Shown here: piece after piece, positions 1 through 64,000 of the stretch
How positions within the stretch are numbered: the first letter of the stretch is position 1
Layout of the letters: each line of letters opens with the position of its first letter
NCBI GenBank assembly: GCA_040380225.1
Contig: JBEIJN010000003.1
Coordinates: 26,306 to 90,305 of the forward strand
Source of the DNA: Verrucomicrobiia bacterium
GTDB lineage: Bacteria; Verrucomicrobiota; Verrucomicrobiia; Chthoniobacterales; UBA6821
Direction of reading: 5' to 3'
DNA length: 64,000 bases
The notes under the pieces: generated by a model
Told to the model about the DNA's origin: nothing
Database searches by the model: none
Seen by the model: only the letters and a program-made list of their open reading frames with translations
Position numbers and translations under genes: made by a program

Positions 1-2
1 TC

Positions 3-527
3 GTCCAGTATTTCGGGGAGTTGGGTGCGGAGCCCGTCGTCAGGCGCAATGACGAGATCACGATCGGGGAGATTGAAGCGATGGCTCCCGAACGTCTCTG
101 CATTTCACCCGGACCATGCACACCGAAGGAAGCCGGCATCAGTTGCGAGGTGCTTAGACGCTTCGCAGGATCATTCCCGATTCTCGGTGTCTGTCTCGGT
201 CATCAGTGCATGGGGGATGTCTATGGCGGTGAGGTGGTCAGGGCGGAACGCCTGATGCATGGCAAGACTTCCCCGATCCTGCACAACGGGGAGGATCTCT
301 TTGCCGGACTTCCGAATCCCTTCGAGGCAACGCGCTACCACAGCCTGCTGGTGAAGAGGAAGACATTCCCCGATTGTCTCGAGATCACGGCTGAAACCGC
401 CGAAGGCGAGATCATGGGCCTGCGTCACAGGGAACTGCCCGTCTGGGGCGTCCAGTTCCATCCCGAGTCGATCCTGACGACCCACGGCAAGGAGCTTCTC
501 GCCAATTTTCTCAAACTGAAGGCCTGA
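3..527 (+). CDS. trpG: Glutamine amidotransferase subunit of anthranilate/aminodeoxychorismate synthase (TrpG/PabA type); 5' end lies outside the window
   Basis: The frame is open from the window edge. It carries the class-I GATase motifs GVCLGHQ (Cys nucleophile) and QFHPES (His/Glu), with a typical TrpG C-terminus. Confidence 0.85.
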
Positions 528-546
528 GAAATCGGAAGATGGATTT

Positions 547-748
547 CCCGCAGAGGCGCGGAGGCGCGGAGGCGGAGAGAAGCAATGGGGGAACCAAGAG
601 GCGCGCAATCCTAGTGTGATTGGCGCTTCTGAATCTGGGCCACCACGCTTGATTGGGAATATCTGTTGATGAGAGAGGCCTGAAGAGACTTCTTACAGCC
701 TTTGCTCCATTCTCCCTCAGCGCCTCAGCGCCTCAGCGCCTCAGCGGG
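547..748. repeat. GCAGAGGCGC-type inverted-arm element between convergent trpG and lipB
   Basis: The left arm CCCGCAGAGGCGCGGAGGCGCGGAGGCGGAGAG (547-579) faces the right arm CTCCCTCAGCGCCTCAGCGCCTCAGCGCCTCAGCGGG (712-748). Complementarity is imperfect and the spacer is about 130 nt. Confidence 0.7.
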
Positions 749-1378
749 AGAATCTTTTTGGAGTAGTTCGTTAAATATCTCCGCCACTTCCTCGGCGCAG
801 GATTCGACACTGACATTCTTTGCCCCCTCCGCTTCGAGCGATGTCATTGAGACCCCTGGAAGACCGCACGGGGTGATGTGGCTGAAGGCACTCAGATCGC
901 CGCAGATGTTGATCGCGAACCCATGCATGGATATCCACTTGCGCACCCCGACTCCCAGTGAGGCGATCTTTCGTTCGCCGACCCAGACACCCGTCTTCCC
1001 TTCCATGCGACCTCCCGCGATTCCGTGTCGCAAGAGGAGGATGATCAGGATCTCCTCGAGGAAGCGCAGGTAGTCGTGAAGATCTCGTCCGAACAGCGAG
1101 AGATCGAGCACGGGATAGCCCACGAGTTGACCGGGGCCGTGGTAGGTCGCCTGACCACCGCGGTTGGTGCGATGGACGGGGTGGGGGAGGATGCTCTCCT
1201 CCCTGAGGCTGGAATCATCGCGGCTACGGCCCATGGTGTAGACCGGTTCATGTTCAAGAAGCAGAAGGTGATTGTCGGGATCTCCGGCCACCTTCGCGGA
1301 GAGGAGCGATTCCTGAAGTTCAAGCCCCTTCTCGTAACTGATGCGGCCAAGCCATCGGGCGGAGATCACGGGATTCAT
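725..1378 (-). CDS. lipB: Lipoyl(octanoyl) transferase
   Basis: 217-aa ORF with LipB hallmarks (LLLLEHEPVYTMGR, NRGGQATYHGPGQLVGYP, ISMHGFAINI). The last codons overlap the CTCAGCGC repeat arm. Confidence 0.85.
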   Translation of the reverse strand: MNPVISARWLGRISYEKGLELQESLLSAKVAGDPDNHLLLLEHEPVYTMGRSRDDSSLREESILPHPVHRTNRGGQATYHGPGQLVGYPVLDLSLFGRDLHDYLRFLEEILIILLLRHGIAGGRMEGKTGVWVGERKIASLGVGVRKWISMHGFAINICGDLSAFSHITPCGLPGVSMTSLEAEGAKNVSVESCAEEVAEIFNELLQKDSPAEALRR

Positions 1379-1878
1379 TTGGCGCGTGTTGCGGTGACCT
1401 TGAGAACCGGGGAGGAGATGGTCCGCAGATGGGTCAGGCCGATGGCGATTGCATCGGCGGCATCGCTCGGAGGTGTTTCCGTGAGGCCCAGCAGTGCCCT
1501 GATCATGAAAGCAACCTGCTCCTTCGCGGCCGCACCCTTGCCGACCACAGCCTGCTTCACCCGCTTCGGCGGATATTCGTGGATGGAAAGGCCCGCCTGG
1601 GCTGCGGCCAGGACAGCCACCCCACGGGCAGCTCCGAGCACGATGGCTGTGGCGTAGCTCTGCACAAAAATGACCTTCTCGATGGCCAGAGCCGTTGGCT
1701 GATGCCTGGCAATGGCGGCTCCAAGCGCTTCATGGATCGCGATCAGGCAGGCCTCTTGGGAGAGGTTAGGCCGGTTTTTCACCACGGAATACTCCAGGCA
1801 CCGCACCTTGGATCCGATCTCCTCTAGCACCGCAAAGCCAGTTCCACGAAGGGAGGGATCGACGGCCAGGACGCGCAT
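1375..1878 (-). CDS. ruvC: Crossover junction endodeoxyribonuclease RuvC
   Basis: 167-aa ORF starting MRVLAVDPSLRGTGFAVLE, a RuvC-like N-terminus with the catalytic Asp. Its stop overlaps the lipB start by 4 nt. Confidence 0.85.
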   Translation of the reverse strand: MRVLAVDPSLRGTGFAVLEEIGSKVRCLEYSVVKNRPNLSQEACLIAIHEALGAAIARHQPTALAIEKVIFVQSYATAIVLGAARGVAVLAAAQAGLSIHEYPPKRVKQAVVGKGAAAKEQVAFMIRALLGLTETPPSDAADAIAIGLTHLRTISSPVLKVTATRAK

Positions 1879-1951
1879 CCGTCGAGTTTAAGAGGTTTTC
1901 AGCATCCGGTCAAAGAGTGTCCGGACGGTGGAGTGAAGGTTGTGCTGCGGA

Positions 1952-2134
1952 TCAACGTCCACCCTGCGGCATGAAGCCGCCCAGAGCCCCTGTTCCTTCC
2001 CAGGAAGCAGGACGGTTCCATGGAATGGAACTCACGGCCGCACGATCCGGGCTAGCGGTTGGTTCCGGGGCTGACTGGCAGCCGGTGAGGAGAGACAGGA
2101 GCGCGAGAGCTGCGACAATGGAGAAATGTTTCAT
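1952..2134 (-). CDS. Small predicted lipoprotein
   Basis: 60-aa ORF with a signal peptide and lipobox (ALLSLLTGC). No recognisable family. Confidence 0.5.
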   Translation of the reverse strand: MKHFSIVAALALLSLLTGCQSAPEPTASPDRAAVSSIPWNRPASWEGTGALGGFMPQGGR

Positions 2135-2139
2135 CTTAT

Positions 2140-2952
2140 TCAGGGGAGCTTGGGATCCGCTTCCTCTCCAGGGCCCATGTAGATCACGGTATCCCCGGGT
2201 TGGACAGTGAGTCCGGAGCGGACGCTGTTGGCCACGATGTCGGCGATGGAGGTGGAGGGTTCGACCGAGGTGATGCGGACCTTGCCGATGAGTTGGGGGC
2301 CTCTCTTGATGAGCATCTCGGTATTATTGATCACGCCGTTGCGATCCCCAAGGCTTAGGACGACGAAATTCCAAGCGGTATTGACCGCGAGGATACGTCC
2401 CTCAAGCCCGCTTCTCATGGATTTCGAGCGGCGCTGTCCTTCGCGCTCCTTCAGGGTGGAAAGCTGATTTTCCTGATCCTTGAGTTTGGTCTGCAGGCTG
2501 GTGGTAAGAATGTCCTTTTCCTCCAACTGCTTCTTGAGGTCATCCGAAGCTCCTTGGGAAGGCTGGCTGATGGTATTGGCCTTGGTCTCGAGTTCCCCGA
2601 TCCGCTTATCTTTGGCCGCCATATCGGACTTTTGCTGTGCGATCACGGCCTCCTTGTCGGCAACCTGTTTCTGAACGTCCGTCAGGGCGCTGGTTGCCTT
2701 GGCTGCCTTTGCGCGAAGCTCGGTCACTTCCGTGGCGTTCTTCTCAGCATCCGTGCCGGCTATCGCCAGTTTCTCGTTCGCCGTTTTGAGTTCGGAAGCT
2801 GTCTTTTCAGCCTTTTTCGCATTGGAGGCCGACTCATCCCTGTATTTCGAGGCAGTCGCAATCGATTCTGAAAGCTTGGCTTTGTTCAGGTAGCCAAGAG
2901 CTGCGGTTGCCAATGAGATGACGACCACAGCAATGACGAGAATTTTTTGCAT
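2140..2952 (-). CDS. Membrane-anchored coiled-coil protein, function unknown
   Basis: The likely start is the internal Met (MQKILVIAVVVISLATAALG, a TM/signal anchor). A long Lys/Glu/Ala-rich heptad-like region follows, then a compact C-terminal domain. Confidence 0.6.
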   Translation of the reverse strand: MQKILVIAVVVISLATAALGYLNKAKLSESIATASKYRDESASNAKKAEKTASELKTANEKLAIAGTDAEKNATEVTELRAKAAKATSALTDVQKQVADKEAVIAQQKSDMAAKDKRIGELETKANTISQPSQGASDDLKKQLEEKDILTTSLQTKLKDQENQLSTLKEREGQRRSKSMRSGLEGRILAVNTAWNFVVLSLGDRNGVINNTEMLIKRGPQLIGKVRITSVEPSTSIADIVANSVRSGLTVQPGDTVIYMGPGEEADPKLP

Positions 2953-3067
2953 GGGGAAAATCGCTAAGGGGGAAAAATAGTCATTACTCATAATGACATG
3001 GAGGTCTCCGCTCAAGCTTCAAAAACTCCTTTCCGGAGTTGTGTTGTGAAAACGAAGAAGTAGATTA

Positions 3068-3170
3068 GGCACGTCAGGGGCTATGGATGAAAGACCGGTG
3101 AACCCCGCCAGGGCAGGAATGCAGCAACGGCAGCCAGCTCTCTCTTGCCGTAGTTCCCTGACACTCCTTT
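3068..3170 (+). ncRNA. ffs: Signal recognition particle RNA (small bacterial 4.5S type)
   Basis: Contains the domain IV signature CAGG-GCA-GGAA-UGC-AGCA: a GGAA tetraloop closed by 3 bp and flanked by the conserved CAGG/AGCA symmetric loop. The terminal helix pairs GUCAGGG (3073-3079) with CCCUGAC (3056-3062 of the line, i.e. 3156-3162). A T-run follows. Confidence 0.85.
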
Positions 3171-3285
3171 TTTAGGAACCAGTGTGTTGAGGCGTTCAGC
3201 CAAAGATAAGAGGGGCTACGGACCCATGGGTATTACCCCCTCCATTCTTGTTTCCGTGACACTCAAAAACGGCTAGAGAGGAGGG

Positions 3286-4656
3286 ATGCGTCACGGTCGT
3301 TTTGAAGAATCGATGTCCACTCTCCTCAGGGATTACGGGGAATCCGTCTCCTTCGACTGGAGGCTCTATCGCCACGATATCAGGGGGAGCATCGCCCATG
3401 CCCGGGCACTTCTGACAGCCGGATATCTGACCCAGGAGGAGTTTGTCTCGATCAAGGAAGGCCTGGAGACCATCGGGGATGAAATCGCGGCCGGGAAATT
3501 CACCTTCTCTGTGGATCTGGAGGATATCCACATGAACATTGAGAAGGAGCTGACCCGTCGGATCGGTGATGCCGGCGCCAAGCTCCACACCGCCCGCAGC
3601 CGTAATGATCAGGTCGCGACCGATCTGCGCCTCTACCTCCGTGACGAGGTGACCGGTTTGCAGTTCGGCGTTCGCTCCCTGCAGTCGGCGCTTGTGGCTC
3701 TCTCCGCCGCGAATCAGGAAGTCCTCATTCCCGGATACACCCATCTCCAGCGCGCCCAGCCCGTTCCCCTGGCTCACCATCTCCTTGCCTATGTCGAGAT
3801 GCTCGATCGGGATCACGGACGCTTGGCCGATGTGTCGGAACGGATGGACGAGATGCCCTTGGGATCCGGAGCCCTTGCCGCTTCGACCCTCCTCCTTGAC
3901 CGGGAGGCGATAGCCAAGGAACTCGGATTCTCCCGGGTCACGCAAAACAGCCTCGATGGCGTGAGTGACCGTGACTTCGCCCTGGAGTTGCTCTCGGCGC
4001 TGGCCATCCTCGGCATGCACCTTTCCCGACTTTCCGAGGATGTGGTCCTCTGGACCACGACCGAGTTCGGATTTGCCAGATTGAGCGACCGGCATGCGAC
4101 CGGTTCGAGCCTGATGCCCCAGAAGAAAAATCCCGATATCGCGGAGTTGACCCGCGGCAAGACCGGCCGCCTCTATGGCAATCTCTTCCGCCTGCTGACC
4201 GTCCTGAAGGGCCTTCCCATGGCCTACAACCGCGACCTTCAGGAGGACAAGGAGGCTGTGTTCGATTCCGTCGATACGGCACGCATGGCACTCGCCGTCA
4301 CCGCGGAAATGATGGAGGCGCTTTCCTTTCACAAGGAAACCGCCCACCGCTCCGCCTCCGACCCTGCCTTGCTGGCGACCGATCTGGCTGATGAGTTGGT
4401 CCGTGGCGGCATGCCGTTCCGCAACGCCCATGACGTGGTCGGGAAACTTGCTTCCGAATCGGTTCGTCGGGGAGTGCCGCTGGATCAGCTTCCCGAGGAT
4501 CTCCTTCTTGAGCTCTGCCCCTCACTCGTTCCGGGGTGGAAGGCACTCTTCGATCCGATCCGCTCACTCCGGGCCCGTTCGGCCGTGGGAGGCCCTTCGC
4601 CGGAAAATGTCGCGGGGCGCCTGGCCCATTGGAAATCGAAACTGGCGGCAAAGTAA
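3286..4656 (+). CDS. argH: Argininosuccinate lyase
   Basis: 456-aa ORF with fumarate-lyase family motifs (TGSSLMPQKKNPD signature, SRNDQVATD) and ArgH-type length and layout. Confidence 0.9.
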   Translation: MRHGRFEESMSTLLRDYGESVSFDWRLYRHDIRGSIAHARALLTAGYLTQEEFVSIKEGLETIGDEIAAGKFTFSVDLEDIHMNIEKELTRRIGDAGAKLHTARSRNDQVATDLRLYLRDEVTGLQFGVRSLQSALVALSAANQEVLIPGYTHLQRAQPVPLAHHLLAYVEMLDRDHGRLADVSERMDEMPLGSGALAASTLLLDREAIAKELGFSRVTQNSLDGVSDRDFALELLSALAILGMHLSRLSEDVVLWTTTEFGFARLSDRHATGSSLMPQKKNPDIAELTRGKTGRLYGNLFRLLTVLKGLPMAYNRDLQEDKEAVFDSVDTARMALAVTAEMMEALSFHKETAHRSASDPALLATDLADELVRGGMPFRNAHDVVGKLASESVRRGVPLDQLPEDLLLELCPSLVPGWKALFDPIRSLRARSAVGGPSPENVAGRLAHWKSKLAAK

Positions 4657-4673
4657 CAGTCCGGAGATCCCCC

Positions 4674-5453
4674 ATGGAGCTGAACAAGATCTTCTCCTTC
4701 CGGGAGCAGGAGGACGAGCCGCGTCCCTTCATGGATCATCTCGCGGATCTGCGTCTCGTGATCATCCGGATGGCGGTTGTCCTCGTGGTCGCGATGGTGG
4801 GAGCTTTCTTCTTCCGTGATCTCCTGGCATCGGTCATCCAGCGCCCCCTGCTGGCGGTCGACCCGGAGAGAGCCTCCTCCCTTCAGTCGCTTGGCGTGGC
4901 CGACTCGATGACCATTTCGCTCGAACTCTCCTTCTACGCCGGGATGGTTTTTTCCTTTCCCATCCTGGTCTTCCTTCTTGCGCAGTTTCTCTTCCCAGCC
5001 CTGAAACCTACCGAGCGGAAAATCCTCCTGCCTGTCTCCGCGTTCGGCCTCTTTCTCTTTCTCGGGGGGGTACTCTTCGCCTACTTTGTGGTCCTGCCCG
5101 GCACCCTTGATTTCTTCTTCAAGGATGCCAAGGCGATGCATTGGACCCCGACCTGGACTGTCCGCGAGTACTACTCCTTCACCACCCAGTTCCTGATCGC
5201 ATTCGGGGTCGCCTTCGAGATGCCGATGGTGGTGCTTGCCCTCGTGAAACTCGGTGTTCTCAACTCCACGAAGCTCCGCAAGACCCGCTCCGCGGCGATC
5301 GTGACCATCTTCACCGTGGCCGCCTTCATCACGCCTTCACCCGATCTGGTGACCTATCTCCTCATGGGGGGGCCAATGGTGGTGCTTTACGAAGCTTGCA
5401 TTTGGCTCGCCAAGTGGGTCGAACCAAAGCAGGTGGGCGGTATCGGCGAATAA
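4674..5453 (+). CDS. tatC: Twin-arginine translocase subunit TatC
   Basis: The start is taken at the internal ATG (MELNKIF...), giving a TatC-like N-terminus (PFMDHLADLRLVIIR). Six hydrophobic segments follow. The upstream part of the long ORF overlaps the argH 3' end. Confidence 0.85.
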   Translation: MELNKIFSFREQEDEPRPFMDHLADLRLVIIRMAVVLVVAMVGAFFFRDLLASVIQRPLLAVDPERASSLQSLGVADSMTISLELSFYAGMVFSFPILVFLLAQFLFPALKPTERKILLPVSAFGLFLFLGGVLFAYFVVLPGTLDFFFKDAKAMHWTPTWTVREYYSFTTQFLIAFGVAFEMPMVVLALVKLGVLNSTKLRKTRSAAIVTIFTVAAFITPSPDLVTYLLMGGPMVVLYEACIWLAKWVEPKQVGGIGE

Positions 5454-5642
5454 CTTCGTTGGCCTGCGGTTGCCGTAGGATTACTACGGCTGCCCTTGGC
5501 CGCCTTGTTCTTCATCCGATCCTGCCACTCCTGGGAACAATAGATGCAACGGATGCGGAGCAACGGCCGGGCTAGCCAAGGGGATGAAATGGATGGGGAA
5601 TTTCCCATTGTGGTATCTCCTTCGCATATCCCTTTTATCCCG

Positions 5643-5674
5643 TTCATCCCTGTGAGTCTTTTCCTGTCTTCCTG
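5643..5674. repeat. 32-bp perfect direct repeat, copy 1 (TTCATCCCTGTGAGTCTTTTCCTGTCTTCCTG), downstream flank of the TA cassette
   Basis: Identical 32-mer at 6436-6467. About 13 further bp on the 5' side are similar with mismatches. Confidence 0.9.
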
Positions 5675-5727
5675 ATTGGCTTGCCCGTCCTTTGTGATCC
5701 ATCCGTGGGGATTGTTATTCCATGAAA

Positions 5728-6120
5728 TCAGAAGCGTGAAAGGCATTCCCGCGGTGTCAGTATCGGGATGCCTTTGAATTCCTTGAGGACCAAGAGATCT
5801 TGATCGCCCGTCACCAGCAGATCGACTTTTGCGGCGTGGGCGGCTGCCAGCACATGGTCATCGTCCGAGTCACGGCATACTGCCGATGGGAGTGGGGGAG
5901 CCTCGGTCAATTCGGCATCACTTCGCACCGCCCGGATCACCTCGGAGGATTCGGCCTTGGAAAGCTTGGCCTTGGAGAGAAGCTTCTCCTCCAATTCGGA
6001 AAGTATCTCCTTGGATACGACGATCCGGGCGTGGAGCAGGGACTCTTCATAGAGGCCTGCGCACACTCCATGGGAGACAAAGGCCGCGAACAGGACATTC
6101 GTATCGAAGAGGATCCTCAT
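5728..6120 (-). CDS. PIN-domain toxin (VapC-like ribonuclease)
   Basis: 130 aa starting MRILFDTNVLF, with later acidic residues (DSDDDHVLAAA, LLVTGDQDL) typical of PIN toxins. An RHH antitoxin gene lies immediately upstream. Confidence 0.8.
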   Translation of the reverse strand: MRILFDTNVLFAAFVSHGVCAGLYEESLLHARIVVSKEILSELEEKLLSKAKLSKAESSEVIRAVRSDAELTEAPPLPSAVCRDSDDDHVLAAAHAAKVDLLVTGDQDLLVLKEFKGIPILTPRECLSRF

Positions 6121-6129
6121 GAGGGATCC

Positions 6130-6348
6130 TCAAGAGATCTCTTCAAAGACATCCTCATCGGTTGCAAAGCCGGCTTTGCGCCCCTTCGGTACGAGTTTCT
6201 CCCGTAAATTCCTGAAGCGCTCCAGAGCGATCTGCTTACGAAGGGCATCCTGCACTACCTGGCTCCGGCTCTTGCCGCTACTGCGAACCAAGGCGGCAAG
6301 ACCCTCGTTGATCTCCTCTGGCAAGCTGATCGTCAATGTTGCCCTCAT
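6130..6348 (-). CDS. Ribbon-helix-helix (CopG/Arc-like) antitoxin
   Basis: Start taken at MRATLTISLPEEINEGL (beta-strand then helix-helix pattern, SRSQVVQDALRKQI). It sits 10 nt upstream of the PIN gene. Confidence 0.7.
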   Translation of the reverse strand: MRATLTISLPEEINEGLAALVRSSGKSRSQVVQDALRKQIALERFRNLREKLVPKGRKAGFATDEDVFEEIS

Positions 6349-6435
6349 GTATTGGAATCTATTACAGCAAGTCAAAAAGTCAATCCTTTGACTGCTTCAA
6401 ACTCTCGGAATGTTTCTCATGTACCTTTCATCCCT

Positions 6436-6467
6436 TTCATCCCTGTGAGTCTTTTCCTGTCTTCCTG
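6436..6467. repeat. 32-bp perfect direct repeat, copy 2, upstream flank of the TA cassette
   Basis: Identical to 5643-5674. Related words occur at 43409-43434 and 39853-39866. Confidence 0.9.
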
Positions 6468-6493
6468 TTTTCCAGATTTTCATTATCCCAAAG

Positions 6494-6530
6494 AAAAAGG
6501 CCGCGCTCTTTCGGGCGCGGCCTTCTTGTT
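6494..6530. terminator. Bidirectional intrinsic terminator hairpin
   Basis: GGCCGCGC (6499-6506) pairs with GCGCGGCC (6515-6522), flanked by an A-run and a T-rich run. On the minus strand it follows the stop of the 6545-6895 gene with TTTTTCTTT. Confidence 0.75.
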
Positions 6531-6544
6531 GAGTTGTTGGAACC

Positions 6545-6895
6545 TCAGAGGTTCATCTTGATTCCTTGGCCCTGCGCCATGGCGGCGTGCTGTGCGTCGG
6601 TGCAGGGAGCATTCAGCGGAACGTCGGTCTTCACCTCGTTCGCCGTGACGACTCCCTTCTCGAGCATGTAGGCCTCGACCTCTTCGCCGCTGATGTCAGG
6701 CAGCATGACGCCGTTGATCTCCACGCAGGGGGAGAGGGGCTGTCCGCTCTTCTGCTCCATCTCGAAGCGGAAGGAGGGGTTCTTGATGATGTCCTTCTCC
6801 GTGTAGGGGAGGGAGTATTTGGCAAGAACCGCGCGGACTCCGTTGCTCCACCCGCAGGTGGTCTTGAGGTAGGCGGTGATTTCGGGCTGTGACAT
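6545..6895 (-). CDS. Glutaredoxin/thioredoxin-fold protein (CGWS motif)
   Basis: 116-aa product from the internal Met (MSQPEITAYLKTTCGWSNGVRAVL...VEINGVML), a glutaredoxin-like fold pattern. The longer ORF upstream is a shadow of rpsA. Confidence 0.6.
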   Translation of the reverse strand: MSQPEITAYLKTTCGWSNGVRAVLAKYSLPYTEKDIIKNPSFRFEMEQKSGQPLSPCVEINGVMLPDISGEEVEAYMLEKGVVTANEVKTDVPLNAPCTDAQHAAMAQGQGIKMNL

Positions 6896-6932
6896 GGTGT
6901 GTCGGGAGTTGGTCGTGATGAACCGGGAAGGA

Positions 6933-8624
6933 TTACTTCTTCCCTTGGCCTGGACGATACTCCTCCTCGGCGGCGGAGAGTGCCGCGCCGAAGCTGACCA
7001 TGTCCTCGCCGCTCTTGACGGTCTCGAGCGCCTCGCTCTCCTTGCGGAGTGCTTCCTCGCTGTAGCCGGTGGCCTTGATGGAGAGTCCGAGACGACGCTC
7101 GGTCTTGTCGATCTTGATGACGCGGGCCTCGACCTCCTGGCCGGGCTTGAGGACATCCTTGACCTTCTCGACACGGTCCTCGCTGATCTGCGAGATGTGG
7201 ACGAGTCCGTCGATGTCGCCGGGGAGTTCGATGAAGGCGCCGAAGTTGGCGATCTTGGAGACGGTTCCCTTGACGAGATCGCCGACCTTGAACTTGCCCT
7301 CGATCTCCTTCCAGGGATCGGTCTCGAGCTGCTTGACGCCGAGGCTGATGCGCTGGTTGGCCTTGTCGATGTCGATGACGACGGCATCCACCTCGTCGCC
7401 CTTCTTGAGGACTTCGCTCGGGTGGTTGATCTTCTTGGTCCAGCTGAGGTCGGAGACGTGCACCATGCCGTCGATGCCCTCCTCCAGCTCCACGAAGGCG
7501 CCGTAGGCGGTCATGTTGCGGACCTGGCCGCGGACCTGCTTGCCGATGATGTAGCGCTGCTCGATCTCGTCCCAAGGGTTGGGCTCGAGCTGGCGGACGC
7601 CGAGGGAGATCTTCTGATCAGCCTTGTTGACGCCGAGCACGACGGCCTCGATATCCTGACCGAGGGTGAGGACATCCGAAGGACGGGTGATGCGCTTGGT
7701 CCAGGAGAGCTCGGAGACGTGGATGAGTCCCTCGATTCCCTCCTCGATCTGAACGAACGCGCCGTAGGGCATGAGGTTCGTGATCTTTCCGCTAATCTTC
7801 TGGCCGATCGGGAAGCGCTCCTCGATGCGGTCCCAGGGATTGGACTGGAGCTGCTTGAGGCCGAGGCTGATGCGTTCCTTGTCCTTGTTGATCTCGAGGA
7901 CGACGACGGTGAGTCGGTCGCCGGGCTTGACTGCCTCGCTCGGATGGGTGAGGCGGGCCCAGGACATGTCGGTGATGTGGAGGAGTCCGTCGATGCCGTC
8001 GAGATCGAGGAAGGCCCCGAAGTCGGTGATGTTCTTGACGGTTCCCTCGACCTTGTCGCCGGCGCTCATGGTGCCGAGGAACTGCTGGCGGCGCTCACTG
8101 CGCTCGGCCTCGATGAGTTCGCGACGGCTGAGGACGACGTTCTTGCGGTCCTCGTTGAGCTTCACGATCTTGAAGTCGTAGGTGTTGCCCACAAACTGGG
8201 TGAGATCCTTCGGGGGATTGATGTCCACCTGGGAGGCGGGGAGGAAGGCCTCCACACCGACGTTGACGATCAGGCCGCCCTTCACGACGGACTTGACGCG
8301 GCCCTTGATGATGCCCTCGGCCTCGAACAGCTTCACGATCTTGGACCAGTTCTGGCGCTGCGAAGCCTTCTGCTTGGAAAGAATGACCATTCCCTGATCG
8401 TTCTCGAGGCGCTCGAGGAGAACCTCGACCTCGTCTCCGACCTGGATTTCGTCCGGATCATCGAATTCGGATGCGGAGACCACACCCTCGGACTTGTAGC
8501 CGATGTCGATGAGGAATTCCTTGGGGCGCTTCTCGAGGATGTGCCCCTTGACGATGCTGCCTTCGCGGTAGTTTTTGACCGAGGCGGCGATGAGTTGCTG
8601 AAGATCAGCCATTGATGTTGTCAT
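6933..8624 (-). CDS. rpsA: 30S ribosomal protein S1
   Basis: Six tandem S1 (OB-fold) repeats, each with GxVxxIxxFGAFVxL and GLxHxSExS patterns. Start placed at MTTSMADLQQ (8624); 8612 is an alternative. Confidence 0.9.
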   Translation of the reverse strand: MTTSMADLQQLIAASVKNYREGSIVKGHILEKRPKEFLIDIGYKSEGVVSASEFDDPDEIQVGDEVEVLLERLENDQGMVILSKQKASQRQNWSKIVKLFEAEGIIKGRVKSVVKGGLIVNVGVEAFLPASQVDINPPKDLTQFVGNTYDFKIVKLNEDRKNVVLSRRELIEAERSERRQQFLGTMSAGDKVEGTVKNITDFGAFLDLDGIDGLLHITDMSWARLTHPSEAVKPGDRLTVVVLEINKDKERISLGLKQLQSNPWDRIEERFPIGQKISGKITNLMPYGAFVQIEEGIEGLIHVSELSWTKRITRPSDVLTLGQDIEAVVLGVNKADQKISLGVRQLEPNPWDEIEQRYIIGKQVRGQVRNMTAYGAFVELEEGIDGMVHVSDLSWTKKINHPSEVLKKGDEVDAVVIDIDKANQRISLGVKQLETDPWKEIEGKFKVGDLVKGTVSKIANFGAFIELPGDIDGLVHISQISEDRVEKVKDVLKPGQEVEARVIKIDKTERRLGLSIKATGYSEEALRKESEALETVKSGEDMVSFGAALSAAEEEYRPGQGKK

Positions 8625-8764
8625 GATGTGTTTAATAACTTCCGCGGAGAGGCTGTGACCAACCTGTCCTGACGTGACTCCTTTTAAGTGACGGCGGAAG
8701 AGCCGAAAATAGTAGCAATCCCTGCTTGCAGAGCAATGAATTTCTCTCACTCTCTACTCTTTCC

Positions 8765-9874
8765 ATGAACGCATCCGAGCCTGTTCTCCCCCTTCACTCC
8801 CTGACACTCGTCGATCTGGAGGAGAGTCTCACAGCGGTGGGACAACCTTCCTACCGCGCCAAGCAGGTGATGGAGTGGGCCTACGGCAGGGAAAAAAGGG
8901 TCGAGTCGTGGGACGCAATGAGCAATCTCCCCGCTGCGCTGCGTTCCTCGCTGGAGGAGGTGCATCCGATCCGGATGCCCGAGGTGGTCACGGTGAGCGG
9001 TTCCAAGGACACCACGCGCAAGCTTCTCCTGCGCCTCCATGACGGGGAGTTGATCGAGACGGTGCTGATTCCGGCCTCACCGGCACTCTACGGAGAGGAG
9101 TCCGACCGGCGCACCCTCTGTGTCTCCTCGCAAGTGGGGTGCGCTTACGGATGCAAGTTCTGCGCGAGCGGACTCGACGGCTGGAAGCGACACCTGAGCG
9201 CCGATGAGATCGTCTCCCAGGTCCTGCTTGCCGAGAAGGTCTCCGGGGAGAGGATCAACAATCTCGTCTTCATGGGAATGGGGGAACCGATGGCCAATTA
9301 CCAGAACTGGCTTCAGGCGGTCTCGATCCTGAATGCTCCATGGGGCGTCGGCCTAGGGGCACGCAAAATGACGGTCTCCACCAGCGGTCTGGTGCCTCGG
9401 ATCCGCGACCTTGCCGATCAACCACTCCAGATCAGACTGGCCATCTCCCTGCATGGTGCAAGCGATCAGGTCCGCAGTCAGATCATGCCGGTGAACAAGA
9501 AGCACCCCGTGGCCGAGTTGATGGAGGCCTGCTCCTATTACTCCGATCGCAAGAAACAGATGATCACCTTCGAGTACATCCTGATCGAGGGGGTGAACGA
9601 TGCTCCTTCGGAGGCCCGGCTTCTGGCCGATCGGGCGAGGGGACTCCGGGCCAAGATCAACCTTATCCCTTACAACACCGTCGAGGGCCTTCCGTGGAGG
9701 CGCCCTTCTGAGGCAGCGCAGGAGGAGTTCCTCTCGATCCTTCAAAATCGCGGCATCGCCGCCACCATCCGTCGTGAGAAGGGACACGACATCGACGCCG
9801 CCTGCGGCCAACTACGCCGCAGAATCGCGACATCGCTGCAGGGAAGCGCAGGGGGGCTTTCAGAAAAAGCGTAG
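8765..9874 (+). CDS. rlmN: 23S rRNA/tRNA adenine-C2 methyltransferase RlmN (radical SAM)
   Basis: YRAKQVMEWAY N-terminus, CxxxCxxC cluster (CAYGCKFC), GMGEPMANY, and a C-terminal DIDAACGQL motif. Confidence 0.9.
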   Translation: MNASEPVLPLHSLTLVDLEESLTAVGQPSYRAKQVMEWAYGREKRVESWDAMSNLPAALRSSLEEVHPIRMPEVVTVSGSKDTTRKLLLRLHDGELIETVLIPASPALYGEESDRRTLCVSSQVGCAYGCKFCASGLDGWKRHLSADEIVSQVLLAEKVSGERINNLVFMGMGEPMANYQNWLQAVSILNAPWGVGLGARKMTVSTSGLVPRIRDLADQPLQIRLAISLHGASDQVRSQIMPVNKKHPVAELMEACSYYSDRKKQMITFEYILIEGVNDAPSEARLLADRARGLRAKINLIPYNTVEGLPWRRPSEAAQEEFLSILQNRGIAATIRREKGHDIDAACGQLRRRIATSLQGSAGGLSEKA

Positions 9875-9908
9875 GCAAGCCACCGATTCGTTGCTGTCGA
9901 GTTCGTGG

Positions 9909-10379
9909 TTATTTCAGGTCTTCAAGCGCATCCCGGATCGCCACGGTGATGTCGCGCCCCCCGTCACCTCCAAGCCGTTCGTCGATGTCCTCAAGCCTTC
10001 GGATCCAATCGGTGACTTCCTTGCGGGTGTAGGGGCCGCCCGCCGCCTCGCAGAAGTGAGTCCTGCAGCCGAAGGGACGGCCTTCATAGATCATGCAGCG
10101 GGAGGTGTAGGGGTGGAGGAGCGGACATGCTCCATCCTCCCGCTTCGGGAGTTCCTTCCGACCGGCGGCCCGCACTGCTTTGGCGGCTGTCAGGGCCTCC
10201 CCCTTCGTGAGTGTCGGGGTACGACCCGTCAGGTGAAACCGGCAGCATTCGGTCTGGAGCGTGCAGTTGCGTTCCGGGGGATTGGCCTTCAGTTCGGCAT
10301 AGATCTGCCTGACTCCGGCGATGGCCTCCTCGGTATCGCGACGGGGATCGGAAGTCTTATGGGGATTACGGCGGCGCAT
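9909..10379 (-). CDS. YkgJ-family Cys-cluster (putative Zn/Fe-chelating, PF03692-like) protein
   Basis: Has ECCRFH and CPLL...CMIYEGRPFGCRTHFC patterns, characteristic of the CxxCxxCC/YkgJ family. Confidence 0.6.
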   Translation of the reverse strand: MRRRNPHKTSDPRRDTEEAIAGVRQIYAELKANPPERNCTLQTECCRFHLTGRTPTLTKGEALTAAKAVRAAGRKELPKREDGACPLLHPYTSRCMIYEGRPFGCRTHFCEAAGGPYTRKEVTDWIRRLEDIDERLGGDGGRDITVAIRDALEDLK

Positions 10380-10383
10380 CAGA

Positions 10384-10424
10384 GGGAAAATTATGAAGGA
10401 TGAATTATGAATGATGAAGGGTTG
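10384..10424. repeat. Inverted-repeat arm (ATGAAGGATGAATTATGAATGATGAAGG) at the 3' flank of the four-helix-bundle cassette
   Basis: GATGAATTATGAATGATGAA (20 nt) recurs as a perfect reverse complement within 11046-11085. Confidence 0.85.
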
Positions 10425-11063
10425 AAGCCTTGGTTCTCTTTGAAATCGTCGTCAGGATGGCGATGAGCTCATCACATTCCCTGCTGAGTTCCTTGGTTTT
10501 CAGAAGCGGAAGAATGTCTGATTCAACCAGCAAATCCAACCAGTATGCGGTTTCATCGAGTTCTTTCAGGCAATCCCCGATCTTGGCAATGAACTCGTTT
10601 CTCGATCGGGATCGATTGGCTTCACGATAATTCGCTCCCACGGAAGTACCGGATCTCAGAACCTGTTTTCCCAGAGTTTGTGCCAGGGTATTTTTCGGAA
10701 GGGCGCTATAGAGCCTGATCACCCTAAGGAACCGCTGATTAAATCGCATAGAGGCCGTTGCGGGAAGAATGGGCCGCGGGCAAGGCGGCTTTGCGGGCGC
10801 ATCCCCGCAGTGGGCTGTAACCGCAAAGCCAACACAGCCCCCGGCCGGTTATCTCCGCAACCCGGAGGGCTGAAGCCATTTGTCGATTTTTCTGGCGTTG
10901 CTCGCTCGGGCGAGACCGCTGCGGGTATCGCCCAGCACTCGCGCCTTCAAAAATCAGCAAATGCTCTTCAGCGGCCTTCATGGGATTTAATCAGCGGTTC
11001 CCTAAGGGCGAATGTCTTCGTCCTAGCGGATAGGTCGGCGGCTGGTTTCTTTTCATCATTCAT
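10405..11063 (-). pseudogene. Four-helix-bundle protein gene (23S rRNA intervening-sequence protein / Avd-like, TIGR02436 type), interrupted by a 276-bp element
   Basis: The N-terminal piece (11063-11003) encodes MNDEKKPAADLSARTKTFAL. The C-terminal piece (10724-10405) encodes RVIRLYSALPKNTLAQTLGKQVLRSGTSVGANYREANRSRSRNEFIAKIGDCLKELDETAYWLDLL. Joining them after removing 278 nt gives a 126-aa in-frame product with the family pattern. Confidence 0.8.
10727..11002 (-). mobile_element. 276-bp non-autonomous TIR element (MITE-like), copy A, flanked by TA (10725-10726 and 11003-11004)
   Basis: About 95% identical by manual alignment (14 substitutions, no indels) to 43850-44125 in the opposite orientation. 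It has roughly 28-bp imperfect terminal inverted repeats (GGGAACCGCTGATTAAATCCCATGAAGG) and no credible ORF. Confidence 0.8.
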
Positions 11064-11085
11064 AATTCATCATTCATCCTTTCTC
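11046..11085. repeat. Inverted-repeat arm at the 5' flank of the four-helix-bundle cassette
   Basis: Reverse complement of the arm at 10384-10424. It contains the cassette's start codon. Confidence 0.85.
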
Positions 11086-12338
11086 TATACCGTCGTTCCG
11101 CATGCGTGGGCGCTGGCCCAGGCCCATTGGAAGTTGTATCCGCCAAGCCATCCGGTGACATCCACCACTTCTCCGATGAAATACAGTCCCGGGACTTTCC
11201 GTGACTCCATGGTCTTGGAGGAGAGTTCTCCTGTCTCGACGCCTCCGAGCGTGACCTCGGCTTTCGGGTATCCCTCGGTTCCCTCAAAGGAGGCTTCCCA
11301 TCCGTGAAGCGCACGTGTCAGGGCCTCGGTCTCCTGCCTTGTGCAACGGGCCAATGGTTTGTCTGGGGCGTTGCGCTCGCACCACGCCTCGGCAAACCGG
11401 CGGGGCCATGCCTTGGAGAGAATCTGAAGGGCCGTGCTACCTCCCCGTAGCGATGAGGAAAAGCTCTCGGAATCCACCCGGTCGGGGAGAAGATCGAAGG
11501 AGAGGGGCGCTCCCTCTTTCCAAAAGGAGGAGATCTGCAGGATGGCCGGACCGCTCACGCCTCGGTGAGTGAAGAGCATGGCTTCCTCGAAGGATTTTCC
11601 TCCGTGGGTCACGCGGACGGGAAGGGAGACACCCGCCAGCGGTTCGAAGAACGATTGCTCTTGAGGTCTGAAGGTGAGGGGAACCAGACCGGGTCGCAGA
11701 GAGGTGACGCCGATGCCGAATTTCCGAGCAATCCGGTGACCGATGTCGGTGGCTCCCAGCTTGGCAAAGGAAAGTCCCCCCGTCGCCACGACGACTGCAT
11801 CCGAAGCGAAGGATCCCCGTGAGGTGATCACCTCGAAGCGATCGTTCTTCACCACATCCTCGACGCGGCACCCGCAGAGAATACGCGCTCCGGCCTCTCG
11901 GCACTCGCTCTCCAGCATCGAGATGATGCGGCGCGAACTCTCGTCGCAGAACTGCTGACCAAGCTTCTTCTCATGGTAAGGGATACCGTGTTTCTCGACC
12001 AGGGAGATGAAGTCCCAGGGGGAGTAGCGTGCCAGGGCCGATTTGCAGAAATCAGGGTTGCCTGAGAGATAGTTGGCCGCGGTGGCGTGGATGTTGGTGA
12101 AGTTGCAGCGGCCGCCGCCTGAGATCCCGATCTTCTTCCCGACCTGATCGTTGTGTTCCAGCAGGAGAACCCGTTTACCCCGATTCGCGGCCGTGAAGGC
12201 ACAGAACATCCCGGCGCCGCCGCCGCCGATCACGATCACGTCGTGGTGTTCAGGGATGTCATTGCTCACAGGGGTAGTGATGACATCCAAAGGATAAATG
12301 CTGAATGAAAAAGGAAAAAAACCGAAGAGAGTCCCCAA
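11085..12338 (-). CDS. HI0933/BaiN-like NAD(P)/FAD-dependent flavoprotein
   Basis: DVIVIGGGGAGMFCA dinucleotide-binding motif, ISGGGRCNFTN, and a C-terminal GEVVDVTGWLGGYNFQWAWASAHACG. The start is uncertain; an in-frame GTG at 12269 would avoid the repeat-rich leader. Confidence 0.8.
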   Translation of the reverse strand: MGTLFGFFPFSFSIYPLDVITTPVSNDIPEHHDVIVIGGGGAGMFCAFTAANRGKRVLLLEHNDQVGKKIGISGGGRCNFTNIHATAANYLSGNPDFCKSALARYSPWDFISLVEKHGIPYHEKKLGQQFCDESSRRIISMLESECREAGARILCGCRVEDVVKNDRFEVITSRGSFASDAVVVATGGLSFAKLGATDIGHRIARKFGIGVTSLRPGLVPLTFRPQEQSFFEPLAGVSLPVRVTHGGKSFEEAMLFTHRGVSGPAILQISSFWKEGAPLSFDLLPDRVDSESFSSSLRGGSTALQILSKAWPRRFAEAWCERNAPDKPLARCTRQETEALTRALHGWEASFEGTEGYPKAEVTLGGVETGELSSKTMESRKVPGLYFIGEVVDVTGWLGGYNFQWAWASAHACGTTV

Positions 12339-12424
12339 AAAACTTTTTCATTTTTCATTATACATTTTGCCTTTTGCTGTTCCTTGGTGACGCGGGGCTC
12401 TTCCCGGCGTAGTCTCTTCTTCTT

Positions 12425-13984
12425 ATGGAAAAACAACGCTTCGACGGGCTGGGTCTCTCGCCTGAAATTCTCAAGGCGGTGGCCCAACTCGGATTCGAAG
12501 AGGCCACCCCGATCCAGTCCGCCGCCATCCCGGTCCTTCTTGCCGGGGGTGATCTGGTCGGCCAGTCACAGACCGGCTCTGGAAAAACGGCGGCTTTCTC
12601 CATTCCCGCCATCGAGAAGGTCGATCCTGCCAGCAAGGCAGTCCAGGTACTCATTCTCTGCCCGACCCGTGAACTCGCCGAGCAGGTGGCCGATGAGGTG
12701 CACCAGCTCACCGCCTTCAAGCGTTCCATCCATTCCGTTCCCATCTACGGAGGCGCCTCCTACGAGCGCCAGCTCTTTGAGCTCAGGAAAGGAGTCCAGA
12801 TCGTCATTGGCACCCCGGGGCGCATCATCGACCATCTCGAACGCGGCACCCTCAAGCTCGATCAGCTCAAGGTCGCCATCCTCGACGAGGCTGACCGGAT
12901 GCTCGACATGGGCTTCCGCGACGACATCCAGAGGATCCTCGACGCCACGCCGGAGGAGCGGCAGACCGTCTTTTTCTCCGCCACCCTCTCCCGCCAGATC
13001 AAGGAGCTGATCAACCGCTACTCCCGCGATCCGCAGACCGTGGCCATCGAACGGAAGGACGTAACGGCCCCCGCAATCGATCAGTGGTACTACGAGATTC
13101 CTCCTCGCGGGAAGACCCAGTCACTGATTCGTCTGGTCGACTTTCACGGATTCCGCCTCGGCATCATCTTCTGCAATACCCAGCGCATGGTGGACGAACT
13201 GGCCGACGCCCTGCTGGCGCAGGGATTCTCGGCTGACCGTCTCCACGGTGGCATCACCCAGGCCCAGCGCACCCGCGTGATGAACAAGTTCAAGAACTCG
13301 GAGTTCGAGTTCCTCGTGGCGACCGACGTGGCGGCTCGCGGCATCGATGTCGATGACCTTGAAGTCGTCATCAACTACGACCTCCCGCATGATCCCGAGG
13401 ACTATGTCCACCGGATCGGTCGCACGGGTCGTGCTGGACGCAAGGGAATGGCCGCGACCTTCGTGAGCGGCCGCGACATCTACAAGATCCAGTATCTTGA
13501 GAAATTCACCCATTCCCGCATTCGTCGCGGAGTGATTCCGACTCCTTCCGAGGTCGAGGGAAAGCGTTCCGAGGTTCTCTTCGGCAAGGTGCGCGACATG
13601 CTCGCTGCCGGGAAGTTCTCCGACCAGACCCAGTTCACCGACCGTCTCATGGAGGAAGGCTTCCAGGCCACCGAGGTCTGCTCCGCCCTGTTCTCGATGC
13701 TCCTGGGTCAAACCGGATCACCGGAGCCCGTCAACCCTCCGAAGGCGGCTCCGCTGCCCGTCGAGATCCCGATGGACGAGGGATTTGCCCAGCCCAAGGG
13801 CTTCAAGAAGAAGCCACCCTTTGTTCCCAAGTCTCCCGCTCAGGGAAAGCCGGCGTTCAAGCCGGGCTTCAAACCCGGCTTCAAAAAGAACTTCGATCAG
13901 GCAAACCCAGGTGGTGCCGGTGCTTCCGGTAAACCGGGGAAGTTTTCCAAGGGATTCAAGAAAGACCGTCCGCCGAGGTACTGA
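12425..13984 (+). CDS. DEAD-box ATP-dependent RNA helicase (DeaD/CsdA-like) with a basic C-terminal tail
   Basis: All helicase motifs are present: Q motif (F..LGL...), GQSQTGSGKT, PTRELA, DEAD, SAT, HRIGRTGRAG. The C-terminus is Lys/Pro/Gly-rich. Confidence 0.9.
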   Translation: MEKQRFDGLGLSPEILKAVAQLGFEEATPIQSAAIPVLLAGGDLVGQSQTGSGKTAAFSIPAIEKVDPASKAVQVLILCPTRELAEQVADEVHQLTAFKRSIHSVPIYGGASYERQLFELRKGVQIVIGTPGRIIDHLERGTLKLDQLKVAILDEADRMLDMGFRDDIQRILDATPEERQTVFFSATLSRQIKELINRYSRDPQTVAIERKDVTAPAIDQWYYEIPPRGKTQSLIRLVDFHGFRLGIIFCNTQRMVDELADALLAQGFSADRLHGGITQAQRTRVMNKFKNSEFEFLVATDVAARGIDVDDLEVVINYDLPHDPEDYVHRIGRTGRAGRKGMAATFVSGRDIYKIQYLEKFTHSRIRRGVIPTPSEVEGKRSEVLFGKVRDMLAAGKFSDQTQFTDRLMEEGFQATEVCSALFSMLLGQTGSPEPVNPPKAAPLPVEIPMDEGFAQPKGFKKKPPFVPKSPAQGKPAFKPGFKPGFKKNFDQANPGGAGASGKPGKFSKGFKKDRPPRY

Positions 13985-13990
13985 CCCGAT

Positions 13991-14151
13991 GACTCGCGCG
14001 GAGGCGCAGAGGCGCGGAGAGATTTAATCTGTAAATCAGGAACACAGGATGCGAAGCAACGGCCAAGCATGCTAGTTCACGAACGGAGAATTGAAAAAGT
14101 GAAGAGGGTTACTCCCACCACTCTCTGCGCCTCTGCGCCTCTGCGCGAGTT
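13991..14151. repeat. GCAGAGGCGC-arm inverted-repeat element (about 30-bp arms, about 100-nt spacer)
   Basis: The left arm GACTCGCGCGGAGGCGCAGAGGCGCGGAGAG (13991-14021) matches the reverse complement of 14121-14151 with 2-3 mismatches. The same arm family occurs at 547-748 and 15794-15995. Confidence 0.85.
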
Positions 14152-15583
14152 CTTGGTATTTCTGTGCCTTCTCTGCGCTGGCCTCCATGCCGAGGTCACG
14201 ATGCCGGCGATTTTCGGCGACCACATGGTGCTCCAGCAGGGGACGACATTGCCAGTCTGGGGATTTGCGGCACCCGGGGAGCATGTCTCCGTTTCCTATG
14301 CCGAGCGTCATGGCGAGACCGTTGCCGATGCCACGGGACATTGGCGCGTCACACTCCGCCCGCTCCCGTATTCCAAGAGTCCCGGGAACATGGTCATCAA
14401 CGGTTCAAACCGGATCGAGTTCCGCGATGTCATCGTCGGGGATGTCTGGGTCTGCGCAGGTGAGGGGAACATGGCCTTTCCTCTCTCCGAGGCGACGGGT
14501 GGCAAGCAGGCTGCGGCGGTCTCCGATCGTGGTCTTCGATGCTTCACCCCGACATCGCGTGCCTCATCGCGATCTGATGCCAAAGGATCGGGCGGATGGG
14601 TTGTCTGCGATCCCGAAACGGCTCCTTCCTTCCCAGCCGTCGCATTCTTCTTTGCGCGCGATCTGCGAGCGTCACGCCACATTCCCGTTGGAATCATCAA
14701 CTGCTCCACCCCTGATCCCGCCCCCATCACCACATGGATGAGTCCCCGAGCCTCGCAGGGAATCGCAGGAATGCGTGGAAACCCACGGACTCCGCCTGCG
14801 GCGCACTTCAACGGAATGATCGCGCCGATCCTCCCCTACGCGATCACGGGAGCCATCTGGTATCAGGGGGAGTCGGACGAAGGCAAGGGAGCGATCCCCT
14901 ACCGCATCCTGCTCCCACGACTCATTCGTGACTGGCGCGAGAAGTGGAGGCAGGGACCATTCCCATTTTTCGTCGTCTCCCAGGCGGGGTTCGGTACAGA
15001 GGAGGGCCCCGCAGTCGAGCCGATGCTTTCTGACGACGGAACCCATCGCCGTGCCTTGCCCTGGCTTCGTGAGGGGGTTGCAAGTGTCACCACGATTCCC
15101 TTCACGGGGATCGCCGTTGCCACGGATCTCGGTCTTCCTGATGACCGTTATCCTCCCGACAAGCTCGATCTGGGACGTCGCCTGGCACTTCTTGCCCGTC
15201 ACCGTGTCTATGGTGAGGAGATTCCCGATTCGGGGCCCCTTTTCCGATCGATGAAGATCGAGGGGAACAAGGTTCGAGTCACTTTCGAGAGTCAGGGTGG
15301 GGGGCTAGCCACGGGCATCTCCCCGGCGATGGCTGAGGGTGCCAATGGTATCGGAACTCGCCTCACGACCTCGCTCAAGGGATTCGCCGTCGCGGGTGAA
15401 AACCGCAAATGGTTTCCGGCGACGGCGAGGATCGATGGAAATGATGTCATCCTATCCAGCGATGCGGTGCTTCATCCCGTGGCGGTTCGTTACAACTGGA
15501 GGGGCTTCCCCGTTGGGAATCTCTACAACAAAGCGGGTCTCCCAGCCCCCCCGTTCCGCAGCGATAGGGATCAGCCGAAGTAA
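14069..15583 (+). CDS. Sialate O-acetylesterase-like (SASA/DUF303 family) secreted esterase
   Basis: PAIFGDHMVLQQG...PVWG N-terminal beta-sandwich, a GDVWVCAGEGNM (GQSNM-like) active-site region, and WYQGESD. The start is uncertain (ATG 14069, GTG 14099 or TTG 14153); all lie in or next to the repeat element. Confidence 0.75.
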   Translation: MLVHERRIEKVKRVTPTTLCASAPLREFLVFLCLLCAGLHAEVTMPAIFGDHMVLQQGTTLPVWGFAAPGEHVSVSYAERHGETVADATGHWRVTLRPLPYSKSPGNMVINGSNRIEFRDVIVGDVWVCAGEGNMAFPLSEATGGKQAAAVSDRGLRCFTPTSRASSRSDAKGSGGWVVCDPETAPSFPAVAFFFARDLRASRHIPVGIINCSTPDPAPITTWMSPRASQGIAGMRGNPRTPPAAHFNGMIAPILPYAITGAIWYQGESDEGKGAIPYRILLPRLIRDWREKWRQGPFPFFVVSQAGFGTEEGPAVEPMLSDDGTHRRALPWLREGVASVTTIPFTGIAVATDLGLPDDRYPPDKLDLGRRLALLARHRVYGEEIPDSGPLFRSMKIEGNKVRVTFESQGGGLATGISPAMAEGANGIGTRLTTSLKGFAVAGENRKWFPATARIDGNDVILSSDAVLHPVAVRYNWRGFPVGNLYNKAGLPAPPFRSDRDQPK

Positions 15584-15594
15584 TTGGGGGGGAA

Positions 15595-15647
15595 GGAGCT
15601 GGGAGCTAGAAGCTGGGAGCTAGAAGCTGGGAGCTGGGAGCTGGGAA
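15595..15647. repeat. Short tandem repeat (GGAGCTGGGAGCTAGAAGCT-type words)
   Basis: GCTGGGAGCT units with and without an AGAA insert are repeated about 5 times immediately after the esterase stop. Confidence 0.85.
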
Positions 15648-15650
15648 GCG

Positions 15651-15716
15651 GCGCGGAAGACTATGACGTAGTCGTAGCCCCAGAGGGGTAGCACCGTCGG
15701 CAGGGCGACGGATCCC
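15651..15716. repeat. REP-like three-hairpin module, copy 1
   Basis: GCGGAAGA, then hairpin CTATGAC/GTCGTAG, then CCCC-AGA-GGGG, then hairpin CCGTCG/CGACGG. The architecture matches 19281-19348 and 19367-19434, but the stem sequences differ. Confidence 0.7.
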
Positions 15717-15793
15717 ATCAACTAGGAGCTAGAGCATCATCTAGTTAATCTGTCGTTCCTTGAGCGATCATCTTGACCGTCGATAAATAAAAG

Positions 15794-15995
15794 GACTCGC
15801 GCAGAGACGCAGAGGCGCGGAGGAAAAGACAAAGGATTAGGTCCGGAGAAGATTGTCAGCGTTACTCCTATCAAATCGGAGAATCACTTGAGCGATTCAC
15901 TATGGGGCCTGACGACTCCTTTCAAGGGAGATGTTTCTAAAGACGCATTGCCATTATTCATAAAAACTCTGCGTCTCTGCGTCTCTGCGCGAGAT
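15794..15995. repeat. GCAGAGGCGC-arm inverted-repeat element (about 30-bp arms, about 140-nt spacer)
   Basis: GACTCGCGCAGAGACGCAGAGGCGCGGAGG (15794-15823) pairs with CTCTGCGTCTCTGCGTCTCTGCGCGAGAT (15967-15995). Confidence 0.85.
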
Positions 15996-16112
15996 TTCTT
16001 GCCTTGTAAATGCGTCCAATAAAACCGAAACCGCTCTAGGATCTTCGCCCGCACCTTCTTTTTCCTACCCTCATCGCTCGACATACCGAGGCTGCTTTGG
16101 CAGAAAGGATCC

Positions 16113-17057
16113 ATGGGAATGCCTTATCTCCTTCTGGCGTTGTTCCTGTCGGTCGCCGCACTGAATGCATCCGGAGCGGGCAAGGGGCATGCGGCTCAGA
16201 GTCCGTCTCCCACTCCATCCTCCGAGGTGATCAATCAACCTCTCTCGGTATTCGAGCTGAAGGGGTCGCATAGGGAGATCTTCCGGCGCGTACTCCAGGC
16301 CCGACTCTATCACCAAGGAGTCTGGACACTCTCCGATCCTTCACAGACACCTGTCACTGCAGCCCGCACGATCGCCTCCCTCAAGCCGACCTTCGTCACC
16401 GGCCTCCTGCGCATCCCTGATCGCGGTTCCCTCAGCAATGCCGAGGTCGATGCCTTCAATGCAGTGAGGTCCGCAGTCCTTGCTTCCGCAAAGGGATGCC
16501 GGTTCGACATCGTGCTTAATGCCGGGGTGGAGCAGTCGGGCGATCTTGTCGTCCGCCGCATGAAGGAAATTTCTACTCGAGTTCATCCCGATGCCTGGAC
16601 CTTCCACATTGCCCCTGACGATACCTCCCTGAATCCCGAGGTCTTTGAGGACGGGATTGCGTATGCCCATTCCCAGGGAAAGATGGCCGGTTACGACGGC
16701 CCTCTTTCGATGATTCCCGATGGTGTCGACTACATCGTTGTCAGGGCCTTGGAGTTGAAAGTTTATCGTCGCCAGATCGAAGTGCTCAGGGAAAAGCATC
16801 ATGTCTCGATCCTGGTGGAACTGCCGACCATGATGGGTGGCAAGTCCAATCCCGACTGCGAAGCCTATATCGGCAAGCTCAGCAGTTCCGAGCGATGTGA
16901 AGCAATCACCTCCCTGGCCGAGAATCAGAACTCATGGGGATATCGCTTTGCCTATCCCGTTTTTTATCCTGTGGAACCGGATAAGCGCGCCTTCGACGCG
17001 ACTAAGGAGTCGCTTCTGATGGTGACCATCCGCGCCCTTTTGGCCCGCTTTAATTAG
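16113..17057 (+). CDS. Hypothetical secreted protein
   Basis: 314-aa ORF with a signal peptide (MGMPYLLLALFLSVAALNASGAG). No family recognised. Confidence 0.55.
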   Translation: MGMPYLLLALFLSVAALNASGAGKGHAAQSPSPTPSSEVINQPLSVFELKGSHREIFRRVLQARLYHQGVWTLSDPSQTPVTAARTIASLKPTFVTGLLRIPDRGSLSNAEVDAFNAVRSAVLASAKGCRFDIVLNAGVEQSGDLVVRRMKEISTRVHPDAWTFHIAPDDTSLNPEVFEDGIAYAHSQGKMAGYDGPLSMIPDGVDYIVVRALELKVYRRQIEVLREKHHVSILVELPTMMGGKSNPDCEAYIGKLSSSERCEAITSLAENQNSWGYRFAYPVFYPVEPDKRAFDATKESLLMVTIRALLARFN

Positions 17058-17295
17058 GGAGCCGCTCATTCCGCTGTTTCCGGGAGTGCATTGGATCGGG
17101 AGATGTTGATTGGTTTTTGGTTGTTGGTTGTTGGTTGCCTCCTCGACCCTTGACTTCAGCTTATCCAATCCATCCCATCTCACGGAGTCCAGCCATCCAG
17201 CCTGCCCCTATACATTCCTGAGATCCTGAGATCCTGAGTTCTTGAGTTCCATATTCAATCTGCTCCCGCTGTAATTTTCCTATACACCCTCCGCC

Positions 17296-17724
17296 ATGGA
17301 AATCGAACCTCCCATTCCCTTCGAGAAGCGCACCAGCCTGCGCCTCCCGCTCGTCTCTGCCTCCGTGGAGGCCGGTTTTCCTTCTCCCGCCGACGATCAT
17401 CTGGAGCGGGGAATCGATCTCAATGAGGAACTGATCCGCAATCCCGCCGCGACCTTTCTGGTCAGGGTGAAGGGGGAATCCATGAGGGATGCCGGGATCC
17501 ACTCAGGGGATACCCTGATCGTTGATAAATCCGTCACCCCGGCGGATCGCCAGATCGTCGTGGCGATGATCGACGGAGAGTTCACCGTGAAGCGTTTCCG
17601 AAAGGTGAACGGGCGGGTCTTTCTGGAGGCCGCCAATTCATCTTTTGCCCCGATTGAGGTAGGAGAGGATCAGGAACTCACGATATGGGGCGCAGTCACC
17701 TACATCATCCATCAGGCGCGGTGA
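17296..17724 (+). CDS. umuD: Translesion polymerase V autoproteolytic subunit UmuD (S24 peptidase)
   Basis: AGFPSPA cleavage-region motif, GESMRDAGI (catalytic Ser) and a later Lys (TVKRF). It sits directly upstream of umuC. Confidence 0.85.
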   Translation: MEIEPPIPFEKRTSLRLPLVSASVEAGFPSPADDHLERGIDLNEELIRNPAATFLVRVKGESMRDAGIHSGDTLIVDKSVTPADRQIVVAMIDGEFTVKRFRKVNGRVFLEAANSSFAPIEVGEDQELTIWGAVTYIIHQAR

Positions 17725-17885
17725 GGAGCCGGGGAGTCGATAGACGACGGTCGAGAGTCGAGAGCATGGCTATGGCATGGCTACGGCGTGGCTGAAAGAG
17801 ACAAATCAAATGGCGCTGCTTGCTTTCCTGAATCGGGATTCAGAATCCTCTCGTCAGCGGAAGAGCGGGGTGGTGATGATCATCC

Positions 17886-19172
17886 ATGGCTCCCATGCCC
17901 CGCCTAGCTCTGGTAGATTGCAATAACTTCTTCTGCTCGTGCGAGCGGGTCTTTAACCCCGCCCTGAACGGGAAGCCCGTGGTGGTTCTCTCCAACAACG
18001 ACGGATGCATCATCTCCCGGAGTGAAGAGGCCAAGGCTCTTGGGATTCCCATGGGAGCGCCCCTGCACGAACAGCAGGAGGTGATCCGGAAACACGATGT
18101 CCGCGTCTTCAGTAGCAACTACACGCTCTACGGGGACATGTCTGCCAGGGTGATGTCGATACTCCGCGACGAGGTTCCCGCCATCGAGGTCTACTCCATT
18201 GATGAAGCGTTCCTGCGGCTTCCTTCGGACTTCACCGAGGAGCATGCCCGCGCACTCCGGGCAAAGGTGCTGCAATGGACGGGGATCCCGGTCTGCATCG
18301 GGATCGGCACCACGAAACTCCTGGCCAAGCTTGCCAACCGTCACGCCAAGAAGAACAAGGCCCTTACCGGCGGAGTCTTTGACCTTCCAAACAGCTGGGA
18401 TCCCGACGGCATCATGGCCGCCACTCCCTCCGATGGCCTCTGGGGTGTGGGGAAGAACCTGGCCCATCGTCTCAAGGGAATGGGCGTAACGACGGCCTTG
18501 GAATTCAAGCAGGCCGACCCTGCCGCCATCCGCAAGAGCCTGGGAGTGGTGGGGGAACGCCTTCTCCGTGAACTCAATGGCATTCCCTGCCTGGAACTCG
18601 AGGAGATGCCGCCGGATCGGAAGGGCGTGATGGCGAGTCGTTCCTTCGGCAGTGCCGTGGAGTCTGTCGAGGAACTGGAAGAGGCGCTTGCCAACCACGT
18701 GGCCCGGGCCGGGGAGAAGATCCGCCGATTCGGACTGCTTGCCACTCGCATGGAGGTATTCCTCCGGACGAACCCCTTCAGGAAGGATGAGCGTCAGTAT
18801 TCACCCGGGATCGGGATCACCCTGGAGCGCCCCACGCACTCCACAGCGGAGTTGATGACCTCGGCCCGTGCTCTCCTGCATCGGATCTACCGTCCCGGCT
18901 ACCGCTACAAGAAGACCGGAGTCTATCTCGCCAACCTCGTGAGCGAGGATGAGTATCAGCCAGGACTCTTTGACCGCCCACGGAGCTCCGGGATCGACGT
19001 GGATCGGATCGTGGACGAGATCAACCGGAGGCTTGGAGATCCCAAGAACCCGGTCATTACCCGCGCCTCCCAAGGGACCGACCGATCTGGAAAAGGATGG
19101 AAGATGCGTAGTGAGAGACATTCCCCCCACTACACCACCGACTGGCGGGAGTTGCCTGTGGCGAGGATCTGA
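17886..19172 (+). CDS. umuC: Y-family DNA polymerase V catalytic subunit UmuC
   Basis: LVDCNNFFCSCERVF...PVVVLSNNDGC, SIDEAFL, and a Y-family little-finger region. The start could be the second Met (17895). Confidence 0.85.
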   Translation: MAPMPRLALVDCNNFFCSCERVFNPALNGKPVVVLSNNDGCIISRSEEAKALGIPMGAPLHEQQEVIRKHDVRVFSSNYTLYGDMSARVMSILRDEVPAIEVYSIDEAFLRLPSDFTEEHARALRAKVLQWTGIPVCIGIGTTKLLAKLANRHAKKNKALTGGVFDLPNSWDPDGIMAATPSDGLWGVGKNLAHRLKGMGVTTALEFKQADPAAIRKSLGVVGERLLRELNGIPCLELEEMPPDRKGVMASRSFGSAVESVEELEEALANHVARAGEKIRRFGLLATRMEVFLRTNPFRKDERQYSPGIGITLERPTHSTAELMTSARALLHRIYRPGYRYKKTGVYLANLVSEDEYQPGLFDRPRSSGIDVDRIVDEINRRLGDPKNPVITRASQGTDRSGKGWKMRSERHSPHYTTDWRELPVARI

Positions 19173-19280
19173 TGGGAGGGCCCAGCCAATTGGGCAAAAG
19201 GCGCGTGGGAACGCGGCTTAATCATACCGAAGGTAGTCCGATCCCGCGCCTGCGGGAGAGAAGCAAGCTCCACGGATGGA

Positions 19281-19348
19281 GCGCGGAAGATCACGCGAAT
19301 GCGTGACCCGGAGGGCGGCACCGCTTTGCGGGCGCAAAGTGCCGTCAA
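19281..19348. repeat. REP-like three-hairpin module, copy 2
   Basis: GCGGAAGA, then TCACGC/GCGTGA hairpin, then CCC-GGA-GGG, then GGCGGCACCGCTTTGCGGGCGCAAAGTGCCGTCAA. The last 35 nt are identical to copy 3. Confidence 0.8.
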
Positions 19349-19366
19349 CCAAGCCGCTGGGGAGCG

Positions 19367-19434
19367 GTGCGGAAGACTACCGCAGGTAGCCCCGTGAGGG
19401 GCGGCACCGCTTTGCGGGCGCAAAGTGCCGTCAA
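19367..19434. repeat. REP-like three-hairpin module, copy 3 (tandem with copy 2, period 86 bp)
   Basis: GCGGAAGA, then CTACC/GGTAG hairpin, then GCCCC-GTGA-GGGGC, then the identical 35-mer 19400-19434. Confidence 0.8.
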
Positions 19435-19693
19435 TGCCTGGTCGGGGACGACCGGCAGATAATTGGGCTGTTGGGATCGGAAGTAGACGCTAGGGGGTTA
19501 GGCTCTAGGCTTCTAGGATCTGAAGAGAGACTTTCCCTCAATTTGTTAATCAGATTGCCTGGCGCCATCTTGGTGAACGCTCCGGATCTGTTGCCATGGT
19601 TCCATTGCACAATCCGGGGTAATCGAAAAAGGCCGATCGAGCCGTTCCTTCGTTGCCCCGGGGAGTGCGGTATGATACTCAATTCCTTTGGCA

Positions 19694-19765
19694 GACCCCG
19701 TAGTTCAACGGATAGAATAGGAGTTTCCTAAACTCTAGATGGTGGTTCGATTCCACCCGGGGTCA
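19694..19765 (+). tRNA. tRNA-Arg (anticodon CCT)
   Basis: Manual cloverleaf: acceptor GACCCCG/CGGGGTC, D arm GTTC..GAAT, anticodon stem GGAGT/ACTCT with loop TTCCTAA, T arm GGTGG-TTCGATT-CCACC, discriminator A. CCA is not encoded. Confidence 0.9.
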
Positions 19766-19769
19766 GTTT

Positions 19770-20231
19770 TTATGGTTCCGGGTCAGATTCCGGTTGAGCC
19801 GTCGTGCTCTTTGCAGTCGTGGTCTTTGCAGTCGTGGTCTTTGCAGTTGTCGCCTTTGCAGTTGAGGTCTTTGCAGTCGTGGCCGCTGTAGCCGCTGGCT
19901 TGGGTTCGGGCTTCAGGTTAATGGTCATGGTTTGGGCCTTTTGCTTGGCTTCCATCATCTTCATTCCCTTGGCGGAGAAGGCCCTTTCGTAGAGTTTCCT
20001 CAGGTCAACCTCGCTGATTCCGTAGACGTCACTTAGATTCAGGCTTGGGAGGTCGGTCTTGAGGGCTTCAAAATGTTCTTTGAACACCTCCTTCTGGGCC
20101 TCGACTTTTGCTTTCTTGTCATCTTCTTCTTTCTTCAGATCTGCGGCGGTTTTTACTTTGGTTGCCGCGTTCAGCGGGGAGGCAGTGATTGCAAGAAGGA
20201 GGGGGCAGATAATGAGGAGGATGTGTTTCAT
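19770..20231 (-). CDS. Secreted protein with a C-terminal (T/A)TAKT tandem repeat
   Basis: Start at MKHILLIICPLLLAITASPLNA (signal peptide). The C-terminus reads TAKTSTAKATTAKTTTAKTTTAKSTTA, encoded by 15-bp tandem repeats at about 19800-19880. Confidence 0.6.
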   Translation of the reverse strand: MKHILLIICPLLLAITASPLNAATKVKTAADLKKEEDDKKAKVEAQKEVFKEHFEALKTDLPSLNLSDVYGISEVDLRKLYERAFSAKGMKMMEAKQKAQTMTINLKPEPKPAATAATTAKTSTAKATTAKTTTAKTTTAKSTTAQPESDPEP

Positions 20232-20298
20232 GATACGCTTCGGTAAGATTGGACGGGAAATTGAGCGGGTCACTGTCAACAATTCTTCCATTCATTGC

Positions 20299-21602
20299 CA
20301 CAAGCGTCCGGTTATAAGTCCCACAGCATCAGCTGGTTATTTTTGTGAGGCATATAAGGTTTGAAGTCGGTTTCTGTAAGTAGTTCATGGATAGGCACCT
20401 TCTCAAAGGGATGAATGCTCAAAAGCTGGAAGGTTCTGTGGAGTCTGCCGGGGAGTTGGAGCTGCTTGTGAAGGATGGCCACCATGAGGTAAACAGCGAC
20501 CGCGATCCAGATCTGGGACTTCACCGCATTGGGGCTCGTACCGAAGTAGTGTTTGATGCGCAGGTGGCCTTTGATCCATTTGAAGAAGAGTTCGATCTGC
20601 CATCGCGACTTGTAGAGCTTGGCCACTGTAAGTGCCGGGATCTCCAGGTTGTTGGTGAGGAAGACAAGATGCTTGGCGGTCTCCTTGTCGAAGTAGCGCA
20701 CCCTGCGCAGAGGATATGGGAAGTCGGCTGCCGCTTTGGGAAGCGATGGAGATCCAATTTGATCGCTGAGAACACCCTCCAAGCAATCCCGAGAAAGCGA
20801 CCGATGACGGGTAAAGCGAAGATTGCTCTTGGCCCTCGTGACGAAGAAGGAGCCCGCCTGAACGATACGAGCAAGTCGTGCAAAATCCATGTAGCCGCGA
20901 TCCATCACATAGAAGGCCCCTGCCTCGAAGAGCAGGTTGTCGAGCAAGTGAAAATCGGCCTTGCGGGCTCCCGTGATGTGGATGCAGGTCGGGATAGGGC
21001 CTCTCAAATCGAGCTGGGTATGCATCTTGATCCCGGCCTTGGTGCTTCGGAAATCTGCCCATGGGAAGAGACTCAGCGAGAGATCGATGGTGGTGGAGTC
21101 GAGGGCATAAACCGTGTTCTCCAGTTCCAATCCAAGATCCTCTCCGGCGTAGAGAACACGCGCCTTGCGCATGAGGCCTTTGGCGAGATCTTCCCAGAGC
21201 CTCCAGTCCCGTTGCTCGTTGGCATCGGCCAAGGTGGACTTGGCAACTCTCTCTCGAAAACCAAGATGGTAGAGAGCTTCGCCCCGTGCGTTGAGACAGG
21301 TGGCGATATCCCTCAGACCTTCCCTCCAGGTCAGTTGCGCAAAGGCCATGCAGATCAACTGCTGTCGACAACCAAAATGCCGAACCTTGCTCTCCGCGTC
21401 GTAGCGTTGGACCAGCCTTTCGAGCGTCTGCCGATGAACGAGTTGGAGGACTTGGGAGAGGATGTAGCGGCCAGAGTTCATGGCCAAGTATCCTTAAAAA
21501 CTGCCGCTCAAAGTTCAAATGCGTCACATCCATTTTGGAACGCAAGTCACTCATCTTGAAGAATTAACAAAAACCAATCACCCTCTCAACCGGACACTAG
21601 TG
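20299..21602 (-). mobile_element. IS4-family insertion sequence (1304 bp) with imperfect TIRs and a 9-bp target-site duplication
   Basis: The left end CACAAGCGTCCGGTTATAAG matches the reverse complement of the right end, CACTAGTGTCCGGTTGAGAG (16 of 20). ATTCATTGC is duplicated at 20290-20298 and 21603-21611. Confidence 0.9.
20312..21487 (-). CDS. IS4-family DDE transposase (DUF4372 N-terminal domain plus DDE_Tnp_1)
   Basis: 391 aa. The N-terminus (LSQVLQLVHRQTLERLVQRYDAESKVRHFGCRQQLICMAFAQL) and the C-terminal YKSRWQIELFFKWIKGHL motif are typical of IS4-group transposases. Confidence 0.9.
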   Translation of the reverse strand: MAMNSGRYILSQVLQLVHRQTLERLVQRYDAESKVRHFGCRQQLICMAFAQLTWREGLRDIATCLNARGEALYHLGFRERVAKSTLADANEQRDWRLWEDLAKGLMRKARVLYAGEDLGLELENTVYALDSTTIDLSLSLFPWADFRSTKAGIKMHTQLDLRGPIPTCIHITGARKADFHLLDNLLFEAGAFYVMDRGYMDFARLARIVQAGSFFVTRAKSNLRFTRHRSLSRDCLEGVLSDQIGSPSLPKAAADFPYPLRRVRYFDKETAKHLVFLTNNLEIPALTVAKLYKSRWQIELFFKWIKGHLRIKHYFGTSPNAVKSQIWIAVAVYLMVAILHKQLQLPGRLHRTFQLLSIHPFEKVPIHELLTETDFKPYMPHKNNQLMLWDL

Positions 21603-21822
21603 ATTCATTGCAAAAAGATACTGTGGCTCCTGAAAGTGGTTCCTGCAGGAAAATGAGAGAAGAGAAATGGGGGGGGGTTGCTGAAATCCAGAGCGCTCCA
21701 AATGGCTGTGATGCAAAAAAGCAGGCTCCTAAGGAATTCCCTAAGGAAGCCTGCCCTCAATGTGTCGCGCCAGGGTAACCCTACGCCAGGCGATCCGTGT
21801 TTCCCCACAGGGGAGGATAACT

Positions 21823-22737
21823 TTAGCAGATTTTCCCGCGCTTGCCGTCGGGGCCGTGGCCGATCGGGTTCTCTCCCACCCAGCGTTCGTCAACGGGTTC
21901 GTCGGACCGCTGGTAGCGTGTGTCGGTGGAGAGGCGGATGCGCTGGGTTGTGTTGTCGATGCTGCCGTGGATGGTGTCCATGCGGAAGGTGAGCAGGTCG
22001 CCGGGCTGGAACTCGGAGGTGAGCCAGCGTCCACCGAATTTCTGACGGAGCGATACGGGGTTGTTGGTGAGGGCGCCGCCATGCTTCCATCCATCGTGTC
22101 CGGGGATGTTGGTGCAGCTCGTGTCGACGTCCGACTCGAGGTAGTTCTTGATGCGGTCGGCCTGGAGATGGGATTTTTCCAGGATCATGAGCCCGCCGAC
22201 TTCGAGCGGAACTTCGCCGTAGGGGATCCAGGCGGTGTAGAGGCGATGAGTCCCGCGCCCCATGTAGACGATGTCGCAATGCGGGGGTGTGCCGTGACCG
22301 CAACCCATGGTGCGGAGCCAGACATAGTCGAAGTGGCGGATCGTGCCGCCGAGGAAGCGCGAGTAGAACTCATGGACTTCGGGGCCGAAGACGACGCGGT
22401 CCAGCGTCGGTTGGTTTTTCCAGGCGGTTTCGTTGAATTGCGGATGGATGCCCTTTTTCAGGATTCCGTCGAGAAGCGGGTGGCCCGGTTCAAAAATCTC
22501 TCCGGCCTCCAGCGTTTTCAGCAGTGCCTTGCGGGCCTCGAGGATGATGTCGCGATTGAAAAATCCCTTGATGTAGAGGTAGCCGTTCTCGTCCATGCGT
22601 TGCTGGAGAGCCTCGGCGTCGTGACGGATGGACGAGGAGTCCTCGAGCCATCCGAATGAGTGCTCGTCGGTTTCCAGTTCATGACCGATCGAGGTGAGGG
22701 TGCGGTTGACAATGCTGGAACGCTCTGTTGTTTGCAT
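21823..22737 (-). CDS. Phytanoyl-CoA dioxygenase (PhyH) family Fe(II)/2-oxoglutarate oxygenase
   Basis: Start at MQTTERS. Contains a HxD facial-triad region (PPHCDIVYMG) and a later TIHGSIDN. It is divergent from an AraC regulator. Confidence 0.7.
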   Translation of the reverse strand: MQTTERSSIVNRTLTSIGHELETDEHSFGWLEDSSSIRHDAEALQQRMDENGYLYIKGFFNRDIILEARKALLKTLEAGEIFEPGHPLLDGILKKGIHPQFNETAWKNQPTLDRVVFGPEVHEFYSRFLGGTIRHFDYVWLRTMGCGHGTPPHCDIVYMGRGTHRLYTAWIPYGEVPLEVGGLMILEKSHLQADRIKNYLESDVDTSCTNIPGHDGWKHGGALTNNPVSLRQKFGGRWLTSEFQPGDLLTFRMDTIHGSIDNTTQRIRLSTDTRYQRSDEPVDERWVGENPIGHGPDGKRGKIC

Positions 22738-22808
22738 GGTGGATATATCGCAGGGAGAGGGATTTTTTGGAATGGTCTCCTTGGTAAAAAACATGTAGAT
22801 AATGGTAT

Positions 22809-23648
22809 ATGAAGTTGCCTGCACTTGAGCGTTGGAAGTCCACCATGCCGGGTTTGCCCCGAGGCTCCTCGCCATTGGGAAACCTTACCATTGCTGGCAC
22901 TCTTGCCGGATCGCGCGGCATTCAGCGTGATAAGCCACGAATCTTCGGGCAATGGGCATTAGTGTATCTTTTGGCAGGAGAGGGGAGTTATCATGATGAT
23001 CGCGGTACGGAAATGCCGGTGACGCCCGGTGATGTGATCCTGGTTTTTCCCGAACTCGCTCATTCCTACGGTCCGCCATCCGGTGGTGAATGGGACGAAC
23101 TCTATGTCTGCTTCCGCGGCCCGGTTTTCGAGGCATGGCGCGAGAGCGGGCTCTTTGATGTGCGGAGGCCTGTCTTTCCCTGGCTCTCTCCGGACCGAGG
23201 GCTCCCCCTCATGCAGGAGTTCTTCACCGCGCTAGGACGTCGGAGGATGACAATGCTCGAGGCAGTCGCGCAGTGGCAGTGTATGCTGGCACGGATCTTC
23301 GCACCACATTCGGAGGCATCCCGGGGGCAGGGTCATCCGGAGTGGGTCCTTCACGCTCTCGACATGCTGGAACGAACCACCGGAGAGAGTGATCGGCAGA
23401 TTCGGGCGATCGCCTCGGAATGCGGCATGGGTTACGAGAGCTTCCGGAAGCAATTCACGAAGATCGCGGGACAGCCTCCCGGTCGTTACGCGCTGGCTCG
23501 ACGGATCGAGCGTGCCCGATCGCTGCTTGCCAGGCACAGATTCACGAACAAGGAACTCGCCGATCTCCTCGGGTTCCATGACGAGTTCCACTTTGCCAAG
23601 ACCTTCAAGAAGATGACGGGAGTTACCCCCCGCCAACACAGCGGGTAA
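22809..23648 (+). CDS. AraC-family transcriptional regulator (cupin sensor plus HTH)
   Basis: N-terminal cupin-like region (PGDVILVFPELAHSYG) and a C-terminal double HTH (IASECGMGYESFRKQFTK...FHDEFHFAKTFKKMTGVTP). Confidence 0.85.
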   Translation: MKLPALERWKSTMPGLPRGSSPLGNLTIAGTLAGSRGIQRDKPRIFGQWALVYLLAGEGSYHDDRGTEMPVTPGDVILVFPELAHSYGPPSGGEWDELYVCFRGPVFEAWRESGLFDVRRPVFPWLSPDRGLPLMQEFFTALGRRRMTMLEAVAQWQCMLARIFAPHSEASRGQGHPEWVLHALDMLERTTGESDRQIRAIASECGMGYESFRKQFTKIAGQPPGRYALARRIERARSLLARHRFTNKELADLLGFHDEFHFAKTFKKMTGVTPRQHSG

Positions 23649-23696
23649 AGCTGAAGTCTCGGCGGTTAGCTTGAAGGTACTATCAACTTACCCCGA

Positions 23697-24806
23697 TCAA
23701 TAGACTTCCACCGGGGAGCGCTTTCCATCCTCGGGGCTGCGCTTGGCGGCTTCCTCGGCGCCAAGCACGTTGACCCGCAGATCCCAGACTCCCTGATCGA
23801 GTGCCTTGTAGTTTTCCTCCGTGAAGGTGGTCGGGGGAGGGAGCTTGGCCTTGAAGGCGGCGATGTTGGCAAGCGCACGGTCGATCTGCTCGGCCGGGCA
23901 TTTCTCCAGGACCTTGGCGGCCTGTTCGGCCAACTCGGTTCGATGGCAGATCATGAGGAGGTCGTTCCCCGCGGCAAGTCCGAGGCGGATCATCTCGTCG
24001 AAGCCGTAGTGATTCAGGATCGCCCCCATGTCGAGGTCGTCGGTCATGACCAGACCCTGGAATCCCATCTCCTCCCTCAGGAGTTTCGTGGTGACGGCCG
24101 GCGAGAGTGATGCGGGCATGCCGGAGGGGTCGAGTTCCTTGAAGGCGATGTGACCGATCATCATGCTGTCGACGGGATTCTGCCCGGTGCAGAAGCGGCG
24201 GAAGACTTTCAGTTCGTGGGCCTCCAGTTCGGTGCGGGGGCGGGGGAGGGCGGAGAGTTCGTGGTGAGGGTCGCTGGAGGCGCAGGAGTAGCCGGGGAAG
24301 TGCTTGCCGCAGGAGAGGACTCCGGTGGATCGCAGGGCTTGGTTGAAGACGCCGGCCATTTCGATGACCTGATCGGCGGTGGTGCCGTAGCAGCGGCCGC
24401 GCAGTGAGTTGTCGGCCTCGTCGTCGAAGGCAATGTCGAGGACGGGGCAGAGGTCGAGGTTGAATCCGAAGATCCGCAGCAGATGCCCCGTCAGCTCTCC
24501 GTGGCAGGCGATGAGTTCCATATCACCCTTGTCGCGGAGTTGGCGGGCGTTGGGGGGCTCGTTGCCGAGGAGCTTGAGGCGGGAGACGCGTCCACCCTCC
24601 TGATCGATCGTGATGATCGGCTCGATGTCGCTGAGTTCGCGGAGTCTGTCGGTCAGGGCGCGAAGCTGGGCCGGGGTCTGGATATTACGTCCGAAGAGGA
24701 TGAAGCCTCCCGGTTGGATGCGCCTGACGAAATCGGCATAGGCCTCGTCAATCTCGTAACCGGGGACACCTAGGAGCAGAAGTTGACCATGGGAGGGGCT
24801 TTTCAT
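23697..24806 (-). CDS. nagZ: Beta-N-acetylhexosaminidase NagZ (GH3)
   Basis: Start at MKSPSHGQLLLLGVPG. Contains IITIDQEGGRVSRL, KHFPGY, and the VMTDDLDMGA catalytic Asp region. Confidence 0.85.
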   Translation of the reverse strand: MKSPSHGQLLLLGVPGYEIDEAYADFVRRIQPGGFILFGRNIQTPAQLRALTDRLRELSDIEPIITIDQEGGRVSRLKLLGNEPPNARQLRDKGDMELIACHGELTGHLLRIFGFNLDLCPVLDIAFDDEADNSLRGRCYGTTADQVIEMAGVFNQALRSTGVLSCGKHFPGYSCASSDPHHELSALPRPRTELEAHELKVFRRFCTGQNPVDSMMIGHIAFKELDPSGMPASLSPAVTTKLLREEMGFQGLVMTDDLDMGAILNHYGFDEMIRLGLAAGNDLLMICHRTELAEQAAKVLEKCPAEQIDRALANIAAFKAKLPPPTTFTEENYKALDQGVWDLRVNVLGAEEAAKRSPEDGKRSPVEVY

Positions 24807-24843
24807 AGGTTGCAGAGAAACAGAACCCCTTCCTCCTGACGAA

Positions 24844-26037
24844 ATGATTCTTCCCATGCGCCGTATTCTTCCCTTCCTGCTTCTTCTCATGACAGCCTCT
24901 GTCCTCCCCGCACACGCCGTGGAACTCGGCATCGATGTCCTGCAGAAGAACAACTTCGATCTGCTGCGCGGCAAGCGGGTCGGGCTCGTGACCAACCAGA
25001 CCGGAGTGAACTCGGCCGGCGAGAAGACACGACTCATTCTCAAAAAGCATGTCAATCTTGTCGCCCTCTACACCCCGGAGCATGGGCTCGACGGGACCGA
25101 GAAGGCGGGCGTGGAGATCCGCTCGCGGAAGGATCCCCTGACAGGCCTGACCGCCTGGTCGCTCTATGGTGACACGCGGAAGCCGACCCCTCAGATGCTC
25201 GCGGGGATTGATGTGCTGGTCTTCGACATGCAGGATATCGGTTGCCGCAGCTACACCTACATCAGCACAATGGGCAAGTGCCTGCAGGCGTGCGCCGAAC
25301 AGGGGAAGGAATTCGTCATCTTGGATCGTCCCAATCCCCTCGGCGGCAACCGCGTCGAGGGCATGGGGATCGAACCGAAGTGGATTTCCTTCGTGGGACA
25401 GTTCCCGATCCCCTACGTCCACGGCATGACGATGGGCGAACTCGCCCTCATGGCCAATGCCAAGGGGTGGATGGGTCCCAAGGCCAATCTTCAGGTCGTG
25501 AAGATGCGTGGATGGACGCGCCCGATGACCTGGCCGATGACCGGTCTGCGCTGGGTGCCGACATCGCCGAATATCCCTCTGGCCATGTCCCCGAACTACT
25601 ACGTCATCACGGGTGTGGTGGGTGGTCTCGCCGGGGGGCTGGATCTCGGGCTCTTCTCACCGCGTGCCTTCCAGATCCTGGGGGCCAGTTGGATCAAGCC
25701 GCAGCTGACCTCCTATCTCCGTGCCAAGTGTCCCGGAATCGGAGTTGATCCCGTCCCGACGCCCTCCGGTCCCGGGGTTGTCTTCCATGCCAATCCCGAT
25801 GGTGGAGGAGACCTCTGTGCCGCAGCCCTCTACACCCTTGCCGAGTGCAACAGGCAGTCGCACGGCCTGATCTTCACGAAGGCCAATGCCGGGATGATGA
25901 ACCTTTTTTATAAGGTCTACGGCAGTGACTCGATCCGTCGGGATCTGGCAACCAAGAGACCGGAGCAGATCGTGGCCTCGTGGCAACCTTTCCTCTCCCG
26001 CTTCCGCGCGGAGAGACAACCCTTCCTGCTCTACTGA
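24844..26037 (+). CDS. DUF1343 family protein (exo-beta-N-acetylmuramidase NamZ-like), secreted
   Basis: Signal peptide, then GIDVLQKNNFDLLRGKRVGLVTNQTG...LYTPEHG...FDMQDIGCRSYTYIST, the DUF1343 signature. Confidence 0.8.
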   Translation: MILPMRRILPFLLLLMTASVLPAHAVELGIDVLQKNNFDLLRGKRVGLVTNQTGVNSAGEKTRLILKKHVNLVALYTPEHGLDGTEKAGVEIRSRKDPLTGLTAWSLYGDTRKPTPQMLAGIDVLVFDMQDIGCRSYTYISTMGKCLQACAEQGKEFVILDRPNPLGGNRVEGMGIEPKWISFVGQFPIPYVHGMTMGELALMANAKGWMGPKANLQVVKMRGWTRPMTWPMTGLRWVPTSPNIPLAMSPNYYVITGVVGGLAGGLDLGLFSPRAFQILGASWIKPQLTSYLRAKCPGIGVDPVPTPSGPGVVFHANPDGGGDLCAAALYTLAECNRQSHGLIFTKANAGMMNLFYKVYGSDSIRRDLATKRPEQIVASWQPFLSRFRAERQPFLLY

Positions 26038-26064
26038 GCAGAAATGAAGAAGGTAAAATGAAAA

Positions 26065-26715
26065 ATGAAGAAGGGGTCTAAGGAAGCGAATCCTGAAAGA
26101 CCCGCGCGAATCCCGGGGCATGTGGAGCGGGTGGGGCTCTTTGGAGGCACCTTTGATCCCGTTCATCTCGGCCATCTGATTCTGGCCGAGGCGGCTCTTG
26201 AGGAACTCGATCTCGACCGGATCATCTTCATTCCGGCCGGGGTCTCCCCGTTCAAGCAGGATCACCCGCCCGGAGCCACTCCGGAAGCCCGTCTAGCGAT
26301 GCTTCGCTCCGCCACGGCGGATGAACCGCGCTTCTCCGTGGATGACCGCGAACTCCGCCGGAACGGCCCCTCCTACACGATCGAGACTGTCCGCTCCCTG
26401 CTCGGCGATCATCCCGGAGTCCGATTTATCTTCCTGATCGGGGCCGACAATCTCACCGATCTCCCCAAGTGGCATGAGATCGGGGAATTGATGAATCTTG
26501 TCGATTTCGCAGTTCTCAACCGGGGCGAGGGGAGTGATGCCGTGACTGATTGCGGCTTCCCCGTCGTGCACCGTCGGATCGATCTCTCCTCGACAGAGAT
26601 CAGGGATCGCGCCGCGCGGGGGCTTTCCATTCGCTTTATGGTTCCCGAGCAGGTATATGACCTGATCATGACCCAGGCTCCCTACCGCCCCGTTTCCTCA
26701 CATGGCCACCTCTAA
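26065..26715 (+). CDS. nadD: Nicotinate-nucleotide adenylyltransferase
   Basis: GLFGGTFDPVHLGHL (HxGH motif) and a C-terminal ISSTEIR motif. The true start may lie downstream of 26065. Confidence 0.85.
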   Translation: MKKGSKEANPERPARIPGHVERVGLFGGTFDPVHLGHLILAEAALEELDLDRIIFIPAGVSPFKQDHPPGATPEARLAMLRSATADEPRFSVDDRELRRNGPSYTIETVRSLLGDHPGVRFIFLIGADNLTDLPKWHEIGELMNLVDFAVLNRGEGSDAVTDCGFPVVHRRIDLSSTEIRDRAARGLSIRFMVPEQVYDLIMTQAPYRPVSSHGHL

Positions 26716-27139
26716 GTCCGCATCCAAAGCAGCCTTCAAAGCCACCTCTGCTAAGGCCAAGCCCGTCAAGAAGGCGCCGGCCGTCGCGATCGATCCCGAG
26801 GAGTCATTGGCCCGTCTCTGCGCGGAGGGGGCTCTGGACAAGAAAGCAGAAGATGTCGTGATCCTCGACATGCGCGGGATCTCAAGCTTCACCGATTTCT
26901 TCGTGATCGCCTCGGGAACCTCCGAACCCCAGCTCAAGGCGATCGCCGGATCGATCCGCGAGAAGGTCCGCGAGGCCACCGGCCAGCGTCCGACCGCTGA
27001 GGATGGATTCCCCGCAAGCCAGTGGGTGATCATTGATTACGGGAGCGTGATCGTGCACATCTTCCACACCGAGAAGCGGGGTCTCTACGGACTCGAGGAT
27101 CTCTGGAACGATGCAAAACGCATCGAAGTCGAGGAATAG
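26702..27139 (+). CDS. rsfS: Ribosome silencing factor RsfS (Iojap family)
   Basis: EDVVILDMRGISSFTDFFVIASGTSEPQLKAI...WVIIDYGSVIVHIFHTEKRGLYGLEDLW. It follows nadD, as in many bacteria. Confidence 0.85.
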   Translation: MATSKSASKAAFKATSAKAKPVKKAPAVAIDPEESLARLCAEGALDKKAEDVVILDMRGISSFTDFFVIASGTSEPQLKAIAGSIREKVREATGQRPTAEDGFPASQWVIIDYGSVIVHIFHTEKRGLYGLEDLWNDAKRIEVEE

Positions 27140-27240
27140 GGTTCAGGTTTGCTTACCCGACCGGTACTACGTATCCGTTACGGCATCCTTCCGAAGTCTG
27201 GTCTCCGACCACCGATCTCCGACTCCGTGCTTTCCCGACC

Positions 27241-27429
27241 ATGGACTGGCTTGAGGAGATCCTGATCCAGTGTCCGCAGTGCGGGGAGGATTACGCCATC
27301 CAGGTGGAGACGGCCGTGGAAGGGGTGGTTGAGATGATCGAGGACTGCGCTGTCTGCTGCCGTCCGGCCACGGTCAGGATCACCACCGAGGGCGGTGAGA
27401 TCACGGCCGTCGATGTCGAGGCGGCTTAA
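27241..27429 (+). CDS. CPXCG motif-containing cysteine-rich protein
   Basis: 62 aa with CPQCG...CAVCC, a four-Cys zinc-ribbon-like pattern. Confidence 0.6.
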   Translation: MDWLEEILIQCPQCGEDYAIQVETAVEGVVEMIEDCAVCCRPATVRITTEGGEITAVDVEAA

Positions 27430-27781
27430 GGATTCTTGGCGCCTCGCTGTATGCGGTGGGTTGATTGAAAGATGATATTTTCACGCAACGGGCGCAAAGC
27501 AAGGTCGCCAAGGGAGGATCAAAGAGAAGCGCCCGATGAAATTGAGGGGGTAAGAACGGTGTTTGAAATTCTTGCAACTACCCTGCCAGTAAAAACACAG
27601 CAACGAGGAACCCCTCTTTGCGATCGTTGCGTCCCTTGCGTGAAACTCATTCCGTATCTCCTCCGGAACATTTCCCCACTCCCAATAGTCAAGTGCAGGA
27701 ATTTTATCAGGAACTCAGATGCAACGGATCCCTGTGAATTAAAGCTTCAGGTTTCAGGCCTCTGGTTTCATCCTTCTCTTC

Positions 27782-28606
27782 ATGTCCTCGCAGTGTGATG
27801 CCCTTGCCCGGCTTTTCCGGGATGATGATCCCGAGACGGTGGGGCTCGTGAAGGAGCAGTTGGTGATCAAGGGGGAGAGCGTCGTGCCGGATCTCAGGGA
27901 TCTGGTGAATGCCGATTCGGCCATTGTGGCCGCCCATGCCCAGGAGGTCCTTCATGCGATCGCCGGCAAGAAGGCCGCCGCTGAACTGGAGACGCTGCTC
28001 AGGAAGAGGGACGGGGAGATACCGCTCGAGCAGGCGTGCTGGCTTCTCTCCTCGGCACTCTTGCCGTGGATCGATACAGAGGAGTCGCGTCATCAACTCG
28101 ACCTCTGGGGCGAGGAGGTTGGCCGTCGGCTTGGATCAGGAGTGAAGGATCCGGTTCCTCTCCTGACCGGTTATCTCCACGGAGAGCTAGGATTCGACGG
28201 CAATCGTGACGACTACTACAACCATGAGAATTCGCTCCTGCCCATGGTGATGGAGAATCGCCGCGGACTCCCGTTGACCCTGAGTCTTCTCTATCTCTTT
28301 GTCGCCGCGCGCGCCGGGATCGAGGTGCACGGGGTCAATCTCCCCGGCCACTTCATCGCGCGCTGTGGGGAGACCTACTTCGACCCGTTTCATTCGGGTC
28401 GTGTCCTCTCCCTGGCCGATTGTGCCGACATCCTTGCCCGGCAGCAGATCGAGTTGACCGACGAGCATCTCGAGAATCCCGGCTCACGGGAGGTGATCGC
28501 CAGGATGCTGGCCAATCTGAGCCATGCCTACAGCGTCGAGGAGGCCCGATGGCAGAGGGGAATGACCGACCGTTGGCTCGGCATCGTGACCGGGGCCGAA
28601 TCATGA
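27782..28606 (+). CDS. SirB1/YchA-like transglutaminase-domain protein
   Basis: PLTLSLLYLFVAARAGIEVHGVNLPGHFIARCGETYFDPFHSG matches the SirB1 N-terminal/transglutaminase-like core pattern. Confidence 0.65.
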   Translation: MSSQCDALARLFRDDDPETVGLVKEQLVIKGESVVPDLRDLVNADSAIVAAHAQEVLHAIAGKKAAAELETLLRKRDGEIPLEQACWLLSSALLPWIDTEESRHQLDLWGEEVGRRLGSGVKDPVPLLTGYLHGELGFDGNRDDYYNHENSLLPMVMENRRGLPLTLSLLYLFVAARAGIEVHGVNLPGHFIARCGETYFDPFHSGRVLSLADCADILARQQIELTDEHLENPGSREVIARMLANLSHAYSVEEARWQRGMTDRWLGIVTGAES

Positions 28607-29847
28607 GTACTCTACGCGTCGAACTCCTGAACACGGGAAGCGAGCTACTGCTCGGCAACGTTCAGGATGCCCATCTCTCCTGGTTCGGAAAGGAACTCTT
28701 CCCGCTGGGGCTGAGAATCGGGAGGCAGGGGACCGTGCCCGACGGTTCACCCATCCGCGATGCCCTTCTGGAGGCATTTCCCCGTACCGATATCCTGATC
28801 GTGACGGGAGGTCTCGGACCCACGACCGACGACATCACCCGTGAGACCGTCGCGCAGATCCTGAGCCGCCGCATGGTGCATCACCCGGAGACGATGGAGC
28901 GGATCAAGGAACGCCTCAGTCGGCGTGGCATTCCTCTTCAGGATCGCATGGACCGTCAGGCCATGGCGCCTGAGGGGGCGATCGTGATCCCCAATGAGAA
29001 CGGAACGGCACCGGGTCTCCACATTCCGGCGACCGAGGGCATCTCATGGGCCACGCCTCATATTTTTCTCCTGCCCGGTCCTCCCCGAGAACTCCAGCCG
29101 ATGGCGCGTGCCTATCTCCTGCCTTTTCTCAAGGATCTGGCTGCGGGCGGCGATCAGCACGAGTGCCGGATCTACAAGGTCGTCGGCATGGGGGAATCGA
29201 TGCTGGAGGCAAAGATCGGCATGGAACTCACCAAGCGGGGTGATCTCGAGGTCGGCTACTGCGCCAGACCCAATGAGGTCGATTTCCGACTGATCGGTCC
29301 CAAGGAGATTCTCGATGAGGTGGAGCCATCCGTTCTGGCCGCAGTCGGTGACCACTTGGTCTCGGATGAGAATGAATCGATGGAGGAGATCGTGGTCCAT
29401 CTTCTCGGACAGAAAGGGGCCACGCTCGCGACTGCCGAGTCGTGCACCGGAGGATTGCTCGCCAACCGTCTGACCAATGTGCCTGGAGCCTCGGCCGTCT
29501 TCCTTGAAGGATTTGTCACCTACATCAACCGCTCCAAGACGGATCTGCTGGGCGTGCCCCCTGATCTCATTGCTACCCATGGAGCCGTGAGCGAGGAGGT
29601 GGTCCGTGCCATGGCCGAGGGAGCGCTCCGTAAAAGCGGGGCCACCTTTGCACTGGCGACCACCGGGATTGCAGGCCCGGGTGGGGGAACTCCCGAAAAA
29701 CCCGTCGGCACCGTCTGGTTGGCGCTTGCACGAGATGGGGGCGGGACGGAGGTTTGGAAGGAAACTAAGCCCGCGGACCGTCTTACCTTTAAGCAGGTGG
29801 TGACGCAATCGGCCCTCGACCGTCTCCGCAAATTTCTGAAATCCTGA
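28603..29847 (+). CDS. cinA: CinA-family competence/damage-inducible protein (MoCF-binding domain plus PncC nicotinamide-nucleotide amidase domain)
   Basis: Start at MSTLRVELLNTGSELLLG (ATGA overlap with the upstream stop). Contains VTGGLGPTTDDITRE and a C-terminal TAESCTGGLLA...TGIAGPGGG. Confidence 0.85.
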   Translation: MSTLRVELLNTGSELLLGNVQDAHLSWFGKELFPLGLRIGRQGTVPDGSPIRDALLEAFPRTDILIVTGGLGPTTDDITRETVAQILSRRMVHHPETMERIKERLSRRGIPLQDRMDRQAMAPEGAIVIPNENGTAPGLHIPATEGISWATPHIFLLPGPPRELQPMARAYLLPFLKDLAAGGDQHECRIYKVVGMGESMLEAKIGMELTKRGDLEVGYCARPNEVDFRLIGPKEILDEVEPSVLAAVGDHLVSDENESMEEIVVHLLGQKGATLATAESCTGGLLANRLTNVPGASAVFLEGFVTYINRSKTDLLGVPPDLIATHGAVSEEVVRAMAEGALRKSGATFALATTGIAGPGGGTPEKPVGTVWLALARDGGGTEVWKETKPADRLTFKQVVTQSALDRLRKFLKS

Positions 29848-29855
29848 TTTTTCGT

Positions 29856-32540
29856 ATGAGTCGCCCCAATACATCGGAACCCACCGCCGAAGCAATCCGT
29901 CTCGGCGAGGATGCGAGGCGCGAACGGTTCTGGAAGCTCTGGGGCACCTATCTCTCGGAGCGTCAGTGGGGTACCGTGCGCGAGGATTATTCTGCGGATG
30001 GCGATGTCTGGAAGTCCTTCACCTTTGATCAGTCTCGCAGCCGTGTCTACCGGTGGGGTGAGGATGGTCTGATGGGATTGAGCGACCGGTTCGGCAGGCT
30101 CTGCTTCGGTCTCGCCCTCTGGAATGGAAAGGACCCGATCCTCAAGGAGCGCCTCTTCGGTCTCACCGGTCCGCAGGGCAACCACGGCGAGGACGTCAAG
30201 GAGCTCTACTACTATCTCGATGCCACGCCGACCCATTCCTACTGCAAAGGCCTCTACAAGTACCCGCAGGCCGAGTTTCCCTATGCCAAGCTTGTCTCGG
30301 AGAATGCCGGACGCAGCCGCGATCTTCCCGAGTACGAACTGCTCGACACTGGAGTTTTTGACGAAAACCGATACTTCGACGTTCAGGTGGAGTATGCGAA
30401 GGAGTCGATCAAGGACATCCTGATCCGGATCACCGTCACTAACCGAGGCCCCGAGGAGGCGCCGCTAGTCCTGCTTCCGACGCTCTGGTACCGGAACACC
30501 TGGGCCTGGGGAAAGATCAGCGAGGAGTGCCTGGAGGAGCCGGAGATCTCAATCGCCTCCCCGGGAGTGCTCTCGGCCAGCCATGCGGCGATGGGTGAGT
30601 ATCAGTTCGCATGCGGAGACGCACCGGATGGGAAGGCTCCGGAGTTTCTCTTCACTCACAACGAGACCAACTGCGAGCGGCTCTACGGATCTCCCTCGAG
30701 GAAGAAGCACACCAAGGATGCCTTCCATGACGCGGTGATCCACGGCAAGTCCGATGCGGTGAATCCTGCCATGACCGGAACCAAGGTCGCCGCCCGCTAC
30801 GATCTCTCGATCCCTGCGGGAAAAAGCGTGGAAATCCGCCTGCGCCTCGCCGCAAAGGGAGAATGGCGCGATCCCTCGGTCGATCCGCTTGGCGAGAACC
30901 ATGCAGAAGTCTTTGCAATGCGACTCGACGAGGCCGAAGAGTTCCACGCGGCTACCATTAATCCCGTCCTCAACCCGCAGCAGCAGCTTGTGGCCCGGCA
31001 GGCCTACGCGGGGCTGCTCTGGAGCAAGCAGTTCTACAACCTCGTCCAGAGCGAGTGGTCTCGTGGTGACGCCACCGAACCCCCGCCGCCCGCGGGTCAT
31101 GCCGCGCGCAACGCCGACTGGATGCATCTCTTCAACCGGGACATCCTCTCGATGCCCGACACCTGGGAGTATCCCTACTACTGCTCTTGGGATCTCGCTT
31201 TCCACACCGCGGCCCTCTCCCGAGTCGATCCGGAGTTCTGCAAGGACCAGCTGATCCTGCTCCTGCGCGAATGGTACACCCACACCAACGGGCAGATGCC
31301 CGCCTACGAGTGGAACTTCTCCGACGTGAATCCTCCGGTACACGCCTGGGCCGCACTGCGACTCTACCGCCAGCAGAGGGAGTTGGGGAAGGATGACCCG
31401 GCCTTCCTGGAGCGGGTCTTCCAGAAGCTCCTGCTGAATTTCAACTGGTGGGTGAACCGCAAGGACAGCGACGGAAATAACCTCTTCGAGGGGGGCTTCC
31501 TCGGATTCGACAACATCTCCGTCTTCGACCGCTCCAAGCCCCTTCCCACGGGCGGTCGTCTCAAGCAGGCCGACGGCTCCTCCTGGATGGCCTTCTACTG
31601 CATGACCATGCTGCAGATCGCGCTCACCCTCTCGGAGAAAAATCCCGTCTATGAGGACATGGGGACGAAGTTCATTACCCACTTCACTCGAATCGTTACT
31701 GCCATGAACGATTTCTGTGGATCAGGCCTCTGGAATGAGGAGGACGGGTTCTACTACGACCTTCTGCAGCTTCCCGACGGGGGGCATGTACCGATCAAGG
31801 TCCGCTCCATCGAGGGATTCATGCCGCTCGTCGCGACGAGTTACGTGACCGGACTCCAGCGGCGGAAGAGCCCGGGCTTCGAGACCCGCCTCCTCTGGGC
31901 GCTCAAGAACCGACCCAAGATTGCCGGGCATCTTCTCGACGTGAACGGCGATATGATGGACATCGACAAGGATATCCTGCTGACGGTCACGCCGCGTGCC
32001 CGACTGGAGAGGATGCTGAGTTATCTCTTTGACGAGAGTGAGTTCCTCTCGCCTCACGGCATCCGCTCGGTCTCCAAGTACCACGAGAAGAACCCCTACA
32101 TCTACACGGTCAACGGAACCGCCTTCTCGGTCGACTACGAGCCGGGCGAGGGGAGGACCGGGATGTTCGGGGGGAATTCCAACTGGCGCGGCCCCGTCTG
32201 GCTCCCGATCAACTACATGATCATCCAGGCCCTCAAGACCTACGACCACTTCTACGGGGAGATCCTGAAGGTCGAGTTTCCGACGGGATCGGGCAACCGG
32301 GTCACGCTAGGCGAAGCCGCCCGTCTCCTCTCGCTCCGTGTCGCCTCCCTCTTTCTGCCTGATGAGACGGGGTCGCGTCCCCTCAATGGGGCGGAGACCC
32401 GCTACGCAGAGGATCCCCACTGGAAGGATCTCGTCCTCTTCTACGAATACTTCCACGGCGACACGGGACGCGGATGCGGCGCGAGTCACCAGACGGGTTG
32501 GACCGGCCTGGTCGCGGAACTGCTGGCCAAGGAGATCTGA
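29856..32540 (+). CDS. MGH1-like / GH63-related (alpha/alpha)6-barrel glucosidase
   Basis: 894 aa. The N-terminus (WKLWGTYLSERQWGTVREDYS...YRWGEDGL) and the later WEYPYYCSWDLAFH and NWRGPVWLPINY motifs are typical of the bacterial GH63-like glucosidase family. Confidence 0.7.
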   Translation: MSRPNTSEPTAEAIRLGEDARRERFWKLWGTYLSERQWGTVREDYSADGDVWKSFTFDQSRSRVYRWGEDGLMGLSDRFGRLCFGLALWNGKDPILKERLFGLTGPQGNHGEDVKELYYYLDATPTHSYCKGLYKYPQAEFPYAKLVSENAGRSRDLPEYELLDTGVFDENRYFDVQVEYAKESIKDILIRITVTNRGPEEAPLVLLPTLWYRNTWAWGKISEECLEEPEISIASPGVLSASHAAMGEYQFACGDAPDGKAPEFLFTHNETNCERLYGSPSRKKHTKDAFHDAVIHGKSDAVNPAMTGTKVAARYDLSIPAGKSVEIRLRLAAKGEWRDPSVDPLGENHAEVFAMRLDEAEEFHAATINPVLNPQQQLVARQAYAGLLWSKQFYNLVQSEWSRGDATEPPPPAGHAARNADWMHLFNRDILSMPDTWEYPYYCSWDLAFHTAALSRVDPEFCKDQLILLLREWYTHTNGQMPAYEWNFSDVNPPVHAWAALRLYRQQRELGKDDPAFLERVFQKLLLNFNWWVNRKDSDGNNLFEGGFLGFDNISVFDRSKPLPTGGRLKQADGSSWMAFYCMTMLQIALTLSEKNPVYEDMGTKFITHFTRIVTAMNDFCGSGLWNEEDGFYYDLLQLPDGGHVPIKVRSIEGFMPLVATSYVTGLQRRKSPGFETRLLWALKNRPKIAGHLLDVNGDMMDIDKDILLTVTPRARLERMLSYLFDESEFLSPHGIRSVSKYHEKNPYIYTVNGTAFSVDYEPGEGRTGMFGGNSNWRGPVWLPINYMIIQALKTYDHFYGEILKVEFPTGSGNRVTLGEAARLLSLRVASLFLPDETGSRPLNGAETRYAEDPHWKDLVLFYEYFHGDTGRGCGASHQTGWTGLVAELLAKEI

Positions 32541-32730
32541 GGGTTGTTGGGTAAAAGAAGGAAATCGGTGATAGGGAATGGGTAATAGGGAGGAGCAGGA
32601 GAAAAAGCTGAAAAGCTGAGGAAGAAGTCGGAGAAAAATGAAAAAGGAACCGTTGTCTGTTGCAGGTTCTTGGGTTCTTTGTTTTCCGACAACCAACAAC
32701 TAGGAACTCGATGCAACTCCCAGGAGCCTG

Positions 32731-33945
32731 TTACTTCAGGTATTCCAAGGCACCTTGGGCCGCACGGGTCCCGGTGGCAAAACACCCCTGAAGGAGATAG
32801 CCGCCTGTCGGAGCCTCCCAATCGAGCATCTCTCCGGCCAGAAAGAGGCCGGGAAGTCGCTTTACCATCAGGTTTTCATCCAACTCCTCAAAGGAGACCC
32901 CACCTGCTGAGGAGATGGCCTCTTCGATCGGTCCGGGGCCGGTGAGGGGGACCGACAGGTTCTTGGCCAGCGTTGCCAAGGTGAGGGGATCCTGAGTTGC
33001 GAGTTCGGATTCCTTGGCGCCAAGCAGGGCGGAGGCCGAGGTGCTCAGTCGCCAAGACTTGGAGGCCAATGCGATAAAGTCATTCTGAAAGTGAGTTATC
33101 TTTGAAACCAGTTCCTGCGTATTAAAAGATGGCTTCAGGTCAATTTTAAGAGCCGGATTCTTCATGCTTCGGAGGGTATTTCCAAGTTGATAGAGGGCCC
33201 CTCCTTCAAGGCCATACTTGGTGATGAGGAGTTCTCCTTGGATTGTCTGCTCTCCTGCCGTTACAGCGATATTTTTAATAGGAAGGCCCTCGATCTTGGA
33301 TAAGATGTCCTTATTACTGAAGTAGTCACACCAATTTACTTTCCATCCGCAATTCGCAGGAAGGAATGGAGCGATCTTGATCCCCAGGGATTGCAATCCG
33401 GAAGTCCAGGAAGCATCCGAGCCAGTTTGGGGCCAGGATGCTCCACCCAGAGCGAGGATCACCATCCGTGAAGATTCCTGAATCTCTCCCTCGGGAGTTT
33501 GGAATAAAACATTGAAATGGTCATCTTGAGGTCTGATCTCCATCAGGCGATGGCGTGTCTTGATCGTAACTCCGAGTGTTTTGAGATGCCTTACCCAACT
33601 TCTTAAGAGTGGGGCAGCCTTGAACTCTTTGGGAAAAACCCTCCCACTTGTCCCGATAAAGGTTTCAATCCCAAGTGAGGAGGACCAAGCTCTTAGATCG
33701 TCGTTACTGAAGTCACCAAGGAGTGATGTCCAGTATCCCTCTTTAAAAGACCCTTGATAGCGTGTTGAAAAGCGCTCTTTGGGATCTGAATGGGTCAGAT
33801 TGAGGCCGCCGTGACCGGCGACCAGGAACTTGCGCCCCACCGATGGCATTCCTTCGTAGAGGGTTACCTTTGCACCCCCTTTGGCCGCCACTTCTGCAGC
33901 CCGAAGTCCCGCTGGACCACCGCCAATAATCGTGAGGTTCAGCAA
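32731..33945 (-). CDS. TIGR03862/HI0933-like flavoprotein (second paralog in the window)
   Basis: MLNLTIIGGGPAGLRAAE, VAGHGGLNLTH, and a C-terminal GEMLDWEAPTGGYLLQGCFATG. It is visibly more AT-rich than its neighbours. Confidence 0.75.
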   Translation of the reverse strand: MLNLTIIGGGPAGLRAAEVAAKGGAKVTLYEGMPSVGRKFLVAGHGGLNLTHSDPKERFSTRYQGSFKEGYWTSLLGDFSNDDLRAWSSSLGIETFIGTSGRVFPKEFKAAPLLRSWVRHLKTLGVTIKTRHRLMEIRPQDDHFNVLFQTPEGEIQESSRMVILALGGASWPQTGSDASWTSGLQSLGIKIAPFLPANCGWKVNWCDYFSNKDILSKIEGLPIKNIAVTAGEQTIQGELLITKYGLEGGALYQLGNTLRSMKNPALKIDLKPSFNTQELVSKITHFQNDFIALASKSWRLSTSASALLGAKESELATQDPLTLATLAKNLSVPLTGPGPIEEAISSAGGVSFEELDENLMVKRLPGLFLAGEMLDWEAPTGGYLLQGCFATGTRAAQGALEYLK

Positions 33946-33992
33946 CGGGATGAGGTTATTATTAAATAATGATTAAACCGTAATAAATACGT

Positions 33993-36791
33993 TTAACCAG
34001 TTGTTCTCAAGCCACTAGCAATAGCATTGATGGAGAGAAGTACACGGGGAAGCAGTGCCTCTGCTTTGGCGGGGTTCTCTTGCTTGGCGGCACGCCATTC
34101 CTTGATCGTGGCGATTTGCTGTTCGTGCAGGAGTGCCAATGCCCTGGCTCTAAGTTGGAGTGTCTTGCCCATTCGGGGACGACGTTCCTCGAGGCTTCCA
34201 CCGAAGACCTTGCGGAGTTGTTCCTTGGTTCGTTCAAACTCCGCGGAAATGATTCCGAAGATATGCTCGCGGATCTGAGGATCGGTCACTAACTGAGCAT
34301 AATCCTGCATGATGGAAAGATCGGCGCTCGCCATGTTAGTTTCCACATTAGAGAGGACGTAGTAGAGGAAGGAGTAGTTCCTAAGTTCTGTCTGGAGAGT
34401 CTTGAACTTTTCGGGTTCCTGCTTCTCCAGTGCCTCGAGGGCGCTGCCGACTCCGAACCATCCCGGCAGGTAGTAGCGGCACTGGTTCCAGCTGAAGACC
34501 CACGGGATGGCCCGAAGGTCGGCCAGACTGCGCTGTCCCGAGCGGCGCTTCGGACGTGAGCCGATCCGGCTTGATTCCAAAGCGTCGATCGGGGTCGCCT
34601 GATCGTAGAAGGTGATGAATCCCGGAGCATCGATAAGCGCCCGATAGGCCGTGCGGCTTGTCTTTGCCAGGAAATCGGCGATCCCCGAGCAGGTCTCCAG
34701 ACTGCGATCGGGGCGGTGTCCAGCCAGCGAGATGCTCGTGACACCTGCCAGTAGAAGCTCGAGATGGTAGGTGGCCGTCGAGACATTGGCATATTTCTGG
34801 GCGATCGTCTCACCCTGCTCGGTCATCCGGTGATCCCCCTGAAGCGCTCCGGGAGGGAGTGCATCCAGGAAGAGGTGGGTCGGGCCGGCTCCGCGGCTGA
34901 TCGTGCCACCGCGCCCGTGGAAGAATCGCAGTCCAACGCCCGCGTCGGAAGCGACCTTGGTCATGGCTTTCTGGGCCTCGTGCAGGCCCCACTGGCTGGC
35001 CATGATCCCGCAATCCTTGTTGCTGTCACTGTAGCCGATCATGACCTGCTGGACGGGCATGCGACCGTGACGGCTGTCGAGTGATGCCTTGGCGACGGGT
35101 TCCGCAAGGAACTCCCGGAGCAGGGTCGGGCTGAGTTCCAAGTCGTCCAGCGTCTCGAAGAGCGGAACGATGGGGAGAGGTGAGGCCAGGCAGCCATCCT
35201 TCCACAGGGTGAGTCCTGCCTCGCGTGCGAGGATCGGGATGACCAGCAGGTCGGAGAGTTGCCGTGTCATGCTGACGATCAGGGAGCCGACCCCTTCCCG
35301 TCCATGCTCGCGGATCTGCTCCCGGAGCGTGTCGTAGCAGCTCAGGACGGCGTCCGCCTCGGCCCCGAGTCCCAGATGATTGTTGGCGCCGAGGAAGGGG
35401 CGGGGGGAGCAGAGTTCCTTCCTCAGGAATTCCAGTCTCTTCTCCTCACTCCATTCGGGGAACTTCTCCCCCTCGGGAATGCCGGCCGCTTTGAGCAGTT
35501 GCGCCATCGCGAGATCATGGGTCCGGCTGTTCTGGCGAATATCGAGTTCCGCAAGGTGGAATCCGAAGACATCGAGGATCCGAAGAACCGGCCAGACCGT
35601 CTCGCGGATGAGGCGCTGTCCACCCACTTCATCAAGGCTCTCCCGAAGGATCTCCAGATCGGCGGCAACCTCTTCGGGATGATGATAGCGCACGCCCGAT
35701 TCCGTGATCCAGGCACGGTCCGCCGCCCCGACCTGCAGGGGGAGACGCCCCTGAATGAGCAGCACGAATTGGCGCCATGGCTCGCCGGGATGTCGTGCAA
35801 TGATCTGATCTCCGAGCGTGCCGAGTTCGGCGCGAAGGACGGAGACCCGTTCAAGAAGTGCGGGTGATGCCTTCTGGAAGTGGCTGGAGAGCGGAAGCGC
35901 CTCCGCGAGGGAATCAAGCTGGCGGTGAAGCACGAGCAGGGCGTTGAGACGGAGTTCGCGCAGGGTTTCGCGGGTGACAGCCGCCGTGACGAACGGGTGA
36001 CCGTCACGATCGCCTCCAACCCAAGTGCCGAAGCTCAGGCGGGGCCGGGTCTCGGGTGCGCCGAGGAGTTCCGGTGGGAAGCCGAGTTCGTTCCAGGCCC
36101 AGCGGAGGCGCATGTCGATCTGGGTGACGACCTGCGGCAGGATGTCCCTCAGGTAGAACATGAGAGCCCGGCGTTCGTCGGCCACGTCCGGCTGATCGAG
36201 GAAGATCTCACCGCTCCTCCAGAGGCGCTCGAGGCAGATCTTGATCTTGCGGCGGATTTCGAGGCGCTCGCTCGGGGTCAGATCCTCGCGGTCGAGTTCG
36301 GCGAGGAGTTGGTGGATCGAGCGGTGCTGATCCAGAACCGCGCCGCGCTTCGCCTCGGTCGGGTGGGCGGTGAAGACCGGCTCCACGCGCACTCCCGGCA
36401 GGTAGGCGGCTATTTCCTGGGGGGTCCATCCCTTGGCGGCGAGACGGGAGAGTTGGTTCCCCCAGAGCCCGCGTTCGTAGGCGAGTCCCTCGTGGATCTC
36501 CCGCAGGCGCCGCGTCCTGGCGGCGGCATTCGCCTCGACGATATTGAGAAGCTGGAACGCAATCGAGTAGGCCTGCTCCAGACCCCTGGCACCGCCGGTT
36601 CCCGTCTCATCCCCGTTGAGCCATGGTAGACGGCTACGTGTTTCGTCCTCCCCGAGTTCCTCAAGCACCTCGTTGAGGCAGGTCATCAGTTCACGCAGAT
36701 CACGGTCGATCTTGGCGAATCCGTCGGAGAGATAGTTGGTTTCCATGGAAAGGTCGGTGCGAATCATTGCCTCTGTGGTTAAAAAATCCAA
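33993..36791 (-). CDS. ppc: Phosphoenolpyruvate carboxylase
   Basis: VFTAHPTEAKR active-site motif, FHGRGGTISRGAGP, and a C-terminal GLRTTG. The start could be a later Met (36746). Confidence 0.9.
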   Translation of the reverse strand: MDFLTTEAMIRTDLSMETNYLSDGFAKIDRDLRELMTCLNEVLEELGEDETRSRLPWLNGDETGTGGARGLEQAYSIAFQLLNIVEANAAARTRRLREIHEGLAYERGLWGNQLSRLAAKGWTPQEIAAYLPGVRVEPVFTAHPTEAKRGAVLDQHRSIHQLLAELDREDLTPSERLEIRRKIKICLERLWRSGEIFLDQPDVADERRALMFYLRDILPQVVTQIDMRLRWAWNELGFPPELLGAPETRPRLSFGTWVGGDRDGHPFVTAAVTRETLRELRLNALLVLHRQLDSLAEALPLSSHFQKASPALLERVSVLRAELGTLGDQIIARHPGEPWRQFVLLIQGRLPLQVGAADRAWITESGVRYHHPEEVAADLEILRESLDEVGGQRLIRETVWPVLRILDVFGFHLAELDIRQNSRTHDLAMAQLLKAAGIPEGEKFPEWSEEKRLEFLRKELCSPRPFLGANNHLGLGAEADAVLSCYDTLREQIREHGREGVGSLIVSMTRQLSDLLVIPILAREAGLTLWKDGCLASPLPIVPLFETLDDLELSPTLLREFLAEPVAKASLDSRHGRMPVQQVMIGYSDSNKDCGIMASQWGLHEAQKAMTKVASDAGVGLRFFHGRGGTISRGAGPTHLFLDALPPGALQGDHRMTEQGETIAQKYANVSTATYHLELLLAGVTSISLAGHRPDRSLETCSGIADFLAKTSRTAYRALIDAPGFITFYDQATPIDALESSRIGSRPKRRSGQRSLADLRAIPWVFSWNQCRYYLPGWFGVGSALEALEKQEPEKFKTLQTELRNYSFLYYVLSNVETNMASADLSIMQDYAQLVTDPQIREHIFGIISAEFERTKEQLRKVFGGSLEERRPRMGKTLQLRARALALLHEQQIATIKEWRAAKQENPAKAEALLPRVLLSINAIASGLRTTG

Positions 36792-36945
36792 CTCAACAGA
36801 GCAAAAACTTTGCCAAGAGTTCGGAAAAAGTGTCCCGCGCCGAGCAGTGGCTCAGTGGGGGCAAGCTGAAACGCTGATAAACTGAATAGCTGAAATCAGA
36901 GAACCGCGATCAGATCGACGACCTATATGTGCGCCGGAGCCACTA

Positions 36946-37254
36946 TCAAGCTGCGCGGCGCAGCTTTTTCGGGGGAAGCTCCCTGATGAACGCCCACGAA
37001 ACCTCTGCCTGCTCGCCTGAATCATAGGTTACCCGGAAGTGACTGCCCAACTCATCATCAGCGATCACGGAAACGGGCAATGCTGACTTAGTGATGCGGT
37101 TCGCCTTCCGAATCGATGAATGGGGCTCCAGAAAACAAAGGCCATCCTCAAACTCAACCTCGAATGCATCCTCCCACCCGAGATAGCGGGCATGGCGAAT
37201 CCTTGAAAAGCTTCCCTTACCAAAGGCTGATTTGAGCGGATTTAGGAGTTTCAT
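36946..37254 (-). CDS. Hypothetical small protein (DUF2442-like pattern, tentative)
   Basis: Start at MKLLNPLK. The FEVEFEDGLCFLEP segment resembles DUF2442-type small proteins. No firm family assignment. Confidence 0.45.
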   Translation of the reverse strand: MKLLNPLKSAFGKGSFSRIRHARYLGWEDAFEVEFEDGLCFLEPHSSIRKANRITKSALPVSVIADDELGSHFRVTYDSGEQAEVSWAFIRELPPKKLRRAA

Positions 37255-37302
37255 AGAGTCCCTTCGATTTTGACCCTTCAACTTTTCAACCCCTCCTCAC
37301 TA

Positions 37303-38763
<1,461 letters not shown>

Positions 38764-38837
38764 GGGAAAAAGGTGAGGGATGAGACCTGAAACTTGAAAC
38801 CTGAGTAAGAAGGAAGGCTTGCCGCGTTGAAATTTGA

Positions 38838-39137
38838 TTAGTCGAGGACCTTGGGGACGACGAAGAGGCCGTTGGCGCTCCGGGGAGCGTTTTCCAGGAT
38901 GGTCGCCTTGGGAAGGCTCTCCGTGACTCCATCTTCCCGGATCACGTCAAACACGGTGATCGCGTGCGCCGTCGGCTCGATGCCGGAGATGTCGAGTTTG
39001 TTCATCTGCTCCACATGATCAAGGATGCGCCCCAACTGTCCTCCGAAGATTTCCACTTCCTCGGGTGTGACCTCAAGACGTGCAAGACGCGCGAGGTAGG
39101 GGACATCAATCGTGTGGTGGGGAGCGTTGGTGGACAT
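38838..39137 (-). CDS. gatC: Glu-tRNA(Gln)/Asp-tRNA(Asn) amidotransferase subunit C
   Basis: 99-aa product from the internal Met ([27 protein letters not shown]...). It is immediately upstream of gatA. Confidence 0.85.
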
Positions 39138-39241
39138 GGGCAGAGGAAGGATTGAATTATGAAGGATGAAGGATGAAGGATGAAAAGGGAAGGCTTGGGA
39201 TTTTGGCTCAGGGTTGCCCACGCCGCTCTTCAGGTCGATTT

Positions 39242-39658
39242 TTACTCCTCCTCGCAGGGGGGATACTGCACCGGAGGGTTGCCATGTCGGGAGAGTATCC
39301 TGCGGTGGCGACGGGAGGCCTCTTCCTCGCAAATGTCGATGCAGGTGACCGGAAACTCCCAGTCATCTCCGTAGTCGAAGTGAAAGAGCATCGTGCGCCC
39401 CTTGGTAAAGACCGCGGAGATCAGCGTTCTTTTCACACCGGGGTCGTCGTCGGTCTCCCCCATATCGGCAAAGAGCGTGTAGCGTTCCTTGCTGTCGTAA
39501 GGATTTCCGAGGTTATCGCAAAACTGGAAGGCGTGATCGAAGTGGAAGCCAATAGCCTTGATCAGCGTCTCGGCCAGATCGTAGAGGGTGTATTCCCCGA
39601 CGAAGCTGACCATGGCTCGGAACTTGCCGTATTTCAGTTCGAAGACGTAAGTCTTCAT
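39242..39658 (-). CDS. pRiA4b ORF-3-like (PF07929) family protein
   Basis: Start at MKTYVFELKY. The FHFDYGDDWEFPV motif corresponds to the family's YDFGDxWEH core. Confidence 0.6.
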   Translation of the reverse strand: MKTYVFELKYGKFRAMVSFVGEYTLYDLAETLIKAIGFHFDHAFQFCDNLGNPYDSKERYTLFADMGETDDDPGVKRTLISAVFTKGRTMLFHFDYGDDWEFPVTCIDICEEEASRRHRRILSRHGNPPVQYPPCEEE

Positions 39659-39951
39659 GAAAGGTTCTTTGAGGGCGATCATGACTGAGATGCTAAGGGA
39701 AAAGAGATCACCACGAAAATCACGAAAGACACGAAAGGGAGAGAGGAAAGATGCCGGTTGGGATTCGCTCTTTCCGGAGAGTTTTGCACCATGTTTCGTG
39801 GTTGCATTCGCCGCTCCTCAAACTCCTCCCGCCAGTCGGAGGTTTTCGTAATTTTCCTGTCTTTTGTGGTTTTAGATTCGCTCGGATCATCTCTCCGTAT
39901 GAGAGGCAAGCGAGCAACAACGCCACTATCCGCCGCTATCCCGAGTCTTTT

Positions 39952-41073
39952 CTACGAAAGTGCCTCGTAGCGGGAGCGTAAGTACGAATCCGTCATGCCC
40001 GCCACATAGTCGGCCACGACGCGGTGGAGGCCGTCGCGATCCAGGCGCGTGAGGCTGCGGCTGCCAAGGTGTGCGGGGTTGTTCACAAGGTCGGCAAAGA
40101 CCGATTCCATCTGTCGGCAGGCCGTCTCATTGGTGCCCTGCACCTCCGGATGGTGGTAAAAATTCGCATAGAGGTGTCGACGCAGTTCGGCATTGCGGGA
40201 TTTCAGTTCCGGGGAATAGCCGATGAGTTTCACGGGATGGCGGCGAACATCATCAACCGAGCCGACTCCCGAGCAGCGGATCGCTTCACGGCTAGTGGAG
40301 ACGAGATCCTCGACCTCGCGGTTGATGAGGCAGCGAATGATGAACTTGCGGTGGGTGCGGGGACCGGCCGATGCCAGAAGACCGGAGGATTCGGAAAAGG
40401 CCTTCTCGGAGGCCTCCTTCCAGAGTTCCAGCGACTCGAGATCCTTTTCGGGGAGTAATCCCGAGGCGAGTCCATCCTCGAGGTCGTGGCCGTAGTAGGC
40501 GATCTCGTCGGCGACATTCGCGATCTGGGCCTCGAGGGAGGGGCTGGGATGGGTTCCCAGACACGGATGGTTGAGGGTGCGGTCGTGTTTCCTCAGTCCC
40601 TCGAGCACCTCGTGGGAGAGGTTGAGACCTGGTTGCTGGGGATAGCTCTCCTCAAGCACCTCGACGACCCTCAGGCTCTGCCCGTTATGATCGAATCCCC
40701 CGTGATCTTTCATTAGGCGGTCGAGCGCCTCCTCTCCCGCGTGGCCGAAGGGGGTGTGCCCTAGGTCGTGGGCAAGGGCGATCGCCTCGGCCAGGTCCTC
40801 GTTGACGCCGAGGGCGCGTGCAACGGTACGACTGATCGATGCTACCTCGATGGTGTGGGTCAGGCGGGTGCGGTAATGGTCACCCTTGCCGTTCAGGAAG
40901 ACCTGGGTCTTGCCGTCAAGCCTGCGGAAGGATGTCCCGTGGACGATCCGGTCACGGTCACGCTGGTAGCACGAGCGAAAGGAATGCTCCGACTCGAGCC
41001 TGAGCCGCCCGACGCTCTCCGAGGAGCGCTGCGCTTGGGGAGCCAGAAGGGCTTCGCGAGGGTCAAGAGACAT
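39952..41073 (-). CDS. dgt: dGTP triphosphohydrolase-like HD-domain protein
   Basis: RDRDRIVHGTSFRRL, TRLTHTIEV, HDLGHTPFGHAGE, and Dgt-like length. Confidence 0.85.
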   Translation of the reverse strand: MSLDPREALLAPQAQRSSESVGRLRLESEHSFRSCYQRDRDRIVHGTSFRRLDGKTQVFLNGKGDHYRTRLTHTIEVASISRTVARALGVNEDLAEAIALAHDLGHTPFGHAGEEALDRLMKDHGGFDHNGQSLRVVEVLEESYPQQPGLNLSHEVLEGLRKHDRTLNHPCLGTHPSPSLEAQIANVADEIAYYGHDLEDGLASGLLPEKDLESLELWKEASEKAFSESSGLLASAGPRTHRKFIIRCLINREVEDLVSTSREAIRCSGVGSVDDVRRHPVKLIGYSPELKSRNAELRRHLYANFYHHPEVQGTNETACRQMESVFADLVNNPAHLGSRSLTRLDRDGLHRVVADYVAGMTDSYLRSRYEALS

Positions 41074-41239
41074 GAGGGGAAAGAAAAAACCTGAAAGCTG
41101 AAACTTGAAACCTGAAGAAGTGCGGAGGATGAAAAGTTAAAAAGGTTAGAAAGCTAAAACGATGACGGGAGGCTCTGGTTGCAGCGGTTCCTGACCTTTT
41201 AACGATTCAACGTCTTTAACTTTTTAACCTGATCCCTCC

Positions 41240-42358
41240 CTAGACGTTGAATCGGAACTCCATCACGTCGCCGTCCTTCACTTCGTATTCCTTCCCTTCG
41301 ATGCGGAGTTTGCCCGCTTCGCGGCACTTGGCGGAGGAACCGAGCGTGTCGAGGTCGGTGAAAGCCATCGTCTCGGCGGCGATGAAACCGCGCTCGAAAT
41401 CGCTGTGGATGACGCCGGCGGCGGCGGGTGCCTTGTCACCGGAGCGGATGGTCCAGGCACGGGTCTCCTTGGGGCCGTAGGTGAAGTAGGTGCGCAGGCC
41501 GAGCAGGGTGTAAGCCCCGCGGATGAGCTTGCCGACGCCGCTGTCGGAGACGCCGAGGCCCTCGAGATATTCCTTGGCCTCCTCGGGGGGAAGTTCCGAG
41601 AGTTCGCTCTCGATCTGGGCGCTGACGACGACCGTTCCAGTGCCATGATGTGAGGCGGCGTAGTCCTCCACCGCCTTCACGTGGGGATTGGAGGAATAGT
41701 CTCCCTTCTCCAAGAGCGCGAGATCCTCCTCGCGGACGTTGGCGGCGAAGAGCACAGGCTTGGCGCTCAGGAGGAAGAAGGTGGCGAGGAGCCTCTTCTC
41801 GTCGTCGGAGAGATCTGCGGTGGAGGCTGGCTTACCGGAATCGAGGTGGGGGAGAAGCTTCTGGCCGAGTTCGATCTCCGCCTTGGCAATCTTGTCGCCC
41901 GTCTTGGCGGCCTTGGCCTGACGCTCGATCCTCTTCTGGACGGTGGCCATGTCGGCAAGGACAAGCTCGGTGGTGATGATTTCGATGTCACGGACGGGGT
42001 CGACCGTGCCCGCGACATGGTGGATGTCTTCATTCTCGAAGCAACGGACCACTTGGACGATGGCGTCGACCTCGCGGATGTGGGCAAGGAATTTGTTCCC
42101 AAGGCCCTCGCCTTCGCTGGCTCCCTTGACGAGGCCGGCGATATCGACGAACTCGATGGCCGCCGGAATGACCTTTTCCGAGGAGGCGAGTTCCCGGAGA
42201 CGCTCCAAACGGGAGTCGGGGACGTTCACCACGCCGACATTCGGCTCGATGGTGCAGAATGGAAAATTCGCCGCCTCGGCCTTGCGGCTCCGGGTGAGGG
42301 CGTTGAAGAGAGTGGATTTTCCCACGTTGGGGAGACCGACGATGCCTGCGCGTAACAT
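41240..42358 (-). CDS. ychF: Ribosome-binding ATPase YchF
   Basis: [19 protein letters not shown]-loop, an FCTIEPNVG region, and a C-terminal TGS-like domain ending [11 protein letters not shown]. Confidence 0.9.
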
Positions 42359-42428
42359 CCAACCTTGCTACCTGAGTCCGGGCAGGGGAAAAACATCTTT
42401 TGAACATCCAAGTGAAAAAACTTTTCCG

Positions 42429-43187
42429 ATGAAGAACCTCCAGACGCTCGTTTCCACCCTCGATACCCTCCTCCGGACAGGCGAAATCGCCGACTATCCC
42501 GGCGCCGTGAACGGCCTCCAGATCACCAACAGCGGCCGGATCTCCCGGATCGTCGCGGCCGTCGATGCCTGCGAGGCGGTGATCACGGAAGCCTCCAGAG
42601 AGGAGGGGACATTGCTGATTGTCCATCACGGGCTCTTCTGGAACGGATCCGCACCCGTCACCGGTCCCTACTACCGTAAGCTGAAGGCGGCGATGGAGGG
42701 AGATCTCGCCCTCTACAGCTCACACCTTCCCCTCGATCTGCATCCGAAGCTTGGAAATAATGCACTTCTTGCCCGTGCCCTCGGGCTCACCTCGATCAAG
42801 CCGGCCATGGAACTCAAGGGGAATGCGGTTGGCCTGATCGGAACCATTCCAGCCGTAAGCCGCGAACGCTTTGCCAAGAAGCTGACCGATGCCGTGGGTG
42901 GGCCCGTCCATCTGGCTCCGGGTGGTACCGCCACAATCAGAAAGGTGCTTGTCGCCACGGGAGGAGTGGGGAGTGAGGTGGCCCGCGCCGCTGATCTCGG
43001 AGTCGATGCCTTCGTGACAGGGGAGGGCCCCCACTGGAGCTACACGGCCGCCGAGGAGTGCGGGATCAATCTCTTCTACGCAGGGCATTACGCCACGGAA
43101 ACCTTCGGGGTGAAGGCGCTGGCCTCATGGCTCTCCGGAAAGACGGGCCTTCCCTGGAGCTTCCTCGATCATCCGACCGGGCTTTAA
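42429..43187 (+). CDS. Nif3-like dinuclear metal centre protein (GTP cyclohydrolase 1 type 2 homolog)
   Basis: Start at [12 protein letters not shown]. Contains [20 protein letters not shown] and GHYATETFG motifs. The upstream part of the long ORF is antisense to ychF. Confidence 0.8.
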
Positions 43188-43558
43188 CCCGGATTTTGTA
43201 TTTAGGGAACCGATGCGAAGAGTTAAAAGGGTTGGCTCCTCGCTGTTTCAATGGGGTGAACAAAGGAATCAGTGAAAAATCAGAAAACAGGAAAACAAGA
43301 GGTGATACCACCGAGGAAACAGTCGAGGCCCATAACCGAGCTTGCGTAGTCACTCATTCGACCAGCCTCAGCATGCCACAGCAATCGCATTCATGACCAC
43401 TCCAGCAAGTTCTTCCTGCTTTCCTGCTTTCCAGATTAAAAAACTCCCCGTCGGCTTTTAACCGTTTAAACAGCTCAACTTTTTAACCCGATCGCCATGC
43501 ACCATACAGGTGAACGCTTCAGATATGTTTTCATGGTTCCATTGCTAAAAAACCCGCT

Positions 43559-44412
43559 GTGAATCCCATGAAGCCGCTGGCACGTTCCTTCTTCAAGCGG
43601 GACGCGGTGCTCTGCGCCCGTGAGTTGATCGGATGCACGCTGGGTCTTGCGGGAACCTCCGGCGTCATTGTCGAGACCGAGGCCTATGCGGCCGAGGGTG
43701 ATCCCGCCTGCCATACCTGGAATCGGCAGGGAGCACGCGATTTCGTTTCCAGCAATGCCCCCGGAACCGCCTATGTCTACCTGAACTACGGGATGCATTG
43801 GCTCTTCAACCTGCTCGTGAAGGGAGGCGAGCGGGATGGTTTTGTCCCAGGGAACCGCTGATTAAATCCCATGAAGGACGCTGAATAGCATTTGCTGATT
43901 TTTGAAGGCGTGAGTGCTGGGCGATACCCGCAGCGGTCTCGCCCGAGCGAGCAACGCCACAAAAATCGACAAATGGCTTCAGCCCTCCGGGTTGCGGAGA
44001 TAACAGGCCGGGGGCTGTGTTGGCTTGGCGCTTACAGCCCACTGCGGGGATGCTCGCGCCAAGCCGCCTTGCCCGCCGCCCATTCTTTCCGCAACGGCCT
44101 CTATGCGATTTAATCAGCGATTCCCTAATCAGGGCCTTGGAGCCGCTCGGTGGAGTCGACCTGATGCAGGAGCGCAGGCGGCGCGGGAAGGTGGAGGAAC
44201 TCTGCAATGGTCCCGCCAAGCTCACCCAAGCGCTCGGGATCACTGGTGATCACCATGAAGTCGACCCGCTCTCGGCAAAGGGATGGGTCCTGACGGAACC
44301 CCGGTCAACGGTCGCCACGATCACCTCGACGCGGATCGGAATCTCCCAAGCTACCGACTATCCGTGGCGCTTCGTCATGAAGGGGAGTCGCTGCGTGAGC
44401 GTTCCTGTGTAG
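43559..44412 (+). pseudogene. DNA-3-methyladenine glycosylase (MPG/AAG family, PF02245) gene interrupted by a 276-bp element
   Basis: The N-terminal piece ends ...LLVKGGERDGFV (codon GTC at 43844-43846), then runs into the element and stops. The C-terminal piece resumes at 44125 with LIRALEPLGG...NGPAKLTQALGI...RIGIS...PWRF. Removing 278 nt rejoins GFV|LIRALEP in frame. Confidence 0.85.
43850..44125 (+). mobile_element. 276-bp non-autonomous TIR element (MITE-like), copy B, flanked by CA (43848-43849) and TA (44126-44127)
   Basis: TIRs are GGGAACCGCTGATTAAATCCCATGAAGG and, at the other end, the reverse complement of GGGAATCGCTGATTAAATCGCATAGAGG. The interior is GC-rich and hairpin-dense. It is the inverted homolog of 10727-11002. 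Confidence 0.8.
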
Positions 44413-44427
44413 CGATGAATAAAGAAA

Positions 44428-44451
44428 AGCCGGGCCGAATGGTCGGACCGG
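44428..44451. terminator. Bidirectional intrinsic terminator hairpin
   Basis: GCCGGGCCG-AATGGT-CGGACCGGC stem-loop, flanked by AAAGAAAA and TTT. It lies downstream of both the mpg remnant (+) and the small lipoprotein gene (-). Confidence 0.7.
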
Positions 44452-44502
44452 CTTTCCAGGATTGATGAATCCCCCGCACCGGCAGGGCACTCAAAACTCA
44501 GC

Positions 44503-44616
44503 TTACTTGCTTTTGCAAGGGGCGGGGTTCGTGCAGCACTGCTTGTGGCAGCATGCGCCGAGGGTAAGGGAAGCCACCGCGAGGGCGACGACCGCTGCGA
44601 TCTTGGTGATGGTCAT
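44503..44616 (-). CDS. Small Cys-rich lipoprotein (37 aa), below the ORF-track size cutoff
   Basis: Hand translation gives MTITKIAAVVALAVASLTLGACCHKQCCTNPAPCKSK. AGGAGG lies 8 nt upstream of the ATG, and there is a signal peptide plus a lipobox-like LGAC. A terminator lies downstream. Confidence 0.65.
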   Translation of the reverse strand: MTITKIAAVVALAVASLTLGACCHKQCCTNPAPCKSK

Positions 44617-44798
44617 GATATAGTTCGCCTCCTTTCTCAGCTGGTTGCTCTGAGTGAAAACATAACCCCCGATGCTGTCGGAACCAATGCGAAAGATCTA
44701 ACGAAGACGCTTAGGAAAAAGTGAAAAGTTGAAAGGTGGAAAAGTGGGAAAGGTCCGCGTTGATGGCCGAGTGCGTGAAGGGATAGGGAAAGAAAAAA

Positions 44799-44822
44799 GC
44801 CGGACCGAATGAACGGCCCGGC
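44799..44822. terminator. Bidirectional intrinsic terminator hairpin (paralog of 44428-44451)
   Basis: GCCGGACCG-AATGAA-CGGCCCGGC, flanked by AAAAAA and TTTTT. It lies downstream of the second small lipoprotein gene. Confidence 0.75.
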
Positions 44823-44874
44823 TTTTTAAAAGTATGAACCGTCGCTCATGCAGGGATGAGCAGACGAGTCCCCC

Positions 44875-44988
44875 TTACTTGCTCTTCACGCTGGTGGCGG
44901 GAGCGGGAGCCTGCTTGCTGGCGCAGGCACCGAGGGTGAGGGTTGCGGCCGCGAGGGCGACAACTGCTGCGATCTTGGTGATGGTCAT
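44875..44988 (-). CDS. Small lipoprotein (37 aa), paralog of 44503-44616
   Basis: Hand translation gives MTITKIAAVVALAAATLTLGACASKQAPAPATSVKSK. It has the same RBS context and signal peptide as its neighbour, but the mature part has diverged. Confidence 0.65.
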   Translation of the reverse strand: MTITKIAAVVALAAATLTLGACASKQAPAPATSVKSK

Positions 44989-45102
44989 GGAATATTTCGC
45001 CTCCTTTCTTTGCTGGTTGCGTTGTCGGGAAATTAAAGCCGACAGCCCCCGTCACAAAGAAAATTTCCTGATTTTTTTGCGAGGTGCCCGAAATTCCCAA
45101 AA

Positions 45103-45585
45103 TCAGGGCTTGATCTCGACGTGGGTTCCTTCGCGAACCCGGTCGAAGAGTTCGATCATGTCGTTGTTTCGAAGGCGGATGCATCCGTGGCTGGCTGGGG
45201 TTCCAATGAGGTGCTCCTGATTGGTTCCGTGGATGTAAATGTAGCGCTGACGGGTATTGGCGTTTTGCGGATCGAGTCCTTCAAGCCAGAGGATCCGAGT
45301 GAGCACGAGATCCTCTTCCCCTCCCTGATCCGCAACCTTTCCGGTCGCAATACGGCTTTGGAAGATCATCCCTGCCGGGGCGCCCTCGCCGATCTTCTCC
45401 GCTATCCTGAAGCGTCCCGTGGGTGTCCGGAAACTTCCCTCCTCGAATCCGAGTCCGAACCTCGATGTCGAGACGGGCCAGGTGGCCGTGACGACTTCTC
45501 CCTCGTTCATTTCCAAGACCTGACGGGCCACGTCGACTAGGAGGTGGCGTTGGTGGTGGCGCTGCGAGTTTGAAGGCTTTGACAT
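45103..45585 (-). CDS. L,D-transpeptidase (YkuD domain)
   Basis: Start at MSKPSNSQ. The C-terminal HGTNQEHLIGTPASHGCIRLRNNDMIELF carries the YkuD catalytic His/Cys motif. Confidence 0.8.
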   Translation of the reverse strand: MSKPSNSQRHHQRHLLVDVARQVLEMNEGEVVTATWPVSTSRFGLGFEEGSFRTPTGRFRIAEKIGEGAPAGMIFQSRIATGKVADQGGEEDLVLTRILWLEGLDPQNANTRQRYIYIHGTNQEHLIGTPASHGCIRLRNNDMIELFDRVREGTHVEIKP

Positions 45586-45646
45586 GGGATTACTGTTCTG
45601 GATGCTTGCAGAGAGCGGCCTGCGAAGGCAATTTTTACAGTTCATC

Positions 45647-46672
45647 ATGAGTAACAAAGCCACTGAATCCCGTTCCTCCTCCGCCAAGCACCTTGCCATT
45701 GTCGGTGCAACCGGTGCCGTCGGAATCGAGATGCTCCGGGTTCTGGAGCGCAGGAATTTCCCCGTCGCCTCCCTCCGTCTCCTTGCATCACCCCGTTCAG
45801 CGGGGAAGAAACTCCTCTTCCGCGGCGAGGAACTCACCGTAGAACCGCTGACCGAGAAGAGCTTCGAGGGGATCGAAATCGCCCTCTTCAGCGCCGGCGG
45901 GGGGATCTCCAAGGAATACGCACCTCACGCCGTGAAGGCTGGAGCCATTGTTGTCGATAACTCCTCCGCCTTCCGGATGGATCCGAAGGTTCCGCTGGTC
46001 GTACCCGAGATCAATGCCGCCGCCGCCGCCTCGCATTCCGGCATCCTTGCCAATCCCAACTGCACCACCGCGATCACGCTCATGGCGATCCACCCGCTTC
46101 ATCGGGTCTTCGGCCTCAAGCGGATTATCGCCTCAAGCTATCAGGCCGTCTCCGGCACCGGTGCGATGGCCATCGAGGAGTTGCGAAAGCAGGTCGAGGC
46201 TATCGCTTCGGAGAAGCCGGTGACCCGTGAGGTTTATCCGCATCAGATCGCCTTCAATGTACTCCCGCATGTCGATTCCTTCCTCGAGGACGGCTACACA
46301 CGCGAGGAGATGAAGATGCAGAACGAGGGGCGCCGCATCCTTGACCTTCCATCGCTCACCGCCTCGGTCACCTGTGTCCGTGTTCCGGTTTATCGTGCCC
46401 ACTCGGTCGCGGTGACCGCGGAGTTCGAGAAACCCGTCTCCCTCGAAAAAGCTCGCGAAGCCATCAATGCCGCTCCCGGCATCCGTCTCCATGACGATCC
46501 TGTCAATGCCGTCTATCCGATGCCCATCGAGTGCAGCGGCGAGGATGACTGCCGGATTGGACGCCTCCGCCTCGACTGCGCCCTGCCGAATGCTCTCACG
46601 TTTTGGGTCTGCGGCGACCAGCTCCTCAAGGGGGCTGCACTGAACGCCGTCCAGATCGCCGAGCTTTTGTAA
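45647..46672 (+). CDS. asd: Aspartate-semialdehyde dehydrogenase
   Basis: Start at MSNKATES. Contains AIVGATGAVG, the NPNCTT active-site Cys, and a VPVYRAHS region. Confidence 0.9.
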   Translation: MSNKATESRSSSAKHLAIVGATGAVGIEMLRVLERRNFPVASLRLLASPRSAGKKLLFRGEELTVEPLTEKSFEGIEIALFSAGGGISKEYAPHAVKAGAIVVDNSSAFRMDPKVPLVVPEINAAAAASHSGILANPNCTTAITLMAIHPLHRVFGLKRIIASSYQAVSGTGAMAIEELRKQVEAIASEKPVTREVYPHQIAFNVLPHVDSFLEDGYTREEMKMQNEGRRILDLPSLTASVTCVRVPVYRAHSVAVTAEFEKPVSLEKAREAINAAPGIRLHDDPVNAVYPMPIECSGEDDCRIGRLRLDCALPNALTFWVCGDQLLKGAALNAVQIAELL

Positions 46673-46702
46673 CTTTTCAACACTTTCACGACCACCTGAA
46701 CC

Positions 46703-47035
46703 ATGCCGACCTACGAATACGAGTGCAGCAAGTGCAAGAAGACCTTCGAGGCCTTCCAGTCGATGAAGGATGAGGCCTACAAGACGTGCCCCAAGGAGAA
46801 GTGCTGCATGAAGACCTGGGGAAAGGGTAAGGTGAAGCGCCTCCTCGGTGCAGGTGCGGGGCTGATCTTCAAAGGTTCCGGATTTTACATCACCGATTAC
46901 AGAAGCGAGGGTTACAAGAGCGCTGCCAAGAGTGACACCAGTTCCTCATCGGCCACTCCTGCTCCGGCAAAAGGTGATACCGCCAAGACCGCTCCGTCAG
47001 ACTCCAAGAAAAAGTCATCCAAGAAGGACACATGA
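46703..47035 (+). CDS. FmdB-family zinc-ribbon regulatory protein (CxxC_CxxC_SSSS)
   Basis: MPTYEYECSKCKKTFE...CPKEKC, followed by GSGFYITDYR and a Ser/Lys-rich tail. Confidence 0.75.
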   Translation: MPTYEYECSKCKKTFEAFQSMKDEAYKTCPKEKCCMKTWGKGKVKRLLGAGAGLIFKGSGFYITDYRSEGYKSAAKSDTSSSSATPAPAKGDTAKTAPSDSKKKSSKKDT

Positions 47036-47778
47036 GCGATCGCACCTGCTCCTCCTGTGGCGCTGTCAATACGGATGCGGTTGTTTACTGCTCCCAGTGC
47101 GGTGCCCTGCTGCAGGGTGTGCAGTCAGCAGCAGGGGATCCTCCTCCTTCCTCCACCGTGGCCGTGGCGAAGCGCCGTAGCCAACGGATTGAAGCCGATC
47201 GTCCAGCCGCTCCAACGGCCCTCTCCAGACTGAAGGGACTCTTCCTCTACGCCCTCTCGGTTGCGGTCGGTGTCGTCATCGTGCTAGCCCTGATGCAGCC
47301 GAAGAATGTTCCACCGCGGACTCAAACGCTTCCCAATGCCAAGCCCCTTACTCAGAAGATCATCTCGTCGGCCCGTTTCTCACCGGCGGTGCTCTCCCAG
47401 CAGCTCATCAACTCATGCCTGGATCAACAGGCACCGCTGACCTGGGATTCTCCGGTAAAGCTCGTTCCGATGCCGGTCTGGGAGTCTTCCTGTGTCGAAC
47501 TCTCCCCGGGCAAGGTCACGCTCTTTGCCAAGATCAGTCTGCTTGGCCGTCCCATCCATTTCTCCGAGACCTCCTATCCGGAAGGTAGGGCGGGGAACTG
47601 GGCACTTGTTCCAGAGGCTGCCACGATCGGCCTTCTTGACCTCCCTGTCTCGCTCATTCCCATTGTCACCCCGCTGCTCAGTGCCGGGGTGGCCCCCTTC
47701 TCCACGGAACTTGCATCCCTTGCCGCCGCACAGACACTGACGATCCGCTCCGGATTCGTCGAGTTCACCACACGTTGA
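47032..47778 (+). CDS. Zinc-ribbon plus single-TM protein, function unknown
   Basis: N-terminal CSSCGAVN...YCSQCGALL zinc ribbon and one TM segment (LFLYALSVAVGVVIVLALM). A 4-nt overlap with the upstream gene suggests an operon. Confidence 0.55.
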   Translation: MSDRTCSSCGAVNTDAVVYCSQCGALLQGVQSAAGDPPPSSTVAVAKRRSQRIEADRPAAPTALSRLKGLFLYALSVAVGVVIVLALMQPKNVPPRTQTLPNAKPLTQKIISSARFSPAVLSQQLINSCLDQQAPLTWDSPVKLVPMPVWESSCVELSPGKVTLFAKISLLGRPIHFSETSYPEGRAGNWALVPEAATIGLLDLPVSLIPIVTPLLSAGVAPFSTELASLAAAQTLTIRSGFVEFTTR

Positions 47779-47790
47779 GGTTTTGACCAA

Positions 47791-49044
47791 GTGAAGCGGC
47801 ACCAGCTTCCCCTGTTTCCGCTGATCCTGTTTCTCACCGGATGGGGAACCATGGATGCTCTTTCCAAGGGCCCTGCAATCACGGGAGAGGGGTGCTTCGC
47901 ATGGAGCACAGTCAAGGGATGCCAAAGCACGCCCGATTTCGGAAGGATGCTCGATACCGGGGGAAAGGAGTTTCTGGTTCGAACCGGATTTTCGCAACAT
48001 GCCCATCCTCCCGTGGTGGTCACCCTTCATCCGCGCACAGAAATTGCCGCTGCTCTACCCTTCCTGAAAGTGGATGCCCTGGAGGGGGGGATTCCCCGGA
48101 TCAGCGTCGATCTCCGGGAGGGAGAGATCCGAGGGGAGGGGCAAAAGCTCCTCATGGCCGCACTGTTGCTCCGGGAATATTATGACGGACATGCACCGGT
48201 TCCCGGTTCCCGCGTTCCCCAACATCCAGCCTGGGTGACACGTGGCTTGGCCTCTCTCTGTTTTCCGGCCGAGGAACCGTTTAGAATTCCATCTTCCTAC
48301 CTCAAGGTTAAGGGGGGGAACCCTCCGACTCTCGAGGACTTCCTGATCCAGCGTCCACCCGAGCGCTCCGACCCGACAATTTCGGATCTCTACGATGCTT
48401 CGGCCGCCTCTCTCCTGAAGTCCGGACTTTCAACTTCCGCCGGTCAGGCCGCCTTCCGGGAATGGGTAGGTCATGATGATCAGAAGCAAGCAAACCAAGT
48501 TCCCTCAAGATGGGTGGGCGGATGGGAGATGCGTCCCGTCGAGCGCCGGTGGCTCCTCTTGATGGCAGGCAGTTCATCCGACAGTGATGGTGGAATCAGG
48601 ATCCAGGGAGCAGCCGATTCCCTGAAAGCCTATGATTCCGTGATGACCGGGGGAATTCCGGAGGGTGCATCGATTCATTCTCTAGCTCAGGACAAAAAAG
48701 GCGGTGCCTATACCCTTGGCAAGCTTACAGAGCGCCTGACAGCGATTCACCTCCGTGCCAATCCCCTCGTTCTGCCTCTGATGGATCAGACACTCCTCCT
48801 CGTTGGGAAGGCCCCGAAACTTCCGGTGAAGAAAATCGAAGCGGAGGAAAAGCGTTTGGCGGAACTGCGCGAGGAAACAGTGAAACAGTCCCGTGCGATC
48901 GACGAGTATCTCGACTGGTATGAAGCCGCGAAGCTCCCTGTCCGAAGCGGCACCTTCGACAAACTTCTTCAGAACCAGGAGAGTGTGATCAAAAAAGGCC
49001 CCGTTGGCCGCTACCTCGACGCCGTGGAGGCGAGGGGATGGTAG
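47791..49044 (+). CDS. Hypothetical protein
   Basis: 417-aa ORF (GTG start on the track) following the zinc-ribbon gene. No recognisable motifs. Confidence 0.5.
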   Translation: MKRHQLPLFPLILFLTGWGTMDALSKGPAITGEGCFAWSTVKGCQSTPDFGRMLDTGGKEFLVRTGFSQHAHPPVVVTLHPRTEIAAALPFLKVDALEGGIPRISVDLREGEIRGEGQKLLMAALLLREYYDGHAPVPGSRVPQHPAWVTRGLASLCFPAEEPFRIPSSYLKVKGGNPPTLEDFLIQRPPERSDPTISDLYDASAASLLKSGLSTSAGQAAFREWVGHDDQKQANQVPSRWVGGWEMRPVERRWLLLMAGSSSDSDGGIRIQGAADSLKAYDSVMTGGIPEGASIHSLAQDKKGGAYTLGKLTERLTAIHLRANPLVLPLMDQTLLLVGKAPKLPVKKIEAEEKRLAELREETVKQSRAIDEYLDWYEAAKLPVRSGTFDKLLQNQESVIKKGPVGRYLDAVEARGW

Positions 49045-49398
49045 AGGGGAGAGGCGGGGGGAAATGAAAAATGAAGAATGAAGAATAAAAAATTAACCAG
49101 TAGAAGGTGGAAAACTGGGAAGGTGAACCAAGCGTCTGGGGTGGCGCGCGAAAGACTGAAAGACAAAAGCATCAATCAGAGGTCACTGTTAAGAGGGGCA
49201 CATTTTGCAGTTCCATCCCTGCCCGCGCTTGCGTGATCCCTTACACGGATTATCCTATCGGGATGTTCTTTCTGACGCGGCGCGAGCAGATGGTGGTGAT
49301 CTTCATCCTCACCTCCCTGTTCCTCGGTGCGGGTATCCGCCATTACCGCCTCGAGAGGATGCTTCCCTCCCAATTCCACCCCTCGCACTGAGTTTTTC

Positions 49399-49887
49399 AT
49401 GAAAGTTTCAGGATTCAACGAAGCGGTCGCCATCGCGGTGGCCCGAGATCAGAGTTACCGGCCCGAGGGGTATCAGTTCCTGCGCGAATCGCTCGAGGCA
49501 ACCCTTAAGAAGCGTCACAAATCCAAATCTTCGCGCCCTTCCCGGCAGCCTGCGGAACCGATCACCTCATCCCATGTGACGGCGGGGGAATTGCTCGAGG
49601 GCTTCCGGCTTCAGGCTCTCCGCGAGTTCGGTCCCATGGCTGTCACCGTGCTGGAATACTGGGGGGTGAAGAGTTCCCGGGATGTCGGCCAGATGGTTTT
49701 CAATCTTGTCGAGGCCGGTGCCTTTGGCCGCACGGAAAGCGATTCCATCGAGGACTTTGACCGGGGATTCGATTTTCATGAGGCCTTTGTCGCCCCGTTC
49801 CTGCCACCTCCTGTGACCGCACCTGATTCCTCCGATTCAACAACAGGCCCCGGTTCTCCAACCGCCGAGTCGCTTCCCACAACATGA
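49399..49887 (+). CDS. Minf_1886 family protein (TIGR04138-like, Planctomycetes/Verrucomicrobia conserved hypothetical)
   Basis: Start at MKVSGFNE. YRPEGYQFLRESLE...HVTAGELLEGFRLQALREFGPMA...VFNLVEAGAFGRTESDSIEDF matches my recollection of this family's pattern. Not searched. Confidence 0.55.
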   Translation: MKVSGFNEAVAIAVARDQSYRPEGYQFLRESLEATLKKRHKSKSSRPSRQPAEPITSSHVTAGELLEGFRLQALREFGPMAVTVLEYWGVKSSRDVGQMVFNLVEAGAFGRTESDSIEDFDRGFDFHEAFVAPFLPPPVTAPDSSDSTTGPGSPTAESLPTT

Positions 49888-52589
49888 AACTCCTGATCCT
49901 TACGATGACGCTCCTCACCACCCTGCTATCCCCGGCCTTGGATGCCGCTCAACCAAAGCCTCTCCAACATGGATCGGGGAAGCCTTCACCCACGCCTGTT
50001 GCGGAGGCCTTCGTCGCCACAGGTGAGGCGGGGAAGCCTCAGGTCTTCACTTACCCCAACGGTCTGACCCTCATTGTCGAGGAGAACCGCGGTGCCCCGG
50101 TCGCCAGCGTCCAGGCATGGTGCAACACCGGCTCTATCCATGAGGGGAAATGGCTCGGAGCGGGACTCTCCCACATCCTTGAGCACATGCTCTTCAAGGG
50201 CACGACTTCCAGGGCTCCCGGAGTCATCGCCAGCCAGGTGCAGGATCAGGGCGGCTACATCAACGCCTACACCTCGCACGACCGTACCGTCTACTGGATC
50301 GACGTTCCCGCCAAAGGAGCTGCCAAGGCAGTCGACATACTTGCCGATGCCATGATGAATGCCACGCTTCCCGAGGAGGAATACAACAAGGAGCAGGAGG
50401 TGATCCGCAGGGAGTTTGCCATGGGATACGACAACCCCGACCGCACCGCCTCTCTGCTGCTCTTCCGCACCGCCTTCCACACCAGCCCCTTCAAGGAGCC
50501 GGTCATCGGACATCTCGACATTTACAACAAGCTTACCCGGCAGGACGTGCTCGACTACTACAAGCGCCGCTACGTCCCGAATAACCTCTGCTTCGTCGTA
50601 GTCGGCGATGTGAATGCCTCGGAGATCCGGGACCAACTCGGAACCTTCTTCGCAAAATATCCCCGCGTCGCCCTCGAGCCGGTACCGGTGGCCGAAGAGC
50701 CGCCTCAACTTGGCAAAATCGAGGGAAGGGACACCTTCCCGACCGATCTCAGTCGCCTCAACATGGCCTGGCGTGCCCCCGGCGCCACCAGCGCTGACGC
50801 CCCCGCCGTCGAGGTTCTCTCCGCAGTGCTTGCTTCGGGCACCAGCTCCATCCTCAACACTGAAGTCCGTGAGAGGAAAGGGCTCGTCCATCAGGTCGGC
50901 GGCGGTCTCTACTCACTCACTCCTAAGGAGGGAATGATCTATATCGGCGCCATCTCCGATCCGGCCAAGCGTGATGCGGCAGAGAAGGAAATCATTGCCC
51001 AGGTCGGGAAGATCGCCCGTGATGGGGTCAGCGACTCCCAGCTTGCCAAGGCCAAGAAGGGACTTCTTTCCGAGCATTACCATGGTCTTTCCACGATGCG
51101 TGGACGCGCCTCCGACTACGGCGGGGGATGGCTCATGACGGGAAATCCCGAGTTCGGTCACCGCTACCTCGAGGCCATTGAAAAGGTCACCACCGCCGAT
51201 ATCCGCCGTGTTGCCTCAACCTATCTCAAGCCCGAAGGGCTCATCGTCACCTCGCTCGATCCGGCCGAAGGAACAAAGGAATCGGGCGATATGAAGCAGG
51301 CCAAGCCTGCCGATTCCGAAATCGCAAAGTCGGTCCTTCCCAACGGACTCACCGTTCTGATCCATGAGGACAACCGTCTTCCCCTTGTCTCGATTGTCGC
51401 CGCATTCCGCGGAGGGCTGCTTGCCGAGACTCCGGAAAAGAACGGTCTCTCCCAACTGCTTGCCAGCACCATCGTCAAGGGGACGAAGACACGTTCCGCC
51501 GAGCAGATCGCCGAGACGGTCGAACATGTGGGCGGATCCATCGGTGCCGGTGCCGGGAATAACTCCGTTTCGGTTTCCGTGGAAGTGATGAAGGATGACT
51601 TCGCGCTGGGCATGCAGATCCTCTCCGACGTCGTGGCCAACGCCACCTTCCCCGAGAATGAGGTCGCCCGTGAGAAGGACTCCCAACTCGCCTCGATCAA
51701 GGCCGAGGATGACCAGATCACCGCCGTGGCGAGGAATCTCCTCAAGCCGCGCCTCTACGGAAACCATCCCTATGCCCTGCGCGGGAGCGGCTCCCCCGAG
51801 ACCGTCACCAACCTCACCTCGGCCGACCTGAAGTCATTCCGTGACCGCCTCCTGACGGGTCGTAACGGTGTCCTCTCCATCTTCGGCTCGGTCAAGACTC
51901 AGGAAGCCCTTGAGCTTGCCAAGAAGGACTTCGGATCGCTCCCCGCAGGTGAGCAACTCCTCACCACGCCTCCCGTGGCCTCCCCGTTGACCTCTTCCGT
52001 CGAGACTTCCGCGGAGCGTCCCAAGCAGCAGGCCGTCGTCATGAAGGGATTCCTCGGAACCTCCATCGCCAGCGAGGATCGTCCCGCGCTGGAACTCATC
52101 GCGGAGGCTTCCAGCGATCTCGGATCCCGCTTCTTCAACCGGATCCGCGAGAAGCTGGGACTTGCCTACTTCGTCGGGGCCTCCAACTCCACGGGACTCG
52201 CTCCAGGTGCCTTCGTCTTTTATCTCGGAACCGATCCCAAGAAGGTTGATCTGGCCAAGAGCGAGTTCAATGACGAGATCGCCAAGCTTGCCACGGAGGG
52301 GTTGACCCCTGAGGAACTTGATCGCGCCAAGGCAAAACTCCTGGGGGGCGAGGCCATCCACAACCAGTCCCATGCCGCTCTCGGAGGACTTTGCGCCACC
52401 AACGAGTTGCTGGGTCTCGGCTATGACCACGACAAGGTCCGCAAGGAAGAGATCGGGAAGGTGACCATTGATGAGATCAAGCGCGTGGCACAGAAATACT
52501 TCCGCGACGGGAAAAGCGTCGAAGTCGTTGTCGGCCCACCGGCCGTCAAGGCTGCAGAGCCGCTTCACAACCCTACCAAGGCACCCTAG
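49884..52589 (+). CDS. Tandem M16 (pitrilysin/insulinase) family zinc peptidase, secreted
   Basis: Signal peptide, an HILEHMLFKGT (HxxEH) zinc motif in the first half, and a second, inactive-type M16 repeat in the second half. Confidence 0.85.
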   Translation: MKLLILTMTLLTTLLSPALDAAQPKPLQHGSGKPSPTPVAEAFVATGEAGKPQVFTYPNGLTLIVEENRGAPVASVQAWCNTGSIHEGKWLGAGLSHILEHMLFKGTTSRAPGVIASQVQDQGGYINAYTSHDRTVYWIDVPAKGAAKAVDILADAMMNATLPEEEYNKEQEVIRREFAMGYDNPDRTASLLLFRTAFHTSPFKEPVIGHLDIYNKLTRQDVLDYYKRRYVPNNLCFVVVGDVNASEIRDQLGTFFAKYPRVALEPVPVAEEPPQLGKIEGRDTFPTDLSRLNMAWRAPGATSADAPAVEVLSAVLASGTSSILNTEVRERKGLVHQVGGGLYSLTPKEGMIYIGAISDPAKRDAAEKEIIAQVGKIARDGVSDSQLAKAKKGLLSEHYHGLSTMRGRASDYGGGWLMTGNPEFGHRYLEAIEKVTTADIRRVASTYLKPEGLIVTSLDPAEGTKESGDMKQAKPADSEIAKSVLPNGLTVLIHEDNRLPLVSIVAAFRGGLLAETPEKNGLSQLLASTIVKGTKTRSAEQIAETVEHVGGSIGAGAGNNSVSVSVEVMKDDFALGMQILSDVVANATFPENEVAREKDSQLASIKAEDDQITAVARNLLKPRLYGNHPYALRGSGSPETVTNLTSADLKSFRDRLLTGRNGVLSIFGSVKTQEALELAKKDFGSLPAGEQLLTTPPVASPLTSSVETSAERPKQQAVVMKGFLGTSIASEDRPALELIAEASSDLGSRFFNRIREKLGLAYFVGASNSTGLAPGAFVFYLGTDPKKVDLAKSEFNDEIAKLATEGLTPEELDRAKAKLLGGEAIHNQSHAALGGLCATNELLGLGYDHDKVRKEEIGKVTIDEIKRVAQKYFRDGKSVEVVVGPPAVKAAEPLHNPTKAP

Positions 52590-52700
52590 GCCGAAAGGCT
52601 CTAGCGATTTAGGCTTTAGGCAATTAGCTTGAATCCGGTAGAGATTGAACCTTCTGACCTCCTAAAAACCTAAAGCCTAACCCTCTAAATACCTATTCGT

Positions 52701-53150
52701 ATGGCCGAAATCCAGCAATCCACGAACTCAGCAGACCTTACCCAGCGATTCATCGAACTCGTGATGATGAATGCGCAGCAGGCGGCACTCTGCCTCGGGC
52801 AGATGGCGCATCCCTCCACCGGCAAGGCCGAGGTGAATCTCGATGCCGCCAAGATGTTCATCGATCATCTCGAAATCATCAGGGAGAAGACCCGCGGCAA
52901 CCTCAGCAAGGACGAGGAGAAAATCCTCACCAGCGTCCTGTCGGAACTCCAACTCGCCTTTGTTCAGGTGTCCAGCGGTGCCGGTGCCGCTGGACATGTC
53001 CATGACGAGACCTGCAACCACGATCATGGTCCTGCCGCTCCCGAGGCTCCCGCTGTCGAACCGACTGCTCAGGGTGAGACGCCCAGGCAAGAAGCTTCAT
53101 CTTCGGAAGAAGAGAGTAAGAAGCGCTTTACCAAATCCTACGGAGAGTAG
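52701..53150 (+). CDS. DUF1844 domain protein
   Basis: FIELVMMNAQQAALCLGQMAHPSTGKAEVNLDAAKMFIDHLEIIREKTRGNL is typical of DUF1844. Confidence 0.65.
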   Translation: MAEIQQSTNSADLTQRFIELVMMNAQQAALCLGQMAHPSTGKAEVNLDAAKMFIDHLEIIREKTRGNLSKDEEKILTSVLSELQLAFVQVSSGAGAAGHVHDETCNHDHGPAAPEAPAVEPTAQGETPRQEASSSEEESKKRFTKSYGE

Positions 53151-53230
53151 GTCCAGTTGCGCCTGATGTGGTGAGAGCTACGTCAACCGTAGCAGATCAT
53201 CAACGACGCTCATTCGCCGAAATTTCAAGC

Positions 53231-54490
53231 CTATGCCTTGACGCGCTCGATGTGCGCTCCCAATCCGTTCAGTTTCTCGTCGATGGCTTCGTAACCACGG
53301 TCGATATGGTAGACGCGGTTGATCTCGGTCACCCCATCGGCGGGCAGGGCCGCCAGGACGAGGGCTGCTGAGGCGCGGAGATCGCTGGCCATCACGGGAG
53401 CGCCGCTGAGGCGATCGACGCCGTGGATGGTGGCGCGATGGTCGGTGAGATGGATGTCGGCTCCCATACGCTTGAGTTCCGCGACGTGCATGAAGCGCTG
53501 GGGGAAGACGGTCTCGGTGATGACGCTGGTGCCGTTCATCGTCGCGAGCATCGCGCAGAACTGCGCCTGCATGTCGGTGGGGAAGCCAGGGTAGGGGAGT
53601 GTCTCGAGATGGAGAGGCTTGCGCGAACCGTTCGGAGAGATGGTGATGCTGTCGGCCGTATGGGTCAGATCGAACCCGGCCTTGGTTAGCGCCCCGATGA
53701 CGGCGCCCAGATGCCTCGGCTCGGTGCGGGTGATGGTCACGTTCCTGCCGGCAATGGCCCCGGCAACCAGGAAGGTTCCCCCTTCGATGCGGTCGGGGAT
53801 CACGGTGTGCTTCGCCCCGTGCAGTTCCATCACTCCCTCGATCTCGATACGCTGTGTTCCTGCTCCGGTGATCCTTGCACCCATCGAGATCAGGAAATCC
53901 GCGAGATCGACGACTTCGGGTTCTTCGGCGGCCCCCTCGATCACGGTGGTTCCCTCGGCAAGGACGGCGGCCATCATGATGTTGCCGGTGCCGAGGACTG
54001 TGGGGCCGTGGCGGCCGCGGAGATTGATGCGGGCTCCCTTGAGCTGTTTTGCCTCGAGGAGGATATCCCCGCCCTTGACGGTGACCTTGGCGCCCAGCGC
54101 CTCGAAACCCTTCAGATGAAGATCAATCGGACGGTCGCCGATGACACAGCCGCCGGGAAGGGAGACCTTGGCCATCTTTTCGCGTCCGAGCAGGGGGCCG
54201 AGTACACAGACGGAGGCCCGCATCTTGCGAACGATTTCGTAGGGTGCCTCGGTCTTGATCTTCTCGGCACGGATCTGGACAACACCGCTGGCGCGTTCCA
54301 CCTCGGCGCCGAGTTGGCTCAGGATGGTGAGCATGTAGTGGATGTCGCTCAGGTCGGGTACCCGGTCGATGACGCACTTTTCTTTCGTCAGGAGGGTGGC
54401 CGCCAGAATCGGCAGGGCGGAGTTCTTGGAGCCTCCGATGCGGACATTGCCTTCGAGGCTTCGGCCTCCGTGTACGAGAATCTTATCCAT
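53231..54490 (-). CDS. murA: UDP-N-acetylglucosamine 1-carboxyvinyltransferase
   Basis: Start at MDKILVHGGRSLEGNVRIGGSKNSALP. Contains the LPGGCVIGDRPID active-site Cys loop and has MurA length. Confidence 0.9.
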   Translation of the reverse strand: MDKILVHGGRSLEGNVRIGGSKNSALPILAATLLTKEKCVIDRVPDLSDIHYMLTILSQLGAEVERASGVVQIRAEKIKTEAPYEIVRKMRASVCVLGPLLGREKMAKVSLPGGCVIGDRPIDLHLKGFEALGAKVTVKGGDILLEAKQLKGARINLRGRHGPTVLGTGNIMMAAVLAEGTTVIEGAAEEPEVVDLADFLISMGARITGAGTQRIEIEGVMELHGAKHTVIPDRIEGGTFLVAGAIAGRNVTITRTEPRHLGAVIGALTKAGFDLTHTADSITISPNGSRKPLHLETLPYPGFPTDMQAQFCAMLATMNGTSVITETVFPQRFMHVAELKRMGADIHLTDHRATIHGVDRLSGAPVMASDLRASAALVLAALPADGVTEINRVYHIDRGYEAIDEKLNGLGAHIERVKA

Positions 54491-55331
54491 TGCCTTTGAC
54501 TGCTTCGATGAATCTTGGGATCCCTTGGTAATCGGGAAGGGCGACGATGTCGCGATAATTATGCCCCGCAAGGCATGCCATGACAGCCTCGGACTGGCCG
54601 ATGCCGATCTCCAGAAGGAGGTGGCCGCCGCAATCAAGCCGCTCGAAGGCAAGTGGGGCGAGGCGATAGATAAGGTCAAGTCCCTCGGATCCTCCGTCGA
54701 GTGCGAGGATCGGATCGTTGCGCACCTCGCGGCTGAGGGAGGGGATTTCGCCGGAGGGAATGTAGGGGAGATTTGCGGTGATGAGATCGAAGGTGGACTC
54801 TCCAGGTGGCATCAGGTCAGCTTCATGGAAATTGACACGATCGACGCCGAGTAAAGCGGCATTCTCCTTGGCAAGGCTGAGTGCCTCGGGAGAGATGTCG
54901 GTGGCCGAGACGATGGCCTCGGGCCGCTCAAGAGCCATGGTCAGGGAAATCACGCCGCTCCCGGTGGCGATATCCAGGATGGAGGCAGCGGCAGGATAGG
55001 TCAGGGCGCGTTCGATCAGTTGCTCGGTCTCGGGGCGCGGGATGAGTGCGCGCGCATCGCTCTTGAATGTTCTGCCACAGAATTCCGCCGTACCAAGGAG
55101 ATGCTGAAGAGGGATGCCGGTGCCGCGTCTTCGGACGAGATCGCGGAGGGGTTCACGTTCCTTCTCCCCGAGCGGTCGGTCGAACTGAAGGTAGAGTTCA
55201 AGGCGCTTGATCCCGAGAACATGGGCGAGGAGGTGCTCGGCATTGAGGCGCGGTGATTCCACCCCCTGTTTCCCCAGAAAGTCGGAGGCCCCCTTGAGGA
55301 CCTCCAGCAACGACATCATGGCCGTCGCCAT
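54483..55331 (-). CDS. prmC: Release-factor glutamine N5-methyltransferase PrmC/HemK
   Basis: SAM-binding ILDIATGSG and an NLPYI (NPPY-type) motif. It sits between prfA and murA. Confidence 0.85.
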   Translation of the reverse strand: MATAMMSLLEVLKGASDFLGKQGVESPRLNAEHLLAHVLGIKRLELYLQFDRPLGEKEREPLRDLVRRRGTGIPLQHLLGTAEFCGRTFKSDARALIPRPETEQLIERALTYPAAASILDIATGSGVISLTMALERPEAIVSATDISPEALSLAKENAALLGVDRVNFHEADLMPPGESTFDLITANLPYIPSGEIPSLSREVRNDPILALDGGSEGLDLIYRLAPLAFERLDCGGHLLLEIGIGQSEAVMACLAGHNYRDIVALPDYQGIPRFIEAVKGNG

Positions 55332-55333
55332 CC

Positions 55334-56422
55334 TCAGTTGCCCTCGGAGGCGGATTGCTCGAGGCGATCCTGGGTATCGGCGGCCTCGATGGCTGCGATC
55401 AGGTCCGCGATTTCCCCCTCCATAACACGGTCGAGGTTGTAGAGCGTTAGTCCGATCCGGTGGTCGGTGAGGCGGTTCTGGGGGAAGTTGTAGGTGCGGA
55501 TCTTCTCCTCTCGGCCCCCGGAGCCGATCTGGCTCTTGCGGTGTGCTGCGTATTTCTGAGCCTCCTCCTCGCGCTTCTCCTCAAGCAGTCGGGAACGGAG
55601 AATGGTGAGTGCCTTTTCCTTGTTCTTCTGCTGGCTACGCCCGTCCTGACAGCGAACGATCTTGCCCGTCGGGATGTGCATCACCTGAACGGCGGAGTCG
55701 GTGGTGTTGACGCCCTGACCTCCGGGCCCACCGGCACGGCAGACCTCGATGCGGAGATCCTGGGGACGAAGCTCGACATCGACTTCCTCGGCCTCCGGAA
55801 GGACGGCCACGGTCGCCGTGGATGTATGGATGCGGCCCTGGGCCTCGGTGGCAGGGACACGCTGGACGCGGTGCACGCCGCTCTCGTAACGGAGCCTGCG
55901 GAAGACATCGTCTCCAAAGACCTGGAAGATCACTTCCTTGAAGCCGCCCGCATCGTTGGGGCTTGCCTCCAGCATCTCGGTGCGGAGTCCGTTTGCCTCG
56001 GCGTAGCGGGTGTACATGCGGTAGAGGTCACCGGCAAAGATCGCCGCCTCGGAACCGCCTGCCCCGGCTCGGATCTCGACGATGGCGTCGCGGTCATCGT
56101 CGGGTTGCGGAGGAAGAAGGGTGATGAGGACGGCCTGATCGAGTTTGGGGATGCGGGCATTGATCTCCTCGATCTCGGCCTTGGCCAGTTCGGCCATCTC
56201 CGCGTCGCTCCCCTTGGCCAGTTCCTCGTTTTCGATCAACTGCCTGCGGCACCCCTCGAGTTCGTCCCACGTGGAGAGGAGTTCCTTGACCCGCGCATGC
56301 TCCTTGAGGACCTCTCGCGCTTTCTTGGCGTCGTCAAAAAGTGACGGATCCGTGATGGACTTCTCCAACTCGTCAAAGCGCACACGGTGCTTGGCGATGA
56401 GGGGAGTGAAATCGAGATTCAT
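55334..56422 (-). CDS. prfA: Peptide chain release factor 1
   Basis: PAT tripeptide (RVPATEAQGRIHTS) and GGQ (GGPGGQGVN). Start placed at MNLDFTPL. Confidence 0.9.
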   Translation of the reverse strand: MNLDFTPLIAKHRVRFDELEKSITDPSLFDDAKKAREVLKEHARVKELLSTWDELEGCRRQLIENEELAKGSDAEMAELAKAEIEEINARIPKLDQAVLITLLPPQPDDDRDAIVEIRAGAGGSEAAIFAGDLYRMYTRYAEANGLRTEMLEASPNDAGGFKEVIFQVFGDDVFRRLRYESGVHRVQRVPATEAQGRIHTSTATVAVLPEAEEVDVELRPQDLRIEVCRAGGPGGQGVNTTDSAVQVMHIPTGKIVRCQDGRSQQKNKEKALTILRSRLLEEKREEEAQKYAAHRKSQIGSGGREEKIRTYNFPQNRLTDHRIGLTLYNLDRVMEGEIADLIAAIEAADTQDRLEQSASEGN

Positions 56423-56500
56423 GGCGGTTGAATCGGGAAACCGCCAAGCCACGTGTCACCGTGTGCCGAGGTTCTCCCGACGCGTGTCGGGAGTCGTCAG

Positions 56501-56743
56501 CTAGGCCTTGCTGGCAAGCTTTGGCTTGGTCGCGCGGGTGGCGCGGACATTGCCGTAGCGGCGGGCGAACTTCTCGATGCGGCCTGCCGTGTCGATGAAC
56601 TTCTGCTCACCGGTGAAGTAAGGGTGGCAGGAGGAGCAGATGCCGATCTTGATGTTCTCGCGGGTGGAGCGGGTCTTGTAAGCGGCTCCGCAGGCGCAAA
56701 TGATCGTGGTGTCGTTGTAATCGGGATGAAGACCGGCTTTCAT
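56501..56743 (-). CDS. rpmE: 50S ribosomal protein L31
   Basis: MKAGLHPDY...CACG...CSSCHPFYTG-type zinc-binding L31 pattern. Confidence 0.9.
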   Translation of the reverse strand: MKAGLHPDYNDTTIICACGAAYKTRSTRENIKIGICSSCHPYFTGEQKFIDTAGRIEKFARRYGNVRATRATKPKLASKA

Positions 56744-56967
56744 AAGAGTCGGTTAGGATGGCGGATCTGGAGACGAAAGGCAAAAGGAAAAATCATGAAT
56801 GCAAAAGGAGGTGGAAGTTGCCGTCCGAGAGGGGTGGCGGGGGCCACCCCATCTGGTTCAAAGGGATGGAATGCTCAACTGGGAGGATGCATCACACCAA
56901 ATCCTGCATCAGCACTGGGGGGGAGATGGGATGCTCTGGTCGGGATATAGCGGATTTTAAGCCGCTA

Positions 56968-58089
56968 TCACCCGCGCCCTCCGAACAACATGATCATGAT
57001 CTCGATCACGATGAGGAGGATGATGGCAAGCTCCAGGAGTTCCGAGCGTGCCCCGGATGCCTCCCCGTGGAGTGCGGAATAGGTGTCACGGATGATATCG
57101 AGTTTCTTTCCGACTGCCGCACTGACGGCAGGAACGCGCAGGTTTTCCAGCGTGGCCTGGTAGATGCGCGCCAGATAGACGTCTCCCGTGACCTGAAGGA
57201 CGCTTTCGGCTTTTTCGGTGAGTTCCGTCACCTCCGCCACCAGCGTGTGGAGTTTGCGGGCGAGGTGGGCAAACCTTCGGGATGAAAGGATATTCCTTGT
57301 CAGGCGCGCCTTCCTGACGAGCTCGTACATACGCGGGAGTTCATCGTTGAGCAGTTGGTCGTAGTAGCGGAACTCGAGTAACTGGGCGTTGGCCACCTCG
57401 ATGATGTCGGCCACGTCGGAATCGTTGCGGGGTTCATGGATGAAGGCCCTGTCCCAGGTCACGACGACCAGGTCATCGTCATAGTAGGAGAAGCTCTGGC
57501 GAAGTAGGTCAGCGCGTGCTTTTGCGGAGAGGTTTCTCTGTTCACCCGTAAGGATGGGGACGAGATCAATCCTTCCGGGAAGATCTGCGCCGATCACCGG
57601 CTCATTCCATTGATCCACTACTGCGATGAGATGATCCTCCTGCAGGAGGCTGCTTGTGGGTCTGCTCAGGGCGGAGCCGAGATCCTTTCGGAGGTGATCC
57701 AGCATGAGGCGCCAGGGACTATCCCCGGATGCCGCACCGATCAGGCGGTCCACCTCGTTGGTGAACCCGGTGAACTCCTCCCAACTCATCGCGGTGGCAG
57801 GGACCCTGATTGATAGGGAGGCCACGCCGAAGTCGTAGAGACGTGCTGTGACGGGGCAGGTGAGGGGGGTATTCCCGACCTTCAGGATCAGGGGATCCAG
57901 CGAGATGTGGAGTGGTGGAACCTCGAAGCTGATCGCCTTGGTCGGTGCCGAGACGAGGGTACTCCTGACGGCAGCCCCTTTGGAGCGACCTGACCAGAGG
58001 GATTCGACCTGTTTCAGGTCGATCGAATAGGCAATATCAAAGAGCCTTAGGGCGATGACAGCCCCTGATTGGACGCGTAGCTCTGCCAT
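56968..58089 (-). CDS. Hypothetical protein with a C-terminal TM helix (possibly RMD1/DUF155-like)
   Basis: 373-aa ORF with a hydrophobic C-terminal segment (LAIILLIVIEIMIMLFG). The family assignment is tentative. Confidence 0.4.
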   Translation of the reverse strand: MAELRVQSGAVIALRLFDIAYSIDLKQVESLWSGRSKGAAVRSTLVSAPTKAISFEVPPLHISLDPLILKVGNTPLTCPVTARLYDFGVASLSIRVPATAMSWEEFTGFTNEVDRLIGAASGDSPWRLMLDHLRKDLGSALSRPTSSLLQEDHLIAVVDQWNEPVIGADLPGRIDLVPILTGEQRNLSAKARADLLRQSFSYYDDDLVVVTWDRAFIHEPRNDSDVADIIEVANAQLLEFRYYDQLLNDELPRMYELVRKARLTRNILSSRRFAHLARKLHTLVAEVTELTEKAESVLQVTGDVYLARIYQATLENLRVPAVSAAVGKKLDIIRDTYSALHGEASGARSELLELAIILLIVIEIMIMLFGGRG

Positions 58090-58125
58090 GATGTCGGGAA
58101 TCGCTGCCCGATTCCTGACTTCAAC

Positions 58126-60687
58126 CTAAGGCATCACTGGTGGAAGGGCAACCCCCGCAGATTCTGTATTGGGCTTGCCAAGGGGCGGGAGAGTAACTGA
58201 CTGACGGATATCCCTTTCCGAAAGGCCGAGGTCCAGTCGGATGCTTCCTGAAGGGGAGACCCATTGTTTCTGGTCGGGGTGCCAGTAACGGAGGGCCTCG
58301 GTTGGAACCTGAATCGTGGGTTTGGATGATTCGCCCGGCTTGAGTTCCATGCGCTGGAACCCGCAGAGTTGACGCAGCGGGCGCTGGGTTTCTTCCTCGG
58401 GAAGCCCCAGATACAGCTGGAGAACCGTTGCGCCCTGCCGGTTTCCGGTATTCTTCACGATGACGGTGACCTGGAGACCGTCACCCGAGACAGATGCTTC
58501 CATTCCCGAAAGCTCGAATGATGTGTAGCTCAACCCGTATCCGAAGGGGAAAAGAGGAGTCTTTCCCATGCGGTCATAGCCACGGTAGCCGTAGAAGATG
58601 CCCTCATGGTAGTCCACCACGGGCCAATCCTTCCCTTCCGGGAAAGTTCCCGGGTAATGGCGGAATGCGGGGTTCTCATCAATCGTTCTGTCGAAGGTGC
58701 AGGGAAGGTGACCCGAGGGATTGGCGTCACCGAAGAGCACCGAGGCGAGGGCCGTCCCCGCTTCCTGTCCGAGATACCATGTCTGAAGCACCGCGGGCAC
58801 CTTGCCGATCCACGGGCGCATATCGACGCCAGCTCCGCCGCTCAAGACGACGATGGTACGGGGATTCGCTTCGCAGACCTGCTTGATGAGAAGTTGCTGG
58901 CTGATCGGAAGGGCAAACCCCCGGTCGAACCCCTCTCCCTCGACCTCCGGTGTCAGGCCTACGCAGACCACGGCCACGTCGGCACTCTTGGCCGGGAATG
59001 TTCCGGTCGCCTCCTCGGCCACGGGAATGATCTTCACGGAGACCCTGCCGCTTCCGCGCCCCACCTCACTGGCGGTGATTTTCAGGGGAATGCGGCTCCC
59101 TTGTTCAAGGGTCATGACATAGCTGTCGGGATTACCGAGTTCGCGGTCTCCGAGGCGGATCTCCGGATGTCCCTCGGCGACGAGTTCGTAGATCCCACCC
59201 TGTGGAACCTCGATTTCGGCATCCCATGTGATCCGTGCCTCGCGCCCCTTGGGGACATCCTCGGGGGGGGAGTTCTTTCCCCATGAGATTCCGATCGTCC
59301 GTTCCGTCGAGGTGGTGACCCTGGTGAAATTGGGTTGGTCGATGCTCGTCATCTTCCTGATGCCGGTGATCCTCGGCGGGATGGGAACCGGCTTTCCGTA
59401 TTCGAGGAAGTCGAAGACCGAGAAGGGCTTCTTGGCCCGGATCGGCGCGTAGAAGACCTCCGTTCCCTCAGGCAGGGCCTTGCGGATTCCCTCCAGAAAG
59501 CTGACCTTCCTGAACGGGGTGACTCCGCCGCTTCCTCCACCCACGGCCGGGGTGTCCTGGGCATTGGGACCATAGACAACCACTCGATGCATCTTTGCCT
59601 TGTCGAGCGGAAGGAGCAAGGGATCATTCTTGAGCAGAACGATCGACCTGGTCGCCACTTCGAGGGCAAGGGCAGAGTTGGCCGGGGAATCGAGAGGCAG
59701 GTCCTTCCTGAGCTGTTCCCTGTCGAGGAATCCCATCGAGACGGCCATGCGCAGCAGCCTGCGGACCGCGTCGTCGATCCGCTCGTTCGAGAGCCGTCCC
59801 TCCCGCAGTGCCTTGGCGACGCTTTCCTTGGTCACGCGGTAGGCCATCGGCATTTCCAGGTCGAGTCCCCTGGCAATCGAGTCCACGGAGTCTGTCGCCC
59901 ACCAATCCGACATCACAAGCCCGGGGAATCCCCATTCCTTCTTGAGGATCTCCTCCTGCAACTGCTTGTTGGAGGTGCTGGGAAAACCGTTGAGCTTGTT
60001 GTAGGCCGACATCACCGACCAGACTCCACCGCTTTCCACTGCCTTGAGGAAGGGATGAAGATAGATCTCACGAAGTGTCTGCTCGTTCATGATCGACTCG
60101 ATCTCCATGCGTCTCCATTCGGTGTCGTTGCCGACATAGTGCTTCACCGTTGCCGCGACTCCCTGGCTCTGGAGCCCGCGGATCCATTCCGATGAGAGCT
60201 TCCCGGTCAGGAAGGGATCCTCTCCGAAATACTCGAAGTTGCGACCGTTGAGCGGTGTGCGTGCGATGTTCACCCCCGGGCCGAGCTGGATATGGATGCC
60301 ACGGGAACGGGCTTCACGGCCCAACGCCTCGCCGTAAAGGAAGGCGAGCTTCGGATCCCATGTGGCCGCAAGGGCGATCCCGCTCGGGAAAGAGCAGGCG
60401 GGACCGTGGGCACGCACCCCTTGGGGGCCGTCGGCCATGACGAGCTTCGGGATGCCGAGTCGGGGAATGGCGATCGTCGACATGCCGTCGTTGCCGTCAC
60501 CGGCAAGGAGGCTGATCTTTTCCTCTTCCGTGAGTTTACCAAGCAAATGCTCCACCCGTCGTTCGATCGCGGCGGCTTGATCGCCGGTTGGATAGGGATG
60601 TGCTGCCGGGGCCTCTGCTCGATTGACGGAGGCGTGCAGCGGGGCTGCTGCAAGCAGTGCTGCAAGGATTCCGGCAAGGAGCCTCAT
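58126..60687 (-). CDS. Secreted glycoside hydrolase family 3 beta-glucosidase (BglX-like)
   Basis: Signal peptide. GH3 N-domain (DGPQGVR, KHYVGND, VMSDWWA nucleophile region), a C-domain, and an Fn3-like C-terminus. Confidence 0.85.
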   Translation of the reverse strand: MRLLAGILAALLAAAPLHASVNRAEAPAAHPYPTGDQAAAIERRVEHLLGKLTEEEKISLLAGDGNDGMSTIAIPRLGIPKLVMADGPQGVRAHGPACSFPSGIALAATWDPKLAFLYGEALGREARSRGIHIQLGPGVNIARTPLNGRNFEYFGEDPFLTGKLSSEWIRGLQSQGVAATVKHYVGNDTEWRRMEIESIMNEQTLREIYLHPFLKAVESGGVWSVMSAYNKLNGFPSTSNKQLQEEILKKEWGFPGLVMSDWWATDSVDSIARGLDLEMPMAYRVTKESVAKALREGRLSNERIDDAVRRLLRMAVSMGFLDREQLRKDLPLDSPANSALALEVATRSIVLLKNDPLLLPLDKAKMHRVVVYGPNAQDTPAVGGGSGGVTPFRKVSFLEGIRKALPEGTEVFYAPIRAKKPFSVFDFLEYGKPVPIPPRITGIRKMTSIDQPNFTRVTTSTERTIGISWGKNSPPEDVPKGREARITWDAEIEVPQGGIYELVAEGHPEIRLGDRELGNPDSYVMTLEQGSRIPLKITASEVGRGSGRVSVKIIPVAEEATGTFPAKSADVAVVCVGLTPEVEGEGFDRGFALPISQQLLIKQVCEANPRTIVVLSGGAGVDMRPWIGKVPAVLQTWYLGQEAGTALASVLFGDANPSGHLPCTFDRTIDENPAFRHYPGTFPEGKDWPVVDYHEGIFYGYRGYDRMGKTPLFPFGYGLSYTSFELSGMEASVSGDGLQVTVIVKNTGNRQGATVLQLYLGLPEEETQRPLRQLCGFQRMELKPGESSKPTIQVPTEALRYWHPDQKQWVSPSGSIRLDLGLSERDIRQSVTLPPLGKPNTESAGVALPPVMP

Positions 60688-61499
60688 GATTCGCTCACGT
60701 GGGCGGTGGCATCAAAGGCTGCAACCTGATCGAGAATGACATGTTCCATCATCGGGTCGGTGCCGATAGCGCTTCCGTAGTAGAGATTCTTACCGTGCAG
60801 GTGATGAGGATTTGTCTGGAAGACTTCCGACTGACTTGCTGCAGGCCCGACTTCCTCCCGGATGCCGAGCAGGACAGGGATGTCCTGATAGCTGTGCAGT
60901 CCGTCACTGATGAAGAAGGGGATCACCACGACGTTGTTCTGGGTTGTCATCGTCGCCCAGTCGCTCACGAGCGGGGCCTCCTCCATGTAGGTGGGAAGGA
61001 CTTCGGCGTAGAGGCCGAGCGCGGCTAGCAGTGCCACCTGTTTCTTGGCCGCCTTGGCCGAGTTGTCGTTGAGATTCGTCCCGTGACCGACGATCAGGAG
61101 ACTTGTCTCCTGCGTCGGAATGCCGGGAGCCGTCTCCCGGGCACGCTTGAGCAGCACGGATGTCATCGACTCGTGGTTGCCGACCGGTTCGCAGTAGCGG
61201 ATCCGCTTTCCGTCACGCAGGGTGAGGGGGCCTTCGAGTTGAAGTTCACGGGGGATGACCGTCTGGGTGAAGTACCCCTCGCTGATGAAGTTCGGAACGA
61301 TGTAGATATCGGATGAGGAGATGGAGTGGAGCACCTCGCGCATCGAGGGTTCCTCCTTCCAGAAGCAGCAGAGCACCTCGTCGAAGAACCCCTTGGAGCG
61401 GATCGAGTCGGCCAGCAGGTGGTTCGGCTCGCTGGAATCGGGGTTGGTCGTCGATCCATGTCCGACGATCACGAGTGCTGTGCCGGTTCGCTTCTGCAT
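60684..61499 (-). CDS. CbiX/SirB-type (sirohydrochlorin) chelatase, double-domain
   Basis: Two VGHGS/VGHGT repeats, plus PNFISEGY and PFFISDGLH motifs typical of CbiX. Confidence 0.7.
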   Translation of the reverse strand: MQKRTGTALVIVGHGSTTNPDSSEPNHLLADSIRSKGFFDEVLCCFWKEEPSMREVLHSISSSDIYIVPNFISEGYFTQTVIPRELQLEGPLTLRDGKRIRYCEPVGNHESMTSVLLKRARETAPGIPTQETSLLIVGHGTNLNDNSAKAAKKQVALLAALGLYAEVLPTYMEEAPLVSDWATMTTQNNVVVIPFFISDGLHSYQDIPVLLGIREEVGPAASQSEVFQTNPHHLHGKNLYYGSAIGTDPMMEHVILDQVAAFDATAHVSES

Positions 61500-61674
61500 G
61501 AGGATCAGTTAATCACGAAACCTGGAAATCAGGAAGTCATGGAAAGAAGGGATTTCCGCATGGGGAAAATCAGCCTCCCCGCTCCATCGAATGGGTGGAG
61601 GAAGGGGCAAGAGCATGATTCCACACCCTCGTGCCCGATCTTAAGGATTCAAAAGGGATTTTCTTATCAGACAA

Positions 61675-63069
61675 TCAGAAGCGAACCTCTTGATCATGAT
61701 AAGTTCCGGCCTCGATGTTCCGTGCTGTGCCGCCGGTGTTTTCCATCAGCACATCCCCCTTGATGATCACGCCTGATTCAAATTGGATCGGGCCTTTGAC
61801 CGTGAGGGAGGCGCAGTCGATCAGGCTAGGAACGCCTAATGCCTCGATCTGGTCGACCAGTTTGTAATCATCCGAGAGAGTGATCACCGGCGGGACCCCC
61901 TTGCGGGATGCGGCGAGGCGGACTTGTCCGTTCCCGAGCACGTCATATGCATCGGAGCGCAGGGCCAGTAGATCGGATGTTGTCTTTACCGGTGCGAAGC
62001 GACTGCGCGGGACTTCGATTGCCGAGGCACCTTGAAAGCACTCGATAGCGGCACCCATCGCGGTTTCCAATTGAACCACGGGCGTTGATTTTTTGTCGCG
62101 AGGGTCGACCGTCTTATTGTTCCGGATCATCGGCAGGGGGAGTGCCCCGGCATTCGCCACAAGCTGTTCTTTGAGCAGATCAAGGCGTATCCAGAGACTG
62201 TTAGTGTTGAAGTAGCGGTGTCGAGCGATGTCCTGGAATGAATCCAGATCCTCGTCGGGACATTGGGCCACCTCGCGCAGAAGCAGTCTTCCGTCAGCCT
62301 TACGGACCGCAAGATGACCTCCCTTGCGGTCAGCCGCCGTCCGCCGCGTGACCTCCATGAGGAAGGGTGAACCCGATTCCGCGAAATGACGCAGGATCAC
62401 GGGGTCGAGAATCGCTCCCAGATTATCGGAGTTGGAGACGAAGGCGTATCTGACACCCTCCGCCAGCAGTCGATCAAGCCATCCGCTCCCGACCAATGCG
62501 GGATAGAGGTCGCCATGACCCGGCGGGCACCATTCGAGTTCGGGATCGGCCGGCCATTCCACGGGTTCCATGGTCCGCGCGTCGATCTTGGGGATCTGAT
62601 TCTGCATCAACTCCACCTCGCCGGCATCGGCGAGACCGTCGGCGCGGTAGTGATCCAGGTGGGCCAGCGTCTCCCGACTTGTGCTGAAGCTGTTCATCAG
62701 AAGGAGGCGGACTGCGGTCCCGCTCCGTTTACGCAGATCCATGATCTGACGCACCATGAGGTCGAGAAAGTTGACGCCGTCGCGGACGGCCAGAAGGCTC
62801 TTCGGCCCCTGAAGGCCCATGCCCGTGCCCAGTCCGCCATTGAGTTTGATCACCACCGCCTGGGACAGAAGAGCGGCATCGGCCGCACCGTCTTGCGCTG
62901 ACAGGGACTCTAGCGAGGCAAGCCCATCGGCCGGAGAGATCGAGGTCTCGGGAATCATCCCGGTCTCCTGACGCATCAGCGCCTCGTAATTGCGGCGGAA
63001 GGCGCGGATGACGGCTTCCCCCATTCCGGCGGAGGCCATCTTATTCTCAAATGCGGTGAAATTTCCCAT
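61675..63069 (-). CDS. UTP--glucose-1-phosphate uridylyltransferase, UDPGP (PF01704, eukaryote-type) family
   Basis: Start at MGNFTAFENK. Contains the KLNGGLGTGMG signature, an NSDNLGA motif, and a C-terminal beta-helix-like region. Confidence 0.8.
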   Translation of the reverse strand: MGNFTAFENKMASAGMGEAVIRAFRRNYEALMRQETGMIPETSISPADGLASLESLSAQDGAADAALLSQAVVIKLNGGLGTGMGLQGPKSLLAVRDGVNFLDLMVRQIMDLRKRSGTAVRLLLMNSFSTSRETLAHLDHYRADGLADAGEVELMQNQIPKIDARTMEPVEWPADPELEWCPPGHGDLYPALVGSGWLDRLLAEGVRYAFVSNSDNLGAILDPVILRHFAESGSPFLMEVTRRTAADRKGGHLAVRKADGRLLLREVAQCPDEDLDSFQDIARHRYFNTNSLWIRLDLLKEQLVANAGALPLPMIRNNKTVDPRDKKSTPVVQLETAMGAAIECFQGASAIEVPRSRFAPVKTTSDLLALRSDAYDVLGNGQVRLAASRKGVPPVITLSDDYKLVDQIEALGVPSLIDCASLTVKGPIQFESGVIIKGDVLMENTGGTARNIEAGTYHDQEVRF

Positions 63070-63239
63070 ATCGATTAAATTGAACCCCCAAAAAATGCCT
63101 CGCCGTGCTTCTTCGGTCACGCAGAAAGTCCTGCTCTTCCTTGTCAGGTATGCGGAGAGAATGGCGTTGCCCCGGCCCCTCGGCTCGGATAGCCAAGAAG
63201 ACCCTATTTCCTCCATTTTTACCCAGCAACCATCACTTT

Positions 63240-63998
63240 ATGAGCACCACCAACCAACCCCTTCAGGATCAAGTCGCCATTGTCACAGGAGCCGGACGCG
63301 GCATCGGGGAATCCATCGCCCGTTATTTCGTCGAGGCCGGGGCCAAGGTTGCCGTTGTCAGCCGCAGCGAGGCGAATTCCTCTAAGGTCGCCGCCGCACT
63401 CGAGGCGATCCGTCCGGGATCGGCCAAGGCCTACGCCGTCGATGTCGCCGATTTCGACGCCGTCCAGAAGGTCGGAGAGCAGATCGTGGCCGACTTCGGC
63501 CGTGCCGACATTCTCGTGAACAATGCGGGAATCACCAAGGACAACCTGCTCATGCGCATGTCCTCCGAGGACTGGGATGCCGTTCTCGACACAAACCTCA
63601 AGGGAGCCTTCAACTTCATCCGCGCCCTGCTCCGCACCATGATGAAGCAGCGCTCCGGCCGCATCATCAACATCAGCTCGGTCAGCGGTCTGATGGGGCT
63701 AGCCGGTCAGACCAACTACGCCGCCAGCAAGGCGGGCATGATCGGGCTCACCAAGGCGCTTGCCAAGGAAGTCGCCAGCCGCGGCATCACGGTGAATGTG
63801 GTGGCCCCCGGCTTCATCGAGACCGACATGACCGCCGTCCTCAACGAGGAGATCCGCAAGGGGGCCCTTGCGCAGATCCCCTTGGCACGCTTCGGCCAGC
63901 CCGAGGAGATCGCCGGAACGGTGGCCTTCCTCTCCGGCCCCTCCGCCTCCTACATCACCGGCCAGGTGCTCGCGGTCGACGGCGGGATGGCGATGTGA
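63240..63998 (+). CDS. fabG: 3-oxoacyl-[acyl-carrier-protein] reductase
   Basis: Start at MSTTNQPLQDQVAIVTGAGRGIG. Contains NNAGIT, a YAASKAG catalytic triad region, and a C-terminal GQVLAVDGGMAM. Confidence 0.9.
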   Translation: MSTTNQPLQDQVAIVTGAGRGIGESIARYFVEAGAKVAVVSRSEANSSKVAAALEAIRPGSAKAYAVDVADFDAVQKVGEQIVADFGRADILVNNAGITKDNLLMRMSSEDWDAVLDTNLKGAFNFIRALLRTMMKQRSGRIINISSVSGLMGLAGQTNYAASKAGMIGLTKALAKEVASRGITVNVVAPGFIETDMTAVLNEEIRKGALAQIPLARFGQPEEIAGTVAFLSGPSASYITGQVLAVDGGMAM

Positions 63999-64000
63999 GA

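Follow-up and report, generated by a model that had tools for sequence, protein, structure and literature searches.

What might explain why two unrelated genes in one stretch of Verrucomicrobiia DNA are each split by the same insert, and why removal of exactly 278 nt rebuilds an open reading frame in both? The stretch analyzed here, which we call the window, is 64,000 nucleotides of contig JBEIJN010000003.1 (assembly GCA_040380225.1). An initial annotation, made from the letters alone, had recognized a mobile element inserted independently into two unrelated genes, and had taken the two restorable frames as more than would be expected of old, decaying pseudogenes. Terminal inverted repeats, target duplications and empty sites in relatives support the mobile element, and the two host genes are a four-helix-bundle gene and a DNA-3-methyladenine glycosylase gene. 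The surprise at the frames is not warranted: any target-duplicating element leaves such a frame, and the insertions are young. The element, 274 bp long, is very probably a transposase-less derivative of an IS5-family (IS5-group) insertion sequence, that is, an IS5-type MITE. A frame remains restorable because a recent cut-and-paste insertion duplicates its target, and what is seen here is ordinary transposon biology with insertional inactivation, not a new kind of gene interruption. The MITE as such opens no new mechanistic question.

Anatomy and boundaries of the element

Four copies of the 18-mer GGAACCGCTGATTAAATC are present in the 64-kb window (0.02 matches are expected by chance), forming two convergent pairs, at 10728/11001 and 43851/44124. 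The first pair bounds copy A (10728..11001, plus strand), which is 274 bp long and has no transposase ORF. Its left terminal inverted repeat (10728..10749, plus strand) pairs with the right one (10980..11001, minus strand) perfectly over 18 bp, and over approximately 22 bp with one mismatch. The second pair bounds copy B (43851..44124, minus strand), also 274 bp, inverted relative to copy A and 95% identical to it. Across 279 nt the two are 95% complementary, which, together with the paired 18-mers, bears out the earlier view of a second, inverted copy. An inversion between the two inverted copies is excluded, because the flanks of each copy rebuild one gene.

The element had first been described as 276 bp flanked by a duplicated TA, a parse that misplaces each end by one base. 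The ends are set at GGAACC...GGTTCC by 25 further copies and by empty sites, giving 274 bp in the window and a 4-bp duplication, CTAA. At copy A the duplication lies at 10724..10727 on the left and 11002..11005 on the right, and the empty site in the related contigs L128 and L129 has it in single copy (TTAG on the gene strand). An 8-bp identity of the flanks had also been reported, and CCCTAAGG is indeed found at both junctions (10722-10729 and 11000-11007). It is made up of 2 bp of flank, the 4-bp duplication and the terminal GG or CC of the element; at either junction, one of its outer dinucleotides, CC or GG, belongs to the flank and the other to the end of the element. For copy B a clean duplication can no longer be claimed. 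Its right repeat (44125..44128) is CTAA, its degenerate left repeat (43847..43850) is CCAG, and the empty site in the related contigs L118-L122 reads gtc-CTAA-tc. CCAG differs from CTAA by two transitions, and two substitutions in 4 bp exceed the expectation from the roughly 7% local divergence. An IS630/Tc1-type MITE, with its TA duplication, was considered and rejected: 4-bp repeats that include TTAA, CTAG and CTTG sites do not fit TA.

The two interrupted genes

Copy A interrupts a minus-strand gene, as had been read from the sequence. The ORF that starts at 11063 (MNDEKKPAADLSARTKTFAL) enters the element, and the frame RVIRLYSALPK... resumes at about 10724. By ORF reading and profile matches, the 5' fragment (11002..11063, minus strand) encodes M1-L20 plus 2 nt, and the 3' fragment (10405..10727, minus strand) encodes R21-S126 and the stop codon. 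Deletion of 278 nt produces an ORF of 126 aa (381 nt with the stop), and the family pattern initially noticed in it is confirmed by matches to PF05635 (70.6 bits over residues 14-112) and TIGR02436 (88.6 bits over residues 13-118), both of which run without a break through the junction at residue 20/21. Once restored, the host gene is a member of the TIGR02436/PF05635 four-helix-bundle (23S rRNA IVS) family. Intact orthologues are 98% (P0121) and 94% (P0122) identical, and the proposed check against intact paralogs came out in favor of a split gene, the two pieces being contiguous homologues of intact members.

Copy B divides a plus-strand DNA-3-methyladenine glycosylase gene into a 5' fragment of codons 1-93 (43568..43846), recognized by ORF reading and profile matches, and a 3' fragment of codons 94-188 with the stop codon (44125..44412). 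Removing 278 nt yields a 188-aa glycosylase (PF02245, 174.9 bits), whose motif GFVLIRAL at the restored junction is invariant among homologues. For annotation, both the four-helix-bundle and the 3-methyladenine glycosylase genes are transposon-disrupted pseudogenes, and the ORFs of 31, 114 and about 97 aa given by gene callers are fragments. The situation differs from that of the Rickettsia palindromic elements (RPE), palindromic repeats that lie in frame within protein-coding genes and are translated with the host protein, whereas the 278 nt here shift the frame and bring in stops, and the genes are broken.

The four-helix-bundle gene is bracketed by a 31-nt inverted repeat of its own (10388-10418 and 11052-11082, 90% complementary) that consists of TTCATNN heptamers. 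The arms encode the N terminus MNDE and the C terminus LHHS-stop, which are common to nearly all of the 120 best homologues, and the number of heptamers varies among the orthologues. A similar run occurs at 39152-39184, upstream of gatC. Judging from the heptamer inverted repeat, the gene could be part of an IVS-like or mobile cassette. Elsewhere in the window there are repeats of other kinds. A 72-nt direct repeat, 78% identical and without Rfam match, is present at 19537-19608, upstream of tRNA-Arg(CCT) (19694-19765), and at 43474-43545, just upstream of the split glycosylase gene; directly after the tRNA-Arg gene, a 15-bp unit (GCAGTCGTGGTCTTT) is repeated six times head-to-tail (19783-19902). 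Downstream of copy B, a 110-nt repeat occurs at 44539-44648 and 44911-45020 (84% identical, 372 bp apart). It appears single-copy in L118, which suggests a local tandem duplication.

Structure and coding content of the interior

The element is predicted to fold into a terminal stem and two long hairpins (-161.7 kcal/mol, z = -9.5). Both hairpins are long imperfect palindromes, at 10757..10861 and 10869..10972 of copy A (plus strand). When 12 copies are aligned, 98.3% of the 1128 cells pair, and changes on both sides are seen at 6 pairs, compared with 0-2 in slid controls. These changes cluster in the apical stem of hairpin 1 (columns 58-70 with 128-140), where G-C, C-G and U-A alternate; hairpin 2 is delimited by the fold and by pairing in the alignment. 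A nested-palindrome interior of this kind is typical of MITEs, and it is kept by compensatory changes. The ORFs inside the element are translations of the palindromes. A sigma-70 promoter scan of the element gave 0 sites, a terminator scan gave one weak site that was not above shuffles, and Rfam gave no match at the gathering score and only noise at E <= 1.

The strong secondary structure, taken with the clean 278-nt arithmetic at two loci, is the sole point in favor of an intervening sequence that is removed at the RNA or protein level, in the manner of an intron, an intein or a translational bypass, with full-length products still being made. We regard this as barely conceivable. Terminal inverted repeats with a 4-bp target duplication mark the insert as a DNA transposon, and no Rfam intron or other family was matched even at E <= 1. 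The insert is not a multiple of three and has stops in the gene frame (REPLIKSHEGR*), copies occur in either orientation relative to the host gene, and most members of the family lie between genes, as the distribution of the IS5-type MITE across genomes makes clear.

Family members and target sites

The family comprises 27 copies in at least 10 assemblies. Other Verrucomicrobiota MAGs, and metagenomes, contain 274-bp copies that match copy A at 87-97% identity. Nineteen copies from Verrucomicrobiota MAGs are flanked by 4-bp repeats of CTAA, CTAG, TTAA, TTAG and, once, CTTG, and six more on metagenome contigs have the same boundaries and 4-bp flanks. In public genomes, perfect 4-bp flanking repeats accompany 52 of 74 inverted-repeat pairs (0/74 in a shifted control), and 44 of these 52 perfect duplications are YTAR (CTAA, CTAG, TTAA or TTAG). 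A logo of the 52 sites displays a weak preference for C/G before YTAR and for G after it. From the target consensus initially suggested, CC-TA-AGG, the outer bases survive as a weak C-YTAR-G preference, while the duplicated unit is the 4-bp YTAR and not TA. An extended target site was also considered: the target in L111, CACCCTAA-A-GGCGA, matches that of copy A at 13 of 14 positions, which hinted at a long target or at the remnant of a homologous gene. Both ideas were set aside, since the flanks are otherwise unrelated and the logo is weak; we take the match as mostly coincidence on top of the weak preference.

Three of the 27 copies are inside Pfam-recognizable genes, namely the four-helix-bundle gene, the glycosylase gene and a DUF3368 gene in L041, and 24 are intergenic; two more copies lie in 5' leaders. 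The question of how many copies sit within ORFs, which the initial annotation had posed, is thus answered largely against a preference for genes, and the flanks of the copies are not degraded. That both copies in the window are genic (2/2, versus roughly 1 in 25 elsewhere) counts against the explanation we favor. In L041 the family member splits the DUF3368 (PIN-like) gene at 1568-1841. A 601-bp composite variant is located within the 5' leader of a dodecin gene (L083, 5375-5975), and a 355-bp variant is upstream of a gene that reads as anti-sigma-antagonist-like from its sequence (L135, 340-694). Length variants of 54 bp (ends only), 145, 210-230, 296-307 and 355-601 bp reveal ends that stay constant over about 30 bp and a modular interior between them.

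The 18-19-bp end GGAACCGCTGATTAAATC(G) also delimits MITEs of 48-207 bp with YTAR 4-bp duplications, whose interiors are unrelated and host-like, in MAGs of Oscillospiraceae, Ruminiclostridium, Agathobacter, Treponema and Acidobacteriaceae (for example, L012 102-190, L055 939-1046, L010 6195-6355, L051 2627-2764 and L078 398-580). The Oscillospiraceae MAG RGIG4694 alone has dozens of copies with GGAACCGCTGATTAAATC(G) ends. About 17 chance matches to an 18-mer are expected in 596 Gb, and lone unpaired matches in other phyla were given no weight. An end common to MITEs of Firmicutes, Spirochaetes, Acidobacteria and Verrucomicrobiota would point to one very widespread IS5 lineage that conserves its ends and has given rise to MITEs in different phyla, a possibility that we consider unlikely. 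A full-text literature search with the inverted-repeat sequence returned no paper. We describe here an undescribed MITE family of freshwater Verrucomicrobiota whose IS5-type footprints are clean, whose interior is built of modular hairpins and whose end sequence recurs in MITEs of several phyla; it could help to identify the cognate IS5-group transposase and to follow recent transposition in uncultured lineages.

Relationship to IS5 and the missing partner

A YTAR target with a 4-bp duplication is documented for IS5 (PMC5009759). The ends of the element point to the same group. On the Cupriavidus pauculus plasmid NZ_CP082865.1, a 1208-bp IS with an annotated IS5-family transposase has a left inverted repeat (IRL GGAAACGCTGATTAAATC) that is 17/18 identical to the MITE repeat, and has CTAG on both sides. 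The ends of an IS on Burkholderia vietnamiensis pBVIE04 match at 14/18 and 15/18, with a CTAG duplication; its transposase matches NF033581, 'IS5 family transposase', at 359 bits, and a solo 17/18 end is found 80 bp from it. IS5 of E. coli and the IS5-group ISs resemble the present element in their ends, GGAA(N)C(G/A)CTGAT, and in the 4-bp YTAR duplication (CTAG or CTAA). They differ in what lies between: the Cupriavidus and Burkholderia ISs are 1.2 kb long, encode a DDE transposase of roughly 328 aa and have interiors without similarity to the MITE, whereas the element in Verrucomicrobiota is 274 bp, non-coding, GC-rich and palindromic. It is a MITE by its 274-bp length with terminal inverted repeats, its lack of a transposase, its fixed 4-bp duplication, and its dispersed copies and empty sites, and it belongs with the IS5 group by the 4-bp YTAR duplication and by ends that match those of ISs encoding an IS5-family DDE transposase.

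MITEs derived from IS5-family elements are already known, among them BrickBuilt, MITE239 and related elements in Porphyromonas gingivalis and ATR in Neisseria meningitidis (PMC4596501). Like the family described here, these are short, non-autonomous and multicopy, with a variable interior, and have only their terminal inverted repeats in common with IS5-family ISs. The BrickBuilt group differs in its inverted repeat (GAGACCTTTGCA...), and BrickBuilt contains a minisatellite and has irregular duplications, whereas in the family described here the YTAR duplications are clean and the interior forms two hairpins. Correia/NEMIS in Neisseria, RUP in Streptococcus pneumoniae and ERIC are likewise hairpin MITEs of 100-300 bp with inverted repeats; they are numerous, and strains differ in which copies are present. 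The duplication made by Correia and RUP is TA, as in IS630/Tc1-like elements, whereas the present element duplicates 4 bp.

We detected no autonomous IS with exactly these ends, whether in the window, among 116 genome loci and 8 metagenome loci, or on viral contigs. A tblastn search with an IS5 transposase found no homologue in the window or in the 116 related loci. When ORFs within 1.8 kb inside every inverted-repeat match were clustered, only translations of the MITE recurred; a scan of metagenomes with the 29-nt end gave 8 loci, all of them MITEs of 54-556 bp, and a scan of viral contigs for the end gave 0 matches. Two candidates were rejected. An apparent 1159-bp IS in L097 (486-1644) is really two MITEs around an unrelated gene, and L016, considered as an autonomous parent, has a solo 44-nt end only. 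MAGs usually lose IS copies at contig breaks. As no autonomous IS was found, we infer the partner transposase from the 17/18 identity of the ends to proteobacterial IS5 elements.

By analogy with the family, the 18-22-bp terminal inverted repeats would be recognized by a DDE transposase that an autonomous IS with identical ends provides in trans, and this enzyme would excise the element and insert it at a YTAR tetranucleotide. The 4 bp would then be duplicated through staggered cleavage followed by gap repair; of this mechanism the footprint alone is seen here. Copy A landed in a CTAA at codons 20-21 of the small accessory four-helix-bundle gene and copy B in a CTAA at codons 94-95 of the 3-methyladenine glycosylase gene, and each gene is interrupted by the frame-shifting 278 nt.

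Empty and occupied sites in related genomes

Sites without the element are found for both copies. For copy B, five syntenic contigs (L118-L122, approximately 93% identical) have an intact 188-aa glycosylase gene (P0001) and a single CTAA. At the copy A locus, uninterrupted genes of 126-127 aa occur in L132 and in L123-L125, which are 95.7% identical to the window and have the same gene order (DEAD helicase, HI0933-like, four-helix-bundle, CxxCxxCC, RlmN). The exact empty site is found in L128-L131, which read TTCGCCCTTAGGGTG, the window minus 278 nt. Copy A is thus absent from syntenic L123-L125 and L128-L132, and the relatives with empty sites are 93-96% identical to the window. The empty L128 allele (3001-3264; also L129-L131) has a +1 frameshift of its own (GCATAC-A-TGG) that leaves an 87-aa product and is present in four independent assemblies, and we conclude from this lesion in an uninterrupted allele that the four-helix-bundle gene is dispensable.

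The copy A site is also occupied in MAG GCA_041164985.1 (L126), with a MITE that is 97.1% identical. Copy A and the L126 MITE have in common unique variants, a T-A pair at alignment columns 66/132 and a C at column 200, which indicates one insertion event. A further candidate, the 1409-bp JGI contig L127, has a 307-bp variant at the four-helix-bundle site joined to sequence of window positions ~61.2-61.5 kb, which in the window lies about 50 kb from that site, and it was set aside as probably a chimeric assembly. In their flanks, the window, L126 and L128 are all equally far apart (4.2-4.7%), and all three possible SNP partitions among them are present, at 38, 47 and 49 sites; such equal partitions signify a recombining population. 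Between the window and L126 the MITE has diverged by 2.9%, far below the flanking dS of 0.16-0.20, from which it follows that the insertion is younger than the surrounding alleles. We attribute the low MITE divergence to the youth of the insertion, although a constrained element would diverge as little. Most substitutions in the flanks are older than the insertion. In our reading both insertions are recent compared with the divergence of the population, and they segregate as presence/absence polymorphisms in a freshwater Verrucomicrobiota lineage that recombines; it is because the insertions are young that the split reading frames are still intact.

Could the element nevertheless be more than junk, either as a reversible switch for accessory genes or as the source of an outward start codon that gives a truncated functional four-helix-bundle protein? 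An interior conserved well below the neutral rate, pairing kept by compensatory changes, and 4-bp direct repeats can be cited for such a role, which we consider unlikely overall. In a reversible switch, the hairpin and the 4-bp direct repeats would allow frequent precise excision (phase variation), and this would keep the split frames intact. Both split frames are without secondary lesions, the near-perfect hairpin fold brings the two CTAA repeats together, a precise empty site equal to the window minus 278 nt exists in L128/L129, and occupied and empty alleles are interleaved. There is precedent within the family in ISXo1, an IS5-family element with a YTAR 4-bp target, for which precise excision restoring the wild type has been reported in Xanthomonas oryzae (bioRxiv 10.1101/2023.04.27.538605). 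A lineage that was never hit would, however, show an empty site just as well, and recombination explains the interleaving. At copy B the left repeat has become CCAG, and precise excision by slippage is no longer possible there, while the frameshift in the empty L128 allele argues for a gene that is dispensable and not toggled. Phase variation is therefore very improbable as an account of this locus.

The second possibility is that the MITE end was exapted, providing a start codon, and perhaps regulation, for a functional 114-aa protein (MRFNQRFL followed by R21-S126), with the insertion tolerated or selected. The predicted chimeric ORF (10405..10749, minus strand) begins with an ATG that lies 22 nt into the MITE end and shares the frame of the 3' fragment, and it retains nearly the whole PF05635 domain; gene callers label it a four-helix-bundle protein, and the same 114-aa ORF has been called in another MAG as P0131, whose precomputed PF05635 match agrees. 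An outward-reading ATG is present at both MITE ends. Moreover, in the 3' gene fragment the two occupied alleles, the window and L126, differ with dN = 0.013 and dS = 0.158, values like those of intact neighbors. The dN/dS of 0.08 for the two interrupted alleles first hinted at selection on the split gene, a view rejected as the main reading on the grounds of the recombining population and the L128 frameshift: polymorphism that predates the insertion in such a population accounts for the low ratio, and a relative has inactivated the same gene. Nor does the sigma-70 scan provide the element with a promoter, and reading the sequence by eye shows no evident Shine-Dalgarno motif ahead of the ATG. 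An in-frame start has a chance of one in three, and in copy B this ATG falls out of frame. A functional truncated protein is, on this evidence, very improbable, and insertional inactivation by an IS5-type MITE is the reading that we prefer for both genes.

In L136, a relative 90% identical to the window, MITE ends at 3275 and 7627 flank a 4.3-kb segment that is syntenic with window positions 44793-49064. The corresponding positions are empty in the window, and the two ends therefore represent further insertion polymorphisms near copy B.

Follow-up and report, generated by a model that had tools for sequence, protein, structure and literature searches.

A recent MITE insertion, very probably of the IS5 family, splits a methylpurine-DNA glycosylase gene in a Verrucomicrobiota genome

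In a 64-kb stretch of verrucomicrobial DNA (hereafter the window, i.e. the whole stretch that was analysed), a gene for a DNA glycosylase of the MPG/AAG family is interrupted by foreign sequence, and the two halves of the gene are otherwise undamaged. This configuration raises the question of what the insert is, by which kind of event it arrived, and whether the gene has become a pseudogene or is restored by removal of the insert at the DNA or RNA level. The open reading frame (ORF) of this PF02245 (MPG/AAG) glycosylase lies on the plus strand and extends from 43559 (GTG) or 43568 (ATG) to 43861. Its host part ends with ...LLVKGGERDGFV (...GGERDGFV), and the last base belonging to the gene is 43846. 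After GFV, the frame encodes four foreign residues (PGNR) and then meets a stop codon at 43859–43861. Coding restarts in another frame at 44125 with LIRALEPLGGVDL... (LIRALEPLGG...) and continues to a stop codon at 44410–44412.

Deletion of positions 43847–44124 (278 nt), which joins 43846 to 44125, yields a protein of 188 amino acids that matches positions 1–180 of the 181-position PF02245 profile (methylpurine-DNA glycosylase) with an E-value of 1.3e-51. A search of a large protein collection returned several 188-aa proteins that are 91–94% identical to this restored protein, and the N-terminal half gave a 100% tblastn match to its residues 1–93. The protein most similar to the N-terminal half was P0005. 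In an alignment of 13 sequences, G91, F92, V93, L94, I95, R96 and A97 are invariant, the junction is free of gaps, and all of the family-invariant columns are kept in the split gene. These data bear out the original prediction as far as the gene is concerned, namely that the ORF breaks after GGERDGFV, passes through four foreign codons to a stop and resumes in a different frame, that removal of 278 nt rebuilds the protein exactly with GFV abutting LIRALEP, and that neither half carries any other lesion.

The state of the locus before the insertion is preserved in six contigs (L001–L006) that share the gene order of the window (YchF GTPase, NIF3, MPG, YkuD and Asd) and contain intact syntenic MPG orthologues with 94% identity to the restored protein. 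In all six contigs the site is empty and reads GGTTTTGTC directly followed by CTAATCAGA, i.e. GTC/CTAA/TCAG, the empty-site junction sequence at the MPG locus being GGTTTTGTCCTAATCAGG.

A comparison of the flanks of many copies of the insert (see below) defined an element proper of 274 bp (43851–44124), which begins with GGAA and ends with TTCC (Table 1). The insert had been described as an element of 276 bp with TA flanks; it is actually 274 bp long and is bordered by target copies of 4 nt. An element of 274 nt plus a 4-nt duplication therefore accounts for the same 278 nt as the earlier 276 plus 2. The remaining features of that description, that the insert is a MITE (a non-autonomous element with terminal inverted repeats) rich in hairpins and devoid of a transposase or any credible ORF, were confirmed. 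The inverted arms (43849–43883 and 44092–44126) comprise 35 nt and are 83% complementary, and 24 of the 29 terminal positions are paired (helix 1). The minimum free energy of folding is −140.7 kcal/mol for the plus strand (z = −8.2) and −153.3 kcal/mol for the minus strand (z = −10.0). Counts of variable columns at the three codon positions are 45/36/31, and the third-position excess expected of a coding sequence is absent. One minus-strand frame is free of stop codons in most copies; we considered it as a possible gene and rejected it because its substitutions show no such excess. A scan for promoter and terminator consensus sequences around the locus detected nothing that exceeded shuffled sequences.

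Table 1. Features of the split MPG gene, of the inserted element and of its second copy, with positions in the window
Feature	Position	Strand	Basis or remark
MPG/AAG (PF02245) N-terminal half, residues 1–93	43568..43846	+	ORF, Pfam, alignment, tblastn
Left target-site copy CCAG (CTAA expected)	43847..43850	+	Empty sites in L001–L006; YTAR flanks of the family
MITE (very probably IS5 family), 274 bp: stem of terminal inverted repeats, two hairpins of ~105 nt, small central CCC/GGG hairpin	43851..44124	+
Left terminal inverted repeat GGAACCGCTGATTAAATCCCATGAAGGAC	43851..43879	+	Pairs with 44096–44124, 24 pairs (helix 1)
Internal hairpin 1	43880..43983	+	Alignment columns 30–135, helices 2–5
Internal hairpin 2	43991..44095	+	Alignment columns 143–250, helices 7–10; stem GGCTTGGCGC/GCGCCAAGCC
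Right terminal inverted repeat (...TCTATGCGATTTAATCAGCGATTCC)	44096..44124	+	Pairs with the left repeat
Right target-site copy CTAA, with which the coding sequence restarts (CTA ATC = L I)	44125..44128	+
MPG C-terminal half, residues 94–188 and stop codon	44125..44412	+	Restoration, alignment, tblastn
Second MITE copy, 95% identical	10728–11001	−	279-nt inverted repeat; CTAA flanks at 10724–10727 and 11002–11005

The element is not confined to this locus. The window contains four occurrences of its 19-nt terminus (0.02 expected), and the two occurrences outside the MPG copy bound a second copy in the opposite orientation. This second copy also splits a gene, which encodes a four-helix-bundle protein of the PF05635 family (from about 10405 to about 11063, minus strand); deletion of the copy together with one CTAA produces an ORF of 126 amino acids that matches PF05635 across the junction (E = 1.5e-19). 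A scan of one genome per species with an 18-nt version of the terminus returned at least 115 stretches, and the matches listed include at least five full-length copies, 87–94% identical, in four Verrucomicrobiota MAGs that are labelled Chthoniobacterales, Spartobacteria or Verrucomicrobiota. In metagenomes, a 20-nt piece of the right end identified 73 loci, approximately 27 of which contain full-length copies of about 274 bp, alongside many length variants. Other copies and empty sites, both of which the original prediction had proposed to look for, are thus available from the window, from MAGs, from metagenomes and, for the empty state, from L001–L006.

Full-length copies from the window, from the Chthoniobacterales/'Spartobacteria' MAGs and from lake metagenomes are 87–96% identical, the closest copy found (in L161) showing 95.6% identity. 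One copy (in L057) sits within a gene for a DUF3368 PIN-type protein. Most of the others are located between ORFs or no more than about 50 codons from the end of an ORF, and they occur in both orientations. The shortest copy measures 121 bp and the longest 730 bp, the most frequent length being 274 bp. In the longer copies, extra hairpin-forming segments are inserted at a small number of set positions within the two hairpins, and a module of about 34 nt is present twice in a 634-bp form. The MITE family has been recently active in freshwater Chthoniobacterales-like Verrucomicrobiota.

The sequences flanking these elements define the target duplication. Among 74 element calls (palindrome-like elements, many of which are counted twice, once per strand), the 4-nt flanks are identical in 48, and in 44 of the 48 the tetranucleotide is CTAG, CTAA, TTAG or TTAA, the pairs being CTAG/CTAG in 18 calls, CTAA/CTAA in 11, TTAG/TTAG in 10 and TTAA/TTAA in 5. 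In most copies, the left and right tetranucleotides match at positions 1 and 4. Therefore, the duplicated unit is 4 nt, as a 2-bp duplication of TA predicts no such agreement at the outer positions. A 4-bp duplication at YTAR sites is characteristic of IS5 insertion (PMC5009759).

At the MPG locus, the right flank (CTAA) is identical to the tetranucleotide of the empty site, whereas the left flank is CCAG. CCAG differs from CTAA at two of its four positions, both by transitions, and private substitutions elsewhere in this copy number only a handful; two changes in so short a stretch would not be expected of a very recent insertion. The change in the left copy creates CCAGG. Possible origins of CCAG include conversion from a copy flanked by CTAG with a subsequent change of CTAGG to CCAGG, imprecise integration, or a sequence error.

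The family to which the element belongs is indicated by its terminus. With a tolerance of three mismatches, the 18-nt terminus was also found at the ends of dozens of short elements from other phyla, which are likewise flanked by YTAR; these are 89, 107–108 or 159–161 bp long, among other sizes, and their hosts include Oscillospiraceae, Ruminiclostridium, Agathobacter, Treponema and other MAGs. The same terminus also bounds autonomous elements. An alphaproteobacterial MAG contains a 1200-bp insertion sequence (IS; L079, 1627–2826) that has the terminus pair and CTAG on both sides, and its left end, GGAATCGCTGATTAAATCCC, differs from the initial 20 nt of the MITE only at one variable position. 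This IS encodes two overlapping ORFs matching DUF772 and DDE_Tnp_1, and the joined ORFs score 336.6 bits against the NCBIfam model NF033581 ('IS5 family transposase'; cut-off, 140). In addition, Cupriavidus (L095) and Methylobacter (L020) sequences carry the terminus directly upstream of an IS5-type transposase gene.

A tblastn search of the window and of all 195 fetched loci detected an IS5-type partner only in L079, L095 and L020. The 64-kb window gave no match to an IS5-group transposase, in agreement with the earlier observation that it contains no matching transposase, and no IS5-family transposase was found in the approximately 70 MITE-carrying metagenome loci either. The search for an autonomous partner, which had been proposed at the outset, was therefore successful in part: IS5-type elements with the same terminus exist, but those found reside in Proteobacteria and not in Verrucomicrobiota, and none is in the window. 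Because the terminus is shared with a CTAG-flanked IS that encodes an IS5-family transposase, we consider it very likely that the element is an IS5-family (IS5-group) MITE, whose recent insertion with a 4-bp YTAR duplication inactivated the MPG gene. A DDE transposase of the IS5 group that is encoded elsewhere in the genome, or once was present, would bind the termini of about 20 bp (GGAAnCGCTGATTAAATC) and insert the element into a YTAR site cut with a 4-nt stagger, and repair of the cut would double the tetranucleotide. From the way in which IS5-family elements work we infer that mobilization probably occurred in trans, by a transposase of the IS5 group.

This assignment can be compared with known systems. 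With IS5 and IS5-like insertion sequences (E. coli IS5, ISPa16 and IS2000), the MITE shares the 4-bp YTAR duplication (PMC5009759) and termini beginning with GG. Its autonomous relatives with the same terminus also resemble them, being about 1.2 kb long, with the DUF772 and DDE_Tnp_1 domains and a match to NF033581. The MITE itself differs from these elements in being 274 bp long and lacking a transposase, and its terminus, GGAAnCGCTGATTAAATC, is unlike that of E. coli IS5, which starts with GGAAGGTGCGAATAAG. The closest annotated transposases, encoded on plasmids and annotated as IS5-like ISPa16 or IS2000, are only 54–57% identical to the L079 transposase.

MITEs derived from IS5-family elements have already been described, namely BrickBuilt and MITEPgRS in Porphyromonas gingivalis and, with ISNme1, ATR in Neisseria meningitidis (PMC4596501). 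Similar to the present element, these are short and non-coding, with terminal inverted repeats of the IS5 family and a modular or repetitive interior that is unrelated to the transposase (PMC4596501). However, their terminal repeats begin with GAGACC..., their interiors consist of tandem direct repeats rather than nested hairpins, and the reported target duplications are variable, in contrast to the clean 4-bp YTAR duplications found here. The Correia elements of Neisseria and other TA-duplicating MITEs are also small elements with terminal inverted repeats that fold into hairpins, but they duplicate TA, whereas the present element duplicates four bases and has an IS5-type terminus. A further resemblance, that of a palindromic repeat within a coding gene with one stop-free frame, is to the Rickettsia palindromic elements (RPEs). 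An RPE keeps the reading frame of the gene it enters, and its translation product becomes a segment of the host protein. We rejected an RPE-like in-frame insert in this case, as 278 nt is not a multiple of three, a stop codon follows after four codons, and no codon-position signal is present.

The original assignment of the insert was to the IS630/Tc1-mariner type, as a 276-bp MITE that duplicated TA and whose left copy has since mutated to CA. Several points favour this description: CA and TA adjoin GGGAAC...TTCCC, a single substitution at the left junction suffices, and TA forms the core of every YTAR flank. However, it leaves the agreement at positions 1 and 4 in the 44 perfect YTAR pairs unexplained, the terminus matches autonomous elements of the IS5 family and not of the IS630 family, and no element with an IS630-type transposase was present among those found to share the MITE terminus. 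We therefore regard membership in the IS630/Tc1-mariner group as highly improbable. An error of metagenome assembly or binning, in which a repeat was mistakenly fused to the gene, is also conceivable. The sequence probably comes from an assembly of an uncultured organism, and the element is repeated in multiple copies. The filled left junction, with any state of the target copy allowed, gave 0 matches in the metagenome scan; an identical NIF3 gene is present on a 2-kb contig, which stops short of the junction. Nor are the exact products of the locus (the N-terminal fragment with either start, the C-terminal ORF and the YkuD neighbour) on record. Against such an artefact, a complete element lies exactly at a YTAR site, with the right tetranucleotide retained and exactly 278 nt added, and the anatomy of the window's second copy is just as precise. 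The chance that the junctions are spurious thus appears slim.

The undamaged state of both halves had originally been taken to mean that the insertion is very recent or that the insert is removed at the DNA or RNA level. A recent insertion is supported by the rates of substitution. In comparison with the L001 orthologue, dN/dS of the split MPG gene (both halves) is 0.161 (dS, 0.21), and that of the intact adjacent NIF3 gene is 0.162. As the two values are equal, no relaxation of constraint on the split gene is detectable, which fits the prediction of a recent insertion, and a removal mechanism is not needed: the halves are undamaged because the insertion is recent relative to the divergence from the nearest sequenced relatives. 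Restoration of a working gene, either by self-splicing or processing of the RNA or by programmed precise excision of the DNA, would also account for the lesion-free halves and the low dN/dS, and the insert is indeed highly structured. However, low dN/dS is expected anyway for an insertion that is young relative to a dS of approximately 0.2, and no sign of removal was found. With E-values up to 10 admitted, no group I or II intron or other Rfam family was detected; the locus gave only chance-level matches (best, 18.8 bits against a gathering score of 55), and the 634-bp variant gave nothing meaningful. Furthermore, the copies behave as a DNA transposon: they are flanked by target duplications, point in both directions and mostly occupy intergenic sites or the ends of genes. 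The two strands form the hairpins equally well, and the mismatched target copies leave only 1–2 nt of homology for a precise deletion. Removal of the insert is accordingly very hard to credit. A self-splicing intron of group I or II was rejected in particular, as the conserved intron core found no match in Rfam, and so was translational bypass, as 278 nt far exceeds known hops.

The added 278 nt shift the frame and halt translation four codons past GFV, so that 93 of the 188 residues of a single-domain enzyme are encoded and the gene is a pseudogene. Loss of MPG enzyme function should follow from this truncation. For the host, loss of an AAG-type alkylpurine/hypoxanthine glycosylase could slightly change the repair capacity. 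The event is a recent landing of a MITE that breaks a DNA-repair gene and is of an ordinary kind; the disruption of coding sequences by MITEs in a strain-dependent manner is a known phenomenon (PMC10969869). With regard to annotation, the locus is best described as a pseudogene interrupted by a MITE, very probably of the IS5 family, and neither as a TA-targeting mariner-like element nor as an intron, and truncated or spurious ORFs are to be expected from gene callers wherever this MITE family inserts.

The interior of the element yielded a further finding. In an alignment of 19 distinct full-length copies (mean column identity, 91%), 97.6% of the cells at 96 predicted pairs are standard pairs. 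Fifteen of the 96 pairs have changed on both sides, compared with 5.9 ± 1.4 in shuffles, and none of 500 shuffles reached 15; when the partners were slid, the number of such compensatory pairs was 1–4. The clearest case is a stem of hairpin 2 with the form GGCTTxGCyz / z'y'GCx'AAGCC, in which x:x' is G:C, C:G or T:A and yz is GC, GG, AC or AG, each with the matching partner. Pairs 181–214, 184–211 and 185–210 each show two to three pair types. Diversity is 0.097 in the paired columns of the interior, compared with 0.183 in unpaired columns and 0.018 in the paired columns of the terminal inverted repeats. The loops are hypervariable, and the stems are kept. Judging from these substitution patterns, pairing in the hairpins is maintained across copies. 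The strand test (G-U versus A-C) is symmetric, with 107 and 92 G-U cells on the two strands, and this signal does not separate an RNA from a DNA cause.

The hairpins would most likely serve the element itself, through the stability or mobilization of its DNA or the stability of read-through transcripts, and are unlikely to matter for the interrupted gene. A more far-reaching view is that the two covarying, module-accepting hairpins form a selected structured nucleic acid, either an RNA with an independent role or a signal in single-stranded DNA that mobilization requires, so that the spread of the family reflects this function and not plain selfish transposition. The excess of compensatory pairs over the shuffles, the twofold lower diversity of paired positions in the interior, the contrast between stems and loops, and the optional hairpin modules at fixed positions, which resemble expansion segments, are all in its favour. 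On the other hand, strand asymmetry and a match in Rfam are both absent, and changes that look compensatory can arise in the absence of selection, through template switching in quasi-palindromes or through conversion among copies. Moreover, stable stem-loops are a general prediction for the transcripts of MITEs (PMC10969869). We consider selection for such a structure a possibility worth keeping in mind but an unlikely one; if it were true, the MITE family would be more than a stripped-down IS.

The maintenance of the hairpins by compensatory changes and the occurrence of the terminus across phyla are of modest interest and do not alter the basic picture of the locus. As a side reading, the presence of the 18-nt terminus in unrelated MITEs of Bacillota, Spirochaetota, Verrucomicrobiota and Proteobacteria may reflect one very widespread subgroup of IS5 that has given rise to MITEs repeatedly.

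The second MITE copy in the window likewise interrupts a gene, in this case a PF05635 gene. Once this copy and one CTAA are deleted, the gene again encodes a four-helix-bundle protein of 126 aa that matches PF05635 (E 1.5e-19), with FAL|RVI as the residues at the junction. At the MPG insertion, CTAA is present in the right target copy and in the orthologous empty sites, whereas the left target copy differs from this tetranucleotide by two transitions within 4 nt, from which a CCAGG site arises. A 72-nt motif located directly upstream of the MPG start codon is kept at this position in the orthologous contigs. It recurs with 78% identity upstream of a tRNA-Arg(CCT) gene and in L081, L114 and L135. 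Possible identities for this motif are a promoter, a leader or a small repeat.

The members of the MITE family range from 121 to 730 bp in length, and the variants consist of optional hairpin-forming modules added at a few fixed points; a module of ∼34 nt is present twice in the 634-bp form. In most of the 274-bp copies, frame 1 of the minus strand (of window 43851-44124) is free of stop codons across the entire element. A third-position excess was sought among the substitutions in this frame, and none was found. The absence of stops seems to be a side effect of the composition and structure of the element.

The 18-nt terminus of the MITE, GGAAnCGCTGATTAAATC, also heads unrelated short MITEs (89, 108, 159 and 161 bp) across several phyla, and each of these elements has YTAR flanks. 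This common terminus suggests a single widespread IS5 subgroup that repeatedly gives rise to MITEs. In the autonomous IS of 1200 bp from an alphaproteobacterial MAG (L079), the transposase is split into two overlapping ORFs, a sign that the gene is a pseudogene with a frameshift or that it uses programmed frameshifting.

Several other repeats were observed in the window. A 110-nt direct repeat (84% identical) houses two paralogous 37-aa ORFs with a lipoprotein-like signal (MTITKIAAVVALA..LTLGAC). Close to its C-terminus, a secreted-looking protein of 173 aa carries TTAKT-type repeats, which are encoded by a 15-nt tandem repeat of ∼6-8 units. Three direct repeats of ∼103 nt, 69-77% identical, recur with a 261-nt period.

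Locations of the features described (L, contigs fetched from other genomes and metagenomes)
Feature	Location	Strand or sequence
Left target copy, MPG insertion	window 43847-43850	CCAG
PF05635 gene split by second MITE copy	window 10405-11063 (MITE 10728-11001)	minus
MITE length-variant copies	L128 4777-5410; L157 462-816; L179 1316-1664; L125 2343-2688; L175 1082-1388	
Short MITEs with GGAAnCGCTGATTAAATC, Oscillospiraceae MAG	L010, L019, L034, L039, L061, L078	
Short MITEs with GGAAnCGCTGATTAAATC, Ruminiclostridium	L017, L038	
Short MITEs with GGAAnCGCTGATTAAATC, Agathobacter	L015, L113	
Short MITEs with GGAAnCGCTGATTAAATC, Treponema	L073	
IS transposase	L079 1698-2665 (ORFs 1698-2246, 2204-2665)	
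72-nt motif	window 43474-43545, 19537-19608	
tRNA-Arg(CCT)	window 19694-19765	
37-aa ORFs	window 44503-44616, 44875-44988	minus
110-nt direct repeat	window 44539-44648, 44911-45020	
15-nt tandem repeat	window 19783-19902	
173-aa protein ORF	window 19770-20291	minus
∼103-nt direct repeats	window 7281-7905

Follow-up and report, generated by a model that had tools for sequence, protein, structure and literature searches.

Compensatory changes preserve a Y-shaped fold in a family of IS5-group MITEs with two copies in a Verrucomicrobiia genome

We find that two inverted repeats within a 64,000-nt stretch of a Verrucomicrobiia bacterium genome (the window) are copies of one 274-bp non-autonomous transposon, an IS5-group MITE of the IS5 family, and that the Y-shaped fold of this element is maintained throughout its family, changes in one partner of many base pairs being matched by changes in the other. 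As the cause of this conservation we favour, with a probability of roughly 0.55, selection on transposition competence acting on a DNA-level form of the element over correction by template switching. Structure-preserving compensatory changes in bacterial MITE-like repeats are already known, e.g. from bcr1; what appears to be new is this family, the Y-shaped double hairpin it forms and the way in which its shared variants contrast with its private ones.

An inverted-repeat search of the window returned one pair (10725-11003 / 43849-44127; 279 nt, 95% complementary). It contains copy B (43851..44124, plus strand; GGAACCGCTGATTAAATC...GATTTAATCAGCGATTCC) and, inverted relative to it, copy A (10728..11001, minus strand), each 274 nt long. 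Both copies are supported by the inverted-repeat pair and by TIR matches, their limits being set by the ends common to the family and by target-site duplications; for copy B there is also an empty site. A gap-free alignment of the two copies shows 14 differences, 13 within the 274-nt element (95.26% identity) and 1 in the flanking target duplication, which bears out the 14 differences without indels that an earlier note on this DNA had counted by hand. Four of the 13 element differences combine into two compensated pairs, one G-C to T-A and one C-G to G-C, in a 10-bp stem, the arms of which lie at 44022..44031 (GGCTTGGCGC; variable positions 44027, 44030 and 44031) and 44056..44065 (GCGCCAAGCC; variable positions 44056, 44057 and 44060) on the plus strand of copy B. 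In copy A, stem and loop occupy 10787..10830 on the minus strand, with the arms GGCTTTGCGG (10787-10796) and CCGCAAAGCC (10821-10830). Copies A and B thus hold two different stem 'alleles'. The earlier note gave the coordinates and sequences of this stem exactly in both copies, and its hand alignment is correct at the four compensated positions. The two compensatory pairs that it proposed are hard to ascribe to chance: when 13 random substitutions were placed on the fold of copy B, at least two compensated Watson-Crick pairs arose in 0.18% of 200,000 simulations (probability 0.0018). Its description of the other helices fared less well. The terminal stem, said to be unchanged, differs at element position 5/270, which is a C·A mismatch in copy B and C-G in copy A, and the CTCCG/CGGAG helix is without family support; its 5' arm overlaps the hypervariable columns 141-143 and its 3' arm never compensates.

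Each copy splits a gene, and recent MITE insertion explains the two split genes of the window, one for a methylpurine-DNA glycosylase and one for a 23S rRNA-intervening-sequence (23S-IVS, four-helix-bundle) protein. Copy B separates the N-terminal part of the glycosylase (43559..43850, plus strand; PF02245 profile positions 1-81 of 181) from its C-terminal part (44125..44412, plus strand; profile positions 91-180 of 181), and in-silico excision of the copy together with one duplication yields an intact glycosylase ORF of 191 aa. An ortholog with 94% identity, P0001, is intact at 188 aa. The orthologous locus (L236/L237) is syntenic (YchF-NIF3-MPG-YkuD-Asd), with 92-94% nucleotide identity to the window, and presents the empty site GTC CTAA TCAG, the counterpart of which in the window reads GTC CCAG (element) CTAA TCAG. 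The right target-site duplication of copy B (44125..44128, plus strand) is therefore CTAA, a YTAR site, and the left target-site copy (43847..43850, plus strand) is CCAG instead of the expected CTAA, i.e. two substitutions away from the empty site. Copy A is inserted after codon 19-20 of the 23S-IVS gene: the C-terminal part of the protein is encoded at 10405..10727 (minus strand; PF05635 profile positions 14-105 of 106) and the N-terminal 19 codons lie on the far side of the copy, at 11006..11063 (minus strand). Its target duplication (10724-10727 and 11002-11005; CTAA/CTAA) is perfect, and in-silico excision with one duplication gives a single 23S-IVS ORF (MNDEKKPAADLSARTKTFALRVIRLY...).

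Copies of the element are present at many unrelated loci (51 unique flank pairs). Identical 4-bp flanks occur at 24 of the 47 unique insertion sites for which both flanks are available, and 23 of these 24 are YTAR (CTAA, CTAG, TTAA, TTAG); a 4-bp YTAR target duplication is the hallmark of the IS5 group. The boundaries of 274 nt follow from the family-wide ends and the target duplications. For the 18-nt TIR GGAACCGCTGATTAAATC there are 4 matches in the window, compared with 0.04 expected, and the ends of the element pair over ~29 bp in individual folds and in the majority structure. TIR and similarity searches of the window detected no further diverged copies. With its TIRs and target duplications, small size, lack of any conserved ORF, dispersed copies and an empty site, the element has the features by which MITEs are recognized.

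The same ends are found far beyond this family. We scanned one genome per species with a degenerate 19-mer representing the TIR (596 Gb; ~17 chance matches expected by our own estimate); as single-end matches (e.g. in Providencia and Dialister) may be due to chance, the analysis relied solely on paired ends that carry duplications. Such paired ends with YTAR duplications occur in Bacillota, Spirochaetota, Verrucomicrobiota, Acidobacteriota and Pseudomonadota. The scan returned many short elements of 27 to ~420 nt that carry the same ends in inverted orientation, mostly with identical 4-bp YTAR flanks, as well as elements of 1.2 kb at loci L067 (1627-2826) and L081 (~5992-7200) that have these ends and YTAR duplications too. 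The protein of the L081 element matches Pfam DUF772 and DDE_Tnp_1 (transposase), that of the L067 element matches DUF772 in its N-terminal half, the sole part scanned, and plasmid homologs of the L081 element, which is from Cupriavidus, are annotated as IS5 family. A 1,159-nt 'element' at locus L114 was discarded: it consists of two unrelated ends around an ordinary gene. The MITE thus has in common with IS5-family insertion sequences the TIRs of a 1.2-kb IS encoding DUF772 and DDE_Tnp_1 and the 4-bp YTAR duplication, and it resembles the MITE derivatives of this family in being short, devoid of a transposase and dispersed in many copies. Other IS5-type MITEs are MITE Aba12 of Acinetobacter and an IS5-related MITE of Porphyromonas gingivalis. 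Our element differs from both groups in its interior, a Y-shaped double hairpin kept by covariation, to which the interior of the full-length IS5-type IS is unrelated; only ~21 nt of the end can be aligned. A tblastn search with an IS5 transposase found none in the 64-kb window, and the verrucomicrobial and lake loci retrieved, which are genome fragments only, yielded no cognate full-length IS.

Two other classes of palindromic element were considered and rejected. IS200/IS605-type elements and REP/RAYT repeats have neither TIRs nor a target duplication, and their subterminal hairpins are recognized as single-stranded DNA; the TIRs and 4-bp duplications found here rule both out. Rickettsia palindromic elements keep the reading frame of the host gene upon insertion, whereas the present element adds 274 + 4 = 278 nt, which is not a multiple of three, and the glycosylase frame reaches a stop four codons into copy B.

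For the family alignment, metagenome loci (n = 120) were fetched by an exact pattern from the left arm of the element, away from the 10-bp stem; the right arm was part of neither search pattern. Metagenome and genome loci together yielded 59 full-length copies from 51 distinct sites; the 48 unique copies were aligned, and copies were recovered by BLAST without alignment ambiguity. The named relatives that carry the element are Chthoniobacterales, Spartobacteria or Verrucomicrobiota MAGs, and further copies come from lake metagenomes; the MITE family defined here is abundant in freshwater Chthoniobacterales/'Spartobacteria' genomes.

RNAalifold predicts a Y shape, which most single-sequence folds share: an outer stem of ~29 bp, formed by both ends, carries two hairpins of ~100 nt. 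The same shape is obtained with DNA parameters, and the folding z-score against shuffled sequences is -10.4 as RNA and -7.8 as DNA. In copy B (plus strand), the halves of the outer stem are located at 43851..43879, including the left TIR (43851-43868), and at 44096..44124, including the right TIR (44107-44124); the pairs 12-272, 15-270 and 28-257 of this stem covary. The left arm (43880..43983) is an imperfect hairpin of ~104 nt with covarying pairs 42-126 (UA 23, GC 17) and 74-91. It is the most conserved part of the element; its alignment columns 45-73 are fixed by the metagenome search pattern, and it is the least variable part also among the genome copies ascertained by their TIRs. The right arm (43991..44095), an imperfect hairpin of ~105 nt, holds the 10-bp stem and covaries at 164-237, 169-232 and 171-230. 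The two arms do not appear to be duplicates of each other, as local alignments between them, tried in both orientations, do not score outside the shuffled range.

Across the 48-copy alignment, 96.2% of the cells of the 104-pair Y structure are paired. Both sides have changed in 18 pairs (149 cells), compared with 12.2±1.6 pairs and 52±8 cells in shuffled alignments (0/500 reaching the observed values); slid controls gave 5-12 pairs and 5-27 cells. The substitutions thus respect pairing in the larger alignment, and the 10-bp stem noticed in two copies holds in 48-86 copies. No part of the fold shows this more strongly than that stem, where three pairs out of ten are hypervariable and yet nearly always complementary. 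Its three variable pairs, 184-217 (GC 25, CG 17, UA 3), 187-214 (GC 23, AU 23) and 188-213 (CG 29, GC 15, UA 1), are 94-96% Watson-Crick and occupy ranks 1-3 by mutual information among 2,628 variable column pairs in a scan blind to structure; rank 4 is another predicted pair of the Y fold. One of six fully complementary 10-bp haplotypes is present in 51 of 86 non-redundant right arms, and a seventh has an extra T-A at the last pair. The type of copy B was counted 6 times among the 86 right arms and that of copy A once.

At least 5-6 independent compensatory events are needed for the observed haplotypes of the 10-bp stem. When a tree is computed from the remaining columns, each variable pair of the stem changes allele 8-11 times along it, and one copy combines the 5' arm of one stem allele with the 3' arm of another. 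This repeated switching and the mixed-arm copy probably reflect recombination between copies that reshuffles a few old alleles, and with recombination the cell counts greatly overstate the number of independent compensatory events.

The earlier note held that the fold, rather than a protein, is under selection, and the absence of constraint at the protein level is borne out. Variable columns are spread over the three codon positions as 28/23/22, i.e. the element shows no coding signal, and in 13 of 48 copies the length of the segment aligning to the copy B ORF is not a multiple of three; the flat counts and the indivisible lengths rule out a protein-coding element. Conservation of intrastrand pairing likewise stands. 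Selection as its cause is less secure, given that template switching can yield the same pattern (PMC8794818).

We compared alleles private to one copy with alleles shared between copies. Singleton alleles amount to 0.39 per paired column and 0.50 per unpaired column, whereas alleles present in at least two copies amount to 0.31 per paired and 0.74 per unpaired column, and are thus 2.4-fold rarer in stems. Of the singletons in stems, 13 produce G·U and 12 A·C, 23 produce other mismatches and 5 give Watson-Crick pairs. Loops may simply have a higher mutability, and this would look like purifying selection on the stems; the 'singletons', moreover, may include members of unsampled sublineages rather than post-insertion decay. 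Singletons ignore the fold and shared alleles respect it; we take this to mean that inserted copies decay almost neutrally, and that the lineages that went on to be copied kept the fold.

This contrast underlies our preferred reading, in which the constraint would concern the propagation of the element itself and not a host function of each inserted copy. Shared variants would be those present in elements that made new copies, and would therefore avoid stems or be compensated; private variants would be mutations acquired after insertion, which strike stems almost as often as loops and break pairs. Lacking strand asymmetry, the constraint is, we think, one that acts on DNA, although neutral decay would likewise give no strand asymmetry. 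A likely form would be intrastrand fold-back or cruciform pairing that brings the two ends together, so that the folded element may be a better substrate for a putative IS5-type transposase supplied in trans. IS5-family transposases are not known to require a folded substrate. The shared/private contrast and the strand symmetry point to element propagation at the DNA level and away from a host RNA function; if this were shown experimentally, it would change the view of what IS5-type transposases accept as substrates. As a clean and well-sampled case, the family also bears on the long-standing problem of why bacterial MITEs retain their stable folds.

The main rival is template-switch self-correction, in which a polymerase copies the opposite arm of a quasipalindrome and a change is erased or complemented in one step, with no function needed. 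Template-switch mutation is documented in microbes and fits compensatory changes in RNA genes (PMC8794818). In its favour, transversion swaps without a wobble intermediate make up about half of the compensated switches in our family (G-C to C-G at 184-217 and 188-213, U-A to A-U at 12-272 and 15-270, U-A to G-C at 42-126), and both the strand symmetry of the pattern and its recurrence in unrelated palindromic MITEs agree with it. As at the known quasipalindrome template-switch hotspots (PMC8794818), the inverted repeats are imperfect and both arms change together; those hotspots, however, represent a mutational process and not an element, and here conserved mismatches adjoin covarying pairs. 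Indeed, conserved mismatches and a 3x3 internal loop lie 1-3 nt from covarying pairs and were never 'repaired' in 48 copies; the A191·C210 mismatch is never complementary, and T189, T190 and A191 are invariant in 48/48 copies. Moreover, 48 private stem mismatches remain as against ~5 private changes that are still paired, the 2.4-fold deficit of shared variants per stem column is not what unbiased arm-to-arm copying alone predicts, and the covarying TIR pairs 12-272 and 15-270 bridge ~260 nt. The invariant neighbouring mismatches and the lasting private ones make template switching unlikely as the sole cause, and we regard it overall as a serious but rather unlikely explanation.

It seems improbable that the fold is selected as RNA, be it a cis-acting mRNA element, a host sRNA or an RNA that the transposon itself requires. 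In favour of RNA, covariation is classically the mark of structured RNA, and the two window copies are oriented alike with respect to their interrupted genes. An RNA transcribed from one strand would be expected to tolerate G·U and to avoid A·C, but among pairs with a Watson-Crick majority state the two are equally frequent (63 G·T and 66 A·C cells, p = 0.86; 14 and 13 pair-columns when only shared cases are counted), and this equality disfavours the RNA reading. Invariant wobble-type mismatches are present in both senses, invariant A·C juxtapositions lying on the same strand as invariant G·U pairs, and both strands fold about equally well, the minus strand slightly better in 43 of 48 copies. 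At the gathering threshold, Rfam models matched only tRNA and SRP RNA in the window, and over the element nothing credible was found at E ≤ 10 (best E-value 2), so that no Rfam family is matched; a consensus scan of the element revealed no promoter-like or terminator-like site. Nor is there a clear orientation bias with respect to neighbouring genes (22 vs 13 upstream, 16 vs 17 downstream) in a crude scan of stop-to-stop ORFs, noisy enough to label the known glycosylase gene wrongly. Stems are not spared by private mutations, and both window copies destroy genes. The earlier note had named RNA, single-stranded DNA and cruciform DNA as possible levels of selection; the first of these is not favoured by the G·T and A·C counts, the Rfam searches or the promoter and terminator scan. 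RNA-gene discovery pipelines should take note of the family, since mobile palindromic DNA can give strong covariation.

Coincidence or an alignment artefact, conceivable as long as the four matched differences were known from two copies only, is effectively refuted by the gap-free alignment within the element, the simulated probability of 0.0018 and the covariation of the same three pairs in 48-86 further copies.

The closest precedent, in the Bacillus cereus group, is the small repeat bcr1, which shares properties with nonautonomous transposable elements (PMC3184786). Like our element, it is dispersed, is flanked by short direct repeats and has a double-stranded fold maintained by compensatory changes. 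In contrast, it is ~155 bp long, has 5-bp direct repeats, belongs to Bacillota and has been reported to be transcribed, with its structural constraint read at the RNA level, a point in favour of RNA that has to be set against the evidence above (PMC3184786); our element is of the IS5 type, has 274 bp and shows no strand asymmetry. Stable folds are a classic feature of MITEs in general (PMC3184786). The enterobacterial ERIC/IRU and the neisserial Correia MITEs (PMC3184786) are comparable as imperfect palindromes that fold as long stem-loops and are inserted in genes or close to them, but they use TA target sites, measure 104-157 bp and have dissimilar ends, and Correia elements carry IHF sites and promoters. 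The proposal that the conserved stem goes beyond what a passive MITE requires is only partly upheld, with bcr1 as precedent and two further MITE families behaving alike. In its favour, TIRs alone are thought to be enough for mobilization. For ERIC, too, Wilson & Sharp (2006) reportedly described structure-related constraint.

The two further MITE families, of 89 nt and 108 nt, are represented mainly by copies from one Oscillospiraceae MAG. They have the same TIR as our element and interiors unrelated to it, and compensated pairs are present in their internal hairpins as well, which points to a general property of such elements and not to a special RNA in this genome. A bolder extension, which we consider doubtful, would unite all elements with the same 18-nt ends in one cross-phylum superfamily of IS5-group MITEs that obligatorily propagates via a folded intrastrand DNA intermediate; such elements could carry any interior able to pair with itself, and the fold, in addition to the TIRs, would be part of the substrate of the IS5-type transposase.

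The 18-nt terminal inverted repeats (TIRs) of the 274-bp element are not confined to copies of its own length: identical ends, together with YTAR duplications, flank MITEs of varied lengths at the genome-contig loci recovered by our TIR scan (L001-L115). The MAGs carrying these loci are labelled as Bacillota, Spirochaetota, Verrucomicrobiota, Acidobacteriota and Pseudomonadota, and one Oscillospiraceae MAG (JAFUOZ01) alone contains numerous 89-nt and 108-nt MITE copies with the same 18-nt ends; some of the single-end matches in the scan may have arisen by chance. Longer relatives, at L115 (2391-2686), L113 (2088-2445) and L107 (771-1130), measure 296–360 nt and keep the ends. The L115 and L113 relatives also retain the left arm of the Y-shaped fold; in them the right arm has been swapped out, or an additional hairpin is found within the apical loop of the left arm. 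This suggests that hairpin cassettes are exchanged as modules. There is also a derivative of ~160 nt, in which the two apical loops are apparently joined.

In our alignment of 48 unique full-length copies (A2), variability clusters in a few discrete columns, namely 141-143, 5/279, 39, 153, 241 and 247. Columns 141-143 correspond to a hypervariable 3-base loop (43986-43988 in copy B), which occurs in numerous distinct versions among the 48 copies and is flanked by invariant CCC and GGG. Columns 5/279 represent TIR position 5 and its partner; they covary weakly and form a Watson-Crick pair in 24 of the 48 copies.

At MITE copy B, the target site on the left (43847-43850) reads CCAG; the one on the right and the empty site of the syntenic glycosylase ortholog read CTAA. 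The left site thus carries two substitutions in 4 nt, despite an identity of 92–94% between the surrounding gene and its relatives. The outward-facing end of copy A (10728-10749, minus strand) provides an ATG (MRFNQRF...) in frame with the remaining 23S-IVS ORF, and for this reason a truncated 114-aa fusion ORF is called at 10405-10749; the corresponding ATG in copy B does not share the reading frame of the glycosylase.

Other repeats are present in the window as well. A 72-nt direct repeat (78% identity) occurs at 19537-19608 and 43474-43545, where one copy precedes a tRNA gene by ~90 nt and the other lies immediately upstream of the glycosylase gene; each copy could encode on its minus strand a short peptide with a common RSPxWxxAI motif. 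The tRNA gene at 19694-19765 is followed, after a gap of about 20 nt, by 6–8 tandem copies of a 15-nt unit (GCAGTCGTGGTCTTT-like; 19783-19902). On the minus strand, 44539-44648 and 44911-45020 form a repeat of 110 nt with 84% identity that looks ordinary. It corresponds to the beginnings of two small paralogous genes in tandem, from the ribosome-binding site through the start codon to a signal peptide with a lipobox-like L-G-A-C; both genes probably encode lipoproteins. An ordinary housekeeping RNA, the bacterial small SRP RNA, lies at 3072-3166 (Rfam RF00169, 59 bits).
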